From a virus: DNA of 64,000 nucleotides. The stretch is taken from the IMG/VR virus record IMGVR_UViG_3300023504_000391, positions 51,299-115,298 of that record. One strand, written 5' to 3'. The translations under genes were made by a program, and so were the position numbers. Below the pieces are notes generated by a model that was not told the DNA's origin, ran no database searches, and saw nothing but the letters and a program-made list of their open reading frames with translations. This document shows, piece after piece, positions 1 through 64,000 of the stretch. How positions within the stretch are numbered: position 1 is the first letter of the stretch; each line of letters begins with the position of its first letter.

Positions 1-7
1 TAAATGT

Positions 8-199
8 ATGCGTTATGGAATAGAAGCCACAAGCAGTACAATAATATTAACTTCCGAAGAAGTAGATGCTATTATAAATTCAGAAGATTTTGAGAAAACT
101 CTCAAAAACATATTGAAGGGGGAATGGTATTGGGAAATAGATGACGAAGATGATAATATTGTTTTAGATGTTAGTTATTGTGAAGAAGTTGAAGACTAA
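8..199 (+). CDS. hypothetical small acidic protein (5' end may be cut by the window edge)
   Basis: ORF-track ORF on the dominant coding strand; acidic composition; no homology recognised. Confidence 0.4.
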   Translation: MRYGIEATSSTIILTSEEVDAIINSEDFEKTLKNILKGEWYWEIDDEDDNIVLDVSYCEEVED

Positions 200-214
200 A
201 AGGAGGCAAATCAA

Positions 215-472
215 ATGCTTAAAAAATTAAATACAAAAATTATTATTGCCACTATATTCTTAGTGGCTTTTTTCTTGCCTTATAATTTAATAGCAAGAAT
301 ATTATTTGTGGCGTCTTGTATATTATTATTTGCGTTATGCAAAATAATTATAGATGTTTATAAATCTATTTTACATAGCCAAAAACACTTTGAAGCTATG
401 GAAAGAAAAAGGGAAATCGAAAACAGAGCAAACATAATTGCCACTTGTAATTGGATTAGTGAACATTTATAA
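215..472 (+). CDS. hypothetical membrane protein (two hydrophobic segments)
   Basis: AAAGGAGG RBS 8 nt upstream of ATG; hydrophobic helices visible in translation. Confidence 0.55.
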   Translation: MLKKLNTKIIIATIFLVAFFLPYNLIARILFVASCILLFALCKIIIDVYKSILHSQKHFEAMERKREIENRANIIATCNWISEHL

Positions 473-622
473 AGGCAAAAGGGCTATGCGTAACAGGTCG
501 CTAAATGGGTTTGACTCCCAATAGTCCTATCTTTAAATAATATTATAATAAAAGGGAAAAGGCAATAGTCCGAAGATTAGAGTAAAAAGCAACATTTTAT
601 TGAAAGGAAAGGTAGTGATAAT

Positions 623-898
623 ATGAAAAAATATTTAGTAATCTGTTATGCGGTTCACGAAAAGGAAATTGCAAGCCATGATATATTCGATAATGAGGAT
701 GATGCTTATGCATTTCTCGAAGAGGATGCACAAAACACTTATGAAGAAGAAGTGAATAATGCAGATGACGGAGATAAAGATTTAATTGATTTAACAATTA
801 GTGATGACGGTACAGCATATCTTTCATCCTACGATGGAGAATATGAATGGACTTGGGAAGTTGTCGAAGTAAAATGGGGGTTGTATTATGCAGATTAA
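623..898 (+). CDS. hypothetical highly acidic protein
   Basis: RBS GGAAAGG upstream; D/E-rich sequence (DEDDAYAFLEEDAQ, NADDGDKD). Confidence 0.6.
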   Translation: MKKYLVICYAVHEKEIASHDIFDNEDDAYAFLEEDAQNTYEEEVNNADDGDKDLIDLTISDDGTAYLSSYDGEYEWTWEVVEVKWGLYYAD

Positions 899-932
899 AT
901 ACGTGTTTCATTTAGAAGAAAGGAAGGCAAAT

Positions 933-1175
933 ATGGAAAGATATGATATAGAAGAATTGGTGTTGGGACTTGCTGATATTGTGATGGAAAATAGATATTT
1001 AAGGCAGGAGAATACCAGATTGAGGGAGGTTGAAAAGGAGTATCATCAATCTATTATAGACAGATATAGAGAAAGTGAACAGGCAAGTTTAAATATGTTT
1101 AAAGCTGCATGTGTCGGAATCACACAAGGTAAAAATGATATGGAACTTGCAAGAGATTTGGTTGAATATTTATAG
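933..1175 (+). CDS. hypothetical protein (start moved to the internal ATG that has an RBS)
   Basis: ORF 888..1175; internal ATG at 933 preceded by GAAAGGAAGG. Confidence 0.5.
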   Translation: MERYDIEELVLGLADIVMENRYLRQENTRLREVEKEYHQSIIDRYRESEQASLNMFKAACVGITQGKNDMELARDLVEYL

Positions 1176-1298
1176 CAGACTAAATTCGCATTTCATTACA
1201 AAGAATTAAGTCGAAACCGCCTTATTACAGGCGGTCTATGCAAGATAGTAACTTGCATACTGATGATGACAAACTAAATTTGAATGGAGGATGATATT

Positions 1299-2042
1299 AT
1301 GGCAAATATTATGGCACAGTTAGAGGCGTTAAGTAATAAAGATTGGCAGAATTTATTTTCTGCTATAGAGGAAGATTCACAGAGACGGGTTGCAAATCTG
1401 AAAGAAGATTTGCAGTATAGATACATTGGAGAGATTGATTGTCCAACAGAAATGTATCAAGATTTCGCAACTGTAAAAGATGTAGAGGGAAAGGGAAAGA
1501 TAAATTGGTTTGTTTGCTCTGATGGTTCATTTTTTACTTGTGATGACGCAACTGTTGATGCTCTTTATGATAGTGGCAGAGTGGTTGATTATGAATTTCC
1601 ATTTGAAATAGAAAGAATGGAAAAGTATGAACAGCTTTCAAAGGATGAAAGAATTTCTTTTCGAGTAGCCCTACAAGGAATTTCAGAAGCAGAAGCAAAA
1701 GAAATTGTATGTTGGGAACTAGGTATTCCTGCCTATGATAATGTATATGTATTTGAAATTTCAGAAACTTATGTTGATAGCTCAACTAAGGAAGAAGAGA
1801 TTAAAACATATACAAGGAATATAGAAGCTGATAATGAAGCAAATGCAAAGGAGAAACTTAATTCTGAATTATTCAAAATTGGATCTGTTGTTAGTAGTGG
1901 AAGGAGGTTTACAGCAGAAGACAACAGAAAAATGCGTGAATCTGGTAAAATATTTGGATATAGAGGAGGCATACCATATACAATTACTTTGAAGAACAGA
2001 GATGTTGTTCTTAAAGAAATAAAAAAGAATGATTTATTTTAA
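1299..2042 (+). CDS. hypothetical protein
   Basis: ORF 1284..2042; ATG at 1299 preceded by GGAGGATGA RBS. Confidence 0.6.
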   Translation: MANIMAQLEALSNKDWQNLFSAIEEDSQRRVANLKEDLQYRYIGEIDCPTEMYQDFATVKDVEGKGKINWFVCSDGSFFTCDDATVDALYDSGRVVDYEFPFEIERMEKYEQLSKDERISFRVALQGISEAEAKEIVCWELGIPAYDNVYVFEISETYVDSSTKEEEIKTYTRNIEADNEANAKEKLNSELFKIGSVVSSGRRFTAEDNRKMRESGKIFGYRGGIPYTITLKNRDVVLKEIKKNDLF

Positions 2043-2153
2043 CAAAGAAACTAAGATTTCAAAGCTTAGTAACTAAACAAAATAATGTAAAACCCAAAGG
2101 CAGTTAGGAGAATAAATATCTAGCTGCCTATTTTATTACAAGAAAGCGAGGAA

Positions 2154-2675
2154 ATGATTATGAGTAGATTTAAAACAATTAAAGAAGCAACTGAAGCATG
2201 GGTACATGAAATGAATGCAATTCCACAGGGAATGATTTCACAGTTATTTCAGGATCATCCAGATGATTGGACAGAAGTTACAAAGCCAAGTAAATATGGC
2301 AGAGTATATGTATTCGATAATGGAGACTATGGAGAAATCACAGACATTGACGAAGAAACGGAAGAATATATTATCTCACTTGACAATGGAGAAGAAATCA
2401 AATGTGAAAATGGCGATTTTGAAGTTGATTACGATGATTATCTTCCAATGTGGGGAACAATGTGGAGTTTCGGAGATAGTTGTGATGATTGGTGGTTAGA
2501 AGAAGATAACGGAATTGAATTGATGTCTCAGTGCGGATTCAGAATTTATGAAAACGAAGAGTTTGGTTACTTCTTCGGAATTGATGGAGCTGGTTATGAT
2601 TTCTATGCTGAACATTGGATTCCATTGTATAAGGCAAGAGGTTTAGAGTGGCACGAAACAGAAACGGAGGAATAA
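2154..2675 (+). CDS. hypothetical highly acidic protein
   Basis: Long ORF with RBS; very D/E-rich with Trp-rich C-terminus. Confidence 0.6.
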   Translation: MIMSRFKTIKEATEAWVHEMNAIPQGMISQLFQDHPDDWTEVTKPSKYGRVYVFDNGDYGEITDIDEETEEYIISLDNGEEIKCENGDFEVDYDDYLPMWGTMWSFGDSCDDWWLEEDNGIELMSQCGFRIYENEEFGYFFGIDGAGYDFYAEHWIPLYKARGLEWHETETEE

Positions 2676-2680
2676 ATACT

Positions 2681-2845
2681 ATGAGCAAATACAAATTATA
2701 CACAGCAGAATTAGTTGGTGTAAAATATGATGGAAATAAGAAATATGAGATGGTGATTATCACAAAATGGAAAGACACTACAGAAGATTCGCCAGAAGAA
2801 GGACATAAAGGATATTATTTTACACCTAATAATGAAGAAATGTAA
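2681..2845 (+). CDS. hypothetical small protein
   Basis: Internal ATG of ORF 2648..2845 preceded by GGAGGAATAAATACT. Confidence 0.45.
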   Translation: MSKYKLYTAELVGVKYDGNKKYEMVIITKWKDTTEDSPEEGHKGYYFTPNNEEM

Positions 2846-2858
2846 AAGAGGTGGCTAT

Positions 2859-3116
2859 ATGAAAGAACAATTTATTACATTTATTGATAAAGATATGTCA
2901 GGTTGTGGAACTGACATAAACATTACTGCAAAAGTTTATGGTTATACTATTACAGCTGGAATTGTTAGTAGAGTAAAAAATGCAATTAACAATTATAAAA
3001 ATGAAAATGAAAGTGAATGGGATAGTAATGGATGCCTAAACGCTGCACAAAAACAATTAGAAGCAGATGGGTATGAAGTTAGTTGGATAAATGAAGAAGT
3101 AGTAATATATTTGTAA
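2859..3116 (+). CDS. hypothetical protein
   Basis: Internal ATG of ORF 2832..3116 preceded by AAGAGGTGG. Confidence 0.5.
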   Translation: MKEQFITFIDKDMSGCGTDINITAKVYGYTITAGIVSRVKNAINNYKNENESEWDSNGCLNAAQKQLEADGYEVSWINEEVVIYL

Positions 3117-3201
3117 ATTCTTGGTAAAATAATTACAAGATATAGTGGTACATAAAACGAATAACTACAATATATAGTATAAGAAAAAGGAGATTAAAAA
3201 T

Positions 3202-3723
3202 ATGAAAGTAAATGAAGTAAGAAAAACAGAAACAATTGAGAAACTTGTAAGAACAGAGTATATTGCAGAGGATGGAACTGTATTTAGTAACGAAGAAGAA
3301 TGTAAAAAATATGAAGAATCAGCACTGTTTGCAATTAGTAAAGAGCTAAAGAGATTAACAGAAAAAGATTGTGTTTCTCAGAACGATATTAACGATGATT
3401 TGTCATATGATGATATGGTTGAAATCTTTGATGTACAGACAGAAAGGGATTTAGAAAATCTTAGAAGATATTTATATCTAAAAATGAGTAAAAATGGAGC
3501 AAGTGAAGATAGTGTAAAGGAATGTTTTACTTCAAAAGATGGAAAGAGAGACAAGTACGTATTTGACGGTGTTACAGCAGGTCATGAAGTAATGATTTTT
3601 TGGAATTATGACGAGGATTGGTTCTGGGTTTACAATGACGGAAGTATTAACGGATATTGTGAATTTTTCAGAGAGAATATCACAAAGCTTATTACACCAA
3701 AGGAGGAAAATGCAGATGCTTAA
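3202..3723 (+). CDS. hypothetical protein
   Basis: AAAAAGGAG RBS; upstream palindromic motif ACAATATATAGTAT at 3167-3180. Confidence 0.6.
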   Translation: MKVNEVRKTETIEKLVRTEYIAEDGTVFSNEEECKKYEESALFAISKELKRLTEKDCVSQNDINDDLSYDDMVEIFDVQTERDLENLRRYLYLKMSKNGASEDSVKECFTSKDGKRDKYVFDGVTAGHEVMIFWNYDEDWFWVYNDGSINGYCEFFRENITKLITPKEENADA

Positions 3724-3871
3724 TATAACATTCAAATATAAAGATGTAATGAGTAATTGGGAATGGAGAACACAAAGCTGTATAGTATCATCTATTGAAG
3801 AATGTAAGCGAATTTACGGACTTGATAATGGTGATGTTGAGTATGAAATGTTAGAAGTTAAGGAAGTTTAA
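3710..3871 (+). CDS. hypothetical small protein (start uncertain, 3710 or 3716)
   Basis: AAGGAGG RBS at the 3' end of the upstream gene followed by ATGCAGATG. Confidence 0.45.
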   Translation: MQMLNITFKYKDVMSNWEWRTQSCIVSSIEECKRIYGLDNGDVEYEMLEVKEV

Positions 3872-3935
3872 TACAGAGAATAATAAGGCAGATGCAGGAA
3901 TGTATCTGTCTTATTTATTGGAAGGAGAATGTGAA

Positions 3936-4385
3936 ATGAACAAATATGAATATATTTGTGGAACAGCAGCACAGTTTAGAAAGAAGTTTTCGAATTTGTA
4001 TGAACGGAAAGAAAAGAAACCTGTGTTCATTGATTCAAGCTTGTTAGACAATATTGAAGATATTCCAAACACAATCAAAGCAGAACTAATAGGTAAATCA
4101 AGAATATCACGGATGAACAGAGAAGACTTTGTAATCAATACAGAAGATGAAAACGGATATAAATATTATCTTGATATTGATTGTAGTTGCTATGACTTCT
4201 ATAAAAACGACAAATTGATTTATTCAGTATTGCACGTAGATGGTGCAAGATGGAATGTATATAAGGCAAATATCTATGGATATTATGACGATAATGATTT
4301 GCCAGTAAAATCAGGAGAGTTAAATTGGAGTAGGAATTTGAATTTTAAGTTGAATAGAATTGACATTAGTACTTATGGCTTATAA
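3936..4385 (+). CDS. hypothetical protein
   Basis: ORF 3900..4385; ATG at 3936 preceded by GGAAGGAGAATG. Confidence 0.55.
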   Translation: MNKYEYICGTAAQFRKKFSNLYERKEKKPVFIDSSLLDNIEDIPNTIKAELIGKSRISRMNREDFVINTEDENGYKYYLDIDCSCYDFYKNDKLIYSVLHVDGARWNVYKANIYGYYDDNDLPVKSGELNWSRNLNFKLNRIDISTYGL

Positions 4386-4402
4386 AAGAGAGGTTGGTTA
4401 AT

Positions 4403-4774
4403 ATGGCAGAAATTAAAGATTGCATAAATAAAAAGGTAAAAATAAGTAAAGGAAGTATTACAATCAAAAACGATGAAGGAAAAACTTGTGGAATTGTACG
4501 AAATATAGTGAGTCTTTATGATTTACAAGCTAACAAGCAGATGGATTACTATAGAAAAATCCGTGATATGGGGTTACATGGAAAAATTAGTATAAGAGAT
4601 TGTATTATTTCAGATGGCACAATGTATATTTTCAGAAATATAAAAAGTAAGCTGTTCCATGAAAAATATGGATATATAGATGATAGTGAAAAACAGAAAG
4701 CAGAAGAACAAGAAAGATTATACAATCAGGCTAAAGAAAATGGAATTGAAGTAATTGAATGTATATTTTTATAA
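4403..4774 (+). CDS. hypothetical protein
   Basis: ORF 4394..4774; AAGAGAGG RBS. Confidence 0.55.
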   Translation: MAEIKDCINKKVKISKGSITIKNDEGKTCGIVRNIVSLYDLQANKQMDYYRKIRDMGLHGKISIRDCIISDGTMYIFRNIKSKLFHEKYGYIDDSEKQKAEEQERLYNQAKENGIEVIECIFL

Positions 4775-4826
4775 AATAAAACCAGTTGAAAGAACTGTTT
4801 CTTAAAGAGATTGGAGAGTGATTGAG

Positions 4827-5162
4827 ATGACAAGCACAATAAAAAGAGATTTTGTAGTTAAAGATGGGAGAGCAACTTTCCCTATGAAAGAATATCCTAA
4901 CTGGTGTGGAATACCAGATATTGGATTTATTTATTATAATTCGTGGGCTGATTCAGACCTCGAATACAACGGAAAAATATTCAATGAACATATTGTATCT
5001 GATGCAATGTATGCAAGCTTTATTGAAGATTTTCCTGAAAAGGATGGAGATTATGAAGCATTTGCTCAATATATATATGACCATAGAGATGAAGTGTATG
5101 AGTTATTAGAAGATTGGAGTGATGGAAATGAAAATTACACAGACAAGAGTAAAGCAGTATAA
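4827..5162 (+). CDS. hypothetical protein
   Basis: ORF 4818..5162; GGAGAG RBS 8 nt before ATG 4827. Confidence 0.55.
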   Translation: MTSTIKRDFVVKDGRATFPMKEYPNWCGIPDIGFIYYNSWADSDLEYNGKIFNEHIVSDAMYASFIEDFPEKDGDYEAFAQYIYDHRDEVYELLEDWSDGNENYTDKSKAV

Positions 5163-5325
5163 CAGTACATACAAGACAGTTATTGCAGTTGATGGAGTAC
5201 TTGTATGTATTACACAGAGTAATAAGAGAGCAAGCGACATTGTTTCTTATTTGTTAGGATATGATGTCGAGATTAACGATGGAAAGTTAAAGAAACAATT
5301 GGATAAGATTAGAGATAAGAAATAG
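5122..5325 (+). CDS. hypothetical small protein (start ambiguous)
   Basis: ORF 5119..5325 overlapping the end of the upstream gene; GGAGTG nearby. Confidence 0.45.
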   Translation: MEMKITQTRVKQYNSTYKTVIAVDGVLVCITQSNKRASDIVSYLLGYDVEINDGKLKKQLDKIRDKK

Positions 5326-5356
5326 CAATTTCATTTTAAGATTGGATGGTGAATAT

Positions 5357-5682
5357 ATGACAGTATTATCTGAAATGCTTACTGGAATGGGTAGTAAATT
5401 TATTTTAGCAAAGTATAGCGATACTTTCTATGGTTATGGAACAGAAATGGATCATAAAGATGTATGGGGGGACTTCCAGTAAATCAATGTGGAACTAAAG
5501 AAGAAGTTTTGGAAAATTGTTTGCGAATGATAGAAGTCAATAAAGAATATATACAGAAATATCAGAAAGAATTTGAAAAAGAGAAAAGGAAACCTGAAGG
5601 TTGGAAAATACTTCTTTATTGTGAACAGAAAGAACTTGAAATGCATACAGCGTTTGCAAGAATTTTAAAAGAAATGGAGTGA
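5357..5682 (+). pseudogene. hypothetical protein split by a frameshift at a G6 homopolymer (5466-5471); pieces 5357..5482 and 5464..5682
   Basis: ATG 5357 with RBS GGTGA. One extra G in the run GGGGGG would fuse the 41-aa and 72-aa reading frames into about 112 aa. Confidence 0.45.
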
Positions 5683-5687
5683 TTTAT

Positions 5688-6299
5688 ATGTTAAAGGCAA
5701 TAAATATTAAATGGGACACAAGTGATGAAGAATGGAATGACACGTTAACATCGAGTATGATAAATGCGATAGCTGACAACCTTCCAACGGAAGTTAATAT
5801 TCCAGAAGAGTTGATAAAAGGTTATGATGGTACAAATTTAGATACGTATTATCCAGATATTTCTGATTGGTTATCTGATAAATATGGATTTTGTCATTAC
5901 GGATTTGAAATTGAAGGGAAAGATGAAGATATTAAAATCAGAAAAGGAGATGAAAATATGTTGCTTATTAAAAGAGATAGTCGATTTAGGGAAAGTGATG
6001 TTGAATGTTTATATCAAATTATTACAGGCAGTTTAGCTAAAGCTGTAAAAAGAATTGGCTTTTCTACAACTTTTAATGATGGATTAAATAGATTAGAAGA
6101 TGAATTTATCCGCAATAAAGATTTAGCAATTTATGTTTCATACGATGAAAAAGAGAAAGAAACTTCCGTTTATGTTACTGATAATGATAATGTAAAAAAA
6201 TTAATAGATATGATCTATATTGCCAGAATTACCGGAAACTACATTATGGATAAAAAACTCATCGTTAAAATAATCAATGATTGGATGAAAAATAATTAA
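5688..6299 (+). CDS. hypothetical protein
   Basis: ORF 5679..6299; GGAGTG RBS before ATG 5688. Confidence 0.6.
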   Translation: MLKAINIKWDTSDEEWNDTLTSSMINAIADNLPTEVNIPEELIKGYDGTNLDTYYPDISDWLSDKYGFCHYGFEIEGKDEDIKIRKGDENMLLIKRDSRFRESDVECLYQIITGSLAKAVKRIGFSTTFNDGLNRLEDEFIRNKDLAIYVSYDEKEKETSVYVTDNDNVKKLIDMIYIARITGNYIMDKKLIVKIINDWMKNN

Positions 6300-6313
6300 A
6301 AGGAGGCATAATT

Positions 6314-6583
6314 ATGAGTTTAACTATATCTAAAAAACAAGCGAAATTTTTAAATAGAAAATTTAAAGGCTCAGATCTGTGTCCAGAATGCGAAACAGAA
6401 ACGAATTTTAAGTTTAACCCAATGAAAGACGAATCTATTGTATGTTCTCATTGTCATACAAAAATACTACCTTGCTCATTATGCGATTCTGGCAAGCGTT
6501 GTGATAGTTGTAAAGATAGAATTAAAGCATCATTACTATATTTTAATAATATGTGGGACAACAAGGTAAACGGAAAATATTAA
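6314..6583 (+). CDS. hypothetical Cys-rich zinc-ribbon protein
   Basis: AAAAGGAGG RBS; CPEC...CSHC...CSLC...CDSC motifs. Confidence 0.65.
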   Translation: MSLTISKKQAKFLNRKFKGSDLCPECETETNFKFNPMKDESIVCSHCHTKILPCSLCDSGKRCDSCKDRIKASLLYFNNMWDNKVNGKY

Positions 6584-6595
6584 GGAGGAATAATT

Positions 6596-6934
6596 ATGAA
6601 TTTTGAAAATTTATTAGATAAGTTAAAGCATTTCACTTTTGAAGAAATTATAGAAAAATATAATAAGGAATCTTATGAAGGAGATATTCCAGTAGAATGT
6701 ATCGATAATGTAGTTTATGAAGATGAAGATTTGTATGAGTTTCTTGAAGAAATTGGGGCAGAAATATATGATTATGGAATGGGCTATGTAATCATCACAA
6801 CAAATGAAGGCAAATATTATGAATTGCCATACGAAGAAAGAGAAAATCGTTTTGATGATGAGTTACCAGATGAAACAATTTTGTTTTTTGATGTAAATAA
6901 AATTTACGATGTAACTGAAAATTATGTAGGTTGA
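6596..6934 (+). CDS. hypothetical acidic protein
   Basis: TAAGGAGG RBS; uninterrupted ORF. Confidence 0.65.
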   Translation: MNFENLLDKLKHFTFEEIIEKYNKESYEGDIPVECIDNVVYEDEDLYEFLEEIGAEIYDYGMGYVIITTNEGKYYELPYEERENRFDDELPDETILFFDVNKIYDVTENYVG

Positions 6935-6955
6935 AATTGAATTGGAGTGATGAAG

Positions 6956-7198
6956 ATGGTTGTAAATGGTAAATACACATCTGTATGGACAGATGGAGAA
7001 ATTGAAACAAGTTGTAAAGTTGACACAGAAACGCATGAAGTATTTGATATTGAAACAATTGACCCTTCCGATTATGGAATGGAGTGTGAAATTCTTGAGT
7101 ATGAATATGTAGAATTTTGTGACGGTGAGAAACTTCATAGATTTCCAGTGTATGAAAAGGACGATAGGGAAACGGATGAAGATTACTGGAGAGAATAG
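6956..7198 (+). CDS. hypothetical acidic protein
   Basis: ORF 6947..7198; GGAG RBS 8 nt before ATG 6956. Confidence 0.55.
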   Translation: MVVNGKYTSVWTDGEIETSCKVDTETHEVFDIETIDPSDYGMECEILEYEYVEFCDGEKLHRFPVYEKDDRETDEDYWRE

Positions 7199-7213
7199 AT
7201 TGAGGTGTTAAAA

Positions 7214-7576
7214 ATGAGATATGAAAATATTACAACACATTTTAATGATATTAATTGTTTAGATTTTACTTCTAACAACGGAAGTGAGGGTAACTTTATC
7301 ATTAATACAAATGACGAATTAATTGATATTGTGAATGCAATTAGAAAGGAGCAAGGTAATATAGATTTAGTTGATGTTAATGATAATAATGAAGTATATT
7401 ATAATTTTTATCTTCTATTTGATATAGAAAAGAAAACTGTATCCATTCAAGCAGTATGCAATCATGGTGAAAAAGATGATGAGGTATGGTATGAATTGCC
7501 TATGACAGAAGAAGAAAAAACCAACGTTATGTGGAAACTCGTTAATATGCTTGCAAAAGTCATTTATGATAGTTAA
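7214..7576 (+). CDS. hypothetical protein
   Basis: ORF 7205..7576; GAGGTG RBS. Confidence 0.55.
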   Translation: MRYENITTHFNDINCLDFTSNNGSEGNFIINTNDELIDIVNAIRKEQGNIDLVDVNDNNEVYYNFYLLFDIEKKTVSIQAVCNHGEKDDEVWYELPMTEEEKTNVMWKLVNMLAKVIYDS

Positions 7577-7598
7577 GAGGATAAGAGGTGCGATAGAA

Positions 7599-7838
7599 AT
7601 GAAATATTATGGAAAGATTAATTACACAATAGATAAAGAACATCCAGATATTAAATATATGAAAGATTGGACGGAAGATAAAGTGCTGAGTTTTTATGAT
7701 ATATATGCATTTGATGATAATTATACACAAGAGGATTGTATCAATTATATAAAGCGAGATTTAAAGTTGGTTGCTGGTGGTGGATATAATTCAGATCATA
7801 TTCATAATGTAACGTTTGAGATTGAAAGGTGTGATTAA
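7599..7838 (+). CDS. hypothetical protein
   Basis: ORF 7551..7838; internal ATG preceded by AGAGGTG. Confidence 0.55.
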   Translation: MKYYGKINYTIDKEHPDIKYMKDWTEDKVLSFYDIYAFDDNYTQEDCINYIKRDLKLVAGGGYNSDHIHNVTFEIERCD

Positions 7839-7955
7839 TATGGCAAATGTAATAAAGCGAAATTCAAAACAGTAATCTTTACAGCCGTTAGAGATACTAA
7901 TGTATGGAAAGCAGAATTACTTGCAATGTGTATGTGTAGTAAGGAGTGATGATAT

Positions 7956-8195
7956 ATGAAAATTATTAAAGAAAGCATTATCAAGAAACATTCATATGAA
8001 AATGGAGTTCATACTTCTTATACAGAAGTGATAGAACAGTACCATTATGATTCAGAAGAGGAGCGTAATAAACATGCAGAACAAATGACTGAAAAAGGAT
8101 TTAAAGATAGTGGTCAGGTTAAAGAAAATGTTGGTACGATTATGAATCCAGAATTTGTATGGTTCGGAAGCTATTATAGATGCAAGAAAGATTAA
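7956..8195 (+). CDS. hypothetical protein
   Basis: GTAAGGAGTG RBS. Confidence 0.55.
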   Translation: MKIIKESIIKKHSYENGVHTSYTEVIEQYHYDSEEERNKHAEQMTEKGFKDSGQVKENVGTIMNPEFVWFGSYYRCKKD

Positions 8196-8238
8196 CTTTA
8201 AAACAAGAGTTTCTTTAGATGATTGGAGGTAGATTTAT

Positions 8239-8601
8239 ATGGAAAGTAGATATAAGAAAAATCGTGGATATACTTATGGAAGTATGATTGTAACTCAAGA
8301 TGATACGACCGTATCAGAATTAACAGAAGGTGTATTTCACGAATGGAATGATAAATTAGAAATCATGGGTGTTATTTGTGATTTTTATGATTATTCATGG
8401 AGATTTTATCCTGATGGACGATTAGTATTATCAGATTTTTTAAACGAAGATTCAGAATGGAGAGGAGAAAACGATTATGGTCATTTTGAGTATCAATCTT
8501 TAGATGAAATGTTACTTGATTGGATGGACGAATTAGAAAAGAATGAAAGTGAAGAGAAATTTGACGAAGAGATAGAATTTATTAAACGTATGAAACGATG
8601 A
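8239..8601 (+). CDS. hypothetical acidic protein
   Basis: TTGGAGG RBS. Confidence 0.6.
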   Translation: MESRYKKNRGYTYGSMIVTQDDTTVSELTEGVFHEWNDKLEIMGVICDFYDYSWRFYPDGRLVLSDFLNEDSEWRGENDYGHFEYQSLDEMLLDWMDELEKNESEEKFDEEIEFIKRMKR

Positions 8602-8635
8602 TTTAGATAACTTTTTATTTAAAGAGGTGAAGTAA

Positions 8636-9058
8636 ATGAAAATAACTATTACTTATAAATTATATACTGATGGCGATTACTGGCTGCGAAATGCTGATAA
8701 ATTTGGCTGTACGGATAAAGAAGTGATAATAGATGATGATGAATATTATGATTTTATTGATTTTGATAAGGGAATATCAATACCTAGTCGTAGTTATTAT
8801 GATTATATCGGTTCAGTAGAATTTATAGACAAAGAAAATTGGATTTGTAAAGATGATGCAAAAGATTTTCTGTGGGAGTTTTTATGCGATGGTATACATA
8901 TATCATATACTCATTATTGGTTGCTTGAAATGTTTTATAAAGTTATGGAGTCCTTAACAGAATTTATTGATAATTACAAATCTGGAACATCCGTATCTAA
9001 AAAATATTTACAAGGAAATTGGAGAAATACAGAAATTAAAGTTGAAATAACAGAATAA
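8636..9058 (+). CDS. hypothetical protein
   Basis: AAGAGGTG RBS. Confidence 0.6.
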   Translation: MKITITYKLYTDGDYWLRNADKFGCTDKEVIIDDDEYYDFIDFDKGISIPSRSYYDYIGSVEFIDKENWICKDDAKDFLWEFLCDGIHISYTHYWLLEMFYKVMESLTEFIDNYKSGTSVSKKYLQGNWRNTEIKVEITE

Positions 9059-9088
9059 ATTAGTGTTTTAAATAGAAAGGTTGATTAT

Positions 9089-9346
9089 ATGACTATACGA
9101 AAAGAATATGAACTCAATAGAAAGTGGGTTACAGATGATATTGGAGAAAATGTTGGAGAAACAAACTTTGTTATTACTGAAGAATTCTTATTATTACATT
9201 GGAAAGAATGTCCTAATTATAACAATGAAGAAAATATCGAAGATTTTTTAGAAACATATGTTCCCGAAGAAGATGGTTTATATTTATACAAGTTGGCAAA
9301 AGATACAGGGAATTTAATTGAAGATATTGGAAAAATTTTTTATTAA
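9089..9346 (+). CDS. hypothetical protein
   Basis: GAAAGG RBS. Confidence 0.55.
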   Translation: MTIRKEYELNRKWVTDDIGENVGETNFVITEEFLLLHWKECPNYNNEENIEDFLETYVPEEDGLYLYKLAKDTGNLIEDIGKIFY

Positions 9347-9465
9347 TTAAAAATAAAAATGCCACAAGCATATTTTGCTCCATTAATTGATTGGTTAGAA
9401 GATAGGGAAATTAAATTTAAAAACAATTAAAGTTTTTATCTGTTTTAGAAAAGAGGAGTAGTCGT

Positions 9466-9600
9466 GTCAAACATATATGATAAAAATACAAAAAAGTGGT
9501 TTAGAAATAATATTAATTCTCAGACCACAGTATGTAAATGTGATAAATGTGGATTATTTTATAAACCACATTTGAATCATAAATGCAATAAGAAATAATG
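9466..9600 (+). CDS. hypothetical small Cys-rich protein (GTG start)
   Basis: AAGAGGAG RBS followed by GTG; CKCDKCG...HKC motif; not in the ORF track (under 60 aa). Confidence 0.35.
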
Positions 9601-9620
9601 TATACAAAGGAGGAATAAAT

Positions 9621-9998
9621 ATGTTGTTAGTACAGCTTAAATGTGAAGAAGATAATTTGGTTGTTAATTTAGAAGTAGGTGTTAAGCCTACAATTGGAGA
9701 TACAATTCATGTTAAAGGAAAGAGTTATATAGTTGATAAAGTAATATGGTGTATAGAAGAATTTCCTGGACAATCAGGGATATTAGCCTATATTAAAAGA
9801 GAAAAAGATACTTCTTTTGAAGATAATAATAAAAATATTAGGATTGATTGCGAATTAGGAAATGGACATACAAAACGTGAATCTGTACGTGGTTATTGTG
9901 AAACATTTCCGTTTCCTTATATAGTGTCATTTAACGAGGAAGGAAAATATGAAGTAATAATAAAAGGAATAAAAGCGATTGCAAGAAAACTTGAGTAA
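9621..9998 (+). CDS. hypothetical protein
   Basis: AAAGGAGG RBS. Confidence 0.65.
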   Translation: MLLVQLKCEEDNLVVNLEVGVKPTIGDTIHVKGKSYIVDKVIWCIEEFPGQSGILAYIKREKDTSFEDNNKNIRIDCELGNGHTKRESVRGYCETFPFPYIVSFNEEGKYEVIIKGIKAIARKLE

Positions 9999-10026
9999 TT
10001 TTATTTTGAAAAAGAAGGTGGAAATT

Positions 10027-10215
10027 ATGAGATGGAAAAAGCAAATAAAAATTGAGCCTTGTTACGGAGAGTTAAGGCGTTCTACTGTATTTGCATGGTT
10101 ACCAATTAGGTGTGAAAATGGTGATTGTGCATGGTTAGAAAAGGTAAATTTGGTTGAAGAATATACAATTGGTTCTTCGGGATTTGCTCATTGGGTTAAT
10201 AAGGAATTTGAATAA
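10027..10215 (+). CDS. hypothetical small protein
   Basis: ORF 9979..10215; GAAGGTGGA RBS before ATG 10027. Confidence 0.55.
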   Translation: MRWKKQIKIEPCYGELRRSTVFAWLPIRCENGDCAWLEKVNLVEEYTIGSSGFAHWVNKEFE

Positions 10216-10255
10216 AGAATAGGAACTATATATAAAATCTAAATGAAAGGTTAAA

Positions 10256-10723
10256 ATGGTGAAAATTATGTGTATAAACAGCAGTGTTTTTTATGGATAT
10301 GGATTTAAATGTGATTTTAGTGAAGATAAATTAATTGAGTTTGTTAAACTACACAAGGAAACATTTTGTAAGATAGCTGAAAAGGATTTATATGAAGAAA
10401 TAATTAATATAGAAGGTTGTGAATTAGCGAGATTATTAAGTGACTATAATTATTGTTGTGATTTAAGTAAATTTGAAGGACTAGGTAGTATAGTTAGTAA
10501 TGTTATGACAAACGAAACTGGAATTACATTTGGGTATTTCCCAAAAGACGTAGGTTGCGGAGTTTTTGGATCAATTCTTTTTTTAATGGAATATCCGTGG
10601 GATTATAACGAAAAAGAAAAGAACTTAAAAAGAAAAAATTTAAAAGAAATATGTAAAAAATATATGAACGAATTAAATATAATAGACAAACCACATTTTA
10701 TACATTTGGAATACTATAAATAA
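10256..10723 (+). CDS. hypothetical protein
   Basis: AAAGG RBS; long ORF. Confidence 0.6.
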   Translation: MVKIMCINSSVFYGYGFKCDFSEDKLIEFVKLHKETFCKIAEKDLYEEIINIEGCELARLLSDYNYCCDLSKFEGLGSIVSNVMTNETGITFGYFPKDVGCGVFGSILFLMEYPWDYNEKEKNLKRKNLKEICKKYMNELNIIDKPHFIHLEYYK

Positions 10724-10739
10724 AAGAAGGGTGATAGTT

Positions 10740-10913
10740 ATGGATAATAAAGAAACAGGAAAGGATTTATTAAAAAGAATTTCTGATTTATGTTATCAGG
10801 CATCTGAAGAAATTTATGATGACGGCGAAGAAGACGGAACTGGTGGTATTTTGAACTTGTGTGACCAGTTATATGAGAAAATTGATAAATATTCACAGGA
10901 ACAATATGTTTAA
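10740..10913 (+). CDS. hypothetical small acidic protein
   Basis: ORF 10731..10913; GAAGGGTG RBS. Confidence 0.55.
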   Translation: MDNKETGKDLLKRISDLCYQASEEIYDDGEEDGTGGILNLCDQLYEKIDKYSQEQYV

Positions 10914-10930
10914 TGAAATTCATATTTCAT

Positions 10931-10964
10931 AAAGAGATTAGAAAATTTTCTAATCTCTTTTTTA
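10931..10964 (+). terminator. rho-independent terminator (30-bp perfect palindrome plus T-run)
   Basis: AAAGAGATTAGAAAATTTTCTAATCTCTTT followed by TTTT directly after the stop of the 10740..10913 gene. Confidence 0.6.
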
Positions 10965-11017
10965 GTCCTAATTATAGGACTACATAAATGATATTATACA
11001 AGAAAGGAAGAGATTAT

Positions 11018-11167
11018 ATGGTGATAAACTTAAATTTCACTTTGTCTTCTGTGGACGCAGATAGATTATTGAAGTACAAAGAAAAAGACAAATGTGAATA
11101 TTTATCGACTAATGATTACGCAAAGAAATTATTAGAAGATGAATTGTTTAAAAAATGTTTTTACTAA
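11018..11167 (+). CDS. hypothetical small protein
   Basis: GAAAGGAAGAG RBS; 49 codons; not in the ORF track. Confidence 0.4.
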   Translation: MVINLNFTLSSVDADRLLKYKEKDKCEYLSTNDYAKKLLEDELFKKCFY

Positions 11168-11225
11168 GAGTATTGTTTTTAATCGTTAATTATGTTATTA
11201 TAAAAATAAAAAGGAGAGATTATTA

Positions 11226-11360
11226 TGTTCGTAGATTTAATTAGCTGTGCCATTGCGTTATTTGTAGTATTTGGTATTCCTTCATTGTTAGACAGAAAGG
11301 CGGCTGAACAAAGAAGTAGAGATTTAGAAGAAGAATTTAGAAAGAGAGAAAATTATTAAT
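11226..11360 (+). CDS. hypothetical small membrane protein
   Basis: AAAAGGAGAG RBS; hydrophobic N-terminus LISCAIALFVVFGI. Confidence 0.4.
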
Positions 11361-11382
11361 TATATTTAAAGGAGAGATTATT

Positions 11383-12501
11383 ATGAAAGGATATATGATT
11401 AACAACAAAAATTACAAAGTAGGGGACATCATTAATATAAAGAATATGAATGACATTGATGTCCCTTGTATATGGCTAAACCCTCTTGAGGCAACTATAG
11501 ACTGTACTTTAAAGCCTGGTCTTAGCTTCTGTGAGGTCGAATTTTGTGATATTTCTGTTCCATCAATCCCGTATTTATGTGAAGTGCAGAATGGGATTGA
11601 GAAGTGTACTGTTTTGTGCATTTTAAATTTTGAAACAATGCTACTCATTGGTCACGAATACATAGGATTATTAGCAGAAAAAACCTCCTCTTTTTCTGAA
11701 AAAGGAACTTCGGATGAAGTGAAAATCACAAATAATAATGGTGTTTATGAGATGACACAAGTTCGATTTCCTCGCAGTAGCGTTATAATGTCTACTCAAC
11801 AGTCTAATAAAGTTGAAATAAAAAATTATAAATCTGCTCTTTTTTGTGGCTGTGACGATAAAATAAATGTAGATGTTGAAAATTCTTGTACTATTATTAA
11901 TGTAAGTAAATACTCCGATAAGGGAAATATAAATGTTAAAGGAGAAAACAATACTGTTAATGCTATTGGTTGCAACATAAATGCTACAATGCGTTACGGC
12001 AAGCTAAACGGAATAAATAGCTTCATTGTATATTCTGGGTCAAATACTATTATAAATGCGACCAAAAGTCGCTTATGTGTATCCAACGGTCGTAATGACA
12101 CAATTAATATTTACGGTAACACTGTAGCGAACATAGACTCAGGTTGTGCGACAATTAATATATTCGGTAATAATAGTAAAGTCAATATTAATAGTAGTGG
12201 AAACTGTCGTAATATAAAAGTGACTATATATGCTAATAACACAAGAGTATGTTCTCAAGGAGAGGCTACTACTATAGAATGTTATGGTGTCGGTTCAATG
12301 ATTTCTTGCTACGGCGAAAAAAGCGTTGTCAGGGCTAAGAAAGGTAATTGGATTACTATAGCGAAGTATCAAGAACCGGAGGAAGACGATTGGGGTTTTA
12401 CTCCTTACTCTATTAAAAATATAGAAACAATATATGTCGACAATAATCTGGCGAATGGTAATGAGTTTTATGAAGTTATCACAAATAAAATTATAGATTA
12501 A
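11383..12501 (+). CDS. beta-helix-like repeat protein (Asn/Gly/Cys-rich quasi-repeats of the N-x-T-I-N / G-x-N type)
   Basis: AAAGGAGAG RBS; 372 aa; central region made of roughly 15-20-aa repeats (NINVKGENNTVNAIG, NTIINATKS, TINIYGNTVANIDSG, TINIFGNNSKVNINSSG). Confidence 0.7.
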   Translation: MKGYMINNKNYKVGDIINIKNMNDIDVPCIWLNPLEATIDCTLKPGLSFCEVEFCDISVPSIPYLCEVQNGIEKCTVLCILNFETMLLIGHEYIGLLAEKTSSFSEKGTSDEVKITNNNGVYEMTQVRFPRSSVIMSTQQSNKVEIKNYKSALFCGCDDKINVDVENSCTIINVSKYSDKGNINVKGENNTVNAIGCNINATMRYGKLNGINSFIVYSGSNTIINATKSRLCVSNGRNDTINIYGNTVANIDSGCATINIFGNNSKVNINSSGNCRNIKVTIYANNTRVCSQGEATTIECYGVGSMISCYGEKSVVRAKKGNWITIAKYQEPEEDDWGFTPYSIKNIETIYVDNNLANGNEFYEVITNKIID

Positions 12502-12515
12502 TCGGAGGTAAAATT

Positions 12516-12938
12516 ATGAAAAATAAATATAATTTAAGTTTAACACAAATTGATAAAATCGAAAAAGACATTATGGAATTAAGTTCATCTGTTGGCTATA
12601 TAGATTTTTTGTCAACACATTATGAGAATGAGACATATGAAGAAATAGGCAGTATCTTAGATGAATATTGTGTAGGAGGAGACTATGATTTTATAGTTCC
12701 AGAGTCAGTAAACGTTATAGACATTTATCCTTATATATATTCTAATATGGAACATAACCTTGGATATGATGGAAAATATTTATGCGAAATTTTCGATTGC
12801 CCAGTTTCTCCTGATGACTATGATTATGAAGACTGGATACGTCTTCCAAAGGTCGAAGAATGGGGTAAAAAAATGGATAAAGAAAATGTAAAAAACATCG
12901 AGAATTTTATTCAAATTCTTAGAGACGCAATAGAGTAA
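12516..12938 (+). CDS. hypothetical protein
   Basis: TCGGAGGT RBS. Confidence 0.65.
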   Translation: MKNKYNLSLTQIDKIEKDIMELSSSVGYIDFLSTHYENETYEEIGSILDEYCVGGDYDFIVPESVNVIDIYPYIYSNMEHNLGYDGKYLCEIFDCPVSPDDYDYEDWIRLPKVEEWGKKMDKENVKNIENFIQILRDAIE

Positions 12939-13162
12939 AACAATAAAAATGGGCGTAGCCAATCTGGATACTACGCCCTCTGTCGCCCAACATTTACTAC
13001 CAATACACTACGTGGGCATTTCATCTACGCTAAGTAGAAATCAGCAACACAAGTTGTGTTACAATATTTATTATACATAAAATATTTAGTTTGTCAAGTA
13101 TAAAATTTTTCAAAATATACTTAGAAAGAGAGAAAATTATTAGATTTGAGGAGGTAAGCAAT

Positions 13163-13465
13163 ATGATTGCTTTAGAACAAGTTATTGGAAACTTAAAAAT
13201 ATTAATAGGAAAAGAATATAAAAACGAAGAAGGTGAAATTGAACAAAATCAAGCAGAAGAATTAGCGAATGATATTATCTGTGCTTTTGAAAATTTCGAA
13301 TCCAATTTTGATCCTAATGATGAGGTTGTGTTTGGTGGAGATGGACAGGTGTGGCAATGTTGTGTAAATAGTAAGGATGCTACAGTAATATCTGTACAGG
13401 TCGAAAAATTATATAACACCAATGGATTTTTAATTGGGTATAAAGTAACTGATGTTTGGGTGTAA
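13163..13465 (+). CDS. hypothetical protein
   Basis: ORF 13091..13465; TGAGGAGGT RBS before ATG 13163; a TTGTCA-17-AATATA promoter-like sequence near 13088. Confidence 0.6.
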   Translation: MIALEQVIGNLKILIGKEYKNEEGEIEQNQAEELANDIICAFENFESNFDPNDEVVFGGDGQVWQCCVNSKDATVISVQVEKLYNTNGFLIGYKVTDVWV

Positions 13466-13679
13466 AATTAGAGCAAATAAAAGAGAGACGGATATAAACC
13501 CCGCCTCTCTAACCTGTTGTAATATGTTTTTTATCTACGATAGTAGAAATTACTTTTACATTATATATTGCTTTTTTCAATTTGTCAAGGATTTTAAAAA
13601 AATTAATAAAATTATTTATTTTAAGGAAGTAATCATGGAAGATGAAATTTTAATATAATAATATTTAGGAGGAATAAGT

Positions 13680-13940
13680 ATGGATAAAATTTTAGAAAAT
13701 TTAAAGCAACTTAAAGGTCAAAAATTTGGTGATTTAAGGTTGCATCTTGTCGTTAGACAAGCTTTTATTAATGCAGGTGTAACCGAAAGAGTAAATCTAA
13801 TTAGGCACACCAGAAATATGCAAAACTTGATAGTTGCATACGAAAACAAAGAGAACGCAACACATTACGTTTTCGACTTTGCAGAGGAAAACGGGATTGT
13901 AGAAATTAAAGATGTTAAAATAATGCAAAATAGGAGGTAA
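13680..13940 (+). CDS. hypothetical protein
   Basis: TTAGGAGG RBS. Confidence 0.65.
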   Translation: MDKILENLKQLKGQKFGDLRLHLVVRQAFINAGVTERVNLIRHTRNMQNLIVAYENKENATHYVFDFAEENGIVEIKDVKIMQNRR

Positions 13941-13945
13941 TAAAT

Positions 13946-14422
13946 ATGGAAAACAAAACAATGTTAACAGAAAGTCAAACAAGTTTAATTGATACTTTAA
14001 AACGTCACAAAAGAATACTGTCTAAATATCGTCATGATATATATTTCCCCGATAGTAGCCATGCTGAATCGTTAGATTTTTTCTTGAGCGATTCAGACTA
14101 TAATTTCAGAGATTTCTGCGGAAAAGAAAATCTTCCAGTTCCAGAGTTCTTGATTGAGAGTCGTTGGATTCCTTTAGCGATTGATTATGATTATTTACCA
14201 GACGAGGAAAAAGAAGAGGGGGAAAGAAAAGCAGAAGAAGAAAATAAAAATGACGATGAACTAGGGAAACATTACGTATTTAGATGTACAGGTAGAGATA
14301 TGTGGGAATATGAAGAAGAATCGTTTTCTGAATTTTGTGATGTAATAGATAAAATAGTAGAAGACTGTGATACTTACTTAGAGAAGTTGTATGAAAAATA
14401 TGAAGATTATGTTCCTTTTTAG
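13946..14422 (+). CDS. hypothetical acidic protein
   Basis: ATAGGAGGT RBS. Confidence 0.65.
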   Translation: MENKTMLTESQTSLIDTLKRHKRILSKYRHDIYFPDSSHAESLDFFLSDSDYNFRDFCGKENLPVPEFLIESRWIPLAIDYDYLPDEEKEEGERKAEEENKNDDELGKHYVFRCTGRDMWEYEEESFSEFCDVIDKIVEDCDTYLEKLYEKYEDYVPF

Positions 14423-14593
14423 ACTCGAGACAATAAGCATATGAAGGTTGACGAAAGAGATGTATTGGAAATCTTAGGAGAATTAGATAAAGCATACTAA
14501 GCACTTGACATACTACACAATGTGTAATAAACTAATTATATGTCAAGAGCTAAATTAAAAAAATAAAACATAATTAAAAAAGGAGTGAATGTT

Positions 14594-15055
14594 ATGTTAG
14601 AAATAACTATTAAAAATTGGGAAAAATATAAGGATTATTTAGGAGTTAAGACAGTTCCTGAATTAGCAGAAGCATTAAAAGTTAAAATTGAAACATTAGA
14701 AAATTGGATAAGTGCAGATAAGAAACCAACTGATTATGCAGAACAGTTAATAACTGAAAAACTTAATCATATAGTTAGAGATAACTATGTACAAAAAGCA
14801 TATAATTCTGGAAAAGAAATGAAAAAAGTGGCTGGTGATAAACTAAAAGGACTAAGGACACAATTAGTATATTACATGGAATATCATGATAGAGATGGCT
14901 GTTTTAATACCATTCTTCAATTAAACTTATTGACAGATATTAGTTCAGAGTTCCTTGATATTTTACTTCTTGATTGGGATGAAAAAGATAAAGATTATCC
15001 TAAAAATGGGACTTTTTACTGTGTTCTACAAACATTTACAATGGCATTAATGTAA
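14594..15055 (+). CDS. hypothetical protein
   Basis: ORF 14585..15055; AAAAAGGAGTG RBS. Confidence 0.6.
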   Translation: MLEITIKNWEKYKDYLGVKTVPELAEALKVKIETLENWISADKKPTDYAEQLITEKLNHIVRDNYVQKAYNSGKEMKKVAGDKLKGLRTQLVYYMEYHDRDGCFNTILQLNLLTDISSEFLDILLLDWDEKDKDYPKNGTFYCVLQTFTMALM

Positions 15056-15060
15056 GAAAT

Positions 15061-15095
15061 ATAACCTCAAAAATTATTTTTGAGGTTATATTTAT
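15061..15095 (+). terminator. rho-independent terminator
   Basis: ATAACCTCAAAAATTATTTTTGAGGTTAT hairpin followed by an AT/T-rich tract. Confidence 0.6.
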
Positions 15096-15134
15096 ATAAA
15101 CAAATTAGAGAAATTATACAAGGAGGATAAAGAT

Positions 15135-15725
15135 ATGGACATTAAGATCGTACTAGGAAGTAGTTCAATAAATATTTATACACCGTACAATAAGGAATTT
15201 GTTATTAAAATTAAAAACATAGGTTCTGCAAGATGGAATTCATCAAATAAATGTTGGACAGTTCCAAAAGAATATATTGATAATGTAAGAAATATTATGG
15301 TAGATGTTTTTGGTTATTCTGACATAGATAGAAATGAAACAATTGATGTTAAAATAAAATTTTTAGAAGATTCTTTTGCTTGCAAAGAGTCTATAAGAGT
15401 GTTTGGAAAAGATATTTCTAGTGCTTATAATAGAGATAGTGGTGCAAGAGTCGGTAGGGACGTAGTCCTTATTTCTGGTAAGATTAAAAGTGGAGGCAGT
15501 GCAAAATATTGGCGTTCAGAAGTATCTGCTGGGTCTGTTTTTTATTTATCAAAAGTTAATAAAAATATATTTGAAAAAGAGAAAGATAATCTTCCATATA
15601 AAATTGAGATTTTAGAAATTAGAGAAGATATGGAAGAAATATCAGAATTAATAGCAGAAAAAGAAAAGCTACTTGCTAGAATTACTCAAATCAATCGAGT
15701 TTTAGGTATTGAAGAAAAGAGTTGA
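15135..15725 (+). CDS. hypothetical protein
   Basis: ACAAGGAGG RBS. Confidence 0.65.
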   Translation: MDIKIVLGSSSINIYTPYNKEFVIKIKNIGSARWNSSNKCWTVPKEYIDNVRNIMVDVFGYSDIDRNETIDVKIKFLEDSFACKESIRVFGKDISSAYNRDSGARVGRDVVLISGKIKSGGSAKYWRSEVSAGSVFYLSKVNKNIFEKEKDNLPYKIEILEIREDMEEISELIAEKEKLLARITQINRVLGIEEKS

Positions 15726-15909
15726 TATGACTAAATACTTGCTTAAAAGATTTGGTATGCTAAAAGTAAATAAGTATGTTGAATATGCTATACATCCAGA
15801 TATACTGTTGGTATATGTATACTATTTTGATGATTGGCATACTGTATTAAAAAATGATGTTGTGTTATAATAAGATAATATAAAATATGAAAAAAGCGAG
15901 GTAATTTTT

Positions 15910-16440
15910 ATGTCAGTAAAAGGAATTTATTTTAAAAAATTTAAAAATGTAAACGATTTATATTTAACCGTTTGGGGAGAAGGGAATACAAAAGCAACAC
16001 AGATTGTAACAGCAGTTTGTAAGTTAATATATAAATGGTACAACGATGGTGATGTATTTGACAACAAACATTATGTTGACGGTTGGCGTAATGATATATC
16101 AAGTTATGCAAATTGGTTAGATCAAAATACAGATAAAGGAAGTGAAATTTTACATAGAATTTCAAATTGCGAATGTGGTAGTGATTATGAAGATTTATTA
16201 AAAGAACTTGCAGATACCCTTCTTGATGAAGAATATTTATTACAGCAGAACGAAATTAAAAAGGTTGGTAGTATTTATGAATGCGATGGTTTTTTTAAAT
16301 TTGAAGAAAATTGGGATGATGAAGAAGACGAATACATTGAAGAAGATGATGATATTGAATCGGCTATTATTGGTTCAGTAGGTGAATTTGTTGATACTGA
16401 TAGAGAATTTGACAAAGAATTTATTGAAAGAGGTGTATAA
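15910..16440 (+). CDS. hypothetical acidic protein
   Basis: AGCGAGG RBS; acidic C-terminus. Confidence 0.6.
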   Translation: MSVKGIYFKKFKNVNDLYLTVWGEGNTKATQIVTAVCKLIYKWYNDGDVFDNKHYVDGWRNDISSYANWLDQNTDKGSEILHRISNCECGSDYEDLLKELADTLLDEEYLLQQNEIKKVGSIYECDGFFKFEENWDDEEDEYIEEDDDIESAIIGSVGEFVDTDREFDKEFIERGV

Positions 16441-16442
16441 TA

Positions 16443-16661
16443 TTGCGAATTAGTTCAGATATTGATAGTGTAATAACCTTTCTTAAAGAGAAAAAGAAAG
16501 AGGGATACAAGTCTGTAGAATTAGTTGATGATGAAAGAGCTAGAGGATGGGCTACTATTGATCCGGAATTCGGCACACCTGTTTTAAAATTTATATTTAA
16601 CGAGAGAGAGAAAGAAGTCATAGGAATAGATGTAAGAACAAAAGAGACTAAATATAAATAA
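16443..16661 (+). CDS. hypothetical small protein (TTG start)
   Basis: AGAGGTG RBS about 12 nt before TTG 16443. Confidence 0.4.
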   Translation: MRISSDIDSVITFLKEKKKEGYKSVELVDDERARGWATIDPEFGTPVLKFIFNEREKEVIGIDVRTKETKYK

Positions 16662-16704
16662 ATGAAACCAAGTTTTCAAACGGAAGCGAAAGGAGAATAT
16701 AATT

Positions 16705-16971
16705 ATGGAAATAATAATGGATAAAGTGACAACATTAAGTGATGATCAATACAATAAAATTGCAAAAGGTAGTAGACTTGGGAAAGATATAAGAGAAGCT
16801 TTAGGCATTCCTGAAACTAAGAAGGTTAATATTGGTGACACAGTATGTACAGTAGGTCAACCATCAAACACAAAGGATGTTTTTAAATACACGTGGAACA
16901 ATAGAAATATTTTTTATGTTGTGATTAATCCAATGGGTGACAAGATGGCAATGTGTTATTCAATTTATTAA
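16705..16971 (+). CDS. hypothetical protein
   Basis: GAAAGGAGAA RBS. Confidence 0.6.
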   Translation: MEIIMDKVTTLSDDQYNKIAKGSRLGKDIREALGIPETKKVNIGDTVCTVGQPSNTKDVFKYTWNNRNIFYVVINPMGDKMAMCYSIY

Positions 16972-16983
16972 AGAGGTGATACT

Positions 16984-17289
16984 GTGAAATATGCAAATAG
17001 ATTAACAGATGAAGAATTAAGAGAAATTTATAGTTTACTTACTGATTCAGATAAAATTAATGAATTAAATATTACAAGAAATGAAAATTCTATCGACCTT
17101 GAAGGCTACATAGAAATTCTTGAAGAAGACTCAAATGAAACTCTTACTGTTTATGATGATTATACAATTGCAGATTATAATGTAAAAGTTTATCAACATT
17201 CGGGGTATTGTACATTAGATTATAGGAAATGGATGTATAGAAAGTTCGGCGATGAGTATACAAGAGATTATTTGCTCAATAATTATTAA
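16984..17289 (+). CDS. hypothetical protein (GTG start)
   Basis: AAAGAGGTG RBS before GTG 16984. Confidence 0.5.
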   Translation: MKYANRLTDEELREIYSLLTDSDKINELNITRNENSIDLEGYIEILEEDSNETLTVYDDYTIADYNVKVYQHSGYCTLDYRKWMYRKFGDEYTRDYLLNNY

Positions 17290-17317
17290 GTATTAAACAA
17301 AAGGAAAAAACTACAAG

Positions 17318-17506
17318 ATGAAAAAAGAAATTCAATTATTTATAACAATACCAGAGTTATTATTGGTTGGCAACAATGATGGTATTATGTATGATAGAGA
17401 CAAATTTTTAGTTGATGGTATTCAAAGAACGACAATATTGAAAAAGTTTTACAAAAAACATTTAGTAAAATCAATTTTGGATAATAAATTTGACAAGATA
17501 TTATAG
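17318..17506 (+). CDS. hypothetical small protein
   Basis: AAAGGAAAAAA upstream; 62 aa. Confidence 0.45.
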   Translation: MKKEIQLFITIPELLLVGNNDGIMYDRDKFLVDGIQRTTILKKFYKKHLVKSILDNKFDKIL

Positions 17507-17569
17507 TTTCTAAGTATAAGTGTTAATTGAAACCTAAGTTTATTATGATTATGGAAAGGAATGATGAGA

Positions 17570-17989
17570 ATGGAAATAAATAAAATGATATGCGAACATT
17601 GTGGAAAAGTATTTTATAGTAAATACTATACTGGTGGATATATAGATCATTATGAGAATTTTTCAAGATATAAAAATAATTTTGGGAAAGATATAAATGG
17701 AGACATAAGAGAAATTTGTTTCAGTGGAAATGATTTAAGAGATGATAAAGACATAGAAGAAAGATTGAATTGTTATCTTAAATGGGATAATATTCCTGAT
17801 GGTGTTAAAAATCAAGTAAAAGAAAAATGTGATTTTTTGATTAATAAAATATTAAAAGCTAAAGAACAAGCTGAAGAAATTGTATCTGATATGACTATGC
17901 TAGAAAGAAAATATCTTATTAAGGCTGCCGAAGAAAATTGTAGCACACCTTTTGGAAATGAAGATGATAAATTATGGGATGAATTTTAA
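17570..17989 (+). CDS. hypothetical zinc-ribbon protein
   Basis: ORF 17561..17989; CEHCGK N-terminal motif; GGAAAGGAATG RBS. Confidence 0.55.
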   Translation: MEINKMICEHCGKVFYSKYYTGGYIDHYENFSRYKNNFGKDINGDIREICFSGNDLRDDKDIEERLNCYLKWDNIPDGVKNQVKEKCDFLINKILKAKEQAEEIVSDMTMLERKYLIKAAEENCSTPFGNEDDKLWDEF

Positions 17990-18119
17990 CTTTTAAGATT
18001 GTTAAGAAAGAGGTATTTAGCAGTTAAATATAACTTATAAAAACATATAAAAAGTGTTGATTTTTATAACTTATATATTGATAGAATAAAGTATAAACAT
18101 TATAAGGAGGATTTACTTT

Positions 18120-18282
18120 ATGAGTAAATATTATTCTATCAATGAGTTTTCAAAGATATTAGGTGTATCAGCACAAAACATTACGAAATTGGGATAAGAA
18201 TGGAAAACTACGTCCTCGCCATACATCTAGTAATGGGTATAGGTATTATTCACACGGGCAATTAAATCAAGAAAACTTGTAA
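18120..18282 (+). pseudogene. remnant of an IS607-family TnpA serine recombinase (HTH domain only; +1 frameshift in an A-run near 18167-18170; catalytic domain absent)
   Basis: MSKYYSINEFSKILGVSAQNITKLG* continues in the next frame as LRNWDKNGKLRPRHTSSNGYRYYSHGQLNQENL*. I recall LRNWD..G.L.P.HT..NGYRYY as the IS607 TnpA N-terminal signature. Confidence 0.55.
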
Positions 18283-18312
18283 GAGAACTTATAGAGGATG
18301 GAGGTGAAAAAG

Positions 18313-19488
18313 ATGATAAAAACAATTCGAGTAATGTTACTTCCAAATAACAAGCAAAAGACTAAACTTTTCCAATATGCTAATACTGCCAGATTTGCTT
18401 ATAATTGGGCTTTAAGTAGAGAAAAAGAAAACTATAAAAATGGTGGCAAGTTCATATTTGATGGAGATTTGAGAAAAGAATTTACACAGTTGAAGAAAAC
18501 TGATAAATATTCTTGGTTAAATAAAATCTCTAATAATGTAACAAAACAAGCAATTAAAGATGCTTGTAACGCATATAAGAGATTTTTCAATGGATATTCA
18601 AAAGTTCCTAAGTTTAAAAGCCGTAAGAAATCAACACCATCTTTTTATCAAGATAATGTAAAAATTCAATTTTCTGATACTCATTTAAAAGTTGAAGGAT
18701 TTACAACTTCTAAAAAGAAGGATAAACAGAAATTAAATTGGATTAGACTTGCAGAACATAATAGAATACCTACAGATTGTAAATACACGAATCCTCGTAT
18801 CAAATATGATGGATTAAACTGGTATCTTACAGTGGGTATTGAATACAAAGACTCTACTATTGTCCCATCCAATGAAGGAATTGGAATAGATTTAGGAATT
18901 AAAGATTTAGCAATATGTTCTGATGGTAATAAATATCAAAACATTAACAAGACACAAAGAGTTAAGAAGTTAGAAAAACAAAAACGCAGGTTACAGCGTT
19001 CTATATCCAGAAAATATGGAAAAAATAAGAAAGGAGAAAGTTACTGTAAAACAAAGAATGTAATCAAAAAGGAAAAACTTTTATTAAAATTAAATCATAG
19101 ACTAACAAACATTCGTCAGAACTACATACATCATATAACTTCAGAGATTATAAAACGAGAACCAAGTTTTATTGTGTTAGAAGATTTGAATGTAAGTGGA
19201 ATGATGAAGAATAGGCATTTATCCAAAGCAGTACAACAACAAGGATTTTATGAAATTAGACGACAAATTGAATATAAGTCTGTTTGGAATAATATTTTAG
19301 TAATCATTGTAGACAGATTCTTTCCAAGTTCTAAATTATGTAGTTGTTGTGGAACAATCAAGAAAGATTTAAGTTTATCAGACCGTATTTACAGATGTGA
19401 ATGTGGAAATGTAATTGACAGAGACTATCAAGCATCTTTAAATCTAAAACGATATGGAGAAAATGTTTTAAAACAATCTGTAGTATAA
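18313..19488 (+). CDS. tnpB: TnpB (IS605 OrfB family; RuvC-like nuclease with C-terminal zinc ribbon)
   Basis: GIDLGIKDLA (Asp), FIVLEDLNVSGMMKN (Glu), VIDRDYQASLNL (Asp) plus CSCCG...CECGN zinc ribbon; ATG 18313 after a GGAGGTG RBS. Confidence 0.85.
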   Translation: MIKTIRVMLLPNNKQKTKLFQYANTARFAYNWALSREKENYKNGGKFIFDGDLRKEFTQLKKTDKYSWLNKISNNVTKQAIKDACNAYKRFFNGYSKVPKFKSRKKSTPSFYQDNVKIQFSDTHLKVEGFTTSKKKDKQKLNWIRLAEHNRIPTDCKYTNPRIKYDGLNWYLTVGIEYKDSTIVPSNEGIGIDLGIKDLAICSDGNKYQNINKTQRVKKLEKQKRRLQRSISRKYGKNKKGESYCKTKNVIKKEKLLLKLNHRLTNIRQNYIHHITSEIIKREPSFIVLEDLNVSGMMKNRHLSKAVQQQGFYEIRRQIEYKSVWNNILVIIVDRFFPSSKLCSCCGTIKKDLSLSDRIYRCECGNVIDRDYQASLNLKRYGENVLKQSVV

Positions 19489-19640
19489 CACAATCAAGTT
19501 ATCACAGATATGTACTGATTCGTTAGTCAGGAATTTACGCCTATGGAGAGTACAAGAACTTGTAAGTAGAGGGTTGCAAGCAACCCTCAAAAGCATACTC
19601 ATAGAAGTAGGAATGAAACATAAAAGATAAAATAATTATA
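19400..19640 (+). ncRNA. candidate TnpB guide RNA (omega-RNA) spanning the tnpB 3' end and downstream region
   Basis: Non-coding, relatively GC-rich stretch directly after tnpB containing a perfect 9-bp stem GAGGGTTGC-AA-GCAACCCTC (19569-19588). Confidence 0.35.
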
Positions 19641-19668
19641 ACTTTTTATAAGTTTTCAGTAACGGTGA

Positions 19669-19857
19669 TTGATATTGGAAAAGATTTTAGTAAATAAGAT
19701 TAGATGTAAGAGATGCGGAGATGTTATCGAAAGTAAGACTCAACATCAATTTGTAATTTGTAAATGTGGAGCTGTAGCAATTGACGGTGGACATTACCAT
19801 TTGAGCAGAACAGGAAATCGAGAAGACTGGGAAGAATTAAGCAAAGTTGTGGATTAA
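19669..19857 (+). CDS. hypothetical small zinc-ribbon protein (non-ATG start, uncertain)
   Basis: CKRCGD...CKCGAV motifs. Confidence 0.4.
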   Translation: MILEKILVNKIRCKRCGDVIESKTQHQFVICKCGAVAIDGGHYHLSRTGNREDWEELSKVVD

Positions 19858-19967
19858 TAAGAGGTTATTTTTAAGACAAAGAAATAATCATTTCAACGGA
19901 AATAAACTAATGTGAGAAGCGGGAATTCCTGCTTCTTTTTTAATACAAAAAACGAGGTGGTAAATAA

Positions 19968-20246
19968 ATGTGTAGACATAGAAATAGAAAAAATAACTAT
20001 ATGCAGTTAAGTAGATTTATTTGCTTGAGTTGCTTACATACAGATACGGTAGCAATAAATGGAATTCAAAGAGGTTCTTCCCAAAGAGAATATGGTCATA
20101 TTAAAGATTCTGTTTGTATAAAGTGCGGTGATGTAAAGACAATGGAAGTTCGAGAAAATGATTATTTTCCTGATATTATGGAAATGGCAGTAGAGAAACA
20201 TAATGAATTGTATGATGATAATGTGAGAATAGAAAATTTATATTGA
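19968..20246 (+). CDS. hypothetical zinc-ribbon protein
   Basis: ACGAGGTGG RBS; CLSCLH...CIKCGD motifs. Confidence 0.55.
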   Translation: MCRHRNRKNNYMQLSRFICLSCLHTDTVAINGIQRGSSQREYGHIKDSVCIKCGDVKTMEVRENDYFPDIMEMAVEKHNELYDDNVRIENLY

Positions 20247-20308
20247 AAAAATAATGAATTTACAATAAAATATAATCAGAGAATATATTTAAGAAAGGAT
20301 GTAATATT

Positions 20309-20929
20309 ATGTTAGGATTATTAGGTTTTTTAGGTTTTTTAGGAGCTTTAGGTATTAGTGGTACAAAGTGTGCGATTGAGAATGAACAGTCAAAAAATGA
20401 AACTATGAGAATAGACGAGAATGGTAATAGAGTTTGCTATGATAGAGTTGGAAATGAACTTTATGATGGTGAAAAAACTTATCAGCATACAAGATATGAT
20501 AGATATGGAAATAGACATACATATACTATAGGAGTAAATAGTAAAAAGATTTATGCAGATTCATTTGACAGAAGAGTTGCAGAAATGCGTAAACTTGAAG
20601 GAGGAAATAGAGAGATGGCATTAAAACGTGGGAAACTTGCTTATAACAAATATGACCCAAGATTTGACAACCTTGTAACAACAGAAATAAGTACGGGAAA
20701 AGTTATAGCTTGTTTGTTTAAAACTATATTAAACGATGGGACAACAGAGTATAGAAAATTTTATTTTAATAATCCAAATCCAAGTAGTTTGGATTATAAT
20801 AAAACTGCAATAGGTGACGAAGGAGTTATTATAACTGAAGAAGAATATAAAAAATTGGATATTGTGGGTGGAACTTATTCTTGTCTCCCTAGTGATTTTG
20901 ATGTTTTAGATAAATTATGGGAAAGATAA
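20309..20929 (+). CDS. hypothetical secreted or lipoprotein-like protein with an N-terminal LGLLGFLGFLGALG hydrophobic repeat
   Basis: AGAAAGGATG RBS; N-terminal hydrophobic segment ending ..ISGTKC. Confidence 0.6.
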   Translation: MLGLLGFLGFLGALGISGTKCAIENEQSKNETMRIDENGNRVCYDRVGNELYDGEKTYQHTRYDRYGNRHTYTIGVNSKKIYADSFDRRVAEMRKLEGGNREMALKRGKLAYNKYDPRFDNLVTTEISTGKVIACLFKTILNDGTTEYRKFYFNNPNPSSLDYNKTAIGDEGVIITEEEYKKLDIVGGTYSCLPSDFDVLDKLWER

Positions 20930-20964
20930 TTATGTTAATTTAATAACAAAAGAGAGAATTGTAA

Positions 20965-20996
20965 AAGAAGTAGATTAATTTCTACTTCTTTTTTTG
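20965..20996 (+). terminator. rho-independent terminator
   Basis: AAGAAGTAGA-TTAATT-TCTACTTCTT followed by TTTTTT. Confidence 0.6.
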
Positions 20997-21027
20997 TTGC
21001 AAAAATTTCGAAAGAAGGGCGATAAAT

Positions 21028-21987
21028 ATGACAAAAAGAAAAGAGAAAACAGAAGTATATCCATTTTGGAAAATGGAAGACATTAGAAATGTAGTTGAAT
21101 GGTTTGAAAATAACCATGAATGGGATGGTTATCTCATTACAATGTTAGAACTCCTGCTTGGTAGAAGAATTGGAGATACAGTAATGATGAAATGGTCTGA
21201 TATATACTACGAAAACGGAAGCAGAAAAAGAGAAATAAATACAATTGAAGAACAAAAAACAGGAAAAGTTACTAATCTCCCTATAAGTAATACTGTATTT
21301 GAAGCCTTAGATAAGTATTTAGCAAATGTAGATGTTGATATAAAGAAACATTACAGCGAATATATTTTCGAGTATATTCCTAAAACGAACTGGATAAAGA
21401 GAAAAGGCTTGGATATATACAGTAAAAACGATATAGAACTTTGGTGTAAAGCGTTAAATAAGACTATATCAGAAGATAGAAAAGAGAAAATAATCAAAGA
21501 CTTTAATAAACAGCAAAGATACTTATCTCTTGGAGATTATCTTTATTATGTAGTCGAATATAACGATGTTGTAAAACAGCAGACAGAGGTTTACAGAAAG
21601 AAGTTAAACAAAGCAGTTAAAGCAGCGAATATACAATACGCTGTAAGCACTCACTCTCTTCGTAAGAGTTTTGGTTACTGGATTCATAAGACACATCCAT
21701 TTGACCCCGATTGTTTGTTATCATTGCAGAAACTGTTTAATCATACAGATTTGCAAATCACTATGAATTACATCGGTTTAACAGAAGAGAAAAATAGACA
21801 GTTGATTGATGACCATGGTGAGTTTATCCACAATGTATTGGCTGGTAAAGGTGATGAAATAGTCAAGAATATGCCTGTTATCTCCTTAAAATCTGATGAT
21901 TTAGGAAAAATTATTAGGTATCTTACTGATGATGTAGATAAGTATCAAACAGCTATAAATATGGCGAATAAACTCAGGATAGTATAA
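21028..21987 (+). CDS. tyrosine site-specific recombinase / integrase
   Basis: C-terminal catalytic motifs (..THSLRKSFGYW.., ..LFNHTDLQITMNYI..) consistent with the R-H-R-Y tyrosine recombinase fold; RBS GAAGGGCG. Confidence 0.85.
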   Translation: MTKRKEKTEVYPFWKMEDIRNVVEWFENNHEWDGYLITMLELLLGRRIGDTVMMKWSDIYYENGSRKREINTIEEQKTGKVTNLPISNTVFEALDKYLANVDVDIKKHYSEYIFEYIPKTNWIKRKGLDIYSKNDIELWCKALNKTISEDRKEKIIKDFNKQQRYLSLGDYLYYVVEYNDVVKQQTEVYRKKLNKAVKAANIQYAVSTHSLRKSFGYWIHKTHPFDPDCLLSLQKLFNHTDLQITMNYIGLTEEKNRQLIDDHGEFIHNVLAGKGDEIVKNMPVISLKSDDLGKIIRYLTDDVDKYQTAINMANKLRIV

Positions 21988-22018
21988 AAATTATAAAATA
22001 TGAAAGGAAATGTTTGTT

Positions 22019-23122
22019 ATGGGCATACTAAAGAAAGAACTAAAAAATAATTTCACAATTGTTAACAACTCAATATTAAGAGATATGAATTTAGATATTA
22101 AATCAAGAGGTTTGCTTATAACAATGTTAAGTTTGCCATCTGAGTGGGATTTTTCTATTAATGGATTAAATCAAATTTTACCAGATGGTAGAACAACCAT
22201 TACAAGTGGATTAAAAAAATTAGAAGAATTGGGTTATTTAATTAGAACTACAATTAGAGATGATAAAGGCAAAATTTTAGATGTGGATTATACACTTTAT
22301 GACGAACCTCAAAAGGCTACTAATTGTAATGATAATAAGACTAATTCCGAAAATACTAATGAAGATAATGTTAATAATAGTGTTAAAAATAATAATACTA
22401 ATGTTAAACAAATCGAAGAAAAAGATGGTGATTTTAATACAAATGATATACATTATGATGATACTAAAAATTTAAATGTGGCTGACAATATTTCGATTGA
22501 AGATTACATAAGCGAAAAAGAAAGTTGTCCTTTGAAAGGTGCAGATTTACTGGTATCTCATCCATATCCTGATTTCCCAGATATGGATAACCAAGATAGG
22601 GGATTTCCTGATATGGAAAACCGCATACAATTAAATACTAAAGAATTAAATACTAAACAATTAAGTATTAAACAATCAATCTATCAACCTAACTATAATA
22701 ATATTAATAACATAAGAGGTGGATTGATAGATAGAGAAAGACAACCAAAGTATGCGGCACAAGATTATATTCGTTTATGTCAAATCATAAAACAAAATAT
22801 AGGTTATAGCGATTTAATAATCTCTTACCCTAACGACAAAGAAATCATTGATGAGATAGTTGAACTCATGACAGAAGTTGTAACTGTTGATAGCACAACT
22901 TATATGATTTCTGGAGTGAAATATCCAAGTACAATTGTGCAACAAAGATTCTGGAAGTTGAAATACGACCATATAGAGTATGTGATAGTGGCGTTAAAAG
23001 AAAATCCAACTAGGATTCAAAATATTAAAGCTTATTTAATTGCAATGTTGTTTAACTCTTATACTTCTAGTCATAACTACTGGCAAGCTAAAGTAAGTGC
23101 AGATATATATGGGCGAAAGTAA
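22019..23122 (+). CDS. RepA_N-like replication initiator / replisome organiser (winged-helix N-terminal domain; Asn-rich low-complexity linker)
   Basis: N-terminus FTIVNNSILRD..LDIKSRGLLITMLSLPSEWDFSINGL...LKKLEELGYLIR resembles the Firmicute RepA_N domain. Confidence 0.6.
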   Translation: MGILKKELKNNFTIVNNSILRDMNLDIKSRGLLITMLSLPSEWDFSINGLNQILPDGRTTITSGLKKLEELGYLIRTTIRDDKGKILDVDYTLYDEPQKATNCNDNKTNSENTNEDNVNNSVKNNNTNVKQIEEKDGDFNTNDIHYDDTKNLNVADNISIEDYISEKESCPLKGADLLVSHPYPDFPDMDNQDRGFPDMENRIQLNTKELNTKQLSIKQSIYQPNYNNINNIRGGLIDRERQPKYAAQDYIRLCQIIKQNIGYSDLIISYPNDKEIIDEIVELMTEVVTVDSTTYMISGVKYPSTIVQQRFWKLKYDHIEYVIVALKENPTRIQNIKAYLIAMLFNSYTSSHNYWQAKVSADIYGRK

Positions 23123-23146
23123 TAAAGACAAAGAAAGGAGGATTAT

Positions 23147-23410
23147 ATGATTAAAGTTACAGTTGAATATTTGATTGATGAAAAAGAAATTGAAAAAGAA
23201 ATTGAAATTATAAGACGAGCATATACAGAAGCTCTCAGAGAAGAAAAGCCAACTGATGTGGAAATTATTCAGGACACATTGCTTACTGGAGCAAAATATG
23301 ACATAAAAGCGAAAATCACTAGACAAGCGAATTTGGCAATAAACACTTTGTTGAACTATAGTGTTATTGACAAAGAGAAAGCGAATGAGTTAAGAGAATC
23401 AATAAAATAA
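23147..23410 (+). CDS. hypothetical protein
   Basis: GAAAGGAGG RBS; a hairpin terminator (23413-23447) follows. Confidence 0.6.
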   Translation: MIKVTVEYLIDEKEIEKEIEIIRRAYTEALREEKPTDVEIIQDTLLTGAKYDIKAKITRQANLAINTLLNYSVIDKEKANELRESIK

Positions 23411-23412
23411 AA

Positions 23413-23447
23413 ATAGCCTTTGTAAAATACATAAGGCTATTATATAC
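23413..23447 (+). terminator. hairpin terminator
   Basis: ATAGCCTT-tgtaaaatacat-AAGGCTAT followed by TATATAC. Confidence 0.5.
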
Positions 23448-23888
23448 AGAATATTGGTTATTATTTACTTAAACTAAATAGCCACATGAGAAACTCTTTC
23501 TCGTCTTTGGCATCTAGCTGTAAATATAACCTAATAATATCTTTTTGCATCTGTGTCATCTTATCGCTCCTAATTTAATATTTTTGTTTGTATTATAACA
23601 TAAATCCTATAACATGTATAGGACAAAAAATGGAAAATGTTGCTTCTTGTTGAACTATGTCATTTTATGTTAATATTTTTCCGTACCTCTTTTCTGGTGC
23701 TAAACAGTCCATTGTCTTAGGGAATATGATGGAAAGGGAGGCAAGCGGTATGCAGGTACATTATGTTAAAAGCTTGATTGGAAAGCATATTAAGGGAGTT
23801 TACAAGTGCAAAGAACAATTGTTATTGATAAACTTACAAGCTGATAGATCAAGCAATATTTATTACTTATACTTCGGTTAAGTAAGAG

Positions 23889-23932
23889 AAAAGGCAAGAG
23901 AGAGCTTAAAGTTCTTTTCTTGCCTTTTTTGT
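23889..23932. terminator. bidirectional hairpin terminator between the convergent + ORF and the minus-strand repressor gene
   Basis: AAAAGGCAAGA ... TCTTGCCTTTTTT. Confidence 0.5.
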
Positions 23933-24717
23933 TAAATAGATTTTTTTAAGTTTTGCGGCTTGTCTTGGTTTACAATATCTAAAACTTCAGCCTCTAAATC
24001 AGAGTGATGTTCTGCGATGCCAACCACTTTGCCTTGAATTATAGCTTTTTGGCTTATTTTAGAGTATTTTGGATTTAATGGGATTAATTCATTACCCATA
24101 AATCTTTTTAGCGTTATATCGCCATCTACGATAAAAATACCGTCATCTCCGTTATTCAATGTGTCGGTAGATTTAACAAACACTAAATCACCATCGTTGT
24201 AAGCAGGTGTCATGGAATCGCCTTGAACTCTAACTGCGAAATCAGCATCAGACGGGGCATTAGGGAAATCCTTAAATGTTTTTGTTGCGTCCGTAATGAA
24301 GTTACCATTACCAGCACATACTGGTTGGTCATATACAGCTAATCTGATTACTGGCTGTTGAGTAGTTGACGGTTGATTGTTATTTAATTCCAATAAACCA
24401 TCAATAAGATTATCAACAATATTTTTGCTTGCTTCTGACAGCAACATATAATTATCAACAATTTGTTGATTAAATTTTTTATCAAAAAAATCAATATTGC
24501 TTTCATCATTAGTCAACCATTGTTTATCCACATTAAATAAATAACATATGCTATTGATTATAGATATATTGGTAGTCTTATTGATAATTTTATCGCTGTT
24601 TTTTTCAGCAAGTAAACTGTCGTAATGAGATCGAGACATTCCTACTTTGTCACAGAACTTCATTTTTGTTAAATTGTTCGCTTTTCTAATAAGCTCAAAT
24701 TTTTCGCTAATCAGCAT
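23932..24717 (-). CDS. CI/LexA-like repressor: XRE-family HTH plus S24 autopeptidase domain
   Basis: N-terminal HTH (LTKMKFCDKVGMSRSHYDSL); C-terminal ..RVQGDSMTP..GDLVFV...LKRF.. (Ser/Lys dyad); minus-strand RBS AAGGAGG. Confidence 0.85.
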   Translation of the reverse strand: MLISEKFELIRKANNLTKMKFCDKVGMSRSHYDSLLAEKNSDKIINKTTNISIINSICYLFNVDKQWLTNDESNIDFFDKKFNQQIVDNYMLLSEASKNIVDNLIDGLLELNNNQPSTTQQPVIRLAVYDQPVCAGNGNFITDATKTFKDFPNAPSDADFAVRVQGDSMTPAYNDGDLVFVKSTDTLNNGDDGIFIVDGDITLKRFMGNELIPLNPKYSKISQKAIIQGKVVGIAEHHSDLEAEVLDIVNQDKPQNLKKSI

Positions 24718-24772
24718 AAATTCGCCTCCTTATGTTTTTTGATTATATCATCGTTTATTATTGATGTCAAAC

Positions 24773-24887
24773 CAATGTAGTTAAAAATACAAAATATAGT
24801 CATTTTTTGCTAAAAATGTACTTGACACTACAACAATTATGTGTTATTATGTAGCTACAAATACAAATGAATGTAGTTAAAAATACA
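24773..24887 (+). promoter_or_regulatory. lysogeny-switch control region: near-consensus rightward promoter (TTGACA 24821-24826, 17 nt, TATTAT 24844-24849) flanked by two direct 18-bp repeats AATGTAGTTAAAAATACA (24773-24790 and 24870-24887), which are putative operators
   Basis: Exact repeat and the -35/-10 hexamers read directly in the divergent intergenic region between the repressor (-) and the first + gene. Confidence 0.5.
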
Positions 24888-24917
24888 TTTAATAAAAATA
24901 TAGAAGAAGGTGACGCT

Positions 24918-25028
24918 ATGACGGAAGAAGAAATTACTCATAAGTTATACCTATTGTCTTATTCTCAAAGAGAAGTTGTTGGTAATATTATTAATATATT
25001 GTTAGAGAGTAAGAAAGACACAAAATAG
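24918..25028 (+). CDS. hypothetical 36-aa protein. It is the first gene of the rightward operon and a candidate antitoxin partner of the downstream MazF-like toxin
   Basis: GAAGGTGACGCT RBS before ATG 24918; ends 36 nt before the toxin gene. Confidence 0.4.
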   Translation: MTEEEITHKLYLLSYSQREVVGNIINILLESKKDTK

Positions 25029-25064
25029 TACATAAAAAACTAAAGAAAGGAGGACGAATAATAA

Positions 25065-25463
25065 ATGGTTGAGAGTAAAAAAGAACATAAATGTAAACGA
25101 GAAATAAAAATTAAGGCATATGATATTGTTACTGTTGATTTTGGCGATGTCCCAATTGGAAGTGAACAAGGAGGCATTCGACCTGCTGTGGTTATTCAGA
25201 ATAATATTGGAAATTATTATAGTCCAACAACAATCGTATTGCCATTGACTTCTCAAAAGAAAAGTTTAAAACAACCAACACATGTCCTCCTTAAAAGCGA
25301 ATTTATATCTGCTTTAACAGAAGATAGTATTGTTTTAGGCGAAGCTGTTCGTCAAGTAGATAAGAGTAGAATTTTAGATTATAGAGGAAAAATAACAGAT
25401 AAAAAATATAAGCAACAAATTTATAATGCTTATATATGCAACATAGAAGGAGTGAGTGAATAA
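25065..25463 (+). CDS. MazF/PemK-family endoribonuclease toxin
   Basis: VTVDFGDVPIGSEQGGIRPAVVIQNN......TIVLPLTSQKK...PTHVLL matches the PemK/MazF core (G.E..G.RP.vV...........P.TS); AAAGGAGG RBS. Confidence 0.8.
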   Translation: MVESKKEHKCKREIKIKAYDIVTVDFGDVPIGSEQGGIRPAVVIQNNIGNYYSPTTIVLPLTSQKKSLKQPTHVLLKSEFISALTEDSIVLGEAVRQVDKSRILDYRGKITDKKYKQQIYNAYICNIEGVSE

Positions 25464-25781
25464 ATGTGCTTTAAAGCTGCAATAATCGAAATAACAGAAG
25501 AAGAAGCTACAAAGTTAATAAAAGAATCTAAGGGTAATAAAATTCCTGTTTCTATTTGCAACTTAGAAGAAAACTGTGTAGAAAGTTTCTTACCCATACT
25601 CAAAGAGACTTGTATAGATATGATTAAACAGGCAAAGACAGTGGCAAGACGATGTGACGAATTGGTTCAAACAATCGATGCTTACTCTACTAAACAAAAT
25701 ATTAAAAAGATACAAAGAGAAGGGAAGGTTAGCACTTTTCTACTTGTACCACGGAACAATGAAGAAGAGAAAATAGAATAA
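25464..25781 (+). CDS. hypothetical protein
   Basis: ATG immediately after the toxin stop; GAAGGAGTG RBS. Confidence 0.55.
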   Translation: MCFKAAIIEITEEEATKLIKESKGNKIPVSICNLEENCVESFLPILKETCIDMIKQAKTVARRCDELVQTIDAYSTKQNIKKIQREGKVSTFLLVPRNNEEEKIE

Positions 25782-25888
25782 TTCACTGTATAAGGAATGC
25801 CTGTATGGGGTATTCCTTATATAATACACAAATTTTGGAGAATATATAAAAGAAATGTCATTTTGTTAGGTAAAAAGGAGAATATATT

Positions 25889-26074
25889 ATGAACAATAAA
25901 GGAAAGAGTATTAAAATTAATCCTTTAAAAGAAATTTCACCATGTTATAAATGTCTTATCAGATATGTTGGTTGTCATGATGGATGTGCTGGTTATTTGG
26001 ACTGGAAACAGAGATGTATTTCTGCTGCACATTTTCAGAATGTAAATGACAAACAAGATTGGGCAAGGATGTGA
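25889..26074 (+). CDS. hypothetical small Cys-rich protein
   Basis: AAAAGGAGAA RBS; CYKC...GCHDGC motifs. Confidence 0.55.
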   Translation: MNNKGKSIKINPLKEISPCYKCLIRYVGCHDGCAGYLDWKQRCISAAHFQNVNDKQDWARM

Positions 26075-26185
26075 TTAAATGGAGAAACAACAATTAACAA
26101 TTCGCCTACCTGTTGAATTAAAGAATCAGATACAACAGGTAGGCAGATAAAAGTGGAATTAGTTTTAACGCAATGTTAATATGGG

Positions 26186-26371
26186 TTACTCAGAAAGGTC
26201 TTGGAAAAATTTAATTTCACCATGCTCTTTTTCATATTGCTCAATGCAATTCTCAATTAAATATTCTATTTGCATTGCAATTGAGCACTTGTTACATTCG
26301 GCGATGATTTTTATTTTTTCAAAGTTCTCTGCTTGCATTCTCATTGTAAAAGCTCGTTTATTTGTTGCCAT
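26186..26371 (-). CDS. ribbon-helix-helix (Arc/CopG-like) DNA-binding protein
   Basis: MATNKRAFTMRMQAENFEKIKIIAE.. is typical of an RHH N-terminal strand-helix; minus-strand RBS AAGAGGTG. Confidence 0.65.
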   Translation of the reverse strand: MATNKRAFTMRMQAENFEKIKIIAECNKCSIAMQIEYLIENCIEQYEKEHGEIKFFQDLSE

Positions 26372-26420
26372 AATGTCACCTCTTTTGATAGTGAATGTCA
26401 CTTATGTGACATGATACAAA

Positions 26421-26618
26421 TTATTCAATAAATTCAATTACATCTTCAATATTACAATGTAAATAAGAACAGATGTTATCAAGGGTAGCCATTGAAATAT
26501 ATTCGTTTTTGCTTATTTTAGCAAGGGTATTCATACTCATTCCAGTGGCTTCACGAAGTTGAGTTTTGGTCATATCCCTTTCTATGAGTAATTTTAACAA
26601 TGGTTTGTATGAAAACAT
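26421..26618 (-). CDS. XRE-family HTH transcriptional regulator (Cro/CI-like, 66 aa)
   Basis: MTKTQLREATGMSMNTLAKISKNE HTH; minus-strand RBS GGAGGTGACATT before ATG; the track ORF's 5' extension is rejected. Confidence 0.7.
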   Translation of the reverse strand: MFSYKPLLKLLIERDMTKTQLREATGMSMNTLAKISKNEYISMATLDNICSYLHCNIEDVIEFIE

Positions 26619-26907
26619 AATGTCACCTCCATATTTATATTGTAACATATAAAATCTATTAGTCAACACAAAATATATAGAAATATATATAAAACATATT
26701 GACATATAATATAGAAAATGATATATTATATAGAGTATTGAGGATATATTGTTCATAAAAGAGGATATTTTATTAAAATATGGTTAAGTTGTAGATGAAA
26801 AATACACGAAATGCTTTAGTCTCTCAAATTCTTTGGGAATGGATAAAGAACAATAATGTTGAGTGAACAAAAAGCGAATAGTGATAAGTAAAGGAGGTTT
26901 TGATTTA

Positions 26908-27522
26908 ATGGAAAGTAAAAAATATTCTAACTTAACTGGTGAGCAAATGAAAATTGTGCACCAGTATTGTGACAATAATATGCAGAAGCTAAAACAAACT
27001 TGTTATCCAATCATCATTAAGATTGGTGGAATAAGCCAAAAGGATTATGATGACTTGTATAGCTTGGCACAAGTTGTATTCTTAGATAGTCTTTTAAATT
27101 ATAACGAAAAGATATGTCAGTTTCATCCATTCCTAGTTTCTTCATTAAAGAAGAGATTATATTCTACATACATAAGAGATAGAAACAGAAAAAAGAGAAG
27201 TGTAGTTATGAAAGATGATGAAGGCAATGATGTTTTTGTTAAGAACATATCTTTGGAGAATCCTACTAAGAAGGTTCAGAATTATCTCAGTGGACTTAAA
27301 TCTGACTTCGATGTCCACAAACAGTGCTTTGGAAAAGCAAGCGAAAAGCTGGATGAATATTTAGAACATTTGTCTGACAAACAAAAGAAGGTGGCAGTAT
27401 TGCTGTTACGAGGTTATACATACAGTGAAATTGAGAGAATATTAAAGATAGATAGAAAAGAACTTTTAGATTCAATTGAAGGATTAAAAGCTTATAGAAA
27501 TATTTCTATTTTATTTACATAA
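26908..27522 (+). CDS. putative sigma-70-family factor or late-gene regulator (region 2-like and region 4 HTH-like segments)
   Basis: C-terminal LSDKQKKVAVLLLRGYTYSEIERILKI resembles a sigma region 4 HTH; AAAGGAGG RBS before ATG 26908. Confidence 0.5.
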   Translation: MESKKYSNLTGEQMKIVHQYCDNNMQKLKQTCYPIIIKIGGISQKDYDDLYSLAQVVFLDSLLNYNEKICQFHPFLVSSLKKRLYSTYIRDRNRKKRSVVMKDDEGNDVFVKNISLENPTKKVQNYLSGLKSDFDVHKQCFGKASEKLDEYLEHLSDKQKKVAVLLLRGYTYSEIERILKIDRKELLDSIEGLKAYRNISILFT

Positions 27523-27576
27523 ACAAAATTTTGTTAAAGTTAAAATATTAAATAAAGATAAAAGGAGAAATGAAAA

Positions 27577-28953
27577 ATGCTTGGTAGAGACAAGACAAAA
27601 ACAGATACGTACATGGTTAAAGTTTTATTAAAAATGTTTAAGAGAGGACAGCTAAATAAAAATCATCCTTTACAGAGACATGCTGACCGTTGGCAAAATA
27701 CTGCAAAAAGTGGTCTAGTCTCTACTATTATAAAGGGAGAAGATTTAGATTCACTTAAAATTTGTGAGCAAATCTTAAATAAAACAGATTTTATTTTGTG
27801 GCTAATTGATGGACTGCAGAGATTGACTGCACTTGAAGAGTACAGAAATGGTGCTTTTAGAATAAGTAAGAGCTTAGAAATGCCATTTGTGTATTATCAA
27901 CAGTGTATAAACGGAGAAATGAAAGTAGTTGAATACGATTTAAGAGGTAAATGGTTTAAAGATTTACCCGAAGAATTGCAGGATGCTTTCGACAGTTATC
28001 CAATCAATGTAGTTAAACATTTGGATTGTACAGACGAAGAAATAGCATATCATATGGCAAGATACAATAGACAAACAAGTATGAACGCAGAAGAAAAGAG
28101 TATTCTTCCAATGTCAAATATTGCTACATATATAAAAGATACAATTAATAATAATTTCTTTAAAAACTGTGGAGATTATGGAGAAGCAGCATTGAAAAAC
28201 GGAAAGCTTAATAGAGTTGTCTATGAAGCTATAACAATAATGTTTCATGCTGAAGAATATACAAGAGGGAAATCTTTATTCAAACACTTAAATGAAAATG
28301 CAAGTAAAGAAGAGTTTGATACATTGAACAACGAATTAGACATGTTGGCTAATATTGTTGATGAAGAAACAGGTAAATTATTCAATGTAAAGAATAGTTT
28401 CCTTTTCTTTAGTTTGTTCCATAAATTCTTGGACTATAAAATAGAAGCTGCGAGATTTAATGACTTCCTTTTAGAATTTAAGAATAACTTACATAACAAA
28501 ACATTCTCAGAATATGAGGATAAAACTTTTAATACATACGATAAGGATAAGAATAGCAAAGATAAAAAGGTTGTCTTTGCAAAATTAGATATGCTTGAAA
28601 AGTTAATGAAAGAATACTTTCAAGAGGAAATTCCAGTAACAAGAGAATATACAGACGAAGAAATAGAACAGTTTGTAACAGATGTTACTTCTGTTGAAGT
28701 AGATGAAGATAGAATGGAATTGTTCAGTTCAATGTTAGATGACTACACTGTCGAAGTAGACAACAGCTCAAGACTATTAGAAAAAGAAAATAGGTTGTCT
28801 TTATTATCGATTGTAGCTTATAGCTTCGAAAAGGAAATTGAACTGAAAGATTGGTTCATCGATTACTTCAATAAAAACAATACATATATCAGAGACCAAA
28901 GAGAGAATTACTTAGTGATGAAGAATGATGTAGACAACTTCATTACAATGTAG
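27577..28953 (+). CDS. DUF262 / ParB-like nuclease-domain protein (GmrSD N-terminal-domain family)
   Basis: ..HPLQRHADRW.. and ..ILWLIDGLQRLTAL.. match the DUF262 QR..W and DGQQR hallmarks; no C-terminal HNH/DUF1524 motif recognised. Confidence 0.75.
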   Translation: MLGRDKTKTDTYMVKVLLKMFKRGQLNKNHPLQRHADRWQNTAKSGLVSTIIKGEDLDSLKICEQILNKTDFILWLIDGLQRLTALEEYRNGAFRISKSLEMPFVYYQQCINGEMKVVEYDLRGKWFKDLPEELQDAFDSYPINVVKHLDCTDEEIAYHMARYNRQTSMNAEEKSILPMSNIATYIKDTINNNFFKNCGDYGEAALKNGKLNRVVYEAITIMFHAEEYTRGKSLFKHLNENASKEEFDTLNNELDMLANIVDEETGKLFNVKNSFLFFSLFHKFLDYKIEAARFNDFLLEFKNNLHNKTFSEYEDKTFNTYDKDKNSKDKKVVFAKLDMLEKLMKEYFQEEIPVTREYTDEEIEQFVTDVTSVEVDEDRMELFSSMLDDYTVEVDNSSRLLEKENRLSLLSIVAYSFEKEIELKDWFIDYFNKNNTYIRDQRENYLVMKNDVDNFITM

Positions 28954-28973
28954 ATACAGAAAGGATGAGGGTT

Positions 28974-29282
28974 ATGAGTAAAGTTTTGTATTTTGAACTG
29001 GTAAATGGAGGCATTATTACCAATTATGAATTAAGTTTAATTGCAAATGTAAATCATAAAAAGAGTATTCCATGCGATGATTTACCTGCGATAAGACAAT
29101 ATGCAGCTTCTTGTAAAGGTATAAAAAGAGAAATTCTTGAACCAACAGTAGAAGAATGTATTAGAGTTGGTAATTACATTAAAGCGGTTGAATTGTATAG
29201 AGAAAAACATAAAGCCTCTTTAACAAGTGCTTTAGACGAAGTTATTAGAATCAAAAATCAACTTAACGGGGTGTCAGCGTGA
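28974..29282 (+). CDS. hypothetical protein
   Basis: ORF 28965..29282; GAAAGGATGAGGG RBS. Confidence 0.55.
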   Translation: MSKVLYFELVNGGIITNYELSLIANVNHKKSIPCDDLPAIRQYAASCKGIKREILEPTVEECIRVGNYIKAVELYREKHKASLTSALDEVIRIKNQLNGVSA

Positions 29283-29827
29283 AAGTAGAATTAATTAAAT
29301 ATATTATTGGCGACAAAATTACATATAAATATAGGCAGTTTCACTATTGCTGTCAGAAATTAGAACGCAACCCTATGATTCGATTAACAAATAGTATTGA
29401 AACACCTGAATTATTTTGCTCTGGTTGTGACAACAGAGATACTTATCCAGATGACGAATGTAAGAAGTGTAAGTGTTTAGATAAGATTGATTACAGTAAT
29501 GGTTTTCCTAAGTTTAAGTTATGTAAACAAGAGCTATTACAAAATTGGGATAGTTTGCAGAAAGTAAATTATAACTCTACTATTCATTATTGCCCTTATT
29601 GTGGAGAGAAAATAGAAGTAGAAGTTGTTAAAGAAGTAGACATCACTTTTAAATACGAAAGACTTTTAGACAAGCTTAGAAAACTAGAGCGCCAGAAACA
29701 GAATGCGTGGAAAAATAAAAAGGCAAATAGAGAATATATAAATAGTCAGATTAAAAGGCTTAGAGATATATTGAATAGTTACAATTATATCTCTTGTGAA
29801 CTCAGAGACTTGGAGGAAATAAAATGA
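29279..29827 (+). CDS. hypothetical Cys-rich zinc-ribbon protein (GTG start overlapping the upstream stop)
   Basis: GTGA overlap implies translational coupling; several CxxC pairs. Confidence 0.55.
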   Translation: MKVELIKYIIGDKITYKYRQFHYCCQKLERNPMIRLTNSIETPELFCSGCDNRDTYPDDECKKCKCLDKIDYSNGFPKFKLCKQELLQNWDSLQKVNYNSTIHYCPYCGEKIEVEVVKEVDITFKYERLLDKLRKLERQKQNAWKNKKANREYINSQIKRLRDILNSYNYISCELRDLEEIK

Positions 29828-30084
29828 ACAATGAATCAAATTGGATTTCTGTTAAAGAGAGATTACCTAATAAAAATGGGCAATATATTACAGTTGGGAA
29901 TAATAAAGTTATTGAAATAAATTATTGGAATAAGAACTTATATAAAGTAGACAACTATGATTTTTTTGACAAGAAAAACAAAAATGGGTTCTATAACTAT
30001 GATTCAGAATATGGATACTATGAAGTAACTGATTCTATAACGCATTGGATGCTACTTCCTGAATTGCCAAAGGAGTTGAGATGA
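29824..30084 (+). CDS. DUF551-family phage protein
   Basis: N-terminal WISVKERLPNKNGQYIT matches the DUF551 signature; ATGA overlap with the upstream gene. Confidence 0.65.
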   Translation: MNNESNWISVKERLPNKNGQYITVGNNKVIEINYWNKNLYKVDNYDFFDKKNKNGFYNYDSEYGYYEVTDSITHWMLLPELPKELR

Positions 30085-30085
30085 T

Positions 30086-30325
30086 ATGACACAATTAGAG
30101 AAGATAGATTATGCAATTAAATCTCTTGAGATAGCAAAAGCCGAAGTACAAAAGGTTAAGAGCGGCAAAGGAAACGGTAGGAGTGGAACGGTTATTAGAG
30201 AGTCGTTAAAAATGGCGTCAAGAATAACACGTCAAGTAGCGAATAGTTGCATTTTGGGTTGCACTTGTTTGCGTAGACAACATGGAATCTTTGCAAACGA
30301 TGAAGACGAAGAATCTGACAATTAA
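30086..30325 (+). CDS. hypothetical protein
   Basis: GGAGTTGAGATG RBS. Confidence 0.55.
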   Translation: MTQLEKIDYAIKSLEIAKAEVQKVKSGKGNGRSGTVIRESLKMASRITRQVANSCILGCTCLRRQHGIFANDEDEESDN

Positions 30326-30638
30326 TGAAATCGGTATTTTAAAGCAGGTGATTAAGTTGAAATACATAGAGAATATAGTAATAGGAAAGCCTTTAGTTTC
30401 TCCTAAAGATATTTTTGCTTTAGATGAAACTGACTGGAAAAACTTTGAGCAGGAAAAAACCTATTATACAGAAGAAAGATACTTGCCAAAAATTCTTGTT
30501 GAGTTAGGTATTTATCCGTCAATAAGCGAAATCCGAAGAAATAAGCCAAATCTTGTTGTCAATTTGGATAAAGTAGACTTCATCAACGAATTGAAGATCA
30601 GCAAGAAGAGAAAAATATGGATTTTAGTAGGAGAATAA
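30300..30638 (+). CDS. hypothetical protein (start uncertain)
   Basis: ORF 30282..30638 overlapping the end of the upstream gene. Confidence 0.45.
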   Translation: MKTKNLTINEIGILKQVIKLKYIENIVIGKPLVSPKDIFALDETDWKNFEQEKTYYTEERYLPKILVELGIYPSISEIRRNKPNLVVNLDKVDFINELKISKKRKIWILVGE

Positions 30639-30642
30639 AACA

Positions 30643-30900
30643 ATGAGAAAATTTTTATTAATTATATTGGGTTTAATGTTGTTTTTTTGTGTGGTGGGAG
30701 GTAAAGACGCAGCTGTCTTTTCAATAGGAGCATCAGATTTAAGATCTAAATATATGGATTTGGTTGCAATACCTTCAAGTGATATTGGAGCGACAATAAG
30801 ATATGATAAAAATACCAAAGTAATGTATTATGAATGCCAAAATGGTATCACACCTATATATAATTCAGACGGAACAGTTAAATTATATGACGGAGAATAA
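30643..30900 (+). CDS. hypothetical secreted protein (signal peptide)
   Basis: GGAGAATAAAACA RBS; N-terminal MRKFLLIILGLMLFFCVVGG. Confidence 0.6.
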   Translation: MRKFLLIILGLMLFFCVVGGKDAAVFSIGASDLRSKYMDLVAIPSSDIGATIRYDKNTKVMYYECQNGITPIYNSDGTVKLYDGE

Positions 30901-30902
30901 AG

Positions 30903-31406
30903 ATGAGTACAAATTATTACATGATAATAACAGATAAAAATCTTGTAGAAAAGTATTTTCCAGATGAGTATCGAATTGTGGATAAACCATATTGGGGATA
31001 TGAAATACATATAGGTAAAAGAAGCTATGGTTGGTGTCCTATATTTGAAAGACATAACAAAGCATATAAGTCGGTGAAAGAAATGATAGAATTTTTATCC
31101 AGATATCACGATGTTATAGGTATTTATGATGAATATGGTACTGAGATTTCAATTAAGGAATTACAAGAGGAACTTATTGATTGGAAAGAACATCAGGAAA
31201 TTAGATATATGAAATATGTTCCAAAAGGCGTTCCTGATGAATTGTTTGGTGGAACTAAGTATTTTATTGAAGGAACGAAGGATGATTATGATATTACCAT
31301 TCCTTATGACCATATTGAATATGTCAAATTAAATCGTTTTGAGGCTGCTTCTTATTTTTATAGAGATGAAGATGGTTATGTGTTTATAGATGGAGAATTT
31401 TGTTAG
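30903..31406 (+). CDS. hypothetical protein
   Basis: GGAGAATAAAG RBS. Confidence 0.6.
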   Translation: MSTNYYMIITDKNLVEKYFPDEYRIVDKPYWGYEIHIGKRSYGWCPIFERHNKAYKSVKEMIEFLSRYHDVIGIYDEYGTEISIKELQEELIDWKEHQEIRYMKYVPKGVPDELFGGTKYFIEGTKDDYDITIPYDHIEYVKLNRFEAASYFYRDEDGYVFIDGEFC

Positions 31407-31424
31407 GAAGGAGTGAAGTTATAT

Positions 31425-31565
31425 ATGTCGGTATTTTCAATTCTATTATGCATTGCATTAATAGTCTTATGGCTTTTGATGTCACCATTGTTCATAAAGA
31501 TTGGTTCGTGGGTAATGGATATAGTAAATAGTTTTATAAATGAAGACGAAGAAAAGGAGAATTAA
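31425..31565 (+). CDS. hypothetical small membrane protein, immediately upstream of the SPFH gene (NfeD-like partner candidate)
   Basis: GGAAGGAGTG RBS; hydrophobic ILLCIALIVLWLLMSPLFI segment; acidic C-terminus. Confidence 0.4.
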   Translation: MSVFSILLCIALIVLWLLMSPLFIKIGSWVMDIVNSFINEDEEKEN

Positions 31566-31568
31566 AAA

Positions 31569-32438
31569 ATGAAAAAGACAATTGGTGGAATTATATCAGG
31601 TATAGTATTACTTATAGTAGTGATTTTATTAGTAAAATCAACAGTAAGAGTGCCTGCTGGTTATGTGGCAATACAATATAGCATGAATGGTGGCGTTAAA
31701 GACAAGGTTTTAACTCAAGGTTGGCATTTCAAATCACCTATAGTAAAGACGACTTTGTATTCAACAAGTCTTGAACAGTCTTATTTAACAGCTGGTAAGA
31801 ATGGAGATTCTGGGGAGAATGATAGCTTCTCAGCCAGTTCATCAGAAGGTAAGGCTATGCAGATAGACCTTACATTTACGTATCAATATAATTCCGACAA
31901 GGTTGCTGATTTATTCACAAGATTTCGTGGTCAGGCTGGTAGAGAAGTAAGAGATAGTTTCATTAAACCAAATATTATCTCTTGGACTAAAGAAGTAGTA
32001 GCAAATTATAAGGTATCAGATATTCTTGGTTCAGAAAGAGCAAATGTTAATACTACACTTACAAATTATCTTAATAAGAAGTTTGAACCTTACGGCATAA
32101 CAATAAGTAATGTTTCACTTATTAATATTACTGTTGATGAAAAGACTCAGGAAGCTATTAACGCAAAGATTACAGCACAGCAGGCAGCAGAAACACAGGA
32201 AATTAATAATCAGACTGCTATTAAAAAGGCAAAAGCCGATGCTGAAAAGACAAGAACAGAAGCACAGGCTAAAGCAGACGCTGAATTAATCGAAGCAAAA
32301 GCTCAAGCAGAAGCAAATAAACAGTTAAGTTCTTCTATTACCGATGAACTTATCAGAATGAAAGAAGCTGAAGCTAGAGTTAAGCATGGTTGGGTAACAA
32401 TTAATGGTACATCAACTGTAGTAACAGATAAGAAGTGA
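31569..32438 (+). CDS. SPFH/band-7 (stomatin/prohibitin-like) membrane protein
   Basis: N-terminal TM helix, then a band-7-like domain and an Ala/Glu/Lys/Gln-rich coiled-coil tail (AKADAEKTRTEAQAKADAELIEAKAQAEANKQ). Confidence 0.75.
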   Translation: MKKTIGGIISGIVLLIVVILLVKSTVRVPAGYVAIQYSMNGGVKDKVLTQGWHFKSPIVKTTLYSTSLEQSYLTAGKNGDSGENDSFSASSSEGKAMQIDLTFTYQYNSDKVADLFTRFRGQAGREVRDSFIKPNIISWTKEVVANYKVSDILGSERANVNTTLTNYLNKKFEPYGITISNVSLINITVDEKTQEAINAKITAQQAAETQEINNQTAIKKAKADAEKTRTEAQAKADAELIEAKAQAEANKQLSSSITDELIRMKEAEARVKHGWVTINGTSTVVTDKK

Positions 32439-32459
32439 TATTAAAAAGGGAATATACAT

Positions 32460-32651
32460 ATGAGACAGATTGATAGATTAAGGAATATGTCATTGGAAGA
32501 GATTGCGCCATTGTTAGTTAGTATGACAAGAGTCGATTTAGACGGGTTTAAATTTTCTATTCCCAATGGCGAAACATTCATCAGAAAAGAAGATGCTATC
32601 AATGCCTGTATAACGTGGTTGGATAGTGAGTACGAAAGGATGAATATATGA
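32460..32651 (+). CDS. hypothetical small protein
   Basis: ORF on the coding strand; ATGA overlap with the next gene. Confidence 0.5.
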   Translation: MRQIDRLRNMSLEEIAPLLVSMTRVDLDGFKFSIPNGETFIRKEDAINACITWLDSEYERMNI

Positions 32652-33157
32652 GTATAAAGAAATTTATTAAGAGCACGATAGCTATAACGGCAATAGTCGT
32701 TAGTTGCTTAAATACATATGGAGCTAGTTATACAACAAAGGCAGTTCCTGTAGGAGCAAGTAAGAAGACTTATATGAGTTATAAATCTATAACGGACAGA
32801 ACTTCTTGCCAATATAAACTACAGAAAAGAGCAACTACTGGCAAGTATGGTATTCGAACTATTGATGGCAGATACTGTATTGCTGTAGGTAGCTATTACT
32901 GTACAACAATTGGTACAAAACTAGATATTATTATGGAGAATGGAACAATAGTTAAATGTGTTCTTGCAGACGGTAAAGATAATAAACATACCGATTCAAG
33001 TAACAGACTTGGTAAAAATGGTTGTATCGTAGAATTCATTGTTGATACTAAATCATTAGATAAGACTTGTAAGAAAATGGGAGACATGTCTTATGTTTCG
33101 TCTGGTGGTCTAAAAGGAGCAGTAAAGTCTATTAGAGTATATGATGAAACTGTATAA
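32648..33157 (+). CDS. secreted protein with a 3D/DPBB-like C-terminal domain (possible cell-wall-active protein)
   Basis: Signal peptide MSIKKFIKSTIAITAIVVSCLNTYGAS; ..IGTKLDIIMENGTIVKCVLADGKD...GCIVEFIVD resembles a double-psi beta-barrel / 3D-domain pattern. Confidence 0.45.
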   Translation: MSIKKFIKSTIAITAIVVSCLNTYGASYTTKAVPVGASKKTYMSYKSITDRTSCQYKLQKRATTGKYGIRTIDGRYCIAVGSYYCTTIGTKLDIIMENGTIVKCVLADGKDNKHTDSSNRLGKNGCIVEFIVDTKSLDKTCKKMGDMSYVSSGGLKGAVKSIRVYDETV

Positions 33158-33160
33158 ATA

Positions 33161-33466
33161 ATGTTAAAGGGAGTGGATAATGTGAAAGAATATGATGTTA
33201 CTCTTACGGCAACAGATTATAAAAAGAAACAACATCGCAAGAGAAGAAAAAGCGAATATAAATATAAGAAGCATTTGCAAAAAATACATAGCTTTGGTCA
33301 TTATCCACCTCCAGTTGATATAATCTCTAAATCTTATGTTCGCTCTAATTGGAGTTTATTTAAATACGCCAAGAAGTATGCAAACAGAATAGTACGAAGA
33401 AAAAAGAGTGAACTATATAATAAACGAAGTTTCAAAAAAATAGTCGACTTTGAAGATTGGATGTGA
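33161..33466 (+). CDS. hypothetical highly basic (Lys/Arg-rich) protein, likely nucleic-acid binding
   Basis: KKKQHRKRRKSEYKYKKHLQK ... RIVRRKKSELYNKRSFKK; start uncertain (ATG 33161 or GTG 33182). Confidence 0.5.
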   Translation: MLKGVDNVKEYDVTLTATDYKKKQHRKRRKSEYKYKKHLQKIHSFGHYPPPVDIISKSYVRSNWSLFKYAKKYANRIVRRKKSELYNKRSFKKIVDFEDWM

Positions 33467-33795
33467 TATGGATGTTGATAGGCTTTTTAGAATTTGTTTT
33501 AGTTATATATTTAATATTTGTAAATCTTGCGGAATTTTTAGTTTTATTGACAATGATGAGCGAATCATATGATAGATATACGAATCAACAATAATTGATT
33601 TTTGTTTATATGTTATTTTTAGAAATATTATTGAAAGATATTTTGATTTTACTGAAAATAACATATTTGGAATTTGTTTAAAATTAACTTATTTTTTCAG
33701 TTCTATTCCAAGTATTATCATAGTAGCTCTAGTAACAATGTCTTTCAATTTAGTCGAAAGATTTATTAAATTGGGCAACAAAAAGTGAAAATAAT

Positions 33796-33815
33796 TGTGA
33801 TGAGTTAACTCATCA
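33796..33815. repeat. 20-bp perfect palindrome GTGATGAGTTAACTCATCAC 7 nt upstream of the tRNA
   Basis: Self-complementary sequence read directly. Confidence 0.7.
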
Positions 33816-33822
33816 CAAAATA

Positions 33823-33894
33823 TAGGGCTATCGCCAAGCGGTAAGGCACAGGGTTTTGATCTCTGCATCCATCGGTTCGAATCCGATTAGCCCT
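33823..33894 (+). tRNA. tRNA-Gln (anticodon UUG), CCA not encoded
   Basis: Manual cloverleaf: acceptor AGGGCTA/TAGCCCT, D-arm GCC-AAGCGGTAA-GGC, anticodon stem CAGGG/CTCTG with loop TTTTGAT, T-arm ATCGG-TTCGAAT-CCGAT. Confidence 0.8.
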
Positions 33895-33925
33895 GTTATT
33901 TACAGTAAGAAAGGAGAATAAGAAA

Positions 33926-34597
33926 GTGTTTATTTTAACTAATGGTAAAAATTATGTGATGGAAAATCCTATGAAGATAGGTGAGTATCTAGCAACTACT
34001 TCGCCATTAAAAGCAAAACAATTTACATATAAACAAGCAAGGTCATTAGTCCAGAGAGGTGGTAAAAGGTTATCATGGCTAAAAAACTATCAGCTTGTTG
34101 ATGTAGATAAAAATGAAGAATCAGAATTATCTCTTTATTATAAGGGTAATGATGGAGTTTATATGGATGATAGCGATTTTGACTATACTATGCTTGATAA
34201 GATAATAAACGAAACAAATAATCTTCTAGGATTAGCAGGCTGGGATATGGAGCAGCTTAATACATATAAAAACTTATTTATAGCAGAATTGAGTAGATGT
34301 GATAGTGTCGAATCTGATATTGAGCATGCTTTACAGACTTATAAAGAAAATAGAGGTGGTAAAAAGCCACAGGCTCATAGAATGGCAAAAGTTGGCTACT
34401 TGCTAGATGATATTAGAGACAGGCATAAGAAATTAAAGCAGTGTATAAGATTCATTCAGGTTATGGAAGATGCTATCACTCATCAATATACCATTGGTAA
34501 GATAAAACTTGAGTTAAGCAAAGTTAGTTCTTCTGAATATAAAGGGAGAACTAAATATTATAAAGTAGCTTTGGAACTATTAGGTGGTGAAAACTAA
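33926..34597 (+). CDS. hypothetical protein (GTG start)
   Basis: AGAAAGGAGAA RBS before GTG. Confidence 0.6.
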   Translation: MFILTNGKNYVMENPMKIGEYLATTSPLKAKQFTYKQARSLVQRGGKRLSWLKNYQLVDVDKNEESELSLYYKGNDGVYMDDSDFDYTMLDKIINETNNLLGLAGWDMEQLNTYKNLFIAELSRCDSVESDIEHALQTYKENRGGKKPQAHRMAKVGYLLDDIRDRHKKLKQCIRFIQVMEDAITHQYTIGKIKLELSKVSSSEYKGRTKYYKVALELLGGEN

Positions 34598-34830
34598 TGT
34601 TTGGAATTATGGCATGTAAAGCTGGTTTGATTGGTTTTGTAGTCGGCGTAGTAGGATATTTGTTGGTTCTTTTTGGATTTAAAGAATTGAGAAATATGTG
34701 TGTAAAATTATTTGATATAAAGCATATTATCGGCAGTTCCATTATATATGGAATGCTTATTGGATTAAGTGTTACATTTGTTGGAATAATTGTTGAAAGC
34801 GCCAAAACGTTATTTAAAGTAATGCAATAA
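34597..34830 (+). CDS. hypothetical small membrane protein (two TM helices; holin-like topology)
   Basis: ATG overlaps the upstream stop (TAATG); two hydrophobic helices. Confidence 0.5.
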   Translation: MFGIMACKAGLIGFVVGVVGYLLVLFGFKELRNMCVKLFDIKHIIGSSIIYGMLIGLSVTFVGIIVESAKTLFKVMQ

Positions 34831-34856
34831 ATAATTTATATAAAGGAGAAATTAAA

Positions 34857-35306
34857 ATGGCAGTATTAAAAAATTTTAAAAACGATGAATTAATTGTAAG
34901 TTGCAAGTGTGGTTGTAATGATGGTATACATATAAAAATTAATAAAGAAGAAGACGAAACAGATCGTGCCTTTATCGCTTTCACTAATGGCAACTTCTAT
35001 AAAGAACAAGGCAGCTCATTTATTAAAAAGCTTCAGAAAATTTGGGCGATTATTGCAAATAAGGATTTTTACTACTCTGATATTATTATGACTGAAAAAG
35101 ATTTCAAGGAGTTTGCAAATTGGGTTGTTAGTAAAGGTAAAATGTCTTCAATAGATATGGTGGAAAATATGTTGACAGAAATTGGAAATATATATCCAGA
35201 TAGAGAAATTATTATTGAAACAAATAATGGTTCAGTGTCTACGAAGTTATCAAAGGCAAACATTTATGTAGACGGTGACGAGAATTTACTTATTGATGCA
35301 GAATAA
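34857..35306 (+). CDS. hypothetical protein
   Basis: TAAAGGAGAA RBS. Confidence 0.65.
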   Translation: MAVLKNFKNDELIVSCKCGCNDGIHIKINKEEDETDRAFIAFTNGNFYKEQGSSFIKKLQKIWAIIANKDFYYSDIIMTEKDFKEFANWVVSKGKMSSIDMVENMLTEIGNIYPDREIIIETNNGSVSTKLSKANIYVDGDENLLIDAE

Positions 35307-35317
35307 GGAGGATTATT

Positions 35318-35710
35318 ATGGCAAAATTAAAATTAGAAGGTTTCACTAAGGTAGCTGTTATTAACTATGGTTGTAATTCATATCATTTTGCAATTTATGA
35401 AGATGGCAATGATTATAATGTTGGAGATTATGTTATATTGAGTGGTAGTTCTGTTCCAGAAAAGATTTCTGAAATTATTAGTGTAGAAGAAGCAGCCGAA
35501 AGATGCAAAAAGAATATCACAGCAGAAGTTATAGGTAAAGTTGATATTTCAGCATTTGAAAAACGAGTTGAACAACGCAAAGAAAAAGAGAAGTTAAAGA
35601 AAGAAATGAACAAGCGTAAACAGGAAATTCAGAAGATATTGGATGACGAATATTATGCTTCTAATGACGAAGTTTATGCCAAGATGTTAAAGAGATATAG
35701 AGGCATGTAG
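35318..35710 (+). CDS. hypothetical protein with a Lys/Glu-rich coiled-coil C-terminus
   Basis: ATAAGGAGG RBS. Confidence 0.65.
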   Translation: MAKLKLEGFTKVAVINYGCNSYHFAIYEDGNDYNVGDYVILSGSSVPEKISEIISVEEAAERCKKNITAEVIGKVDISAFEKRVEQRKEKEKLKKEMNKRKQEIQKILDDEYYASNDEVYAKMLKRYRGM

Positions 35711-35754
35711 ACGATGAAGATTGGTTTTCATTTGGAATTTAAAGGAGAGATTAG

Positions 35755-36144
35755 ATGTATACATGGACGACAGATGTAAGGGAAAAAGGATGGAATAATG
35801 AGACAAGAGATACTATCGAAGAATGCATAGAAGATGCAAAAGCGATGTATGAAGTAGTTTCTGAAGATGTAATTTATATTGGGAAATGCCAAGATGTGGG
35901 TTTTTGTGGTTTTGATTTTAGAAATGTTCTTATGAAGATGGAACAATATATAGATGAAGAAGGTGCTGTAATGTTAGCTGGAAGGGATATTTCTTCTACT
36001 TTTGGCAATTATGCTTATAGAATACCAATTTATAAAAAATACAATGAAAAGTTTTTGCAACTTGTAGAAGATTACATAAAAGAAATTGGTGAAACTCCAC
36101 ATGCTTATAACATTGTTGATATACAAGAAATTGAAGTTGATTAG
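35755..36144 (+). CDS. hypothetical protein
   Basis: AAAGGAGAG RBS. Confidence 0.6.
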   Translation: MYTWTTDVREKGWNNETRDTIEECIEDAKAMYEVVSEDVIYIGKCQDVGFCGFDFRNVLMKMEQYIDEEGAVMLAGRDISSTFGNYAYRIPIYKKYNEKFLQLVEDYIKEIGETPHAYNIVDIQEIEVD

Positions 36145-36156
36145 GAGAATAATTAA

Positions 36157-36378
36157 ATGAATAATTTAAAAGAAAATTTAACAAGAGGCGGTGTAACGGC
36201 AATTGTAGTTATTTTTATTCTAGCATGTTGTTATGGGGGTAGTTGGATTGTGATATGTGGAGTTATAAAGTTAATTACAATGTGCTTTGGACTGACATTT
36301 AAGTGGTCTATTGCAACTGGTATTTGGTTGATTATCCGTATTTTGAAGTCAATTTTTCATATAACAGTAGAAAAATAA
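36157..36378 (+). CDS. hypothetical small membrane protein
   Basis: TTAGGAGAA RBS; two hydrophobic helices. Confidence 0.55.
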   Translation: MNNLKENLTRGGVTAIVVIFILACCYGGSWIVICGVIKLITMCFGLTFKWSIATGIWLIIRILKSIFHITVEK

Positions 36379-36493
36379 ATTAATTAGATAGAAATAGCAA
36401 AAGATAAATAAAAATAAAGAGAATATAAAAATGTAACAAGGCAATAAGCCTAAATATAAAGTTTAAATTTCACAGTTAAAAGGAGAGAATATT

Positions 36494-37135
36494 ATGACAG
36501 TAGAAAAAATGACAATCCATAAAGCGCTTGCAGAATTAAAACTTATGGATGACAGAATTATTTCTGCAATTAATAATGGTGTTTATTGTGTAGCAAATAA
36601 ACATTCTAATGAAAAGATTAAAGGTGTTCCAGTTAAGGAATATGAAGGTGTTATGCAAGGTTGTTACGATAAGGCTACAGACCTTATTAAAAGGAGAAAT
36701 GCTATTAAAAGAGCGGTTGTTTTATCACATGCCGTTACAAAGGTTTTAGTCAATGATGCAGAATACACTGTGGCAGAAGCTATTGAAATGAAAAATCATG
36801 GTGTAGAGTTTGACGAAAGAATGCTTTGGGCATTGAAGCAATATTATGATAAGGCACAAGCTGAAATTCTCAAACAGAATGGTGATGACCTTGAAAAGCG
36901 AGCAGAACAGTATGTTATTGGTATCTATGGTTCTAAAGAAGGCAAGACTAATACAGATGATTTTGAAAAAACAAAGAAATATTTTATTAATGCAAATTCA
37001 TATGAGTTAGTTGACCCTATTAAGATTTTAGACAAGATTAATATACTAGAAGAAAAGATTGCTTCTTTTAAAGCAGAAATAGACTCTGCACTTTCAGTTA
37101 GTAATGCTATAACAGAAATTGAAATTAATTACTAA
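36494..37135 (+). CDS. hypothetical protein
   Basis: AAAAGGAGAG RBS. Confidence 0.65.
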   Translation: MTVEKMTIHKALAELKLMDDRIISAINNGVYCVANKHSNEKIKGVPVKEYEGVMQGCYDKATDLIKRRNAIKRAVVLSHAVTKVLVNDAEYTVAEAIEMKNHGVEFDERMLWALKQYYDKAQAEILKQNGDDLEKRAEQYVIGIYGSKEGKTNTDDFEKTKKYFINANSYELVDPIKILDKINILEEKIASFKAEIDSALSVSNAITEIEINY

Positions 37136-37824
37136 AAAGAGAATAGTTAATTAGAAGTTATTCATTGTTTACCGAAAACTTTAAACTACAACTCATCAGT
37201 CTTTTGCAGATATAGACTTATGTAAAACTGAAAAGAAATCTGTAGCTATTAAGTATTGTGTGATACATATTACCCAAACTTAAAATTTGGTAGAAATAAA
37301 ACATATAGAATATACAATTAATTATTACTTCGATATTTCGAGTATGTTCTGTAAAGTTTAAAGCTATAAAACTTAAACAATAACGCTAAAAACTCAAAGT
37401 TTTTATTATGAGTCAAAGTTAAAAGAGTAAACAGCAAAGATATAAAGATTTATCAAATCCTTGATATACAGTTTAGCATAGTTGTATTTGGCTATAAGCA
37501 CCTGCAAGGCTGGTAAATGGTGAATAATTTTATATAAAATTTTGAATGCTTAATGGAGTGTTTAAAAATACTCCCGCTTTCTTTTCTAATTTTTATTTTA
37601 ACCTATACTGATATAGGGTGGGTATTTAAGTGTGATAGACTTAAATATTCCATTAAACATTCAAATAAATGTTTGGATGAAATATAGATTTCAAAGGAGA
37701 ATTAAATGATAAGAGAAGATTAAACGAATTTAATTTATGTATGTTCGCATTACAGAAGAATTACGGTACAGGAGATAAAATATAAGCATGATACATTTTG
37801 AAGAATTTTAAAAGAGGTGGTTGT

Positions 37825-38298
37825 ATGTTAGTTCCCGCAATTTTGTACAAAGAACAGATTATGAAAGAATTTCAGAAGTATTTTTATACAACAGATATGT
37901 TATATGAAATGGGCTGTATGGGAAATTGGACACCGAATATATTCGATTGTCCTGACGGGAATCAGTTCCAGTATGCAATAGTTGATAAAAATGAAAATTT
38001 GATTGGTTACTTAGACTATTTAGTAGATTGGTATACATCTAATGCGTATAACTTCGGATTATTCTCATTTGATAGAGGAAATATAGTAATTGGAAGAGAT
38101 GTATTTGCTAAACTAGAAGAATTAGTTTGTGCATTGCATAGAGTTGAATGGAGAGCTGTTGGTGAAAATCCCGTCTGTAGAGGATATGATAAGTTTATTA
38201 AAAAGCATCATGGTAATAAACATATTTTAAAAGATTCTATTAAAGATAGAGATGGCAATTATCTTGATAGTGTTATTTATGAGATTGTAAAGAGATAA
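37825..38298 (+). CDS. hypothetical protein
   Basis: ORF 37798..38298; AAGAGGTGG RBS before ATG 37825. Confidence 0.6.
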   Translation: MLVPAILYKEQIMKEFQKYFYTTDMLYEMGCMGNWTPNIFDCPDGNQFQYAIVDKNENLIGYLDYLVDWYTSNAYNFGLFSFDRGNIVIGRDVFAKLEELVCALHRVEWRAVGENPVCRGYDKFIKKHHGNKHILKDSIKDRDGNYLDSVIYEIVKR

Positions 38299-38319
38299 TA
38301 TTATACTGGAGGATAAAAG

Positions 38320-38469
38320 ATGAAAATATTAAAATTTATTATTGGATTAGGACTTTGTGCTGTTTGCCTTTTTAAGCTTACTATGATGAATGATATAGCA
38401 GGGTTATTAGGATTTGGAGCATCCTTGGGAACAATGTTGTTTACAATGTCTTATTATATAAAGGAATAA
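38320..38469 (+). CDS. hypothetical small membrane protein
   Basis: TGGAGGATAAAAG RBS; 49 aa hydrophobic; not in the ORF track. Confidence 0.4.
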   Translation: MKILKFIIGLGLCAVCLFKLTMMNDIAGLLGFGASLGTMLFTMSYYIKE

Positions 38470-38488
38470 AAACACAGGAAAAATGATA

Positions 38489-38908
38489 ATGTCAAAAGAT
38501 AAAGAGTTAATAAGTAGGTTGCGAAACAAAGAAAGTATTAGATTAAGCGATATTTATGACAATGAAGAAGGTATAGAAAGTATAACTGGAAATCCAATAT
38601 GTGAGTCTGATGAAAATATAAAAGTTGAACTTTTAGGGCATGTAGAATTAAACGGAGTTAATGATTTCTTCGCATATGATAGAAATTTTCAGCCAGGAGA
38701 TGTAGTTAAGCATTTTAAAGGTGGTTTGTATACGATTGTTGCTATTGGAACTAATACAGAAACAGAAGAGGACATGGTTGTATATAAGAGTTTAAAAGAT
38801 CAAGAAGTGTGGATTAGACCATATGATATGTTTTCTAGTAAAGTAAATAAAAAGAAGTATCTAAATACTCATCAACCATATAGATTTGTTAAAGTAAAGA
38901 GAGTATAA
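38489..38908 (+). CDS. DUF1653-domain protein
   Basis: ..VVKHFKGGLYTIVAIGTNTETEEDMVVYKSL...WIRPYDMF.. matches the DUF1653 pattern. Confidence 0.65.
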   Translation: MSKDKELISRLRNKESIRLSDIYDNEEGIESITGNPICESDENIKVELLGHVELNGVNDFFAYDRNFQPGDVVKHFKGGLYTIVAIGTNTETEEDMVVYKSLKDQEVWIRPYDMFSSKVNKKKYLNTHQPYRFVKVKRV

Positions 38909-38916
38909 AACTGGAG

Positions 38917-39249
38917 GTGAAAACAATACAGTACGATTTTGAGGGAAAAGAAAATGCCATCACGGCAGAACATTTGAAAAAAGGTGAAACCTGTAAGGTA
39001 GTTGGATTTGGTCAGTCAATGACACCAATACTTAAATCAGGTCAACCAGTGATTTGTAAGCCTGTGACAGAAGATACAGAGTTAAAAAAGAATGATATTG
39101 TACTCTGTAAGGTTAAAGGTAATTATTATTTACATAAAATTTCAGCAATCAAAAATGGTGTTAGTTACCAGATTTCAAATAATCATGGTCATGTCAATGG
39201 TACAATTACAAGAAGCAATATCTTTGGTATTGTTGTTGAAATTCTTTAA
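38917..39249 (+). CDS. hypothetical protein with an S24/LexA-peptidase-like beta fold but no HTH (GTG start)
   Basis: ..GFGQSMTPILKSGQPVICKP....KKNDIVLCKVKGNYYLHKI.. resembles the GDSMxP...GD.V.V core of S24 peptidases. Confidence 0.4.
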   Translation: MKTIQYDFEGKENAITAEHLKKGETCKVVGFGQSMTPILKSGQPVICKPVTEDTELKKNDIVLCKVKGNYYLHKISAIKNGVSYQISNNHGHVNGTITRSNIFGIVVEIL

Positions 39250-39362
39250 GACTCATTCGAGTTACAATTTCCAATAAAAATGAAAATCGAATAGAGAATA
39301 AATTATAGAAAGGATATAGGTTTTCTTGCAAGATAAACAACGTTGTACCTTTCTAAAGAAAA

Positions 39363-39883
39363 ATGATTAATAGTAAAGAAGTTTTATATAGTAAAGGAAA
39401 TAATGATGAATGTATAACTCCTGCTTATGGAGTAGAGCCTATTATCAAATATATCCCTAATGGGGGGTAATTTGGTGTCCTTTTGATAAGGAAGATAGTG
39501 AATTTGTGAAGCTAATAAGGAAAGCAGGACATAAAGTAATTGCTACTCATATTGACAACGGACAAGATTTTTATACATATGAACCTAATGAACATTGGGA
39601 TTGTATTGTAAGTAATCCACCGTTTACTAATAAAAGATTAATTTTTGAGAGAGCATTGAGTTTTAACAAACCTTTTGCGTTGATAATGAGTAATACTTGG
39701 CTAAATGATTCTGCTCCTAAACAGTTGTTTAAAGATAAAGATTTACAACTTTTGATGTTTGATAAGAGAATGAAATTTATGAACAATGGAGAAGTTCAAA
39801 ACAAAATAACATTTAGTAGCAGTTATTATTGCTGGAATTTTTTACCTAAACAGATAATTATGGGAGAATTAAAAGACAAATAA
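39363..39883 (+). pseudogene. small N6-adenine DNA methyltransferase interrupted by a 1-nt frameshift at a G6 homopolymer (39462-39467); pieces 39363..39470 and about 39465..39883
   Basis: Upstream piece ..ITPAYGVEPIIKYIPNGG* ; the next frame continues VIWCPFDKEDSEFVK...HWDCIVSNPPFTNKRL (motif IV NPPF). One extra G restores a single roughly 173-aa ORF. Confidence 0.7.
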
Positions 39884-39964
39884 TTGAAAATCGAATAGAG
39901 AATGAGTAACTGAAAGCAGTTCAGTGGATTTCACTGTTTCATGTGGATTTTGAGGAGGTGAGAA

Positions 39965-40396
39965 ATGGATACACAGCTATGTAAAGCAAAATTGCTAAAT
40001 TCTAACACATGGGTTACAGGATTTTATGCGAGTAAACAAGAGACTACATATTGTTTTAAAGAAGATTATGATAGAAATCCTGTTCAGACACATCATTATA
40101 TCATCTGTGATGAGATGACAGATTGGGGATTACCAAATGTGTTTAGAGAATATGAAATAGATCCAAAGACATTGTGTAGATGTACAGGCAGCCATGATAA
40201 GAATGGTAAGTTAATCTTTGAAAACGACATTCTAAACGGAGAATTATATAATGTAGTCTCTTATGGAAATGGTGAGAATGAATTTCTCGGAATGAATGTT
40301 GGTTGGTATGTTCAGAGAGATAACTTTGAATCATGGTGTGAATTAAATGATTTAGAAATGTATGAAGTAACAGGAAATATCCTAGAGAATATCTAA
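39965..40396 (+). CDS. YopX-family phage protein
   Basis: ..WVTGFY.. and C-terminal ..YEVTGNILENI matches the YopX signature; TGAGGAGGTG RBS. Confidence 0.75.
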   Translation: MDTQLCKAKLLNSNTWVTGFYASKQETTYCFKEDYDRNPVQTHHYIICDEMTDWGLPNVFREYEIDPKTLCRCTGSHDKNGKLIFENDILNGELYNVVSYGNGENEFLGMNVGWYVQRDNFESWCELNDLEMYEVTGNILENI

Positions 40397-40614
40397 TCAG
40401 TCTTGAACAATTCAGTTCAAAAATTCCAAAAATCAAAGCTGAATAGAGAATATAAATATGGGTGGAAGAACAGCATACCCTTGGGTTTGTATACCCAAAA
40501 ATCACTGATTATACATAGATGTTTACATAAATTAACTTCTGTGTTCCAGTCGCAAGACTGTTTAAATATAGTTATCAAAAAATTTTATTACATATTATAA
40601 GGAGGATTCATTTA

Positions 40615-41826
40615 ATGAATTTTGAAATGACAGGAAAGTTAAGCATTAGTAAGGAGAGTGACAAGTTTCATCCTTATCAGGAGAAACAGTTTGACTCTGG
40701 TTGGATTCGTAAGCAGTTAATGTTCAATGTTGCTTGTGGTGACAACAGACATATGCTTACTGTTACATCTGGTGCTTTCGCAGATGGACATGGTGATGTG
40801 TACACATTTTCTAAGAGTGGTGTAGATGAAGATGGTAATAAGGTTAAGGGAGAGTCATTAAAGATTCCATTCAAAGAGAGACTTATTTCTCCAAAATTAG
40901 CAGAGGTTGCCGAATTCAAGAAGTTTATCTTTGATCTTGAGAAGCCTGGTCGTAGATATAAGCTTGAGAAAGCTGCTGAAAAGGTTAAGGAAGGTACGAG
41001 TCTTACAGATGAAGAGTTAAAAGAGATTAGTCTTGAGAACGAAACAGATGTAAATGCCGAACTTGAAAAGAGTAATAAGAGAAGACATGAGTTCATTTCT
41101 GAGTGGGATTTTATTGATTTCATCAAAAAGGTAATTGATAGTGGAAAGTATTCTGATAAGAAATTCTTTATTCGTGGAAATGGAGAATATCAGTATTCAG
41201 ATAAAAACGAGAGAGTATATGAATCTTATGTCCCTAATCGTATTTATCTTGCAGCAGATGATGCAGAAGAGTCATCTACAGCTACAATTAATATCTTATT
41301 TAACTCAGAGAGTTTAGATGATATGAGTGTAGAAGAAAAGGGTAAATATTATGTGAATGGTTATATGATGGAGTATGACAATAATCGTAAGGGTAATATT
41401 CCTGTACCAGTTACAATTACAATTCCAGTTCCTTCAGATGATACAGATGAAAAGGCTAAGAAGAGAGCTGAGTCAATCAAGCATAAATTTATTGTTAATG
41501 ATGATACATTCAAGGAATATGGTGCAGTCGTTAATATGCTTAATGGTGCTCAGAAGACAGAGATTACAGAAGATATGCTTACTGACGAACAGAGAGATGA
41601 TTTAGAGTGCGGATTAATTACTATGGATGATATTCGTGCAGAGCTTGGTGAAAGTGTATATGGTGAAAGAATTAGAGAGTATCAGTTCTTGAAACCAGCA
41701 AGAGGATTTACTCGTGGGCGTGTTGATACGGTGTATTCAGCAGATGACATGATTATCAACCCACTCGAAGAGGAACTTCCAGATGGTACAGAAGATTTAT
41801 TTGAAGATGATGATGACGAGCTTTAA
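40615..41826 (+). CDS. putative single-stranded DNA-binding protein with an SSB-like acidic C-terminal tail
   Basis: C-terminus EDLFEDDDDEL; sits directly upstream of a Sak4-like ATPase, as is typical for phage Sak4-SSB pairs; ATAAGGAGG RBS. Confidence 0.55.
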   Translation: MNFEMTGKLSISKESDKFHPYQEKQFDSGWIRKQLMFNVACGDNRHMLTVTSGAFADGHGDVYTFSKSGVDEDGNKVKGESLKIPFKERLISPKLAEVAEFKKFIFDLEKPGRRYKLEKAAEKVKEGTSLTDEELKEISLENETDVNAELEKSNKRRHEFISEWDFIDFIKKVIDSGKYSDKKFFIRGNGEYQYSDKNERVYESYVPNRIYLAADDAEESSTATINILFNSESLDDMSVEEKGKYYVNGYMMEYDNNRKGNIPVPVTITIPVPSDDTDEKAKKRAESIKHKFIVNDDTFKEYGAVVNMLNGAQKTEITEDMLTDEQRDDLECGLITMDDIRAELGESVYGERIREYQFLKPARGFTRGRVDTVYSADDMIINPLEEELPDGTEDLFEDDDDEL

Positions 41827-41884
41827 AAGAGATGAGGGCATTTGCCCTCTCTCAAAATTAAATAATAATATGGAGGAATTATAA

Positions 41885-43030
41885 ATGGCAAAATACGGAA
41901 AAAGAAGTTCGATTAGTGAGAAGTTAAATGATTTTACAATTTGTTTACTTGGAGAGGCAGGTATTGGTAAAACATCAACAATTGCCGAGGCTTGTGAAAA
42001 AGAGTTTGGTGCTGACGGTTACATGATTCTTGATATGGGTAAAGAACAAGGTATGGAAGCTCTTGAAGGTTATTCATATGAGACTTGCGAAGATTGGAAG
42101 AAATTTGATGACGTAACTAAGGATATTATTAAAAACAAAGACGCTGATTATCCAGATTTAAAAGTTATTGTTATTGATACTCTCGATCAGTTTGTAGAGA
42201 TTATGACACCATATGTCATTAAGCTTTGGAATACAGAGAATATGGGTAAAAAGAATTTTGAGCCAGCCAAAACCATGAATGCTGCGTGGTCTGGTTTTGG
42301 TAAGGCTGATGATAAGCTTGTTGAGTTAGCACTTAATAGAGTATGGGAGCTCAAGAAGGTTGGTGTAAATACATGGTTTACTGGACATGTTAAGATGAGA
42401 AATAAAGTAGATCCACTTACACAGGAAGAGTATTCAGTTCTCTCAACAGATATTTCTCAGAGAATTTTCGAGGGATTTAAGACAAAATTCCATGTAATCG
42501 GTATTGCTTGTATCGACAGAACTATTGATATTGAGTCAACTGGTAGAAAGAATATTGTTACAAAGAAAGATGTTACTGTTAGCAAGGTTAAGGAAGAGAA
42601 AAGAAAGATTGTATTTAGAGATGATAACTATAGCATTGATAGTAAATCTCGTTTAGCAGCAATCGAGCCAGAGATTCCACTTGATGCTGATGAACTTCTT
42701 AGAGCATTAAAGGATGCTATTAAGAATTCTAAGAAGAAGGCTGGGAATACTCCTAAGAAGACAGTCCCAATTAAGAAAGAAAAGCCAGTAGAGCCAGATC
42801 CAATTGAGGATGATATTGACGACATTGATACACCAATCGAAGAGACAACAGAGGAAGTGGCTGAAATATCTACATATCCAGACGATTTAGATGCTGTTAT
42901 TCGTAAGATGTATAAGGAGTGCAATGATGCAGAACTCAAGGCATCAGTCAAGAATGTAATTGCTGAGTATGGTAAACTCAATGATGTTGATGAGGATGGA
43001 TTAAAAAGAATCTACGATATGATGAATTAG
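41885..43030 (+). CDS. Sak4-like (AAA_24) RecA-fold ATPase, putative recombination/annealing protein
   Basis: Walker A ICLLGEAGIGKTST; Walker B-like VIVIDTLDQ; TATGGAGGAA RBS. Confidence 0.7.
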   Translation: MAKYGKRSSISEKLNDFTICLLGEAGIGKTSTIAEACEKEFGADGYMILDMGKEQGMEALEGYSYETCEDWKKFDDVTKDIIKNKDADYPDLKVIVIDTLDQFVEIMTPYVIKLWNTENMGKKNFEPAKTMNAAWSGFGKADDKLVELALNRVWELKKVGVNTWFTGHVKMRNKVDPLTQEEYSVLSTDISQRIFEGFKTKFHVIGIACIDRTIDIESTGRKNIVTKKDVTVSKVKEEKRKIVFRDDNYSIDSKSRLAAIEPEIPLDADELLRALKDAIKNSKKKAGNTPKKTVPIKKEKPVEPDPIEDDIDDIDTPIEETTEEVAEISTYPDDLDAVIRKMYKECNDAELKASVKNVIAEYGKLNDVDEDGLKRIYDMMN

Positions 43031-43043
43031 TGAGGTATAGCAC

Positions 43044-43523
43044 ATGCTGGTAAAATGCAGACTGTGCGGTACTAAGGTAGATAGAAATGAAGCATTCAAA
43101 GTAGTAGTAGGTGGTAAAAACACTTACTATTGCAACGAAGCTGAATATCAAAAAGTATTGCACGAGAGAGAAGTAAAAGATAATACATATGAGTGCATTA
43201 ATCAGATATTTGGATATAAAGTTTTGAATTCCGCTTTGTTCAAAGAGATAAATCTTTTATTAGATGTGTATTCTTATGAACATATTTTGGCATATCTAAC
43301 AGAGAATAAAGAGTATATAACAAGGGTTCTTGAAAAGGATTTTGTAAGTGAATATGCAAAGATTCGATACTTCTCTGCAATACTGAAAAATAATATTGCT
43401 GATTTTAAGATGAAAGAACCTGAAAATCATAAAGAGGTGGATATAGATATGCCAATTATGAATTATAAGAGAAGAAATAAACGTAGGAGTTTATCTGAAA
43501 TTGAAGAAAGTGTAGGTGATTGA
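43044..43523 (+). CDS. hypothetical zinc-finger protein (possible helicase loader/accessory)
   Basis: CRLCGTK...YYCNEAEYQK N-terminal motif; between the Sak4-like and DnaB-like genes. Confidence 0.55.
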   Translation: MLVKCRLCGTKVDRNEAFKVVVGGKNTYYCNEAEYQKVLHEREVKDNTYECINQIFGYKVLNSALFKEINLLLDVYSYEHILAYLTENKEYITRVLEKDFVSEYAKIRYFSAILKNNIADFKMKEPENHKEVDIDMPIMNYKRRNKRRSLSEIEESVGD

Positions 43524-45075
43524 CATAAGTGAATTTATTACAGGTGTGAAAGAAAAATATCCTGCTCAATTATTAAAAGGTAGGATTGAAATAGAGGGCA
43601 ATGTCATTAGTTGTTTTTTCAAAGATATGCTTCTACTTGATGATACAACATTTGAGCAGAAAGATTTTGTTACAGCAGATGGTCTTTTTTATTTTTCGTT
43701 ATTGAAAAATTTACGAAAGAAAGGCTTTTACTCTCTTGATGAAATTACCATTCTGTCTAATACGAATCAAGAAGTTATTGAAAAATTTGAGGATAAAGGT
43801 GGTTGGGAAGCAATTCAGCACCAAATTGATATTATCAATACTCAGAATTTTGACACATACATAGATATTCTTTATAGAGAGAATATTATGATGAACATGT
43901 ATAAAGATGGTTTTAATCTTCTGCAAGAAATAACTGTAGGAGATAAAAAGGTAATCCCATTAAAACTATTTAGAAAAATGACTGCTGAAGAAGTCACAGA
44001 TTGGTATGAAGCTCGTATATCCAGTTATGGTACAGGATATAGTAGCAAGATTCTTGAAGAGGAAGAAATAGATTTTGATGATGAATTTATTGAATCTTGT
44101 AAAGATGGTGAAGAGAATGGTGTTCCATTTGATATAGCAGGATATGATAAAAATGGGGAGGAAATGAATTGTTTTCCTTTTCTATCACGACAGATAATGG
44201 GGTTACTTGAAGGGACACTTACTATGATGGGTGGTTTCTCTAGTGCGGGTAAATCTACATGGTGGATTACAGTTCTTATGGCACTTCTGCATTATGACAG
44301 AAAGATTCTTATTATATCCAATGAAGAGAGCATAAAGAAATTTAAGATTAAATTCATGGTTTGGTTATTGGGTAAGCGTAATAGATATTTTAAACTTACT
44401 AAGAAAAAAATGGCTGCTGGTGATATCAATACTGAGAGTAGAGAACAATTATCTGATGTTCAGAAATTTTGGAGAGATAATTATAAAGGAAGAGTCAAAT
44501 TTATTTCTATTAATGATGCTGATATGAGAGTTATTAAGAAAAAAATTCGTGAGAATGTTTTAAGATATGGATATGACACGGTATTATATGACACATTTAA
44601 AATCCAAGAAGGTGACTTTTCAACAACAAGACAAGATATGGCACTTGTAAGAGATAGTCGTGAGTTAGATAAACTTGCAAAAAAATATAATCTTATAATG
44701 CTTGCCTCCGTTCAGTTAGCTGAATACATGAAGGGTAAGTTATTCTTAGACGCTTCAGCATTGAGCAATTCTAAGCAGATCAAAGAGATATTAGAGAATT
44801 TATTCTTAATGAGGACTGTATATGCAGAAGAATTAGATGAGAAGAGTAAATATTATTGTCGTCCATTTAGACTTAAAAGGGTTAATGATAAATGGATAGA
44901 AGAGGAATATAAACCAGATCCGAATGCGGTTTGGAGAGCAATATTTATAGAGAAATGTCGTAGTGGTGCTAATTCAAGCGATAATGGAATTGGATATCTA
45001 TTACGTTACGACGGCGACCATTGTATCTTTAGGGAAGTTGCGCAAGCGAGATTTAAGCATGGAGAGATAAAATAA
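43516..45075 (+). CDS. DnaB-family replicative DNA helicase (start codon uncertain; GTG 43516)
   Basis: Walker A GGFSSAGKST in a RecA-like C-terminal domain; size and architecture of DnaB. Confidence 0.8.
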   Translation: MIDISEFITGVKEKYPAQLLKGRIEIEGNVISCFFKDMLLLDDTTFEQKDFVTADGLFYFSLLKNLRKKGFYSLDEITILSNTNQEVIEKFEDKGGWEAIQHQIDIINTQNFDTYIDILYRENIMMNMYKDGFNLLQEITVGDKKVIPLKLFRKMTAEEVTDWYEARISSYGTGYSSKILEEEEIDFDDEFIESCKDGEENGVPFDIAGYDKNGEEMNCFPFLSRQIMGLLEGTLTMMGGFSSAGKSTWWITVLMALLHYDRKILIISNEESIKKFKIKFMVWLLGKRNRYFKLTKKKMAAGDINTESREQLSDVQKFWRDNYKGRVKFISINDADMRVIKKKIRENVLRYGYDTVLYDTFKIQEGDFSTTRQDMALVRDSRELDKLAKKYNLIMLASVQLAEYMKGKLFLDASALSNSKQIKEILENLFLMRTVYAEELDEKSKYYCRPFRLKRVNDKWIEEEYKPDPNAVWRAIFIEKCRSGANSSDNGIGYLLRYDGDHCIFREVAQARFKHGEIK

Positions 45076-45077
45076 TT

Positions 45078-45824
45078 ATGAAATTACTTGATTTAACGGG
45101 CAATAGATATGGCAGATTAACAGTTATTAAGAGGGCAACAGATAAAGAATATAAGCGTCCTCATTGGCTGTGCAAGTGTGATTGTGGAAATGAGACGATA
45201 GTATCTAGTGCAAATTTATGCGCAGGAACAACTAATTCTTGTGGTTGTTTAAGAAGGGAACTAACAATAGTTCATAATCAAAATATGGGAAAAGCTATTC
45301 GATGTAAAAAACGTAAAGAAAATAAATATGATTTATCAGACGAATATGGTGTTGGATATTTTGAAAATGGCGAAACATTTATTTTTGATTTAGAAGATTT
45401 TGATTTAGTTTCAAGATATTATTGGGTTATACAAAATGGTAATAGAGCATATCGAAGAATAGTAACAACAACTGACGGGAAAATGATTCCTATGCATAAG
45501 ATATTGACTGGTAAAAGTTGTATGGATCACATAAATAGAAACACATTTGATAACAGAAGAAATAATTTGCGTGTCGCCAACTACTCTCAAAATTCACAAA
45601 ATAGGACAAAGCAATCTAACAATACCAGCGGAGTAATTGGTGTAAGTTTCGACAATCAATCAGGAGTTTGGAAAGCTAGAATTAATATTGACAAGCATCA
45701 ATATACCGTATATAGAGGCAATTCGTTTGAAGAAGCTGTGGTTGCTAGGCTTAAAGCGGAGAATAAATATTATGGAGAGTTTGCACCGCAGAAACATTTA
45801 TATGAACAATATGGTGTGAAATAA
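45078..45824 (+). CDS. HNH homing endonuclease with a C-terminal AP2 DNA-binding domain
   Basis: N-terminal GNRYGRLTVI...WLCKCDCG; HNH motif MDHINRNTFDNRRNNLRVAN; AP2-like SGVIGVSFDNQSGVWKARINIDKHQY..RG.FEEAVVAR. Confidence 0.8.
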   Translation: MKLLDLTGNRYGRLTVIKRATDKEYKRPHWLCKCDCGNETIVSSANLCAGTTNSCGCLRRELTIVHNQNMGKAIRCKKRKENKYDLSDEYGVGYFENGETFIFDLEDFDLVSRYYWVIQNGNRAYRRIVTTTDGKMIPMHKILTGKSCMDHINRNTFDNRRNNLRVANYSQNSQNRTKQSNNTSGVIGVSFDNQSGVWKARINIDKHQYTVYRGNSFEEAVVARLKAENKYYGEFAPQKHLYEQYGVK

Positions 45825-45851
45825 AATAACAAATTATGGATGGAGTGATAT

Positions 45852-46880
45852 ATGTTAGCTGATATTAAAAAAGAACTGATAAATCACCCAGATAAGCTAA
45901 AAGATGTTCTTGAACATTTTGGCTATTGTAACATAGTAATTCGTCCCAAATATATTTCATTTGGGCGAGATGAGAAATCTTCAAAGAAAAGTATAGTAAT
46001 TAATCTTGAAAATAATGAATATCTGTACATTATAGATTATGCGAGAAATATAAGAAAAGATATTTTTTCGTATATTATTGACCAAAGAAAAGTTGAATTT
46101 ATAGACGTACTTAATGAAGTAAAACACGTACTAGGTATTACAGATTACTATGATTTCTTTGATAATAGAGGAATTTTTGGAGGATTTTATGAGAAGATTA
46201 GAAAACGAAGAACGAATAAAGTCAATACATATGATGATTCCATCTTAAATTGCTATGTTCATTGTGGGAATACAAAGTTTCTTGCTGATAATATATCACT
46301 TCTTTCACAAAAATTTTTTGGCATAAGATATGATGTAAAATCACAAGGCATTGTTATCCCTATAAGAAATCAGTTTGGACAGCTTATGGGTGTAAAAGAA
46401 CGATTTAATTATGATGTTGCTGATGGTGAGATGAAATATTTTTATGCTGTACCTTGCAGTATGAGTCAAACATTATTTGGTTATTCTCAAAATTATGAAT
46501 TCTTAGTAGATAATACAATCTATATCTTTGAAGCTGAAAAGAGTTGTATGCAATGTTATTCATACGGAATAAGAAATTGTGTATCTCTTGGAAGTGGATC
46601 TATTTCTATTCAACAGGTTAAAATGTTACTCGAATTAAATCCCAAAAAGATAATTTTCTTACATGATGTCGGATATGGCTTAGAAAATATTATGAGAAAT
46701 ATTGGTATGGTAAAGAATTATTCTAGGTTTACAGAGATAGAACTTGGCTATTGGAGTTATTTTGGTCGAGGATATAAAGATAAAGTTTCGCCGTCTGATT
46801 TAGGGAAAGAATGTTTAGAGAATATATTAATGAATGAAATAACAATGATTGGAGATGAAGATGACGAAGACGAATTATAG
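45852..46880 (+). CDS. putative DNA primase (TOPRIM-type)
   Basis: TOPRIM-like ..IYIFEAEKSCMQ.. (Glu) and ..IFLHDVGYG.. (DxD-like); sits between the helicase and RecJ genes; GGAGTG RBS. Confidence 0.55.
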   Translation: MLADIKKELINHPDKLKDVLEHFGYCNIVIRPKYISFGRDEKSSKKSIVINLENNEYLYIIDYARNIRKDIFSYIIDQRKVEFIDVLNEVKHVLGITDYYDFFDNRGIFGGFYEKIRKRRTNKVNTYDDSILNCYVHCGNTKFLADNISLLSQKFFGIRYDVKSQGIVIPIRNQFGQLMGVKERFNYDVADGEMKYFYAVPCSMSQTLFGYSQNYEFLVDNTIYIFEAEKSCMQCYSYGIRNCVSLGSGSISIQQVKMLLELNPKKIIFLHDVGYGLENIMRNIGMVKNYSRFTEIELGYWSYFGRGYKDKVSPSDLGKECLENILMNEITMIGDEDDEDEL

Positions 46881-48465
46881 AATACTAAATGATTGTCGTG
46901 GGATGTATGAGGATGAAGTATTTGATACGATTTTAAGTCAAAGAGGAATTAATGACGTTGAACATTTTTTGACTCCTACAGAAGATGATTTGCTTCCCCT
47001 AGATTCATTACTTCGTATTGACGAAGCATATCAAAGAGTAGATAGAGCGATTGTAAATAATGAGTGTATTGGAATTTTATTTGATACAGATTTAGATGGA
47101 ATTACATCAGGAACAATAATGACTAGGTATTTCAGACATTCTACTGATAACATTAAAACTTATATTGACGAGGGTAAAATGCATGGTTTGATTGGGCAAA
47201 ATTTATCTCAGTTTGAAGACATTGATTTACTTATTATTGTAGATAGTTTGGATAAAGATATATCTCAATATAAGTTATTAAAAGAAATGGGAGTAGATGT
47301 AATTGTACTCGATCATCATGCAATTAAAGAGAAAGAATCATATGATGATTATGTAATTCTTGTATCTTCCCAGAGGAATTATGAAAATACTCAACTATCA
47401 GGTGCAGGTGTTGTGTGGAAGTTTTGTAAATATCTTGATGAACAATATCTTACAGATTATGCAGATGAACTTGTTGATTTAGCCGCATGTGGTCTTGTTG
47501 GAGATATGATGGATATGACTGTTATGGAGAATAGATATATTGTATCTAAGGGATTAGAGAAGATATATAATCCAGCAGTTAAGAAAATTGTTGGTGGCTT
47601 TGAGTTTAATAGTACCGCTATTTCATTCAGCATTGCACCAATTGTCAATGCAAGTAATCGCATGGGTAAAAATGAAATTGCTATGAAAGCATTTTTAGAA
47701 GATGAAAATAAACAAGTTTTAGCCTATGTAAAAGAACTAAAGAAATGTAAGGAAGATCAAAACAAGGAAGTAGATAGACTATTACCAGATATATTACAAC
47801 AATGTAATGCTCAGTCAGATAAGAAGATGATTATTACATATATAGATACACCTTATGGGGTTAGTGGATTACTTGGAAATAAGTTATTGGAAAGGTATCA
47901 AAAACCTATTCTTGTTCTAAAAGACACTAAGGATACATTTTCTGGTTCAATGCGAGCAATTGGGGTAGATGATTTTCGCCAGATTTGTAACGACAGTGGT
48001 TTTGCAAAAGCAGATGGGCATGAATTAGCAAGTGGTATTACTATAAAAAAATCTGACATTGATAAGTTTGTATTATATATAGAAGAAATTCTTCCAGAAT
48101 TGGAATCTGACACCTCTATAGATGTAGATATCCAGATTAATATTTCGGATGTTACTCGCAAGCTTGTGGAGAATATAAAGAAGATAGATAAAATATCTGG
48201 TACAAATTTTAAGCCTGTAAAAGTATTTATTGATGGTATTGATGAATATGAAATCAGTCAAATGAGTGACTATAAACATCTTGTAATAAAACCAAATGAT
48301 TATCTACAAATTATCAAGTGGAATTTTAATGGCTCGTTTGATGAGATGGATGAACATAGTTTAATGAATGATGAGTTACAGGTTGTTGGAACGCTAAATA
48401 GTGGCTGGCTTGGTAAGAAGTTTTCGCTAAAGGTTATATGTGATGAGATTGAGGAGGTGGATTGA
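46849..48465 (+). CDS. RecJ-like DHH-family single-strand DNA exonuclease (start among 46849/46855/46861)
   Basis: DHH motifs ..LFDTDLDGITSG.., ..VIVLDHHA..; DHHA1 ..ADGHELASG.. Confidence 0.8.
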   Translation: MEMKMTKTNYRILNDCRGMYEDEVFDTILSQRGINDVEHFLTPTEDDLLPLDSLLRIDEAYQRVDRAIVNNECIGILFDTDLDGITSGTIMTRYFRHSTDNIKTYIDEGKMHGLIGQNLSQFEDIDLLIIVDSLDKDISQYKLLKEMGVDVIVLDHHAIKEKESYDDYVILVSSQRNYENTQLSGAGVVWKFCKYLDEQYLTDYADELVDLAACGLVGDMMDMTVMENRYIVSKGLEKIYNPAVKKIVGGFEFNSTAISFSIAPIVNASNRMGKNEIAMKAFLEDENKQVLAYVKELKKCKEDQNKEVDRLLPDILQQCNAQSDKKMIITYIDTPYGVSGLLGNKLLERYQKPILVLKDTKDTFSGSMRAIGVDDFRQICNDSGFAKADGHELASGITIKKSDIDKFVLYIEEILPELESDTSIDVDIQINISDVTRKLVENIKKIDKISGTNFKPVKVFIDGIDEYEISQMSDYKHLVIKPNDYLQIIKWNFNGSFDEMDEHSLMNDELQVVGTLNSGWLGKKFSLKVICDEIEEVD

Positions 48466-48468
48466 TAT

Positions 48469-49143
48469 ATGAATAAAAAATATACTTATGAGATTGGTAA
48501 AATATATGGAATCAGAAAACTCCTTAAAGTATTTAAAAATGAAGATGGTGTAGAAATGGCAACGACAGAATGTATTATATGTGGAAATATTAAAACATGT
48601 AAAGCCTATGAAATACATCATGGAAAACATACATCTTGTATTTGTCAATTAAGAAAATATGAAAATAAAAATGAAAAATTATATTCTGTATATGCCAATA
48701 TGAAATATAGATGTTATAACCCTAATATGCATGAATTCCATAATTACGGTGGCAAAGGAGTTGTATTATGCGAAGAATGGCTTGGGGAAAATGGATATGA
48801 AAATTTTTATCTATGGGCAATTAATAATGAATATAAAGATGGTTTAACTATAGATAGAATTGATGAGAATGGCAATTATGAACCTAGTAATTGCCAATGG
48901 ATAACTAAAAGTGAAAACACAGCAAAAGCCAATAAAACTTGTCAACATAGAAAAGCTGATAAAGGAACGTATTATGGAATTGATCCAGATGGAAATATCT
49001 ATAATTTTGACAATGCTAATCAATTTGCTAAAAAACATGATTTACTTGGTAATTGCGTAAGACAAGTTGCTAATCATTCAAAAAAGACACACAAGGGATG
49101 GAAGTTTGGATTTATATCAGAGGAGAATCAATATGCGATATAA
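48469..49143 (+). CDS. HNH homing endonuclease
   Basis: N-terminal YEIGKIYGIRKLL...CIICGN; HNH motif ..TIDRIDENGNYEPSNCQWITKSEN..; GAGGAGGTGG RBS. Confidence 0.75.
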   Translation: MNKKYTYEIGKIYGIRKLLKVFKNEDGVEMATTECIICGNIKTCKAYEIHHGKHTSCICQLRKYENKNEKLYSVYANMKYRCYNPNMHEFHNYGGKGVVLCEEWLGENGYENFYLWAINNEYKDGLTIDRIDENGNYEPSNCQWITKSENTAKANKTCQHRKADKGTYYGIDPDGNIYNFDNANQFAKKHDLLGNCVRQVANHSKKTHKGWKFGFISEENQYAI

Positions 49144-52100
49144 CAATTATCATAAACATGATCATGTCTCTAATATTTTTTCGCCAGATACAAACACCAA
49201 GCAAGAAGAATATATTTTGAAAGCACTTGAATATGGTCATACAAGTTATTATACGACAAACCACGGCTCGTTTGGCGATATATTTGAGGCAAAGACTCTT
49301 TGTAATAAGTACGGTATTAAGTGTATAGCAGGAATTGAAGGATATATTGTACCAGACGCTTCTGAGAAAGATAAAAGGAATTACCATATTATTGTAATTC
49401 CAAAAACTGATGAAGCAAGAAAAAAGATGAATTATGTTTCAAGTATGGCGAATATCAATGGATTTTATTATAAACCAAGATTTTTTATGAAGGATTTACT
49501 TGCTTTGGATAGGGATGATGTGTATATTACAACTGCCTGCGTAGCAGGTCTTTTGAGAGATGAGGATTCAATTGAAAAAATATTTAAGCCATTATTTAAA
49601 CATTTTGGCAATAATGTAATGCTTGAAGTCCAAACTCATCTTGATCCCATTCAGATAGAGATAAACAAAAAAGCTATTTATTTTTCGGATGAATACGGGT
49701 TATCATTGATTGCCGCCAATGATTCCCATTATATTAACGAAGAAGGCAAACAAGAACGTCTTGAATTATTAAAAGGTAAACATATTAATTATGGTAGTGA
49801 GGATGATTTTATTTTAGATTATCCAACTGCTGAGACAATGATAGAGAGATTCAAAAAACAAAATGTTTTGTCAGATAAACAAATTGATGATGCGATTAAT
49901 AATACTCTGATATTTGATAATTGTGAAGAAATCAAACTTGACTATTCTATCAAGATGCCAACCATCTATCCAAATCTTACGCCAAATCAGCGTGTAAAAC
50001 TCCTCAAAAAAGAAATCAACAAGCGATTTAAAGTCATTAGAGAACAAGAAAATATATCTGATGATGATTTTAAAAGATACCGAGATGGTATTCGATATGA
50101 AATGAAAATCATAGAGGATACAAATGATAAAGTTCATACGGCAGATTATTTCCTATTTAATGAGAAAAATGTTGATTTAGCAGTAAATAAATATGGTGGA
50201 GTACTTACAAGAGGTGGAAGAGGTAGCTGTGGTTCTTTTTATATAAATAGAATATTGGGAATGACTCAGCTTGATAGATTTAAAATTAATCTTCCACTTT
50301 TCCCTGATAGATTTGCTTCCACTGCTCGATTATTAGAAAATCGTTCCCTCCCAGATATTGATTTTAATGTTAAAAGTCAAGAGCCATTCGTTAAAGCTTC
50401 AAGAGAATTATTGGGAGAGCATGGTTGTTATCCAATGTATGCACCTGGAACTATGCAGATTTCAGAGGCATTTAGAAATGTATGTCGTTCAAAAGGTATG
50501 GATTTTGATGAATTTAATGATGTAGCAAAAAATCTTGAAGCTTATGAAAATGATGAAAAATGGAAACCAATCATAGAAGAAGCGAATAAATATGTAGGAA
50601 CAATCGTATCTGGTTCAGTACATCCCTGCGCCCACATTCTAAGCGATAAGAATTTATTATACGAATATGGTGTAACTAGGTTAGGAGAAAATCTTTGTGT
50701 ATTAATAACATCATCTGAAGCTGATGAATACAAAGTGCTTAAAAACGACTATCTAATCGTCAAGGTTTGGAAATTAATTGATGAAACGTTTAAAGAGATT
50801 GGAAAACCGATTATTACAGCGAATGAGTTGTTAAAATCTATCAAAGATGATAAGAGAATATGGGATTTATTTAAGAATGGAATAACCTGTACTCTTAATC
50901 AGGTGGATAGCGACAATGGATCGCAACAAGCAAAAAGATATAAAGTGTCCTCATTTGAAGATGGTGCTCACTTAACGGCAGCTATCAGACCATCGTTTGA
51001 CTCATGGAGAGAGCAATTTTTAAATCGAGAAGATTATACAACTGGTTCAGAACAATTGGACGAAGTTTTAAGTGATACACATGGATATATATTATTCCAA
51101 GAGTCTTTAATGCAATATTTTGATTGGCTTGGTGTAACACCTGCTGAGTCTATTGGATTAATCAAAAAGATATCTAAAAAGAAAATAAAACCAGAAGACT
51201 TTGCTAATCTCGAAGAAAGAATCAGAAAACAATGGATAATCAATACTGGTTCAGAGGGTGGGTTTGATACAACTTGGAAAATGATTCAGAGCTGTATGAG
51301 TTATGGATTCTGTAGTGCTCATGCGGCAGCCACATCTCTTGATATGTGTTATGGTGCATATTTAAAGGTTAATTATCCACTTGAATATTACAGTGTATGT
51401 TTCAATAATTACGCAGATGATCAAGTAAGAACAAATAAGCTTAAAAAGGAACTGGATTATTTCAATATCAAATTGAGCGATATTAAATTTAGATACTCAA
51501 CATCAAAATATTCTTACAATAAAGAGAATAATACCATATACAAAGGAATGTCGTCTATTAAGTATATCGGCGATAATGTTGGAGATGATTTGTACACTTT
51601 GAAAGATAAGAAGTACAACGATTTTATAGATTTGCTTATTGATATAAAAAATACTTCTGTTAATTCCAAACAATTAGAGATATTGATTAAATTGAATTTC
51701 TTTTCTGAGTTTGGTGAAATAAATACTCTACTTGCTCAAACAGATTATTTTGATAAGGTGTATGGTAAAAAACAATTCAAGATAGATAAACTTGAAGAAT
51801 TGGGATTACCTAAAGATATTGTTAAATCTCACTGTAAAAAACAAACAGAAAAAATCTGGAAGGATTTTGATTCAATATCGTTGTTAAAAGATATTGTAAA
51901 GAATGTGGATTATAAAGAGACTTCTATTTTAGATATTTTTAATTATCAGCAAGAATTATATGGATATGTGTCTTATACTCAGCCAACAGCTAACAAACGA
52001 CTATATTATGTATCAGACATTAATTCTACGAAATATCTTACAACAATTACTCTATTTGAGATTTATAGTGGTAAGACACGAACAGTCAAAATGTGGACAA

Positions 52101-52303
52101 GTGCATACAATCGTAACCCGTTCAATAAAGGTTTAATCTTATATATTATTTCCCTTGAAAAGAAGAATAAAAAAGAGCCAACTGGTGAAATAAATCCAGT
52201 TACAGGTAAGAAAATTTATAAAGAAGTACCCGATAAATTTGAATTTTGGTTGAGTAAATTTGTAATAAAAAACGATATTGAGGAGGACGAAGACGATATT
52301 TAA
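49133..52303 (+). CDS. dnaE: DNA polymerase III alpha subunit (PHP domain plus polymerase core)
   Basis: N-terminal PHP motif YNNYHKHDHVSN; 1056 aa; ATG 49133 after a GAGGAG RBS (the track ORF extends upstream into the HNH gene). Confidence 0.85.
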   Translation: MRYNNYHKHDHVSNIFSPDTNTKQEEYILKALEYGHTSYYTTNHGSFGDIFEAKTLCNKYGIKCIAGIEGYIVPDASEKDKRNYHIIVIPKTDEARKKMNYVSSMANINGFYYKPRFFMKDLLALDRDDVYITTACVAGLLRDEDSIEKIFKPLFKHFGNNVMLEVQTHLDPIQIEINKKAIYFSDEYGLSLIAANDSHYINEEGKQERLELLKGKHINYGSEDDFILDYPTAETMIERFKKQNVLSDKQIDDAINNTLIFDNCEEIKLDYSIKMPTIYPNLTPNQRVKLLKKEINKRFKVIREQENISDDDFKRYRDGIRYEMKIIEDTNDKVHTADYFLFNEKNVDLAVNKYGGVLTRGGRGSCGSFYINRILGMTQLDRFKINLPLFPDRFASTARLLENRSLPDIDFNVKSQEPFVKASRELLGEHGCYPMYAPGTMQISEAFRNVCRSKGMDFDEFNDVAKNLEAYENDEKWKPIIEEANKYVGTIVSGSVHPCAHILSDKNLLYEYGVTRLGENLCVLITSSEADEYKVLKNDYLIVKVWKLIDETFKEIGKPIITANELLKSIKDDKRIWDLFKNGITCTLNQVDSDNGSQQAKRYKVSSFEDGAHLTAAIRPSFDSWREQFLNREDYTTGSEQLDEVLSDTHGYILFQESLMQYFDWLGVTPAESIGLIKKISKKKIKPEDFANLEERIRKQWIINTGSEGGFDTTWKMIQSCMSYGFCSAHAAATSLDMCYGAYLKVNYPLEYYSVCFNNYADDQVRTNKLKKELDYFNIKLSDIKFRYSTSKYSYNKENNTIYKGMSSIKYIGDNVGDDLYTLKDKKYNDFIDLLIDIKNTSVNSKQLEILIKLNFFSEFGEINTLLAQTDYFDKVYGKKQFKIDKLEELGLPKDIVKSHCKKQTEKIWKDFDSISLLKDIVKNVDYKETSILDIFNYQQELYGYVSYTQPTANKRLYYVSDINSTKYLTTITLFEIYSGKTRTVKMWTSAYNRNPFNKGLILYIISLEKKNKKEPTGEINPVTGKKIYKEVPDKFEFWLSKFVIKNDIEEDEDDI

Positions 52304-52328
52304 CAAATATAAGTACACAGATAAGGAA

Positions 52329-52826
52329 ATGGAAGAGTTAATATCTTCCATTGTAATCCTTGTTGACACAAGAGAAAAAGTCAATTCCCACATCACAGAT
52401 TATTTTGATAGAAAAGAAATTAAATATAAAAAGAAAGCTTTAAGCTATGGTGATTATTCATTCATGATACCAGCTAATGAAAAGCTTGGAATACTTCGTG
52501 ATTTGTATTTTACAAATTCATGTGTCATTGAGAGAAAAGCAAGTCTTGAAGAGATAAGTGGTAATCTGACAAAAGAGCGTGATAGATTTGAAAAAGAATT
52601 ATGTCTTGCACCAAAGACCAAAGTATTGCTAATCGAAAACGCTTCTTATGAAGATATAGCAATAGGGAACTATGATACGAAGTACAATCGAAAATCATTT
52701 ATTGCATCAATACACAGCTTTTGGTTTAAATATAATATTCCAGTTATGTTTATGCCAAATAATCAATATTCAGGACTGTTTATCAGAGAATATTTTGAAT
52801 ATTTCTTAAAGAATTATCTTCGATAG
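52329..52826 (+). CDS. ERCC4-type (XPF/Mus81/Hef-like) nuclease-domain protein
   Basis: ..IVILVDTREK.., ..SYGDYSF.., ..CVIERKASLEEISGNL.. match the ERCC4 domain signature (DxRE...GDY...ERK..D..S). Confidence 0.7.
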   Translation: MEELISSIVILVDTREKVNSHITDYFDRKEIKYKKKALSYGDYSFMIPANEKLGILRDLYFTNSCVIERKASLEEISGNLTKERDRFEKELCLAPKTKVLLIENASYEDIAIGNYDTKYNRKSFIASIHSFWFKYNIPVMFMPNNQYSGLFIREYFEYFLKNYLR

Positions 52827-52905
52827 AGAGAATATATGGGTAGGATGATATACGAATTATGTAAAAATTGTTTAGATTCAAAGATATTAAAGTAAAGGAG
52901 AAAAT

Positions 52906-53661
52906 ATGGACAAAGTAAAAGTTTTTGAAGGACTATTAAACAAGTTTGAGACAGATGAGATTAGAGATTATTGTGCTGATATGATTAAGGAAATTCCAGA
53001 TTATATCTTCACAATTCCAAGTAGTACATCTTTTAAGTATCATAATAAAACACAGTGTCAGCCACATGGTCAGATTTTTCACGTTTTAATGTTTGCAGAA
53101 GTAATGAATTATGTTCTTGGATTAGAGTATGTAAAAGAAAAGACCAATGAGCGACAGCGAGATTGTTTGCGCTGCACACCAATTTTTCATGATGCAATTA
53201 AATGTGGGCTAAATGGTTCTCAATATACGGTACACGAACATCCAATACTTGCAGGTAAGTGGGTGAGAAATACATCTGTTGAGCATGATGTAGACGATGA
53301 TACAAAAGTATATATTGCAAGATTATGTGAGAGTCATTCGGGTGAATGGACTTCTACAAAAAGAAGTAAGACAGTATTGCCAAAGCCTGAAAATGACGAG
53401 CAGTTCTTTGTACATATGTGCGATTATTTAGCAAGTAGGTCAAATCTTGATATGACATATTCTGATGATGTAGTTTCTGCATTAGGTGGTGTTGATATTC
53501 CAAAGGAAGATTTGCCAGACCTTGATTCTTATGTAATTACATTTGGAAAATATTCAGGAAAGACACTTCCACAAATCAAAGAAATTGATCCTGATTATAT
53601 CTCATGGGCTAAAGAAAACATGAATAGAGAACCAATTAAGAGTTTATTAGCTCAATTGTAG
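52906..53661 (+). CDS. HD-domain metal-dependent phosphohydrolase with a C-terminal DUF3820-like motif
   Basis: H...HD..H..H..D pattern (..IFHVL.., ..IFHDAIK.., ..HEHP.., ..CESHSG.., ..CDYLASR); C-terminal FGKYSGKTLPQIKEIDPDYISWAKEN. Confidence 0.65.
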   Translation: MDKVKVFEGLLNKFETDEIRDYCADMIKEIPDYIFTIPSSTSFKYHNKTQCQPHGQIFHVLMFAEVMNYVLGLEYVKEKTNERQRDCLRCTPIFHDAIKCGLNGSQYTVHEHPILAGKWVRNTSVEHDVDDDTKVYIARLCESHSGEWTSTKRSKTVLPKPENDEQFFVHMCDYLASRSNLDMTYSDDVVSALGGVDIPKEDLPDLDSYVITFGKYSGKTLPQIKEIDPDYISWAKENMNREPIKSLLAQL

Positions 53662-53832
53662 AGAATAATACAGTAGAGGATTTTTGGAATGCCCATAAAT
53701 AGGGCGTTTCAGAGACTCAAAAAACCAATGAAAGACGGATTTCTTTTAAACACAGTATATAGTATGCAAGTAAAATGAAAATATGCTATATATTGTGTCT
53801 GTGGACGATAAAATAACAAAATAGGAGGACAT

Positions 53833-54396
53833 ATGAGTTCAACAAGAGACAATACATATACAAATACCAACAAAAAGACATTTTATTTATCAGATGATGT
53901 AGATAACGAATCTATTGGCAAATTGATGTGGGATATTTTATATCAAATTCGAGAAGATGATGAGAGGGATGAGAAAGAGAAAGATTATAAACGTGAGCCA
54001 ATTAAACTATATATCAATTCGTATGGTGGATCTGTTTATGATATGTGGGGATTAATTGATGTCATTCTTAATAGTAAAACTCCAATCTATACATATTGTA
54101 CAGGATATGCAATGAGTGCAGCTTTTAAGATTTTCTTAGCAGGTCATAAGAGATATTGTTATAAGCATTCAACATTTATGTATCATCAAATGAGTTGTTG
54201 GAGAAGTGGTAAATATCAGGATTTAGTTGAAGATAGAGAAGAGATGGACTGGCTGAATAAAAAGAATGAAGAGTATGTAATCGACAGAACCAATCTCATA
54301 AAAGATGACATCAAAGAAATTCGTGAAAAGAAGAAAGATTTCTATATTCATTCTGATGAGGCAGTCAAATATGGAATTGTTGATAAAGTTTTATAA
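53833..54396 (+). CDS. ClpP-like serine peptidase (S14 family)
   Basis: ..YINSYGGSVYD..., ..CTGYAMSAAFKIF.. (Ser), ..MYHQMS.. (His) match the ClpP catalytic core; ATAGGAGGAC RBS; upstream motif ACAGTATATAGTAT. Confidence 0.75.
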   Translation: MSSTRDNTYTNTNKKTFYLSDDVDNESIGKLMWDILYQIREDDERDEKEKDYKREPIKLYINSYGGSVYDMWGLIDVILNSKTPIYTYCTGYAMSAAFKIFLAGHKRYCYKHSTFMYHQMSCWRSGKYQDLVEDREEMDWLNKKNEEYVIDRTNLIKDDIKEIREKKKDFYIHSDEAVKYGIVDKVL

Positions 54397-54426
54397 ATAA
54401 TAATAGAAAATATTGAGGTGTTAAAT

Positions 54427-54573
54427 ATGGTTTATGGAGTATTTGGCGGTTGTTATAGTGACTGGTATGTAGTCGGATATTCCACCAATCGTCAAGATGC
54501 AGAAAAATATTGCTGTGTATGTGGTAATGGTGATTATTATGTAAAGCCATTAAAAGATTTAACTGATGAATGA
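54427..54573 (+). CDS. hypothetical small Cys-rich protein
   Basis: GAGGTG RBS; 48 aa; CCVCGNGDYY. Confidence 0.4.
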   Translation: MVYGVFGGCYSDWYVVGYSTNRQDAEKYCCVCGNGDYYVKPLKDLTDE

Positions 54574-54766
54574 TAAATTCGTAGCACCATTCAAAAAAAA
54601 GAGAGAATAAGAAAAGAAGAAGAAATTAAACAAAAAGAACTTGCAGAATTAGAAAGATTAAAAGCTAAATACGAAACAAAATAAATGACAGATTCAACCG
54701 AACAGATTGGAGCGTAGGAATTATCAACATTTGCAGTATTAGGAATAAAAACAGGAGAATGATTGT

Positions 54767-54982
54767 ATGACAGATAGAAAAACTAAAACAATACAGTGGA
54801 CAATAAATTTACCTATGGACTTTCCTTCAGATTGGGATGACGATATGATTGAATTTCATCTTAATGAATCAAGTTGGTGTTGTAGTAATCTCATTAGTGA
54901 ACTTGAAAAGCACGATGAGAAAAATGGTTGTATTTGTAGCATATGTGAAGCAAAAGTTATTGAGGAAATCTTTGAACAGTAG
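54767..54982 (+). CDS. hypothetical small Cys-rich protein
   Basis: ACAGGAGAATG RBS. Confidence 0.55.
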   Translation: MTDRKTKTIQWTINLPMDFPSDWDDDMIEFHLNESSWCCSNLISELEKHDEKNGCICSICEAKVIEEIFEQ

Positions 54983-54995
54983 AATGGGAGTAGTT

Positions 54996-55247
54996 ATGTA
55001 TAATACAGGAGACATTTACAGAATTATTCAAGATGCATTAGACGCAAATCAGATATATTGTACAGACTCTAAACTTGGTGATGGTTCAGAAGATACTTAT
55101 GAGACAGATACGGAATTTGTTTCTGGCAACGATGCTCACTTGATTGCAACTGTTAAACATCAGCATTTTGATTATAATCGTTCTTATCAAGAAAATGAAC
55201 ATACAGAAACAACAAAATTTAGAATTAAAGTTGAAATGATAGAGTGA
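54996..55247 (+). CDS. hypothetical protein
   Basis: ORF 54849..55247; GGGAG RBS before internal ATG 54996. Confidence 0.5.
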   Translation: MYNTGDIYRIIQDALDANQIYCTDSKLGDGSEDTYETDTEFVSGNDAHLIATVKHQHFDYNRSYQENEHTETTKFRIKVEMIE

Positions 55248-55695
55248 GGTGAAAGAATAATTGGAGTGGATTAAATGTGTTGAAGGACAAATGCTAGAAG
55301 ATGATAAAAGATACGAAGGGAAAAGGTGATCAATGTACTTGTTACCACAAATCGAGGAATGGTAACAAAAGTACAAAGACAATACTATGGTGGAATATAG
55401 TATTGGGGAAGAATTACTGGTGGTATGAGAGCTTGTTGAAATATCAAATGTTTGCATTGATGACACACAAGGTTTTGACGTAATAAGATTTTATAATGGT
55501 TATGCACCGACATTAAGAAGTCAGCGAAGTGGATTAAAAATTCTTGAAGATACAAGTAGAGAATAATATAATAGGTAGTTGAAAACAAAATAGTATATAC
55601 AATATATAGTATTAAACGATTGCGACATATACTATATATTGTATAAAAATCAAGACCGAAAGAAAGCGGAATTTTTTTACGAAAGGAGAGAGAAT

Positions 55696-55929
55696 ATGGA
55701 AGGAATAACCAGAAATGTAAAAGACAAAAAACAGTCTATCCGTAATGAACTTATTCAGAGAATTAAATATTGTGGGCAATATATAGTAGATAACGCTGAA
55801 ACAATCCTTGGAGAAGAAAAATATATTATTAATTTATATTTGACATGTAACTTTTTTGATAGAAGTGAAGTTCCATATGTAACTGTAAATAAAGATATAA
55901 TTCCTGATGGTTTTATTGAAGAAAGATAG
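55696..55929 (+). CDS. hypothetical protein
   Basis: ORF 55639..55929; AAAGGAGAG RBS before ATG 55696; preceded by a 17-bp inverted repeat (55596-55645). Confidence 0.6.
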   Translation: MEGITRNVKDKKQSIRNELIQRIKYCGQYIVDNAETILGEEKYIINLYLTCNFFDRSEVPYVTVNKDIIPDGFIEER

Positions 55930-55957
55930 GTTGTTAAGACGATAAGAGAATACATAA

Positions 55958-56155
55958 ATGAGTCAATGTGGTAACAGTGACTGCCAATGGCACAAATATT
56001 GTGAAGATGGTCTAATGTGGTTTGATGAAGATATTACAGAATGTCGTCATTGGATTAAGCCAAAACCGTCCAAGATGAAAAATATTAAAGTTGCTGAAAT
56101 TGATTATGAAAAAGCAGTTAAGGTATTAAAAAGGAACAAGATAGAGTTCAAATAA
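55958..56155 (+). CDS. hypothetical small Cys-rich protein
   Basis: ORF in the track; weak RBS AAGAGAA. Confidence 0.5.
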   Translation: MSQCGNSDCQWHKYCEDGLMWFDEDITECRHWIKPKPSKMKNIKVAEIDYEKAVKVLKRNKIEFK

Positions 56156-56172
56156 AATGAAAGGAGATATAT

Positions 56173-56502
56173 ATGTATAAACCAAGTATAGGTGATGTAG
56201 TTTTAGATAATAACATTCCAATGGTTGTTGTAGCTTTAGAGAGTAACGAAAATGTTGGAAGTTGTTCTTATGATAGAAAATATCTTCTTTGCGAAGAATC
56301 TTATATGAAAGAATACAAAGAGCATAATATAAGTACAATCTCATTGGAAAAGATCATGCAACATGGAAGATGGGTTACTATATATGGAACAAAATTTCCA
56401 GAAATACATAAATGTGAAGATATTGCACCATATGAGATTCGCCCAATTCGTGCGTATTCTTTTAGACAGAAAGAAGCAAAGACAATTACAGTATATGAGT
56501 AA
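56173..56502 (+). CDS. hypothetical protein
   Basis: AAAGGAGAT RBS. Confidence 0.65.
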   Translation: MYKPSIGDVVLDNNIPMVVVALESNENVGSCSYDRKYLLCEESYMKEYKEHNISTISLEKIMQHGRWVTIYGTKFPEIHKCEDIAPYEIRPIRAYSFRQKEAKTITVYE

Positions 56503-56736
56503 ATTAAGATGAATTTTTGGTTTCTTGGTTTGTCACGAAAACTATACAATATTTAGGACAAACAAGAGAATATAACAATATAAATACAAAAACAAAGGAA
56601 AGGAAAATGTTCACATGTGAGTAAAGCTGCGCAGCTACTATTGTCCCATGTGATTTTAAGATTTTCAACAAGGAAGACGCTCAGATATATATTGATAAGT
56701 TACAGAGTATTGTAGATCAGATAGGAGAATAAGAGT

Positions 56737-56981
56737 ATGGGTAAAGTTGTAGATATGAGTAATTTTGATCCGTTATTTGATAATTTGGAAAAGTATGTGA
56801 ATAAACAAGGGTGTACTCTCGGTAAAGATGCTGGGAGGTTACAAGAATTATTACATTCAATTCAGTACTGTTATATACATGTCAGTACTGTTATATACAT
56901 GGAGTATTAACAGATAGCCAAAATGAATCAGCTTGTAAAAAATTTAGAAAACAGTTTCAGAAAGCTTTATATGAGAAATAA
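56737..56981 (+). pseudogene. small gene truncated by a 20-bp tandem duplication (the reading frame stops at 56910; without the duplication it would run to 56981)
   Basis: GGAGAA RBS; duplicated unit TCAGTACTGTTATATACATG at 56862-56881 and 56882-56901 shifts the frame. Confidence 0.45.
56862..56901 (+). repeat. perfect 2 x 20-bp tandem direct repeat
   Basis: Read directly: tcagtactgttatatacatg twice in succession. Confidence 0.85.
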
Positions 56982-57144
56982 GAAAGAAGCATTTCTTGGA
57001 GTGAGGTGAGAAATAATTTTGATTCATGATATGAATGACGATATAATAAATAGTTTTTCTCATATTTACCTAAATGAAGATAATATCTGTATTTACGGAT
57101 AGTGGGAAAAAATTATATTTAAAGTTCGGAAAGGAGAACAATAA

Positions 57145-57420
57145 ATGGAGACATTTTCAATAGTAGATAAGATAAATGTTGATAAGTTGAATACGAAAGT
57201 TGAAGAATTTATATACAGAAAAGGGCATAGACCATATATTTTTGCAAATAAAGAGACGCTTGAAGCATTGGTTAAACCGATTGAACAGGCTGAAATGTTT
57301 GCAAATTCTTGGGGGATTGGACTTGTAAGTTCATATAAGGGTTGTCTCGCTGGTATGTATCGTGGAAATAAAATGTTCAGAGATGATACATTAAAATTCG
57401 GCGAGATTGAGTTGAGATAA
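57145..57420 (+). CDS. hypothetical protein
   Basis: GGAAAGGAGAA RBS. Confidence 0.65.
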   Translation: METFSIVDKINVDKLNTKVEEFIYRKGHRPYIFANKETLEALVKPIEQAEMFANSWGIGLVSSYKGCLAGMYRGNKMFRDDTLKFGEIELR

Positions 57421-57460
57421 GAGAATATATACATAAAAAATAGAAAAAGAGGTACTGAAC

Positions 57461-58387
57461 TTGGAACAGAAGAAATTTATGGATATTTCACGTATTAAGG
57501 AAGATACGGAATTAACAGTAGCGAATACAGGTGGTTTCCATGTAGGAGATCATATTGTAATTCAGGAAAAGGTAGATGGAAGCAATTCAGCTATTGCTTA
57601 TGATAAAGAAACAAATAAGTTAGTTGCATTTTCGAGAAGGCAGACTCTTGATTATAACAACACATTAAATGGATTCTGGAATTGGGTACAGACATTGGCA
57701 GTTGAACCATTTCAAAAATATCCAAATTATGTATTTTTCATGGAGTGGCTTACAAAACATACTATTAAATATATTCCAGAAGCTTATGGTAAATCATATT
57801 TTTACGATGTATATGACAAAAAGAATGAATGTTATTTACCTCAATCAGAGGTTAAGAGACTTGCTGATGAATTAAATCTGAGATATGTTCAGACATTTTA
57901 TGATGGAGAGTTTATCTCTTGGGAGCATTGTATGTCATTTATGCACAAGTCAGATATTGCGGTTGATGTACCTGAAGGAATTGTCGTTAAGAATCAGACA
58001 GAACTTAACAACCTAAACTCAAGAACTCCATTTGTATTAAAGATTGTAAATTCACAGCTTAGTGAAATCAAGAAAGATAATCACAGACAGAAAGTAGAAG
58101 ATCCTCAGAAATTAGCAGCTAAAGCAAAGACTTCTGAAATTGTAGAGCAGATTGTCACAAAGAATCGTGTTCAAAAAGAATTATACAAAATGATTGATGA
58201 GGGTGTTTTACCTCAAAAGATTGAGCCACAGGACATGAGAATTGTTGTACAGAATCTACCTAAGAGAATTTTTGAGGATTGTGTAAAAGAAGAGAATGAA
58301 TTAGTTATCGAAGCTGGTGAATTCTTTGGTAAGATGTGTGATTCTGCAACTATGAATTGGGCTAAGAAGATTATTTTTGGAGAATAA
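57461..58387 (+). CDS. ATP-dependent RNA ligase-like nucleotidyltransferase (Rnl2/RNA_ligase-family; TTG 57461 or ATG 57479 start)
   Basis: Ligase motif I EKVDGSN (KxDG); motif IV-like EGIVVKN; motif V-like VLKIVNSQ. Confidence 0.7.
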   Translation: MEQKKFMDISRIKEDTELTVANTGGFHVGDHIVIQEKVDGSNSAIAYDKETNKLVAFSRRQTLDYNNTLNGFWNWVQTLAVEPFQKYPNYVFFMEWLTKHTIKYIPEAYGKSYFYDVYDKKNECYLPQSEVKRLADELNLRYVQTFYDGEFISWEHCMSFMHKSDIAVDVPEGIVVKNQTELNNLNSRTPFVLKIVNSQLSEIKKDNHRQKVEDPQKLAAKAKTSEIVEQIVTKNRVQKELYKMIDEGVLPQKIEPQDMRIVVQNLPKRIFEDCVKEENELVIEAGEFFGKMCDSATMNWAKKIIFGE

Positions 58388-58389
58388 AT

Positions 58390-58572
58390 ATGTGTAACCA
58401 TTGTGATTATAACTCACCTGACAATCAAATATATGTAGATCTATTAACAAATGAACATTACTTGGGCATTGAAACTTCTGAATGCGATGGTTATGATGAT
58501 GGTTGGAACTCATTAAGAAAGAAAATTTTAGGCGAAGCAGATTGGAACTCAGAAATTTTCAACGGAAGATGA
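58390..58572 (+). CDS. hypothetical small Cys-rich protein
   Basis: GGAGAA RBS; CNHCDYNSPDN. Confidence 0.5.
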   Translation: MCNHCDYNSPDNQIYVDLLTNEHYLGIETSECDGYDDGWNSLRKKILGEADWNSEIFNGR

Positions 58573-58693
58573 GTTGAGAAATAGAATAACTACACTTGAA
58601 AAAGAGAATAAAGAATTAAAGGAAGAAATAAATCATTTGATTGATAGAAACAATGAGCTATTAAGGTTGTATATAGAAAGGAATGATAAGTAA

Positions 58694-59479
58694 ATGGCAT
58701 ATATAAAAGAATATTGGCAGAATAAAGAACAGAGAGCAGAAACTGCTCGCAAACATACAAAAGAGATGCAGAATAAATATGGTCGTTGTATTCAGACTGC
58801 TATTTCTGCAACAAAAATTTATGATACAGATTCATTTAATAGGGATTTTGAAGAGGATATCGAAGACAAAGATACCAAGATTATTGTAGAGAATATTGAT
58901 AGTGTAGGTGCTGTAATGAAATACGGCAATCCAAGTACAGCAGTTCTTAATTTTTCTTCATATAAAAATCCAGGTGGAATGTTTCTAAATGGTAGTAAGG
59001 CACAGGAAGAGTGCTTATGTCACGAATCATTCTTGTACAATGTGTTGAGTCAGTTTGTATTAGAGTTTTATGATTGGAATAATCGACACAAGAATAAGGC
59101 TTTATATTTGAACAGAGGATTATTTTCTCCTGGTGTTTGGTTCTTTAGAGAGAATAGCCACATAGAGTGTAGCGTTATTACTTGTGCTGCTCCAAATAAG
59201 TCGGTTGCGCAGAAATATCAGAACGTGTCAGACGAAGAGAATACTAAAGTATTAAGAAGTCGAATTAAATTTGTTCTTGATATGGCAAAAGATAATAATG
59301 TGAGCACTCTTATTTTAGGAGCTTATGGTTGTGGGGTTTTTGGTCAAGATGCAACAGAAGTAGCGAATGTATTTAAAGAATATTTAACTACTATTCATAA
59401 ATGCTTCGATACTGTTGTATTTGCTGTTCCAAATGGTAGAGATGGTAACTATGAGAAGTTTGTAAAGGTGTTTGAGTAG
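58694..59479 (+). CDS. PARG-like macrodomain protein (DUF2263 / bacterial poly(ADP-ribose) glycohydrolase family)
   Basis: ..VLNFSSYKNPGGMFLNGSKAQEECLCHES.. matches the PARG signature GG-x6-8-QEE; ..ILGAYGCGVFGQD.. matches the family's C-terminal glycine-rich motif. Confidence 0.7.
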   Translation: MAYIKEYWQNKEQRAETARKHTKEMQNKYGRCIQTAISATKIYDTDSFNRDFEEDIEDKDTKIIVENIDSVGAVMKYGNPSTAVLNFSSYKNPGGMFLNGSKAQEECLCHESFLYNVLSQFVLEFYDWNNRHKNKALYLNRGLFSPGVWFFRENSHIECSVITCAAPNKSVAQKYQNVSDEENTKVLRSRIKFVLDMAKDNNVSTLILGAYGCGVFGQDATEVANVFKEYLTTIHKCFDTVVFAVPNGRDGNYEKFVKVFE

Positions 59480-59519
59480 CACAGTAAACATAGATTTCCT
59501 TTGTTCTAGTAGAGAATAT

Positions 59520-59735
59520 ATAAATGAGGTAAAACGAACTGAAAGCCTGAGATGGTGAAAAGGTAAAGGTGAAGGCTGAAATTAACAAGTCAGTCAACCG
59601 ATGAGCGTATAGGCTGAAACTCATTTGAGAATATAATGCCTTGGAACAAACCTCAATCCTAACATGTAATGATGAGGAATAAGGATGCTCTCATAGAGTA
59701 CAAAAATGAATGTACTCTTATATTTTTTTGGAGGT
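59520..59735 (+). ncRNA. candidate structured non-coding RNA ending in an intrinsic terminator
   Basis: About 200-nt ORF-free, comparatively GC-rich region after a TAGAGAATATATAAAT motif (59506); ends with GAGTACA-aaaatgaa-TGTACTC followed by TATATTTTTTT (59693-59731). Confidence 0.3.
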
Positions 59736-59741
59736 GAAATT

Positions 59742-59921
59742 ATGAATATTTTTAATTTTATTTTGATAATTATAGGAATTTTAAATTTATTTGTTGGAGT
59801 AAAATGGTCAACAGATGGTCTATGTGAACTCATATTCAAAACATTGTATTTAGCTAGTGCGGGATATCTTATTTTTTATGCTTTATATTTGGAAGGTATT
59901 TTAATTGTTATAAACAGATAA
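59742..59921 (+). CDS. hypothetical small membrane protein
   Basis: GGAGGTGAAATT RBS before ATG 59742; two hydrophobic helices. Confidence 0.5.
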   Translation: MNIFNFILIIIGILNLFVGVKWSTDGLCELIFKTLYLASAGYLIFYALYLEGILIVINR

Positions 59922-59940
59922 CCAAAAGGAGAATTAAAAA

Positions 59941-60264
59941 ATGGAACAGTTAACAAATGATTATAAATTATACCAAAGCAAATTTAAAAATTTAACGGAT
60001 ATTTATAATGAGATAGAAGAAAGTTCAGATAAGTCTATTGTGTTAATGAAATTAACGACTGAAATTATAAGTGAAGTTGATTCCTTATATAGAAAACATA
60101 ACTTTGACGATTCCTTTGACTTATCTGATGCATATTTAGAAGCACTTAGTCGTTTAGGATCAGCCTTAGAAGTAGATAGAGAAAGTGTAGGATACCTTTC
60201 TGGAAAGATGGATGGTTCTTTAACTGTGTATAAAAATCTTTCAAAATTTACTAAAAATAAATAA
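59941..60264 (+). CDS. hypothetical protein
   Basis: AAAAGGAGAA RBS. Confidence 0.65.
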   Translation: MEQLTNDYKLYQSKFKNLTDIYNEIEESSDKSIVLMKLTTEIISEVDSLYRKHNFDDSFDLSDAYLEALSRLGSALEVDRESVGYLSGKMDGSLTVYKNLSKFTKNK

Positions 60265-60394
60265 AAATAAATTCTACAATATGAGAGTTCAGGTTTATAG
60301 CAATAGTAATTACAAGATAGCTCTTGAACTTAGTAATAAGGCATAATGAATTGCATGTAAGAGATTAGTTATAAGGAGAATAAATAAAGGAATT

Positions 60395-60754
60395 ATGAAG
60401 AAATTTTTATACACCTTAATAATGTTATTGGTATTTGTTTTAACATTAACTGGCTGTGCAAAATGTATTAGTACAGAAACTTCAACTGTACAAGTAAAAG
60501 TGACTGATAAGTATTATGAAGAAGCTTTTACAACAATGGTGTACAATCCTAGTTTGAAGACAGTTTTACCGCAAGCATATCCAGAAACTTATAGGATTAC
60601 TGTTGAATATAGGGGTATAGAATATAATTTTTCTGACAGAGATACATATAATAAATATTCGGATAAAATTGGAGAATATGTTAACGGAATATTAGAAACC
60701 AAGAAGTATGATAACGGGAAAATAAAATATTATATCGCTGGATTGAAAGAATAA
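60395..60754 (+). CDS. putative lipoprotein
   Basis: Signal peptide MKKFLYTLIMLLVFVLTLTGC with lipobox-like LTGC. Confidence 0.6.
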   Translation: MKKFLYTLIMLLVFVLTLTGCAKCISTETSTVQVKVTDKYYEEAFTTMVYNPSLKTVLPQAYPETYRITVEYRGIEYNFSDRDTYNKYSDKIGEYVNGILETKKYDNGKIKYYIAGLKE

Positions 60755-60777
60755 TCATAAATAGGAGGAAAATTCAA

Positions 60778-61284
60778 ATGAATGGAAACGAATATCAAAG
60801 GTTCGTGATGGAATTAAATGATTATAACGATATGGAGAAAATCAATTTATTTGCTCAAAATAATGGTAACGCTACAACAGGATTATTATTAAACGGAGTG
60901 CTTGGGTTGACAGAAAAATCAGGTAATGTAGCAAGTGTTATCAAAAAGGGGATATTTAATAAACAATATATAAATAAAGAATCTTTAAAAGAAGATTGTG
61001 GAAATGTATTGAAATATCTTTCTATAATTTGTGCAGGTTTTGGATTTACAATGGACGAAATAATGAATCCAAATATCTTAACTAACAACTATGAAAGAGA
61101 AGAAACAACAAATAAAATTTTCAAAGAGATTGAAACTGTTCAGAAAATTAGAGAACAAACTATTAACGAAGTTATAAATCTCATAGATGACTTCCAAGAT
61201 ACTTTAGCTTATGGAGAATACGATTATTTTCCAAACGAAGACATAAAAGATTGGTTAGAAAAACTAAAGAAAAAGGTGGAATAA
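60778..61284 (+). CDS. MazG-like all-alpha nucleoside triphosphate pyrophosphohydrolase-fold protein (some catalytic acidic residues appear substituted)
   Basis: ..LLNGVLGLTEKSGNVASVIKKGIF......LKEDCGNVLKYLSIICAGFGFTMDEIM.. matches the MazG/HisE-like pattern (GL.gEaGE...K......EELGDvLwYL). Confidence 0.55.
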   Translation: MNGNEYQRFVMELNDYNDMEKINLFAQNNGNATTGLLLNGVLGLTEKSGNVASVIKKGIFNKQYINKESLKEDCGNVLKYLSIICAGFGFTMDEIMNPNILTNNYEREETTNKIFKEIETVQKIREQTINEVINLIDDFQDTLAYGEYDYFPNEDIKDWLEKLKKKVE

Positions 61285-61572
61285 ATGAAAACAACTGAAG
61301 CTAAAGCAATTAAGAAGATAAGAGAATATAAAAATAGGTTAAATTTTTATTCTATTAATAAATCTTTAGACATTGCTATTGATGCACTTGAAAAAAGAAT
61401 TCCTAAGAGACTTAATAATATACATGTTAAAAGAGATTTTTATGGGCATCCTTTTTTAATAACAGGTGATTGCCCAACTTGTGGAGCATCAGGAATAAAC
61501 ACATCAACTACTAATTATTGTTATTGTTGTGGACAACGAGTTGATGGATCAGGTTGGGAAGAAAGAGAATAA
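61285..61572 (+). CDS. hypothetical zinc-ribbon protein
   Basis: CPTCGAS...CYCCGQRV; start overlaps the upstream stop (TAAATG). Confidence 0.6.
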   Translation: MKTTEAKAIKKIREYKNRLNFYSINKSLDIAIDALEKRIPKRLNNIHVKRDFYGHPFLITGDCPTCGASGINTSTTNYCYCCGQRVDGSGWEERE

Positions 61573-61600
61573 AAACTAGATAGTTATTGGAGAGAAATTA

Positions 61601-62587
61601 TTGAAATTACATAAAAAGATTAAATCAAAAATAGATGACAGTATTAAATATATATTTTTTACAGAAGAAGGTTTAGCTGTAGAATCAACGTTTATAGATA
61701 AGCATGATAGTAAAAATATTATCTGTTTACCAACTCAGACTTCTCGTTGTATGAAATGTAAGTTTTGTCATATAACCGACATAGCATCAGAAATTATTTT
61801 AAGAAACATAACAGATATTGAGATAGTACAAATGGTTGATTATATATTTAACGATTTAGAATTATCAAAGGATAAAATGTTGCTTATCTCTTTTATGGGT
61901 TGTGGAGAGCCTTTATTAAACTCAGTAAATTTGATTAAAGGAATGATTTTATTAAACAGTTCTTATGCAAAAATTAGATTTGCCCTCGCCACTTCGATGC
62001 CCAAAAATAATGAAGAACATTTTAAAGATTTTGTTAAAAAAATAAAAGATAATAAATTGAATGTAAAACTTCATTTATCATTGCATTATACAAACGATTT
62101 AGACCGACATAATTGGATGCCTAATGCTGAAATAATAAGTAAGTCTTTGGAATTATTAGATTATTATAAAAAAATAACAAATAATGCTATAGAAATACAT
62201 TATACATTAATAAATGAAGTAAATGATAGAGAAGAAGACATTAAGAAATTAATTAGCTTTTTTAAAAATAAAGATGTATGTATTAAATTTATTAGATATA
62301 ACTCTAAAAACACCATCAACTCCACAGAGACTCCGATAAACAAAGCAGAATCAATTATGAAAATATTAGAAAACAATGGAATTAAAACAGAATATTATAT
62401 TCCACCTGCGAGAGATGTTGGTGGTTCTTGTGGTCAAATATTGGTTAAAGAATATTTAAAATACAATAAGAAAAACATTCAAATAAATATTAGAACAAAC
62501 ACAGATGATTTGGATAAATCTATTAAACAATACAGAGAAAACAGAGAGCGTAATCCTCATATATATATGCTAACAAAAACACACTAA
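61601..62587 (+). CDS. RlmN/Cfr-like radical SAM enzyme (TTG start)
   Basis: ..NIICLPTQTSRCMKCKFCH.. aligns with RlmN ..LCVSSQVGCALECKFC.. but with one residue fewer (C-x2-C-x2-C); ..ISFMGCGEPLLN.. matches RlmN ..FMGMGEPLLN; ..TLINEVNDREEDIKKL.. matches the family's L..vND motif. Confidence 0.7.
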   Translation: MKLHKKIKSKIDDSIKYIFFTEEGLAVESTFIDKHDSKNIICLPTQTSRCMKCKFCHITDIASEIILRNITDIEIVQMVDYIFNDLELSKDKMLLISFMGCGEPLLNSVNLIKGMILLNSSYAKIRFALATSMPKNNEEHFKDFVKKIKDNKLNVKLHLSLHYTNDLDRHNWMPNAEIISKSLELLDYYKKITNNAIEIHYTLINEVNDREEDIKKLISFFKNKDVCIKFIRYNSKNTINSTETPINKAESIMKILENNGIKTEYYIPPARDVGGSCGQILVKEYLKYNKKNIQINIRTNTDDLDKSIKQYRENRERNPHIYMLTKTH

Positions 62588-62790
62588 ACGCCTTAAAACA
62601 ATTAAGGTTAAAAGAATTAAATAATAAAACTTTTAAAATTAATGCAGATGTAATTATGGGTGTTATGGGTGTATGTATAGAAGATTATGAAAAAGATATG
62701 CTTTATCTAGGATCTATTTACGGTTGCAAAATGGTTTGTGATGATACATTAAACTATGGAGAAATTGAATTGAAATAGGAGAAATATATA

Positions 62791-63090
62791 ATGGATAAAA
62801 ATAATCACAACATGTCTTTGACTTTAGAGTGGAATGAATATGATAACAACAATACAAACCGTAGAATCAAAGTCATCGGTTATCCAAACACTCTAAGTGA
62901 AGCATTTTCTTTAATAAGAAAGTTCTTGAAACAACATAATTATAAATGTTATGCAATAAGACGATGGTTAAAGGAGAATAGAGTAGTGATTGATGTTGGT
63001 AGTCATACTCAGCTCTTCTACATAAGTAACTTAAATGAAACGACAAAACAAGAATTGATTAAAGAAGGATTGATAAAAAATGAGGATTGA
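62791..63090 (+). CDS. hypothetical protein
   Basis: ATAGGAGAAAT RBS. Confidence 0.6.
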   Translation: MDKNNHNMSLTLEWNEYDNNNTNRRIKVIGYPNTLSEAFSLIRKFLKQHNYKCYAIRRWLKENRVVIDVGSHTQLFYISNLNETTKQELIKEGLIKNED

Positions 63091-63625
63091 AGTAGCAAAA
63101 CATGAGGATATGTGGCAGGAAATAAAGAACTCTGCTATGTTTACTATGGGTAAAGATGCTGGTAAATATCCAACAAGTGAATGGAAAAAGAGAATATTAT
63201 TAGCAGAACATAGTCCAATAAGAGATGGATACTTTATTTTAAACTGCTATGAAATACCATCATTTGTCATTGGACATATCGTTCGACATTTTAACGGTAT
63301 TGAAAAATATGTCCAGTCATTAAGAAGCGATAGAACAGAATATACAGAAGTCCCTAATAGAAATACATTACAGAATGTTAGATTAAGAATTAATTTTCAA
63401 GCGTTTATTAATATTAGTAGAAAAAGACTTTGTTCTTGTGCAAGTAAAGAAACAAGAGAGTTTTGGCAATTAATTCTTGATACAATTAAAAGTTATGAAC
63501 CAGAGCTATATTCGGTCTGTGTTAGAGAATGTATCTATAGAGGCTTCTGCCCAGAGATGAAAAGTTGTGGATATAACAATACTGAAGCCTTTCATCAAGC
63601 TCTTAGTGAATATAGAAAAGTATAA
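63080..63625 (+). CDS. divergent ThyX-like (flavin-dependent thymidylate synthase fold) protein
   Basis: ..LLAEHSPIRDGYFILNCYEIPSFVIGHIVRHFNGIEKYVQSLRSDR.. parallels the ThyX ..ESPLEH..F.F.I.G.SRA..HQLVRHRIASYSQQSQRY.. block, but RHR is replaced by RHF with a one-residue spacing difference. Confidence 0.45.
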   Translation: MRIEVAKHEDMWQEIKNSAMFTMGKDAGKYPTSEWKKRILLAEHSPIRDGYFILNCYEIPSFVIGHIVRHFNGIEKYVQSLRSDRTEYTEVPNRNTLQNVRLRINFQAFINISRKRLCSCASKETREFWQLILDTIKSYEPELYSVCVRECIYRGFCPEMKSCGYNNTEAFHQALSEYRKV

Positions 63626-63712
63626 CTACTATATATAGTAGCATATGTAGATTTACAATACTATATATAGTAATAAAAGAGTGATGAAATCAGGATTTCA
63701 AGAGGAGGATAT

Positions 63713-64000
63713 ATGGATAGAGTAGAAAGAATTAAAAACCTAATAAATACATTAAACACAGCATCAACTGCTTATTATACATCAACTCCTATTATGAGCG
63801 ACTATGAGTGGGATAAATTGTATGAAGAGTTAAAGCAACTTGAAAAGGAAACTGGAACGATATTCAATAACTCACCAACACAAAATGTAGGTTATGTTGT
63901 TTTGGATAAGTTGAAAGAGGTAACACATAATCATCCAATGCTATCTTTAGATAAAACTAAAAACATTGAAGATTTAATAAGTTTTATTGGCAATAACCGC
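63713..64000 (+). CDS. ligA: NAD-dependent DNA ligase, N-terminal part (continues beyond the window)
   Basis: MDRVERIKNLINTLNTASTAYYTSTPIMSDYEWDKLYEELKQLEKETG matches the LigA Ia/adenylation N-terminus (YY...P..SD.EYD.L...L..LE); GAGGAGGA RBS; two palindromic TACTATATATAGTA motifs upstream. Confidence 0.75.
   Translation, partial: MDRVERIKNLINTLNTASTAYYTSTPIMSDYEWDKLYEELKQLEKETGTIFNNSPTQNVGYVVLDKLKEVTHNHPMLSLDKTKNIEDLISFIGNNR

Follow-up and report, generated by a model that had tools for sequence, protein, structure and literature searches.

Two runs of six guanines in a fragment of viral DNA raise the question of whether a short homopolymer that breaks a reading frame reflects an error of assembly, a reversible switch or the loss of a gene. 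The window (the whole stretch of 64 kb of DNA analyzed here) had been the subject of a first-pass annotation, which considered such runs very rare, placed each of the two exactly where two adjacent reading frames would fuse if the run had seven G, and offered homopolymer miscalls and slipped-strand switching as alternatives for both. An exact count of GGGGGG returned the same two runs and no others (5466-5471 and 39462-39467, both in the + strand), whereas no C6 run is present in the window, where the longest run of C has four residues. Their rarity, however, is only that predicted by the composition: the window shows 30.3% GC and a purine-rich + strand with five G5 runs (at 118, 876, 14218, 36235 and 57311) and two G6 runs, and in a set of 100 dinucleotide-preserving shuffles the count of GGGGGG was 2.68 +/- 1.97, with two or more copies in 68/100. 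What is unusual about the two runs is their positions. Only 3.2% of the positions in the window pass a mechanical test in which one added base must join 35 or more open codons with 70 or more, so that both runs would fall at frame junctions by chance with a probability of about 1e-3. One added G would join the two fragments of the small gene (Table 1) in an ORF of 108 aa; in the methyltransferase, it would join the 5′ fragment to the frame that runs to 39883, giving an ORF of 173 aa. Both junctions, as proposed in the first-pass annotation, are confirmed by homologues that span them, which are proteins of 107 aa in the case of the small gene and of 172-173 aa in the case of the methyltransferase.

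Genes found in the window include a tyrosine integrase, an S24 (LexA/CI-type) repressor in the opposite strand, the alpha subunit of DNA polymerase III, a DnaB-like helicase, a DHH phosphoesterase, an RNA ligase, a PARG-like protein, a radical-SAM protein and an IS605-type TnpB, whereas YopX and SPbeta YorH domains were called in related contigs. Relatives of the methyltransferase map to IMG/VR contigs of about 140-160 kb and to some ENA scaffolds of up to 0.5-1 Mb. This gene content, together with the related contigs, indicates that the source of the window is most probably a large temperate SPbeta-like phage of human-gut Clostridia, often seen integrated. The close relatives of both loci were all recovered through the ENA/Logan protein index and come, in all cases, from human-gut metagenomes, and a megablast search of both loci against 50,697 GenBank phage records gave no match, and thus no cultured close relative among them. 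In exact-pattern scans, the context of the methyltransferase tract was absent from IMG/VR, the GTDB species representatives and the JGI metagenomes, and that of the small-gene tract was absent from IMG/VR.

Table 1. Position of the two G6 runs and of the elements of the small gene and the predicted methyltransferase gene in the window
Feature	Position	Strand	Remarks
G6 run in the small gene	5466..5471	+	two bases longer than the G4 of intact homologues
Small gene, 5′ fragment, 41 aa	5357..5482	+	
Small gene, 3′ fragment, 72 aa (MGGLPVNQCG...)	5464..5682	+	-1 frame
Poly-G tract, codons 34-35 of the methyltransferase	39462..39467	+	G6, OFF state; hypermutable element
Methyltransferase, 5′ fragment, 35 aa (MINSK...IPNGG)	39363..39470	+	TAA directly after the tract; carries NDECxTP
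Methyltransferase, rest of the frame, V36 to K173 and stop	39467..39883	+	-1 frame relative to the 5′ fragment
NPPF, catalytic motif IV of amino-methyltransferases, residues 85-88	39614..39625	+	

A predicted methyltransferase gene with a tract of variable length

The gene interrupted by the second run had been named a small adenine methyltransferase, a prediction that agrees with its NPPF motif, its match to phrog_799 and its M.TaqI-like fold. The fused product of 173 aa matches phrog_799 ('DNA methyltransferase') at 5e-37 and has 4706 homologues, which among the matches listed are almost all of 172-173 aa and unbroken at the junction, and those of cultured phages carry the RefSeq name 'DNA methyltransferase'. 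Its NPPF is the only (D/N/S)PP(Y/F/W) motif in the ORFs of at least 80 codons in the window, and an alignment of 20 homologues revealed three invariant blocks, N14-D-E-C-x-T19, W38-C-P-F-D42 and S84-N-P-P-F88, the last one with N85, P87 and F88 invariant and P86 nearly so. An AlphaFold model of moderate quality (pLDDT 67, pTM 0.66) had M.TaqI as its top Foldseek match (E 3e-7, TMq 0.59), followed by PacII, HsdM (StySJI M, Type I M subunit) and CamA. Pfam scores stayed below the cut-off (Eco57I, 20.5 vs 25.3 bits; MTS, 13.1 vs 23), and neither an NCBIfam search nor a sequence-only PDB profile search with the methyltransferase gave a meaningful match. No target-recognition domain can be recognized in the approximately 85 residues that follow NPPF, and no restriction gene adjoins or is linked to the methyltransferase in the window. 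The phrog_799, motif and fold matches thus point to a minimal gamma-class catalytic domain with no separate recognition domain, and the 173-aa product is predicted to be a minimal orphan gamma-class N6-adenine methyltransferase that consists of the catalytic domain only.

Homologues of this protein are widespread. Identities of about 70% at the amino acid level were found with the Prochlorococcus phages P-TIM68 and P-SSM2, and of 63-78% with elements present in genomes of Flavobacteriaceae, Campylobacterales and Melainabacteria, whereas the nearest homologues in species-representative genomes belong to MAGs of uncultured Clostridia, Ruminococcus and Acutalibacteraceae; homologues are found in Campylobacter phages as well. 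Most members of the family show K/Q-N/D-A-V-V at residues 33-37 and lack a G run, and the arrangement AAT-Gn-TA/TG in this loop is confined to a small clade. In the window, the 35-aa ORF at the 5′ side of the tract is also called in two other samples, and for the 3′ part gene callers give an ORF of 125 aa from a GTG at 39506, whose product has exact matches in 25 contigs / 44 blocks.

Tract lengths were read at the DNA level in 35 sequences (34 fetched loci plus the window), and the products predicted for each length were searched by exact look-up in two alleles, A and V, which differ by one A-to-V change (Table 2). All three reading frames occur in these same two alleles, and the in-frame states (G7 and G10) account for 24/109 contigs. 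Exact look-ups, where made, gave no match for the products expected from G4, G11 and G13. Samples with the different lengths include ERZ27236900 (G6), ERZ27259188 (G7), ERZ27243330 (G8) and ERZ27274854 (G9). Many lengths are thus present among the methyltransferase contigs, an outcome that differs from both of the refuting results named in the first-pass annotation, a uniform G7 and a uniform G6.

Table 2. Lengths of the methyltransferase tract in DNA sequences and in contigs with the predicted product
Tract	DNA sequences (of 35)	Allele A, contigs	Allele V, contigs
G5		1	not found
G6	5 (window, L096, L098, L104, L105)	25 (125-aa ORF, G6 and G9 together)	17 (125-aa ORF, G6 and G9 together)
G7	12	16	6
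G8	10	24	18
G9	7	counted with G6	counted with G6
G10	1 (L001, in frame, NGGGV)	1	1

When the flanks (1600 nt, tract removed) were clustered, four haplotype groups joined contigs with identical flanks and different tract lengths (three groups with G9 and G7, one with G10 and G8), and G6 and G7 were both present in a fifth group, where the flanks differed by no more than 0.5%. Three haplotype groups of 5-9 contigs each were aligned over 5.0-6.4 kb; they show 18, 12 and 3 substitution columns and no indel other than the tract, and none of the 5-9 runs of six or more A/T in the same aligned stretches varies. These comparisons indicate that the length of the tract has undergone at least five independent changes with no matching change in the flanks, which per site would exceed the substitution rate by a factor of hundreds. 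Since many studies and three pipelines (metaSPAdes, MEGAHIT and Logan) contributed contigs, the artefact of a single assembly is ruled out and systematic miscalling is unlikely, although the metagenome consensus at G9-G10 could contain some length error and the G5 seen in a single contig may be an error as well. With lengths from G5 to G10, the same flanks and the tract as the sole indel, the slipped-strand switch proposed in the first-pass annotation is well supported at the population level for the methyltransferase, but it finds no support in the small gene, where G6 is invariant.

According to the AlphaFold model, the tract lies in the segment that encodes a loop (residues 33-36), between an N-terminal helix (21-28) and strand beta-1 (36-39). 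Tracts of G7 or G10 give the whole enzyme with either two or three glycines in the loop (NGGV or NGGGV), those of G6 or G9 lead to a TAA stop right after the tract, and those of G5 or G8 to a stop a few codons further on; in the G8 frame, translation ends with NLVSF, and an ORF of 141 aa begins at an ATG that overlaps the tract. The OFF products should be inactive, because they would be devoid of NDECxTP (N14-T19) and, in the case of the 125-aa product, also of WCPFD (W38-D42). The methyltransferase thus carries, inside its ORF, a repeat whose length sets the frame and which is hypervariable compared to its surroundings, two features of contingency loci.

In alleles A and V, the protein downstream of the tract is exactly the same in OFF and ON contigs, with no second lesion in about 85 OFF contigs, which suggests that the OFF state is recent or reversible and not the result of an old decay. 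The window follows this pattern, as its methyltransferase shows no other damage and would need a single slippage step to be ON. Two observations speak against a purely adaptive reading. A third haplotype (P0213; 17 contigs / 34 blocks, L179-L188) combines G5 with a stop at the invariant W38 of the ON frame (TGG to TGA), and its methyltransferase is a dead pseudogene, so the tract may also be a mere hotspot on the way to gene loss. Moreover, the proportion of 24/109 in-frame contigs is at or below the neutral one-third, and thus no sign of selection for the ON state is apparent in the sampled populations, mostly lysogens.

G runs are also present in other lineages of the methyltransferase family. 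A Campylobacterota MAG (L150) has its own G8 in the same loop, and another sequence (L066) has a G7 at codons 11-13, both in frame, which points to at least two further independent origins of G runs in the gene and, albeit with small numbers, hints at recurrence. A third variable tract, of G7-G11, was observed in a YrlA-like RNA of related phages, where ARAGORN detected no tRNA at the tract.

A probable fixed frameshift in the small gene

The small gene shows a very different picture. For its fused product, 64 homologues with a length of about 107 aa were found; they are single ORFs that, without exception, read W-G-L-P-V-N-Q over the junction, with one glycine fewer than the G7 fusion. The ORF that starts at the ATG in 5357 reads ...GTA TGG GGG GAC TTC CAG TAA, whereas the closest intact allele (L092-L094; 96% aa) reads GCA TGG GGA CTT, that is, G4. 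The G6 of the window is thus an expansion of two bases, and the assumption that G7 is the intact state of 5357..5682, with G6 as a miscall lacking one base, has to be abandoned.

Exact copies of the 72-aa protein (P0147; nr DAO32070.1, 'MAG TPA ... Caudoviricetes sp.') were found in 26 contigs / 55 blocks. G6 was present in 8/8 fetched loci, where the 326-nt gene is 100% identical while the neighbouring genes differ, and the 41-aa ORF is called in seven of these eight related loci (L084-L091), being cut by the contig end in L091. Neither the G4 nor the G7 version of this allele was found among about 15 billion proteins. Single Logan contigs carry G5 (L178) and, in another lineage, G3 (L177), which may be either true slippage or errors. 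The length of the run sets the reading frame here too, with G4 and G7 in frame. Hypervariability of the repeat length, as seen in the methyltransferase, is therefore not a feature of 5466-5471. Compared to the nearest intact allele, the gene shows four differences, three nonsynonymous and one synonymous.

Altogether, the small gene is best read as a fixed frameshift derived from slippage, most likely in an inactivated accessory gene. Some residual function of the 72-aa piece would be possible, since the invariant residues of the family (G-PVNQCG and C55) are all located there. As for the function of the gene, no Pfam or NCBIfam match was obtained and the PHROGs matches were weak, whereas one nr record names it DUF2856.

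Possible origins of the two runs

The two G6 runs probably represent two outcomes of replication slippage, which would have produced a switch in the methyltransferase and a fixed frameshift in the small gene. In a clade of these phages, the loop codons of the methyltransferase would have become a G run, whose length would change far faster than point substitutions accumulate, and slippage would then toggle the enzyme between ON (G7 and G10) and OFF (other lengths). Within populations of the phage or of its lysogens, such switching would occur often and in both directions, and it could act as a form of bet-hedging, in which methylated progeny would escape methylation-sensitive restriction and unmethylated progeny would escape methylation-dependent defences. 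In the case of the small gene, a G4 in the codons W-G of W-G-L-P-V-N-Q would have grown by two bases, splitting the product into pieces of 41 and 72 aa.

At the population level, the presence of a hypermutable homopolymer in the methyltransferase is well supported by the comparison of contigs. Whether this clade keeps poly-G contingency loci, with the methyltransferase tract as a selected ON/OFF switch, is a further step that we propose tentatively, as a possibility open to considerable doubt. The G run in the same loop of L150, the run of L066 and the tract in the YrlA-like RNA would fit such a recurrent and selected design. If this were the case, the burst of a lysogen would release both methylated and unmethylated virions, hedging between the two types of defence, and the tract could also toggle the methylation of the host in lysogens, as a prophage-borne phasevarion.

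A simpler account would regard both sites as ordinary frameshift pseudogenes and the variety of methyltransferase lengths as the neutral drift of a dying gene. It agrees with the small gene, fixed at G6 with no in-frame variant and with three nonsynonymous differences against one synonymous, with a share of ON contigs in the methyltransferase that is not above the neutral expectation, and with the irreversible death of the sister haplotype through G5 and a stop at W38. As an explanation of both sites, however, it seems rather unlikely: the OFF contigs of the main alleles have no second lesion, ON states recur on several haplotypes, the family is under very strong purifying selection (about 70% aa identity between phages of different bacterial phyla) and G runs seem to have arisen independently in other lineages of the gene. 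Plain pseudogenisation is therefore the best account of the small gene and of the P0213 lineage, but it is inadequate for the main alleles, because in-frame states reappear in them and second lesions are absent.

Some sequencing chemistries are prone to errors in the length of homopolymers, and under the miscall alternative of the first-pass annotation the true sequence would be G7, with intact genes, at both sites. In line with such errors is a long-read polished contig (L181), in which the ligase gene is split and which is one G apart from nine short-read contigs of its haplotype. Nevertheless, an origin of both runs in miscalls is extremely unlikely and is rejected for the lineage as a whole, as the G6 states recur across independent assemblies, studies and assemblers. 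In the small gene, G6 is reproduced in the 26 contigs / 55 blocks and the intact state is two bases away; in the methyltransferase, the G6 of the window recurs in four other samples, one of which (L098) belongs to its own haplotype group, and six length values are distributed across many independent short-read assemblies. Programmed recoding, by either -1 ribosomal frameshifting or transcriptional slippage on G6, would also yield full-length proteins, and some data are in line with it: if the P-site tRNA-Gly slipped by -1 on GGG, the G7 product would result in both genes, the TAA directly after the methyltransferase run is a context that can favour slippage, and the G6 allele of the small gene is stable and widespread. 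This possibility is very improbable in turn, since an X XXY YYZ heptamer in the zero frame is found at neither site (TGG GGG GAC in 5465-5473 and GGG GGG TAA in 39462-39470), which would leave only a slip in the P site at both runs, and since the fold of the 80 nt downstream is no better than that of shuffles (z of 0.25 and 0.24). The arrangement is not conserved either, with the methyltransferase tract occurring in three frames, most relatives being single ORFs with no G run, and the intact homologues of the small gene being single ORFs of 107 aa. Programmed frameshifting was consequently rejected as a candidate at both runs, where heptamer, downstream structure and conservation are all missing.

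Under the preferred reading of two outcomes of slippage, the methyltransferase would have some wider implications. Phase-variable methyltransferases are well known in bacterial pathogens, whereas homopolymer contingency loci of phages have been argued for only recently, in T2/T4 and in Campylobacter phages. The present case would extend the contingency idea to a widespread temperate phage of human-gut Firmicutes and to an epigenetic or anti-restriction gene, with its support coming from natural populations sampled in over 100 independent metagenomes. A single tract length should not be taken as grounds for annotating such genes as pseudogenes or for 'correcting' them as assembly errors, and the methylation motifs detected in gut metagenomes may flicker with the state of prophage tracts. 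The small gene, on the other hand, offers a useful contrast, as a short G run that would have slipped once and stayed broken.

Comparison with known systems

Phase-variable mod and orphan methyltransferases of bacteria (the so-called phasevarions) contain poly-G tracts in, for example, Haemophilus, Neisseria, Helicobacter and Campylobacter. As in these bacterial contingency genes, the tract described here is a G run located early in the ORF of a predicted adenine methyltransferase, its length sets the frame and many lengths coexist. Unlike them, the gene is carried by what appears to be a temperate phage of gut Clostridia, and it encodes just 173 aa with neither a recognition domain nor a restriction partner. 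With respect to the enzyme itself, the NPPF motif IV and the class I methyltransferase fold are those of the M.TaqI-type gamma-class enzymes, from which it differs in having less than half their size, no C-terminal DNA-recognition domain and an identity of 15-16%.

Among phages, a parallel is offered by the poly-A contingency loci agt and rIIA of T2/T4, for which reversion has been measured at about 1000 times the level of a point mutant, and where the ON and OFF states of agt trade McrA/BC against TgvAB (Gomez, Barrick & Waters, bioRxiv 10.1101/2025.10.21.683753). Both agt and the methyltransferase have a homopolymer of at least six residues that frameshifts a phage DNA-modification gene, and a bet-hedging between modified and unmodified DNA has been proposed; however, T2/T4 are lytic coliphages, whereas the present tract is poly-G, lies in a temperate gut phage and is known from metagenome comparisons alone. 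Tracts of 7-11 G with ON/OFF subpopulations are described for Campylobacter Fletchervirus phages (Sorensen et al. 2021, Cell Rep 35:109214, as cited in PMC12823448 and by Gomez et al.), which share with our case a poly-G tract in a phage gene but, according to that citation, have it in receptor-binding protein genes of lytic phages. A polyG tract has also been mentioned in the methylase gene of Bordetella phage BPP-1 (Liu et al. 2004, via bioRxiv 10.1101/2025.10.21.683753), which, as far as this secondary account goes, would be a further G run within a phage methylase gene. In the light of these systems, the methyltransferase site has both the anatomy and the population signature of an SSR contingency locus.

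The methyltransferase family and its poly-G runs

Conservation of the 173-aa methyltransferase is unusually high across very distant hosts: its identity to the homologues in the Prochlorococcus cyanophages P-TIM68 and P-SSM2 is about 70%, and for elements found in genomes of Flavobacteriaceae, Campylobacterales, Bacteroidaceae and Melainabacteria the range is 63-78%. Some GenBank records label the homologues as sugar-phosphate nucleotidyltransferase or tRNA methyltransferase. Independent in-frame poly-G runs were found in two other branches of the family, one of them (G8) in the same loop of the protein and the other (G7) at codons 11-13.

In a sister lineage of the gene, the haplotype P0213 (loci L179-L188; 17 contigs, 34 blocks), the tract is G5 and the codon of the invariant W38 is changed from TGG to TGA, a combination that inactivates the gene irreversibly. 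One contig of this haplotype, the 1.0-Mb long-read contig L181 (Polypolish), carries G6, one G more than the nine short-read contigs with G5, and its neighbouring gene for a NAD-dependent DNA ligase is split into 74 and 325 aa, as against 657 aa in the short-read contigs. Both the split ligase gene and the extra G are likely residual long-read indel errors.

Coordinates of features in the window and in related loci (L-numbers)
Feature	Position	Remarks
14-mer AAAATCGAATAGAG	window 39283-39296; 39887-39900	
RAGATH-18	window 19540-19613	Rfam, 65.3 bits, gathering-level
IS605-type TnpB gene	window 18298-19488	
RAGATH-27	window 37161-37244	Rfam, 97.4 bits, gathering-level
tRNA-Gln (ttg)	window 33823-33896	
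In-frame G8 run	L150:1096-1103	Campylobacterota MAG; reads YIPGGAVVW
In-frame G7 run	L066:3015-3021	IMG/VR contig; reads LYSPGGNDEC
DNA ligase gene	L181:4957-6378	
Third poly-G tract	L099:459; L103:457; L108:605; L109:607; L115	~2.4 kb upstream of methyltransferase in relatives
Adenylosuccinate-synthetase-family gene	L001:5015-6106	
Thg1-family gene	L001:8019-8861	

A third variable tract and other non-coding features

A third poly-G tract of variable length (G7, G8, G9 or G11) occurs in related phages and is absent from the window; it lies in the context CTTCTAAAAT-Gn-AACTATTTGT inside a gap of about 1 kb without ORFs. Against the Y RNA-like YrlA family (RF02553), the 100 nt around the tract score 36.4 bits (E 5.5e-6), short of the family's gathering score of 69. 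Sequences resembling the T-arm and D-arm of tRNAs are present in this stretch, where ARAGORN called no tRNA.

Within the window, a 14-mer has exactly two copies, one in each of the intergenic regions on either side of the methyltransferase gene, and it could be a promoter element, a terminator element or a cassette boundary; when up to two mismatches are allowed, the three matches obtained do not exceed chance. Two Rfam RNA motifs and a tRNA gene were also detected, the RAGATH-18 match directly downstream of a TnpB gene.

A candidate PurZ-like neighbour

In close relatives (L001; L096, L116-L121), the methyltransferase gene is preceded, at a distance of a few kb, by genes for proteins of the adenylosuccinate-synthetase and Thg1 families. 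The former is a candidate PurZ-like protein and, were it indeed PurZ, 2-aminoadenine might occur in the phage DNA, which would bear on the possible substrates of an adenine methyltransferase.

Follow-up and report, generated by a model that had tools for sequence, protein, structure and literature searches.

Analysis of a 64,000-nucleotide stretch of viral DNA (positions 51,299 to 115,298 of IMG/VR record IMGVR_UViG_3300023504_000391; hereafter the window) revealed an IS607-family element of 1652 bp at positions 18014-19665, located in the region of the replication module of a large phage that infects gut Firmicutes. It is an ordinary member of this well-studied family in which the transposase is gone while TnpB and the guide-RNA gene are intact. 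The element is probably best explained as a non-autonomous IS607 insertion with a dead tnpA that has preserved its ends, its tnpB and its guide-RNA gene; its sequence features mark it as a derivative of an IS607 insertion sequence and not as an autonomous member. The analysis established its anatomy and family membership, the structural conservation of its RNA and the existence of natural targets that match its guide perfectly. A first-pass annotation of positions 18120-19640 had described an IS607 element in decay whose TnpB is intact and nuclease-competent and is followed by a putative guide-RNA structure. Every sequence feature listed there is present, and the sequence supports this core reading; the feature is real, but its coordinates were too narrow, missing about 106 bp on the left and 25 bp on the right.

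The left flank AAAGAGG (18007-18013, + strand) ends in the GG core dinucleotide (18012-18013), and homology to full-length copies from other contexts starts right after this GG. The left end (18014-18119, + strand) is a non-coding region of 106 bp, with subterminal repeats of the TTATAAAAA type and the tnpA ribosome-binding site, and is 100% identical in the independent IMG/VR contig L005 (IMGVR_UViG_3300029215_000002). At this boundary the flanks are AG-rich and end in GG, reading RRRGG (GGAGG, AGAGG, GAAGG) in about 30 family members. Alignment of the right ends revealed that 39 of 39 copies are identical through ...CAGTAACGG and diverge immediately beyond, and 37 different insertion contexts fix this boundary to the base. 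The right end of the window copy finishes in ...AACGG, whose GG (19664-19665, + strand) is the serine-recombinase core dinucleotide. IS607 elements are known to end in GG and to insert 3' of GG, without terminal inverted repeats or target-site duplication (PMC13565253). Both a GG at the right terminus and an insertion directly 3' of GG are found here, and the empty sites in related phages hold a single GG as against the right end ...AACGG and the left flank ...AGAGG of the window. Neither end is damaged and the GG core is preserved, so that the earlier term "transposition-dead" is too strong: the element is non-autonomous, and a TnpA supplied in trans could in principle move it. No second copy of the element and no intact TnpA were found in the window by tblastn, and the whole window gave a single match to the RAGATH-18 guide-RNA motif.

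The tnpA pseudogene (18120-18365, + strand) is composed of a part coding for a MerR-type HTH (18120-18271) and a 3' stub (about 18276-18365). The ORF at 18120 translates to MSKYYSINEFSKILGVSAQ and then meets a stop codon. One extra A is present in the run at 18175-18178, which reads AAAA in the window and AAA in two related copies, and its removal restores the reading frame (...TLRNWDKNGKLRPRHTSSNGYRYYSHGQLNQ). As the first-pass annotation had proposed, the gene is tnpA-like with a MerR-type HTH that requires correction in the A-run: the corrected peptide matched Pfam MerR with an E-value of 1.3e-14, in addition to MerR_1, and the remnant shares 81-90% identity with the N-terminus of the complete TnpA (221 aa) encoded by the element in Enterocloster phage CB457P1. 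When aligned with the 221-aa TnpA of the full-length copy L002 and with L003, the gene shows an internal deletion of about 420 bp, with its junction at about 18272-18275, which takes out the serine-recombinase catalytic domain; the tblastn pieces covered TnpA residues 1-21, 19-50 and 187-219. The catalytic domain had rightly been called lost, but the HTH is not all that was kept, for the last 90 nt or so of tnpA (about 30 codons), overlooked before, persist and overlap the start of tnpB. In place of a full IS607 TnpA, with MerR-like HTH and catalytic domain, there remain a frameshifted HTH and these last codons. Programmed frameshifting was ruled out, as there is no slippery heptamer, the run is no longer than four A's and, in any case, the catalytic domain has been deleted.

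It is hardly conceivable that the tnpA lesions are assembly or sequencing errors in an element that is really a complete IS607. The frameshift does sit in a short homopolymer (AAAA), but a 420-bp deletion is no homopolymer error, and L005 shares both the extra A and the deletion, yet shows 55 differences in tnpB and 18 in the downstream gene. Because this independent contig has the identical lesion, the frameshift is no read error.

The tnpB gene (18313-19488, + strand) is intact and codes for 391 aa from the conserved MIKTIRV start, in an ORF open from 18298; it is located 3' of the tnpA remnant and overlaps its 3' stub, as in L002. The protein carries the Pfam domains HTH_OrfB_IS605 (PF12323), OrfB_IS605 (PF01385) and Cas12f1-like_TNB (PF07282), and its best solved relative was the ISFba1 IS607 TnpB (8IAZ; 8iaz_A), with an E-value of 1.7e-81 over residues 3-380. 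Alignment to ISFba1 confirmed the earlier observation that TnpB keeps the three RuvC catalytic residues and the zinc ribbon: D, E and D align with D194, E290 and D371 (8IAZ itself carries D371A), and CxxC...CxC is present. With 391 aa, an intact D-E-D triad and a zinc ribbon, the protein lies within the TnpB size range of about 330-433 aa. The dN/dS of tnpB was 0.11-0.16 against other copies and 0.14 against the orthologous copy of L005, the latter comparison being no clean test of selection after the decay of tnpA because 45 of the 55 differences fall in a single tract (18567-18888) that has the appearance of a patch acquired by recombination. Outside this tract the element barely differs between the two, and no donor of the divergent tract was found among 170 loci, the best match being 89%.

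A GC-rich hairpin downstream of tnpB had been taken for part of an omega-RNA scaffold, and it is indeed the tip of a scaffold of about 190 nt. The covariance-model search suggested as a check was run and gave a strong match to the RAGATH-18 motif (Rfam RF03064) at 19540-19613 (+ strand), with 65.3 bits against a gathering score of 44.9 and an E-value of about 3e-12 (3.1e-12); this match at the hairpin is far beyond chance. RAGATH-18 is the experimentally characterised scaffold core of the IS607 TnpB guide RNA (Ren et al. 2024, PMC11061315). The hairpin (19569-19588, + strand), a 9+2+9 palindrome that folds as an 8-bp stem with a 4-nt CAAG loop, is the apical stem-loop of the motif. The guide-RNA (reRNA or omega-RNA) scaffold occupies 19475-19665 (+ strand), about 191 nt, and ends in ...CAGUAACGG; its 5' end is placed provisionally at 19475, by analogy with the 187-nt scaffold of ISFba1. 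RAGATH-18 occupies precisely the place expected from the published scaffold, with 52 nt between its end and the right end here and 50 nt in ISFba1.

Alignment of 39 distinct copies revealed compensatory changes in 24 of the 45 scaffold pairs of the consensus structure. The apical stem covaries heavily between copies (pair types UA, AU, GC and CG, alignment columns 132-150), and the flanks of RAGATH-18, about 65 nt on the 5' side and 52 nt on the 3' side, are likewise conserved in the 39 copies, with covariation. The single-sequence fold of the scaffold had a z of -2.69, and the scaffold shows one difference from L005 compared with 55 in tnpB. Sixteen of 17 related tnpB loci carry RAGATH-18; it was absent from all three empty-site loci. 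The apical loop of the final hairpin in the scaffold holds 8 extra nt (approximately 19629-19637, + strand), an insertion confined to the window and L005, and insertions at the same spot of the loop occur in L063 (+4 nt) and L067 (+17 nt). The corresponding loop of ISFba1 forms the pseudoknot PK2 (PMC11061315), and by analogy the insertion might weaken RNP formation.

A scan of 17900-19950 gave 13 promoter-like sites, not above the 11.0 expected from shuffles, and no terminator between tnpB and the downstream gene; the sole terminator-like site in this interval is at 19914-19937, after the downstream gene. No group I intron was matched by Rfam, either in a permissive scan of 17900-20000 or in a gathering-threshold scan of the whole window. 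Identity as an IStron, with a group I intron at the left end, was ruled out for want of such a match and with a left end of 106 bp.

The predicted 20-nt guide, TGATTGATATTGGAAAAGAT, corresponds to flanking DNA at 19666-19685 (+ strand), overlaps the start codon of the downstream gene and was found once in the window at ≤3 mismatches. The first-pass annotation had also suggested using the 3' flank to look for the target in insertion-free phages. This search was run and identified three related phage contigs without the element (L090, L175 and L176) in which the guide matches 20/20 directly after AGAGG; the match is 19/20 in L092, which also lacks the element, and 17/20 after GGAGG in L089. In L090, L092, L175 and L176 the uninterrupted target is directly preceded by AAAGAGG, and the flanks of the empty-site contigs are 84-99% identical to those of the window. 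A guide that matches the insertion-free allele beside a TAM-like AGAGG is what marks a homing ("restorative homing") OMEGA element, and the 20/20 matches to insertion-free sister phages lend support, at the sequence level, to the earlier suggestion of a homing selfish element. The empty sites were located via the downstream protein and a shorter 24-mer in metagenomes. An exact IMG/VR search with a 23-mer of the predicted empty joint, which included the left flank of the window itself, gave no match because the insertion-free relatives differ upstream of AAAGAGG. L085 and L087, found via the upstream 142-aa gene, were rejected as a source of empty sites, as unrelated genes follow there.

From these sites the TAM is probably AGAGG (18009-18013). 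This left flank is AG-rich and a frequent natural flank in this IS607 subfamily, but it differs from AGGAG and GAGGG, the TAMs determined experimentally for 23 IS607 TnpBs; ISFba1 does not accept even one change in its TAM. The IS607 TAMs in the literature are AG-rich, and TGGG, the TAM of the Clostridium botulinum IS607-family element, ends in a strictly required GG (PMC11061315; 10.1101/2023.11.20.567912). The right end AACGG and the presumed TAM AGAGG differ at position -3, which separates self from non-self in the C. botulinum element (10.1101/2023.11.20.567912).

The same guide bears on whether TnpB has become a tool of the phage, whether as a weapon aimed at host DNA or competing sister phages, or as an RNA-guided regulator of the TldR-like kind, a reading that we regard as very improbable. 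The "domesticated nuclease" of the first-pass annotation is not supported, since the guide, as with every active IS, is nothing more than the adjoining DNA, and neither end has been lost. The element does sit in a phage and its tnpA is gone, but the left end, the right end and the GG core persist as in a mobile IS, with no sign of a re-targeted guide and no other guide match in the window. Cleavage would harm competitors with or without homing, as the guide matches sister phages exactly. Domesticated, phage-encoded relatives of TnpB (TldR) are known; the intact RuvC triad nevertheless speaks against a nuclease-dead regulator. The TldR type itself, with RuvC inactivated or truncated, a guide against a host promoter and no ends, was ruled out by the intact triad, the ends and a guide taken from adjacent DNA.

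The gene downstream of the element (19669-19857, + strand) codes for a DUF7695 protein of 62 aa (Pfam PF24749, E-value 1.4e-25), with a TTG start at 19669 or 19675. The insertion splits its Shine-Dalgarno sequence, of which AAAGAGG is the 5' half and which is found in the uninterrupted form AAAGAGGTGATTGATATTG in the empty-site contigs; the right end (…ACGG followed by TGAT) appears to rebuild the ribosome-binding site in part. Insertion in ribosome-binding sites was found in 26 of the 37 contexts. The IS607 subfamily appears to use Shine-Dalgarno sequences (RRRGG) as TAM and target, landing upstream of start codons and co-oriented with the gene. Three small neighbour genes (16984-17989) are also absent from the insertion-free phages.

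By homology to the ISFba1 TnpB and the C. botulinum IS607-family element, expression, cleavage and homing of this copy may be pictured as follows. The element would be co-transcribed with the surrounding + strand phage genes, and TnpB would bind the scaffold of about 190 nt, with its RAGATH-18 core, that ends at the right-end GG; the transcript would run about 20 nt into the flank and so supply the guide. The RNP would be expected to cut DNA in which an AG-rich TAM ending in GG (here AGAGG) adjoins the 20-mer, that is, the same locus without the insertion, while the copy of the phage itself would be spared because its guide-matching DNA follows AACGG and not the TAM. Repair of the double-strand break in the insertion-free genome from an insertion-bearing one would then keep or spread the element (homing), the template being either a sister phage infecting the same cell or a sister replicon once a TnpA acting in trans has excised the element. 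The element was found at this site in one phage lineage only (the window and L005), and therefore spread by homing was not observed. We put forward tentatively, as a proposal that falls somewhat short of an even chance, that TnpB and its guide RNA act both as a homing drive and as an exclusion weapon between co-infecting sister phages, cutting at the ribosome-binding site of the DUF7695 gene, that repair copies the element together with the genes at 16984-17989, and that this is linked to the targeting of Shine-Dalgarno RRRGG by the subfamily.

Comparison of 74 viral loci indicated that tnpB is intact in 67 and tnpA full-length in 20; among the 67 viral relatives with intact tnpB, a full tnpA is present in 19 and TnpA was lost in 48. 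Viral relatives thus as a rule keep TnpB without a TnpA in cis, and Ren et al. found TnpA absent at 20% of loci and 30% of TnpAs to be pseudogenes (PMC11061315). These counts argue against an inert relic, that is, a recently disabled IS whose tnpB and RNA are intact only for lack of time and useless to element or phage, which we consider unlikely. In the window tnpA is already destroyed, the scaffold bears a lineage-specific 8-nt insertion, the presumed TAM is unlike those tested, and the two copies at the site are identical in left end, tnpA remnant, RAGATH-18 and guide, so that their divergence is very recent, all of which would suit a relic. However, the loci without tnpA (L015, L020, L007/L021 and L029) keep the left end at widely varying distances upstream of tnpB, a pattern that suggests separate deletion events and favours the view that TnpB is kept by selection. 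The dN/dS of about 0.11-0.16 and the covariation of the RNA scaffold point the same way, and TnpB-dependent retention has been demonstrated experimentally for an IS607-family element.

The non-autonomous element of the window closely resembles ISFba1 and its TnpB (PMC11061315; 8IAZ). In both, TnpB has about 390 aa, an identical order of domains and the same RuvC triad; they also have in common RAGATH-18 directly 3' of the stop codon within a scaffold of about 190 nt, a guide from the flank past the right end, an AG-rich TAM (presumed in the window copy) adjoining the left end, an origin in gut Firmicutes and a TnpA that is often a pseudogene. Unlike ISFba1, the element described here has AGAGG as its presumed TAM in place of AGGAG or GAGGG, 8 extra nt in the final hairpin loop of the scaffold, a large internal deletion in tnpA and a phage as host replicon. 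With the TnpA(S)/TnpB of the C. botulinum IS607-family IStron (Zedaveinyte et al., 10.1101/2023.11.20.567912) it shares the serine-recombinase family and the strict GG core, a scaffold ending in ...CGG, a TAM, presumed here, that ends in GG and is at the same time the target of the transposase, and the distinction between right end and TAM at position -3, whereas it has no group I intron and the TAM of the IStron is TGGG. In C. botulinum, cleavage of the empty donor joint by TnpB helps to retain the element (10.1101/2023.11.20.567912).

The copy in Enterocloster phage CB457P1 (OP172753.1, 90.5-92.4 kb) represents the same IS subfamily: its tnpB is 77% identical in DNA sequence, the N-terminal TnpA sequence MSKYYSINEFSKILGVSAQ and the right end ...CAGTAACGG are shared, and it also resides in a phage; it differs in an open tnpA of 221 aa with the catalytic serine region, in its insertion site and in its guide. 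Both of its genes are annotated as "hypothetical protein".

In its predicted outcome the system resembles the free-standing homing endonucleases of phages (T4 Seg/Mob) and the plasmid TnpB gene drive (PMC13565253; PMC11870625), where a nuclease located beside its own insertion site cuts the allele lacking it on another genome in the same cell, and the element, perhaps along with adjacent genes, is copied in during repair. By analogy, recognition here would rely on an RNA guide and a TAM, and not on protein as in the phage homing endonucleases. TnpB homing has been demonstrated for IS605 in chromosomes and plasmids, not yet between phages.

Taken by itself, the element is one further copy in a family for which >10,000 loci have been described, a structure has been solved and the mechanism is known. 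That ribosome-binding sites are systematically chosen for insertion suggests a reason for the resemblance of the family's TAMs to Shine-Dalgarno sequences, a point that no paper in the literature searched was found to make. The modest value of the locus, as a clean natural example, is that insertion-bearing and insertion-free alleles are available for one phage locus with a 20/20 guide match, which makes phage-to-phage homing by TnpB directly testable.

Comparison of the element with its relatives indicated that all copies are identical through ...TTTTCAGTAACGG and diverge at the very next base in 37 different contexts, which places the right end at 19665. Similarity to full-length copies begins directly after a GG, which puts the left end at 18014, next to the flank ...AAGAAAGAGG, and gives an element of 1652 bp. 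The left flanks of about 30 family members read RRRGG (GGAGG, AGAGG, GAAGG, GAGGG). To judge from these sequences, they agree with the reported AG-rich TAMs of IS607 TnpBs, AGGAG or GAGGG (PMC11061315), and with the GG core that IS607 transposition strictly requires (PMC13565253; 10.1101/2023.11.20.567912). The right end, AACGG, and the predicted TAM, AGAGG, differ at position -3, as in the IS607-family element of C. botulinum, where this position tells self from target (10.1101/2023.11.20.567912).

The ORF starting at 18120 reads MSKYYSINEFSKILGVSAQ and then stops; shortening the A-run at 18175-18178 by one base restored the reading ...TLRNWDKNGKLRPRHTSSNGYRYYSHGQLNQ, and the corrected peptide matched Pfam MerR (E 1.3e-14), in line with the MerR-type HTH and -1 correction of the first-pass annotation. 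Four phage records have DNA of this element in common. In one of them, Enterocloster phage CB457P1, the copy is complete, and the N-terminus of its 221-aa TnpA, MSKYYSINEFSKILGVSAQTLRNWD, is identical to that in the window. Alignment to this copy revealed one A too many in the window tnpA and an internal deletion of ~420 bp (junction about 18272-18275) that takes out the entire catalytic domain with its GYCRVSS serine region; the annotated loss of this domain was thereby borne out, but the last ~90 nt of tnpA, still present and overlapping tnpB, had been overlooked. Since an independent 132-kb IMG/VR contig (L005/L088/L091) carries the same insertion, frameshift and deletion, these lesions are real and ancestral. 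A different, independent internal deletion, joining residue ~82 to ~154, was found in L003:4-447 (MT838565.1), where an open 147-aa ORF keeps the catalytic serine region; tnpA therefore decays repeatedly by internal deletion.

The tnpB ORF comprises 396 codons (18298-19488, + strand), with a conserved start ATG at 18313 (MIKTIRV...) preceded by GGAGGTG, and shows the TnpB architecture in Pfam (HTH_OrfB_IS605, OrfB_IS605, Cas12f1-like_TNB). The closest bacterial TnpBs, from Lachnospiraceae and related Clostridia, are 80-83% identical. Among solved structures the best match to the window TnpB is 8IAZ (E 1.7e-81, residues 3-380), the TnpB of ISFba1, an IS607 element from a Firmicutes bacterium, followed by ISDra2 TnpB (about 1e-43). 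Cleavage by ISFba1 requires D194, E290 and D371, and the solved structure carries D371A (Ren et al., PMC11061315); the aligned columns of the window TnpB hold D (GIDLG), E (LEDLN) and D (DRDY), and the zinc ribbon CSCC...CEC is present, so that the nuclease is intact, as had been proposed.

Rfam scans, permissive over 17900-20000 and at the gathering threshold over the whole window, both returned RAGATH-18 (RF03064) at 19540-19613 (65.3 bits against a cut-off of 44.9, E 3e-12), which answers the suggested covariance-model search for a guide RNA downstream of tnpB. The hairpin at 19569-19588, first noted as a putative part of such an RNA, is the apical stem of this match, folding into an 8-bp helix with a tetraloop. 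Formerly an orphan motif, RAGATH-18 has had a known role since Ren et al. (PMC11061315): it forms the core of the 187-nt reRNA scaffold of IS607 TnpBs, at -51 to -122 from a guide whose 20 nt come from the flank. In the window it ends 52 nt before the right end, and a scaffold of ~191 nt would begin near the tnpB stop codon. When 39 distinct copies were aligned over their last 200 nt, the consensus structure had 45 pairs; in 24 of these, pairing is maintained by changes in both partners, and variation is greatest in the apical stem. Among related tnpB loci, 16 of 17 contain RAGATH-18 at threshold, whereas three loci without the element gave no hit.

The last scaffold hairpin, whose loop forms a functionally important pseudoknot in ISFba1 (PMC11061315), has an 8-nt loop insertion in the window and its closest relative, and loop insertions also occur in two other copies. 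This insertion, together with a predicted TAM (AGAGG) other than the two published ones, would favour regarding the window's copy as an inert relic, a reading we consider unlikely and one that fits poorly with the family-wide retention of TnpB. The tnpB gene is intact in 67 of 74 assessable viral relatives, and these 67 have a full tnpA in 19 cases, a partial one in 7, only a 3' stub in 5 and none in 36. Among copies without tnpA the distance from the left end to tnpB varies widely, which suggests independent origins of the deletions; Ren et al. reported the same tendency to tnpA loss (PMC11061315). Two copies on one 132-kb viral contig (IMGVR_UViG_3300032038_000015; L010 at 57-64 kb, L019 at 29-36 kb), one with the full 221-aa tnpA and the other without any, are an autonomous and non-autonomous pair, the arrangement needed for mobilisation in trans.

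Comparison of the window with the same-site copy L005 revealed no differences in the left end, tnpA remnant, RAGATH-18 and guide, one in the whole scaffold (19475-19665) and 55 in tnpB (dN/dS 0.14). As many as 45 of the latter fall in 18567-18888, a concentration better explained by a recombination patch than by gradual divergence. The tract (320 nt, codons ~85-192, about 14% divergent in an otherwise nearly identical element) looks like a gene-conversion patch, and some of its residues align with the part of ISFba1 that contacts the TAM. A donor for it was sought in 170 loci but not found, the best match reaching 89%.

The predicted guide, TGATTGATATTGGAAAAGAT (19666-19685), occurs once in the window. 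Searches with the downstream 62-aa DUF7695 protein against IMG/VR, and then with a 24-mer against metagenomes, yielded related phage contigs without the element whose flanking genes are 84-99% identical. The empty sites in L090, L175 (from a 247-kb contig) and L176 have ...ATTAAAGAGG before the target and match the guide at 20/20 positions, so the target sought through the 3' flank was recovered; L092 has the same preceding sequence with 19/20, and L089 has ...GGAGG with 17/20. The window and L005 share three small genes (16984-17289, 17318-17506, 17561-17989) that are absent from L090, L092, L175 and L176, where the homolog of 16705-16971 is immediately followed by the DUF7695 gene; an identical AAAGAGGTGAT ribosome-binding site (compare 16972-16982 of the window) occurs at both junctions. 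Homing into genomes of the L090/L092/L175/L176 type would need co-conversion of these three genes (16984-17989).

The uninterrupted site, AAAGAGGTGATTGATATTG, is the Shine-Dalgarno sequence and start codon of the DUF7695 gene, and the element has thus split a ribosome-binding site. In right-end flanks from L001-L084 (e.g. L002:4388-4400, L010:4347-4360, L045:4346-4356), 26 of 37 distinct contexts have, 4-17 nt past the right end, the start codon of an ORF of 40 aa or more, as against 11.5% at random positions of the same loci; the RRRGG left flanks are Shine-Dalgarno-like. Insertion into ribosome-binding sites appears to be general for this IS607 subfamily, and the literature searched yielded no report of IS607 TAMs coinciding with Shine-Dalgarno sequences.

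The window is phage DNA encoding a DNA polymerase, DnaB-like helicase, primase, RecJ-like exonuclease, Sak4-like annealing protein and replication initiator, with all replication genes on the + strand. About 1.4 kb downstream of the element lies a tyrosine-recombinase gene (21028-21987, +; Phage_integrase, E 1.1e-15), directly followed by a replication-initiator/DnaD-like gene (22010-23122, +); the recombinase gene is conserved in related phages with 69-88% identity. A tRNA gene (33824-33895, +; Rfam tRNA, 60.2 bits) and a second orphan structured-RNA motif, RAGATH-27 (RF03100; 37161-37244, +; 97.4 bits against a cut-off of 76.1), were also identified, the latter beginning 26 nt past a 213-aa ORF (36494-37135) and followed by about 550 nt, to 37798, without an ORF of at least 50 aa. 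Another viral contig encodes HEARO, the IscB guide RNA (RF02033; L013:1169-1389, +; 128.6 bits), some 1.6 kb upstream of its IS607 tnpB; OMEGA nuclease systems of two kinds therefore occur together in some of these phages.

Phage genomes were already known to contain TnpB genes; no demonstration of TnpB homing between phages was found in the literature searched. The first-pass view of a decayed IS607 element with intact TnpB and guide RNA was essentially right, except for its suggestion of a domesticated RNA-guided nuclease, which we regard as very improbable: the RuvC site is intact, which rules out a TldR-like regulator, both transposon ends persist, and the guide is merely neighbouring DNA. 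The element is probably an IS607 derivative that is no longer autonomous but retains a functional TnpB and guide RNA. TnpB with its guide RNA would cut the insertion-free allele in the phage population, following the 'restorative homing' logic known for OMEGA elements (PMC13565253; 10.1101/2023.11.20.567912). The element belongs to a thoroughly characterised kind, and only two features give reason for further interest: paired alleles of one phage locus with and without the insertion, and the targeting of ribosome-binding sites.

Follow-up and report, generated by a model that had tools for sequence, protein, structure and literature searches.

The question raised by this locus is whether an RNA-ligase gene and the gene of a macrodomain of the poly(ADP-ribose) glycohydrolase (PARG) type, found side by side in a phage, form one functional cassette. 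The sequence analysed (the window) is 64 kb of a genome of ~150 kb, whose remaining ~90 kb are outside view. Low-GC gut Firmicutes are the hosts of its source, a temperate siphovirus or prophage. The replication genes for PolIII alpha, an ERCC4 nuclease and a DnaB-like protein are located upstream of the pair in the window. The following features were annotated.

57461..58387, + strand: ATP-dependent RNA-ligase-family protein, 308 aa (PF09414 nucleotidyltransferase domain and all-helical C-terminal domain)
58390..58572, + strand: chimeric small ORF, 60 aa, spanning the cassette junction, without family match
58469..58497, + strand: weak promoter-like site 5' of PARG, within the small ORF (TTGAAA-17-TATGAT)
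58535..58693, + strand: gene remnant (last 52 codons and stop of a 164-aa gene), a rearrangement scar
58694..59479, + strand: bacterial-type PARG-like macrodomain, 261 aa (PF10021/TIGR02452)
59695..59718, + strand: terminator-like hairpin and T-run downstream of PARG, with a weak stem (3 GC pairs)

The first ORF had been read as an RNA-ligase-family protein, and this was borne out by profile search and predicted fold. It matched PF09414 (RNA_ligase) with 78.2 bits (E=1.1e-21, cutoff 27) and the PHROGs family phrog_548 'RNA ligase' (E=9e-45). The AlphaFold model (pLDDT 88.6) was searched with Foldseek and the top 21 matches were all RNA ligases (Rnl3, T4 Rnl2 and NgrRnl, E down to 1.4e-9); Rnl5 structures were also matched. 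Motif I, EKVDGSN, corresponds to K37-x-D39-G40-x-N42. These four named residues were invariant in 43 homologues, as were E95, D116, E172, G173 and K194. A motif III-like FFMEW (E95) and a IIIa-like YFYDVY (D116), assigned by position, are conserved, together with motif IV, EGIVVK (E172, G173, K177), which was aligned with EGIVMK of Palaeococcus Rnl3. Motif V, also assigned by position, has only one lysine (VLK194IV) where KxK is usual. The protein fails the Rnl2 equivalog TIGR02307 (T4 gp24.1 type), with 27 bits for a cutoff of 197.15 and an alignment of residues 163-280 only, to Rnl2 positions 183-293. T4 Rnl2 was missing from the profile-versus-PDB matches, yet its fold was matched to the ligase over the full length. 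Given a TIGR02307 score under the cutoff and a full-length fold match, the ligase is Rnl2-like in layout and lies outside the Rnl2 family. The phrog_548 clade is common to Herelleviridae and Tsamsa-like phages and includes hundreds of cultured phages of Staphylococcus, Listeria and Bacillus; no characterised member of it was found.

Specificity for RNA rather than DNA is predicted from family membership, and RNA ligases rank ahead of DNA ligases in both fold and profile matches. The context also argues for an RNA substrate, with a separate LigA in the lineage and a phosphoesterase, a CCA-adding enzyme and RlaP nearby. A role as the phage replicative ligase was rejected, relatives encoding LigA 2.5 kb downstream of PARG. 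Since they carry this NAD-dependent DNA ligase of their own, the PF09414 enzyme is dispensable for replication. The ligase homologue is annotated as a DNA ligase in some records. The only PADLOC match of the ligase, to TnsB, was discarded as spurious.

The second ORF is a PARG-type macrodomain, as had been proposed. It scored 96.5 bits against PF10021 (PARG_cat_microb, formerly DUF2263; E=2.5e-27, cutoff 23.5) and 192.5 bits against TIGR02452 (cutoff 50). In the PDB it matched chains of DrPARG (E=6e-25) and TcPARG (E=2e-22). The predicted fold agrees: the model (pLDDT 85.5, N-terminal helix at residues 11-39) was matched by Foldseek to TcPARG 3sih (E=1.4e-17, TM 0.81) and to DrPARG (TM 0.72-0.75), and non-PARG macrodomains scored far weaker. 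The two motifs originally picked out, GG-x7-QEE and GAYGCGVFG, are both present. The fuller signature of the first is GGM-X7-QEE (G94-G95-M96-X7-Q104-E105-E106, aligned with DrPARG GGGFLGGAQAQEE), a variant of the canonical GGG-X6-8-QEE in which Met takes the place of the third Gly; this Met is nearly invariant in the clade. Across 42 homologues, Q104 and E105 were invariant and E106 was conserved in at least 90%. GAYGCGVFG is the diphosphate-binding loop (GAxGCGVFxN type, residues 209-217); it aligns with GAWGCGVFR of DrPARG and nearly all its positions are invariant among homologues. The protein is predicted to hydrolyse PAR or RNA-linked ADP-ribose by analogy with SCO0909 and DRB0099, to which the assay precedent is limited. 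PHROGs holds no family for this protein. DAF61661.1 ('TIGR02452 family protein [Siphoviridae sp. ct1IF5]') is identical to it, and the exact protein is indexed in 605 blocks. Members of 439 aa in its 90% cluster were considered as PARG-ligase fusions and rejected. They are plain OB-fold RNA ligases, with no PARG adjacent on their contigs; their presence in the cluster, most probably an artefact of clustering, was not used as evidence. A weak phmmer match of PARG to ORF 54849-55247 (E=3e-4) was regarded as noise.

The two genes are on the same strand (+), 306 nt apart. The small gene noted between them exists, but it is chimeric and is followed by the remnant of a truncated gene. Residues 1-46 of its product share 61-74% identity with small ORFs found after the ligase in ligase-only relatives, and residues 32-54 correspond to the CDGYDDGWNSLRKKIL motif at the C-terminus of the genes preceding PARG in PARG-only relatives. 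Over its final ~12 codons the small ORF runs into the gene remnant, which is in a different frame. The 120 nt after the small ORF are truncated-gene sequence, not intergenic spacer. The remnant is 79% identical (E=7e-28) to residues 113-164 of the product of L008 5506-6000, and its stop abuts the PARG ATG. In PARG-only relatives the intact 164-aa gene is the direct upstream neighbour of PARG, and the blastn blocks of these relatives begin at 58535. As 58535-58693 retains only the 3' end of the gene that stands before PARG in the relatives, the ligase-PARG adjacency is a rearrangement scar, and the rearrangement that joined the two cassettes and truncated the former upstream neighbour of PARG is recent. 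In the region scan, no terminator-like site was found on the + strand between ligase and PARG; four such sites were found in the region versus 1.1 expected. The number of promoter-like sites was not above shuffled expectation. The site at 58469-58497 overlaps a short patch (58483-58537) conserved 5' of PARG in relatives.

The ligase cassette (~57457-58533) and the PARG cassette (~58535-59721) were found separately in close relatives, with 37 PARG loci without ligase and 33 ligase loci without PARG. Among 78 IMG/VR PARG loci, this ligase was within 6 kb of PARG only in two near-identical loci and in the distant L064. PARG was present near the ligase in 2 of 66 ligase loci, those near-identical ones, and three contigs were common to the PARG and ligase lists. 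Ligase and PARG assort independently in this phage group and their pairing is not a conserved module. The sequence-only reading had set a universally conserved core pair with a DNA-repair role against its own proposal; the pair is instead accessory. In other relatives its slot is occupied by OB-Rnl and a kinase, and a calcineurin-type phosphoesterase overlaps the ligase stop in 10 of 64 ligase-only loci. Bacillus phage G has both genes, 36 kb apart. In Tsamsa, no PARG was found in the 10.8-kb region inspected around the ligase homologue, which stands beside a separate ATP-dependent DNA ligase. Cultured relatives are lacking, the DNA-level search of INPHARED phages having given zero matches to the ligase-PARG region.

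Both genes sit in a hypervariable accessory island made of single-gene cassettes (RNA repair, NAD+/ADP-ribose chemistry) shuffled among related phages. A Pfam census and seed searches of the 64-kb window detected no polynucleotide kinase, Tpt1/KptA, RlaP, Thg1 or ADP-ribosyltransferase (ART); a full healing-and-sealing pathway is therefore not visible in these 64 kb. KptA (PF01885, RNA 2'-phosphotransferase), 2H and sirtuin are absent from the window, and the same census and searches gave no kinase/HD protein. An HD phosphohydrolase had been placed 4 kb upstream of the pair. This could not be confirmed: ORF 52906-53661 matched only ExoX-like_C in Pfam, a family of unknown function in PHROGs and HD-type phosphodiesterases at E ~0.2 in the PDB, so that the assignment was below significance in Pfam, PHROGs, NCBIfam and PDB searches. 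An H...HD pattern in this ORF is discernible by eye only.

Homologues of PARG were then considered across 49 lineages. A core repair gene was present within 5-6 kb of PARG in 14 of them (a raw count) and a repair-type gene within 300 nt in 10. These neighbours, which often abut PARG, comprise RNA ligases of three architectures, RlaP, Thg1-like proteins, the CCA-adding enzyme, kinase/HD proteins and Tpt1/KptA. PARG is followed by an OB-fold PF09414 ligase, an AAA_33 kinase+HD protein and LigA in L041-45/L077, by OB-Rnl and a window-type Rnl in L161, and by Thg1, a phosphoesterase and OB-Rnl in L184. In L185, the order is Thg1, RlaP, PARG, with overlapping stops and starts; in L196, RlaP precedes PARG and KptA is found further downstream. 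A kinase/HD protein is also present in L040. KptA is located just downstream of the PARG homologue in six bacterial loci (L168, L169, L170, L178, L196 and L211), and close relatives of the phage carry RlaP and a CCA-adding enzyme 3-4 kb upstream. In 35 of the 49 lineages an RNA-repair neighbour is absent, many of these being ordinary bacterial chromosomal contexts. The association of PARG with RNA repair is real at the level of function, and it resembles the Deinococcus ligase-PARG-HD/PNK operon.

Biochemical precedent is available for this association. The bacterial-type PARGs SCO0909 and DRB0099 strip ADP-ribose from the 2'-OH of RNA and shield Escherichia coli from RhsP2 (Lu et al., 2025; PMC11833690). 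SCO0909 also clears ADP-ribose from RNA 5'- and 3'-phosphate ends, which the authors generalise to bacterial-type PARGs, and is active on ADP-ribose at 5'-phosphate DNA. PARG-type macrodomains do not remove ADP-ribose from the guanosine base of RNA, and the thymidine-linked DNA adducts of DarT are outside the substrates tested on PARGs in that study (PMC11833690). DarT and Thoeris, which had been suggested as targets of the pair, are speculative.

The best explanation, to which we give a probability of about 0.55, is that the two genes are independent cassettes in a hypervariable RNA-repair island, PARG deblocking ADP-ribosylated RNA and the ligase sealing breaks. This activity of PARG is the most likely one because bacterial PARGs clear ADP-ribose from the 2'-OH and phosphate ends of RNA (Lu et al., 2025). 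The macrodomain would hydrolyse C1''-linked ADP-ribose adducts on RNA. Its candidate substrates are RNA to which RhsP2-like toxins have added 2'-O-ADP-ribosyl groups, 5'/3'-phosphate ends capped with ADP-ribose by Tpt1/KptA-like transferases, and ADP-ribose-1''-phosphate, a chemically equivalent by-product of repair by 2'-phosphotransferase. Breaks with 3'-OH/5'-PO4 ends, in tRNA or another structured RNA, would be sealed by the PF09414 ligase. Where both enzymes are present they could act in series, deblocking then sealing, in parallel with the role proposed for PARG in the Deinococcus operon. Neither gene would need the other, as each would be useful by itself in countering toxins or immunity of the host that target RNA. 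Of the first proposal, an RNA-repair or ADP-ribose role is retained, PARG homologues being recurrently found amid RNA-repair genes and PARGs reversing RNA ADP-ribosylation (PMC11833690); the linked pair is not.

Other explanations were weighed against these independent RNA-repair cassettes. Co-adapted, co-transcribed ligase and PARG genes could form an obligate module, a single counter-defence cassette. The genes are adjacent on one strand with no terminator-like site between them, and the same ligase/small ORF/PARG arrangement is found in L079-L084, the trio being 99-100% conserved in this abundant sublineage (PARG in 605 blocks); the Deinococcus operon is a precedent. The distribution already largely refutes such a module, through the 37 and 33 close loci with one gene only, and the truncation scar at the junction, the promoter-like site that PARG may own and the 36 kb between the genes in phage G also oppose it, which makes it very improbable. 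A role in DNA-end repair or as a replication accessory, in which the ligase would seal nicks in DNA or RNA-DNA hybrids and PARG would clear ADP-ribose from DNA ends or toxin-modified DNA, is rather improbable. It is the role originally proposed for DRB0098-DRB0100, whose operon is DNA damage-induced, and is consistent with the action of SCO0909 on 5'-phosphate DNA, the position of the pair downstream of the replication genes and the DNA ligase label of certain records. It is opposed by the dedicated LigA of the lineage and the separate DNA ligase of Tsamsa, by recurring neighbours that are tRNA-specific (Thg1-like, CCA-adding enzyme, RlaP) and by ligase matches that favour RNA over DNA ligases.

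PARG could also act on small ADP-ribose derivatives, not RNA (Appr-1''-p, O-acetyl-ADPr, sirtuin or KptA by-products, immune signals), in a soluble ADP-ribose/NAD+ economy, its proximity to the ligase reflecting a common accessory island. We consider this unlikely, although several neighbours agree with it: LigA and a NadR-like AAA_28 + CTP_transf_like pair near PARG in L079, SIR2 in 8 loci of three lineages, NAPRTase in two neighbour clusters, NADAR and NAD synthase in L215, and Nampt and Prs beside the Tsamsa ligase homologue. The KptA adjacency fits by-product processing, and the ADP-ribose-targeting domains of phages have been held more likely to counter soluble derivatives (Iyer et al., 2022). 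Against it, the tightest neighbours, with overlapping ORFs (RlaP, Thg1, phosphoesterases, RNA ligases), act on RNA ends, characterised bacterial-type PARGs are efficient on RNA-linked ADP-ribose, and no literature report was found of PARG-type macrodomain activity on Appr-1''-p or gcADPR. Reversal by PARG of mono- or poly-ADP-ribosylation of proteins by a host or phage ART, with an unrelated ligase, is the least probable explanation, with hardly any weight. The family is classically known for hydrolysing PAR, and SIR2 proteins, some of which are ADP-ribosyltransferases, are found near PARG in several loci. However, the search of the window gave neither an ART nor a PARP, no ART besides the RNA-acting KptA was found among the 25 neighbour families listed (of 114), and bacterial-type PARGs are exo-glycohydrolases not known to remove protein-proximal ADP-ribose.

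The independent-cassette explanation was compared with known systems. The statement that a linked ligase/PARG pair is not a textbook module was overstated, the Deinococcus operon and phage Macro RNA repair having already been described (PMC11833690, PMC7824862, PMC9503650). In the DRB0100-DRB0099-DRB0098 operon (PMC11833690; Blasius et al., 2007, PMC1997131), which encodes a ligase, the PARG DRB0099 and an HD/PNK protein and is induced by DNA damage, an aprataxin-like role was proposed for PARG (PMC11833690). As in the window, a nucleic-acid ligase adjoins a bacterial-type PARG on one strand, and DrPARG has the same fold and catalytic QEE (E=6e-25, TM 0.75). The proposed logic is also the same (remove the ADP-ribose block, heal the ends, seal), and the sister phage lineage L041-45 has the third component, kinase+HD, after PARG and ligase. 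In contrast, the window has no kinase/HD partner, its ligase is of the PF09414 RNA-ligase family, and the genes belong to the accessory island of a phage, not to a bacterial operon induced by damage, in a pairing that is recent and not conserved in close relatives.

Tpt1/KptA- or sirtuin-based systems offer a second comparison. Phage NAD+-dependent RNA-repair systems were reportedly predicted by Burroughs and Aravind in 2016. They consist of KptA/Tpt1 or a sirtuin with 2H/Macro/Nudix/cRec, an RNA ligase, a kinase, a calcineurin-like phosphoesterase and RlaP. Phage Macro domains were earlier predicted to serve such repair (Iyer et al., 2021, PMC7824862; 2022, PMC9503650), the sirtuin-centred repair neighbourhoods having no adjacent Macro gene, and were mostly considered to be aimed at soluble ADP-ribose derivatives, not macromolecular adducts (Iyer et al., 2022; PMC9503650). 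The PARG loci of phages and prophages likewise place a Macro-superfamily hydrolase in one neighbourhood with RNA ligases, RlaP, phosphoesterases, KptA and SIR2, and the role is the one that the sequence-only reading had suggested. The surveys differ in treating Macro domains generally: they never name the PARG type (PF10021), 'PARG' having 0 occurrences in PMC7824862 and PMC9503650, and the window lacks KptA, 2H and sirtuin. The immunity to RhsP2 conferred by SCO0909 and DRB0099 involves the same family and catalytic glutamates, and a stand-alone neutraliser of an RNA toxin fits a self-moving cassette; the present PARG is phage-encoded and would protect an infection, not a bacterium in interbacterial competition. 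A third comparison is with T4. In T4 tRNA repair, Pnkp and Rnl1, and Rnl2, counteract anticodon nucleases such as PrrC. The window also encodes a phage ATP-dependent RNA ligase, presumed to reseal host-cut RNA, with an Rnl2-like two-domain layout, but this ligase is far under the Rnl2 cutoff, Pnkp is absent from the window and PARG has no T4 counterpart.

The ligase-PARG pair does not amount to a new type of system, and the adjacency is less meaningful than it first appears. We tentatively put forward, at well under even odds, that phages widely use PARG-type macrodomains, in a way so far unrecognised, to counter host enzymes that ADP-ribosylate tRNA or other RNA (2'-OH or phosphate ends), the macrodomains being plug-in cassettes. 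PARG would then travel in the RNA-repair islands of gut Firmicutes phages with interchangeable ligases, RlaP, Thg1-like proteins and CCA-adding enzymes. To our knowledge, no host RNA ADP-ribosylating defence has been described for these gut Firmicutes. If the plug-in proposal is true, an undiscovered class of RNA-ADP-ribosylating anti-phage immunity would exist in Lachnospiraceae and related gut bacteria, and de-ADP-ribosylation would be a third 'end-healing' activity of RNA repair beside kinase and phosphatase. Natural experiments are at hand in related phages that have PARG only, the ligase only, both, or OB-Rnl and a kinase in the slot. Because phrog_548 spans hundreds of cultured phages and has apparently never been characterised, a single ligase assay would annotate many genomes. 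If the predicted role of PARG is right, the 2025 PARG/RhsP2 finding would extend beyond interbacterial toxins to the conflict of phages with their hosts in the human gut, hinting at host RNA-ADP-ribosylating defences still to be found.

The 308-aa ORF on the + strand (57461-58387) was assigned to the RNA ligases by PF09414 (RNA_ligase, E=1.1e-21) and phrog_548 (E=9e-45), as the sequence-only reading had proposed. The motif I lysine (EK37VDGSN), E95, D116, E172-G173 and K194 were invariant across 43 homologues; motif V contained one lysine instead of KxK. The AlphaFold model (pLDDT 88.6) showed an RNA-ligase fold, with a nucleotidyltransferase domain and a four-helix C-terminal domain, and matched archaeal Rnl3 and T4 Rnl2 over the full length and Naegleria Rnl5 in the catalytic domain. 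Rnl3 and Rnl5 were also the top PDB profile matches (E=0.001-0.02). Membership of the Rnl2 family was ruled out by sequence score (27 bits vs a cutoff of 197). Homologues with 33-38% identity were present in 334 phage records, mostly Herelleviridae and Tsamsa-like Bacillus, Staphylococcus and Listeria phages. In Bacillus phage Tsamsa (79887-90702), the homologue gp182 shares a 10-kb region with a T4 Rnl1-like RNA ligase (gp174), an ATP-dependent DNA ligase (gp178), and Prs and nicotinamide phosphoribosyltransferase (gp188-189).

The 261-aa ORF on the same strand (58694-59479) proved to be the PARG-type macrodomain that had been suggested. It matched the bacterial-type profiles PF10021 (E=2.5e-27) and TIGR02452 (192 bits vs a cutoff of 50), as well as DrPARG (E=6e-25) and TcPARG (E=2e-22). 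It carries the GGM-X7-QEE signature and the diphosphate loop GAYGCGVFG, and its model was superposed on TcPARG with a TM of 0.81. For ligase and PARG alike, these data establish the family, the fold and the catalytic residues. PARG is rare in cultured or deposited phages (20 records, nearly all megaphages: Lak, phage G) and has no family in PHROGs. Its 90%-identity protein cluster is represented by a protein of 439 aa and includes many others of that length. Two of them were retrieved (P0247, P0252); both were OB-fold RNA ligases without similarity to PARG, and no PARG-ligase fusion was found. The 439-aa members are probably a clustering artefact.

The window has a GC content of ~30% and nearly all genes lie on the + strand. 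The Pfam census recovered replication genes (PolIII alpha with a PHP domain, DnaB-like, ERCC4 nuclease, ClpP) and, in window 1-52000, an integrase, two S24 repressor-type peptidases and a TnpB/IS605 OrfB-type transposase protein (Cas12f1-like TNB domain). An SPFH/Band-7 protein and a DHH/DHHA1 phosphoesterase were also matched in window 1-52000. A deposited protein identical to this PARG bears the name 'TIGR02452 family protein [Siphoviridae sp. ct1IF5]'. The PARG sequence is found on 322 contigs, a few of which reach 0.2-0.9 Mb and have an integrase nearby, and relatives in IMG/VR measure 130-160 kb. The source phage, from gut Firmicutes, is therefore large, temperate and abundant. No DNA-level relative of the region was found among cultured phages. 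Other features were:

25065-25463, + strand, PemK/MazF-type endoribonuclease toxin homologue (PF02452, E=1.7e-25, Pfam census)
33823-33896, + strand, single tRNA-Gln gene (anticodon TTG)
60778-61284, MazG-like pyrophosphatase, preceding the radical-SAM ORF
61601-62587, + strand, radical-SAM protein, RlmN/Cfr RNA methyltransferase-like (TIGR00048, E=1.3e-34, well under the equivalog cutoff)
63080-63625, ThyX-like ORF (weak match), after the radical-SAM ORF

The radical-SAM ORF, 2 kb downstream of PARG, may be a further RNA-modifying accessory gene. The MazF-like ORF matched B. subtilis EndoA (phmmer E=6e-22). Enzymes of the MazF type cut RNA to 2',3'-cyclic phosphate and 5'-OH termini; these need healing before a ligase that joins 5'-PO4 to 3'-OH can seal them.

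IMG/VR yielded 78 PARG loci and 66 ligase loci. None of the PARG loci at 86-97% identity (L003-L039) had this ligase within 6 kb, and none of the ligase loci at 90-97% identity (L087-L119) carried PARG. The genes were adjacent only in near-identical contigs; elsewhere they were ~8.6 kb apart in one contig and ~4.5 kb apart in one distant locus (L064). By blastn, two separate homology blocks were delimited, one common to ligase-only relatives (~57457 to 58394-58533) and one common to PARG-only relatives (58535/58686 to 59473-59721). PARG-only relatives have, directly upstream of PARG, a gene for a 164-aa protein. Its C-terminal 52 residues are encoded in frame (79% identity, E=7e-28) by the 159 nt in front of PARG in the window (58535-58693), and this remnant runs up to the PARG ATG. 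The 60-aa ORF between ligase and PARG (58390-58572) is chimeric. The split blocks, the gene remnant and the chimeric ORF show that ligase and PARG became adjacent through a rearrangement, in which the gene formerly next to PARG was truncated. The two genes are independently mobile.

Other relatives (L214-L217, 5307-8200) fill the slot just behind the HNH gene differently: the 308-aa ligase and PARG are replaced by an RNA ligase with an OB fold (PHA02142-type), whose ORF overlaps that of an AAA_33 kinase, and no PARG is present there. The island swaps whole repair solutions. NADAR and NAD synthase lie upstream of the slot in L215. Short patches of 50-80 nt (56501-56562, 56565-56643, 56676-56732) are 86-96% identical in many relatives irrespective of flanking genes, and could be regulatory elements or homology patches driving cassette shuffling in the island.

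Neighbourhoods were surveyed at 134 PARG loci (IMG/VR, metagenomes and 59 species-representative bacterial genomes), clustered at 80% PARG identity into 49 lineages. At least one core RNA-repair gene lay within 5-6 kb in 14/49 lineages (a raw count) and none in the other 35; a repair-type gene lay within 300 nt in 10/49 and a PF09414 ligase was present in 5/49. RNA_ligase was among the most recurrent families at the three nearest neighbours per side in an unbiased Pfam census. The RNA-repair neighbourhood of PARG is recurrent.

Order of genes at individual PARG loci (OB-Rnl, OB-fold RNA ligase)
L041-45/L077: PARG, OB-fold RNA ligase, kinase+HD, LigA
L161: PARG, OB-Rnl, window-type Rnl
L184: PARG, Thg1-like, phosphoesterase, OB-Rnl
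L185: Thg1-like, RlaP, PARG (ORFs overlapping)
L196: RlaP, PARG, ATP-grasp, KptA, phosphoesterase

In six Lachnospiraceae/Acetatifactor loci (L168, L169, L170, L178, L196, L211), a Tpt1/KptA RNA 2'-phosphotransferase lies directly downstream of the PARG homologue, with a gap of 2 nt in L168 (296-1739) and behind an ATP-grasp gene in L196. This writer/eraser-like pair matches the enzymes used in vitro by Lu et al., KptA-like SCO3953 and PARG SCO0909. Close PARG-only relatives of the window phage have RlaP and a CCA-adding enzyme, at times SIR2, 3-4 kb upstream. A calcineurin-type phosphoesterase overlaps the ligase stop in 10/64 ligase-only loci. In a near-identical relative (L079, 12393-13683), a NadR-like pair (AAA_28 kinase and CTP_transf_like adenylyltransferase) lies 1.6 kb downstream of PARG, with LigA beyond, and links the island to NAD+ salvage.

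On the favoured reading, PARG would take C1''-linked ADP-ribose off RNA, or hydrolyse the chemically equivalent ADPr-1''-phosphate, and the ligase would seal RNA breaks with 3'-OH/5'-PO4 ends; jointly they might deblock and then seal, each also working alone. A role of PARG in soluble-ADPr or NAD+ economy is possible, if rather unlikely. DNA-end repair is doubtful. An obligate ligase-PARG module, the linked cassette of the sequence-only reading, appears slightly less probable again: close relatives carry one gene only and the junction is a truncation of the former PARG neighbour. Protein de-ADP-ribosylation is the least probable role. The observation behind the sequence-only reading stood, and its interpretation was supported in part: the RNA-repair context was retained and the linked module was not.

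Action on RNA has precedents: the bacterial-type PARGs SCO0909 and DRB0099 strip ADP-ribose from RNA 2'-OH (RhsP2 toxin) and both protect E. coli from RhsP2, DRB0099 lies in an operon between the DRB0100 ligase and DRB0098 HD/PNK, and an aprataxin-like deblocking role was proposed for PARG (Lu et al., 2025; PMC11833690). In the same study, ADP-ribose removal from 5'/3'-phosphate RNA/DNA ends was shown with SCO0909 and extended by the authors to bacterial-type PARGs. Phage Macro domains were predicted in NAD+-dependent RNA repair with KptA, 2H, RNA ligases, RlaP and calcineurin-like enzymes, PARG-type members not being singled out (Iyer et al., 2021, PMC7824862; 2022, PMC9503650). Unlike the DRB0100-DRB0098 operon and KptA-type repair, the window pair has no kinase/HD or KptA partner, neither being found in the 64-kb window by Pfam census or seed searches. 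The association of ligase and PARG had been described before, and the window adds a phage example of it. Of most use are the cassette variants that occur in nature and the ligase clade, apparently uncharacterised, that many cultured phages share.
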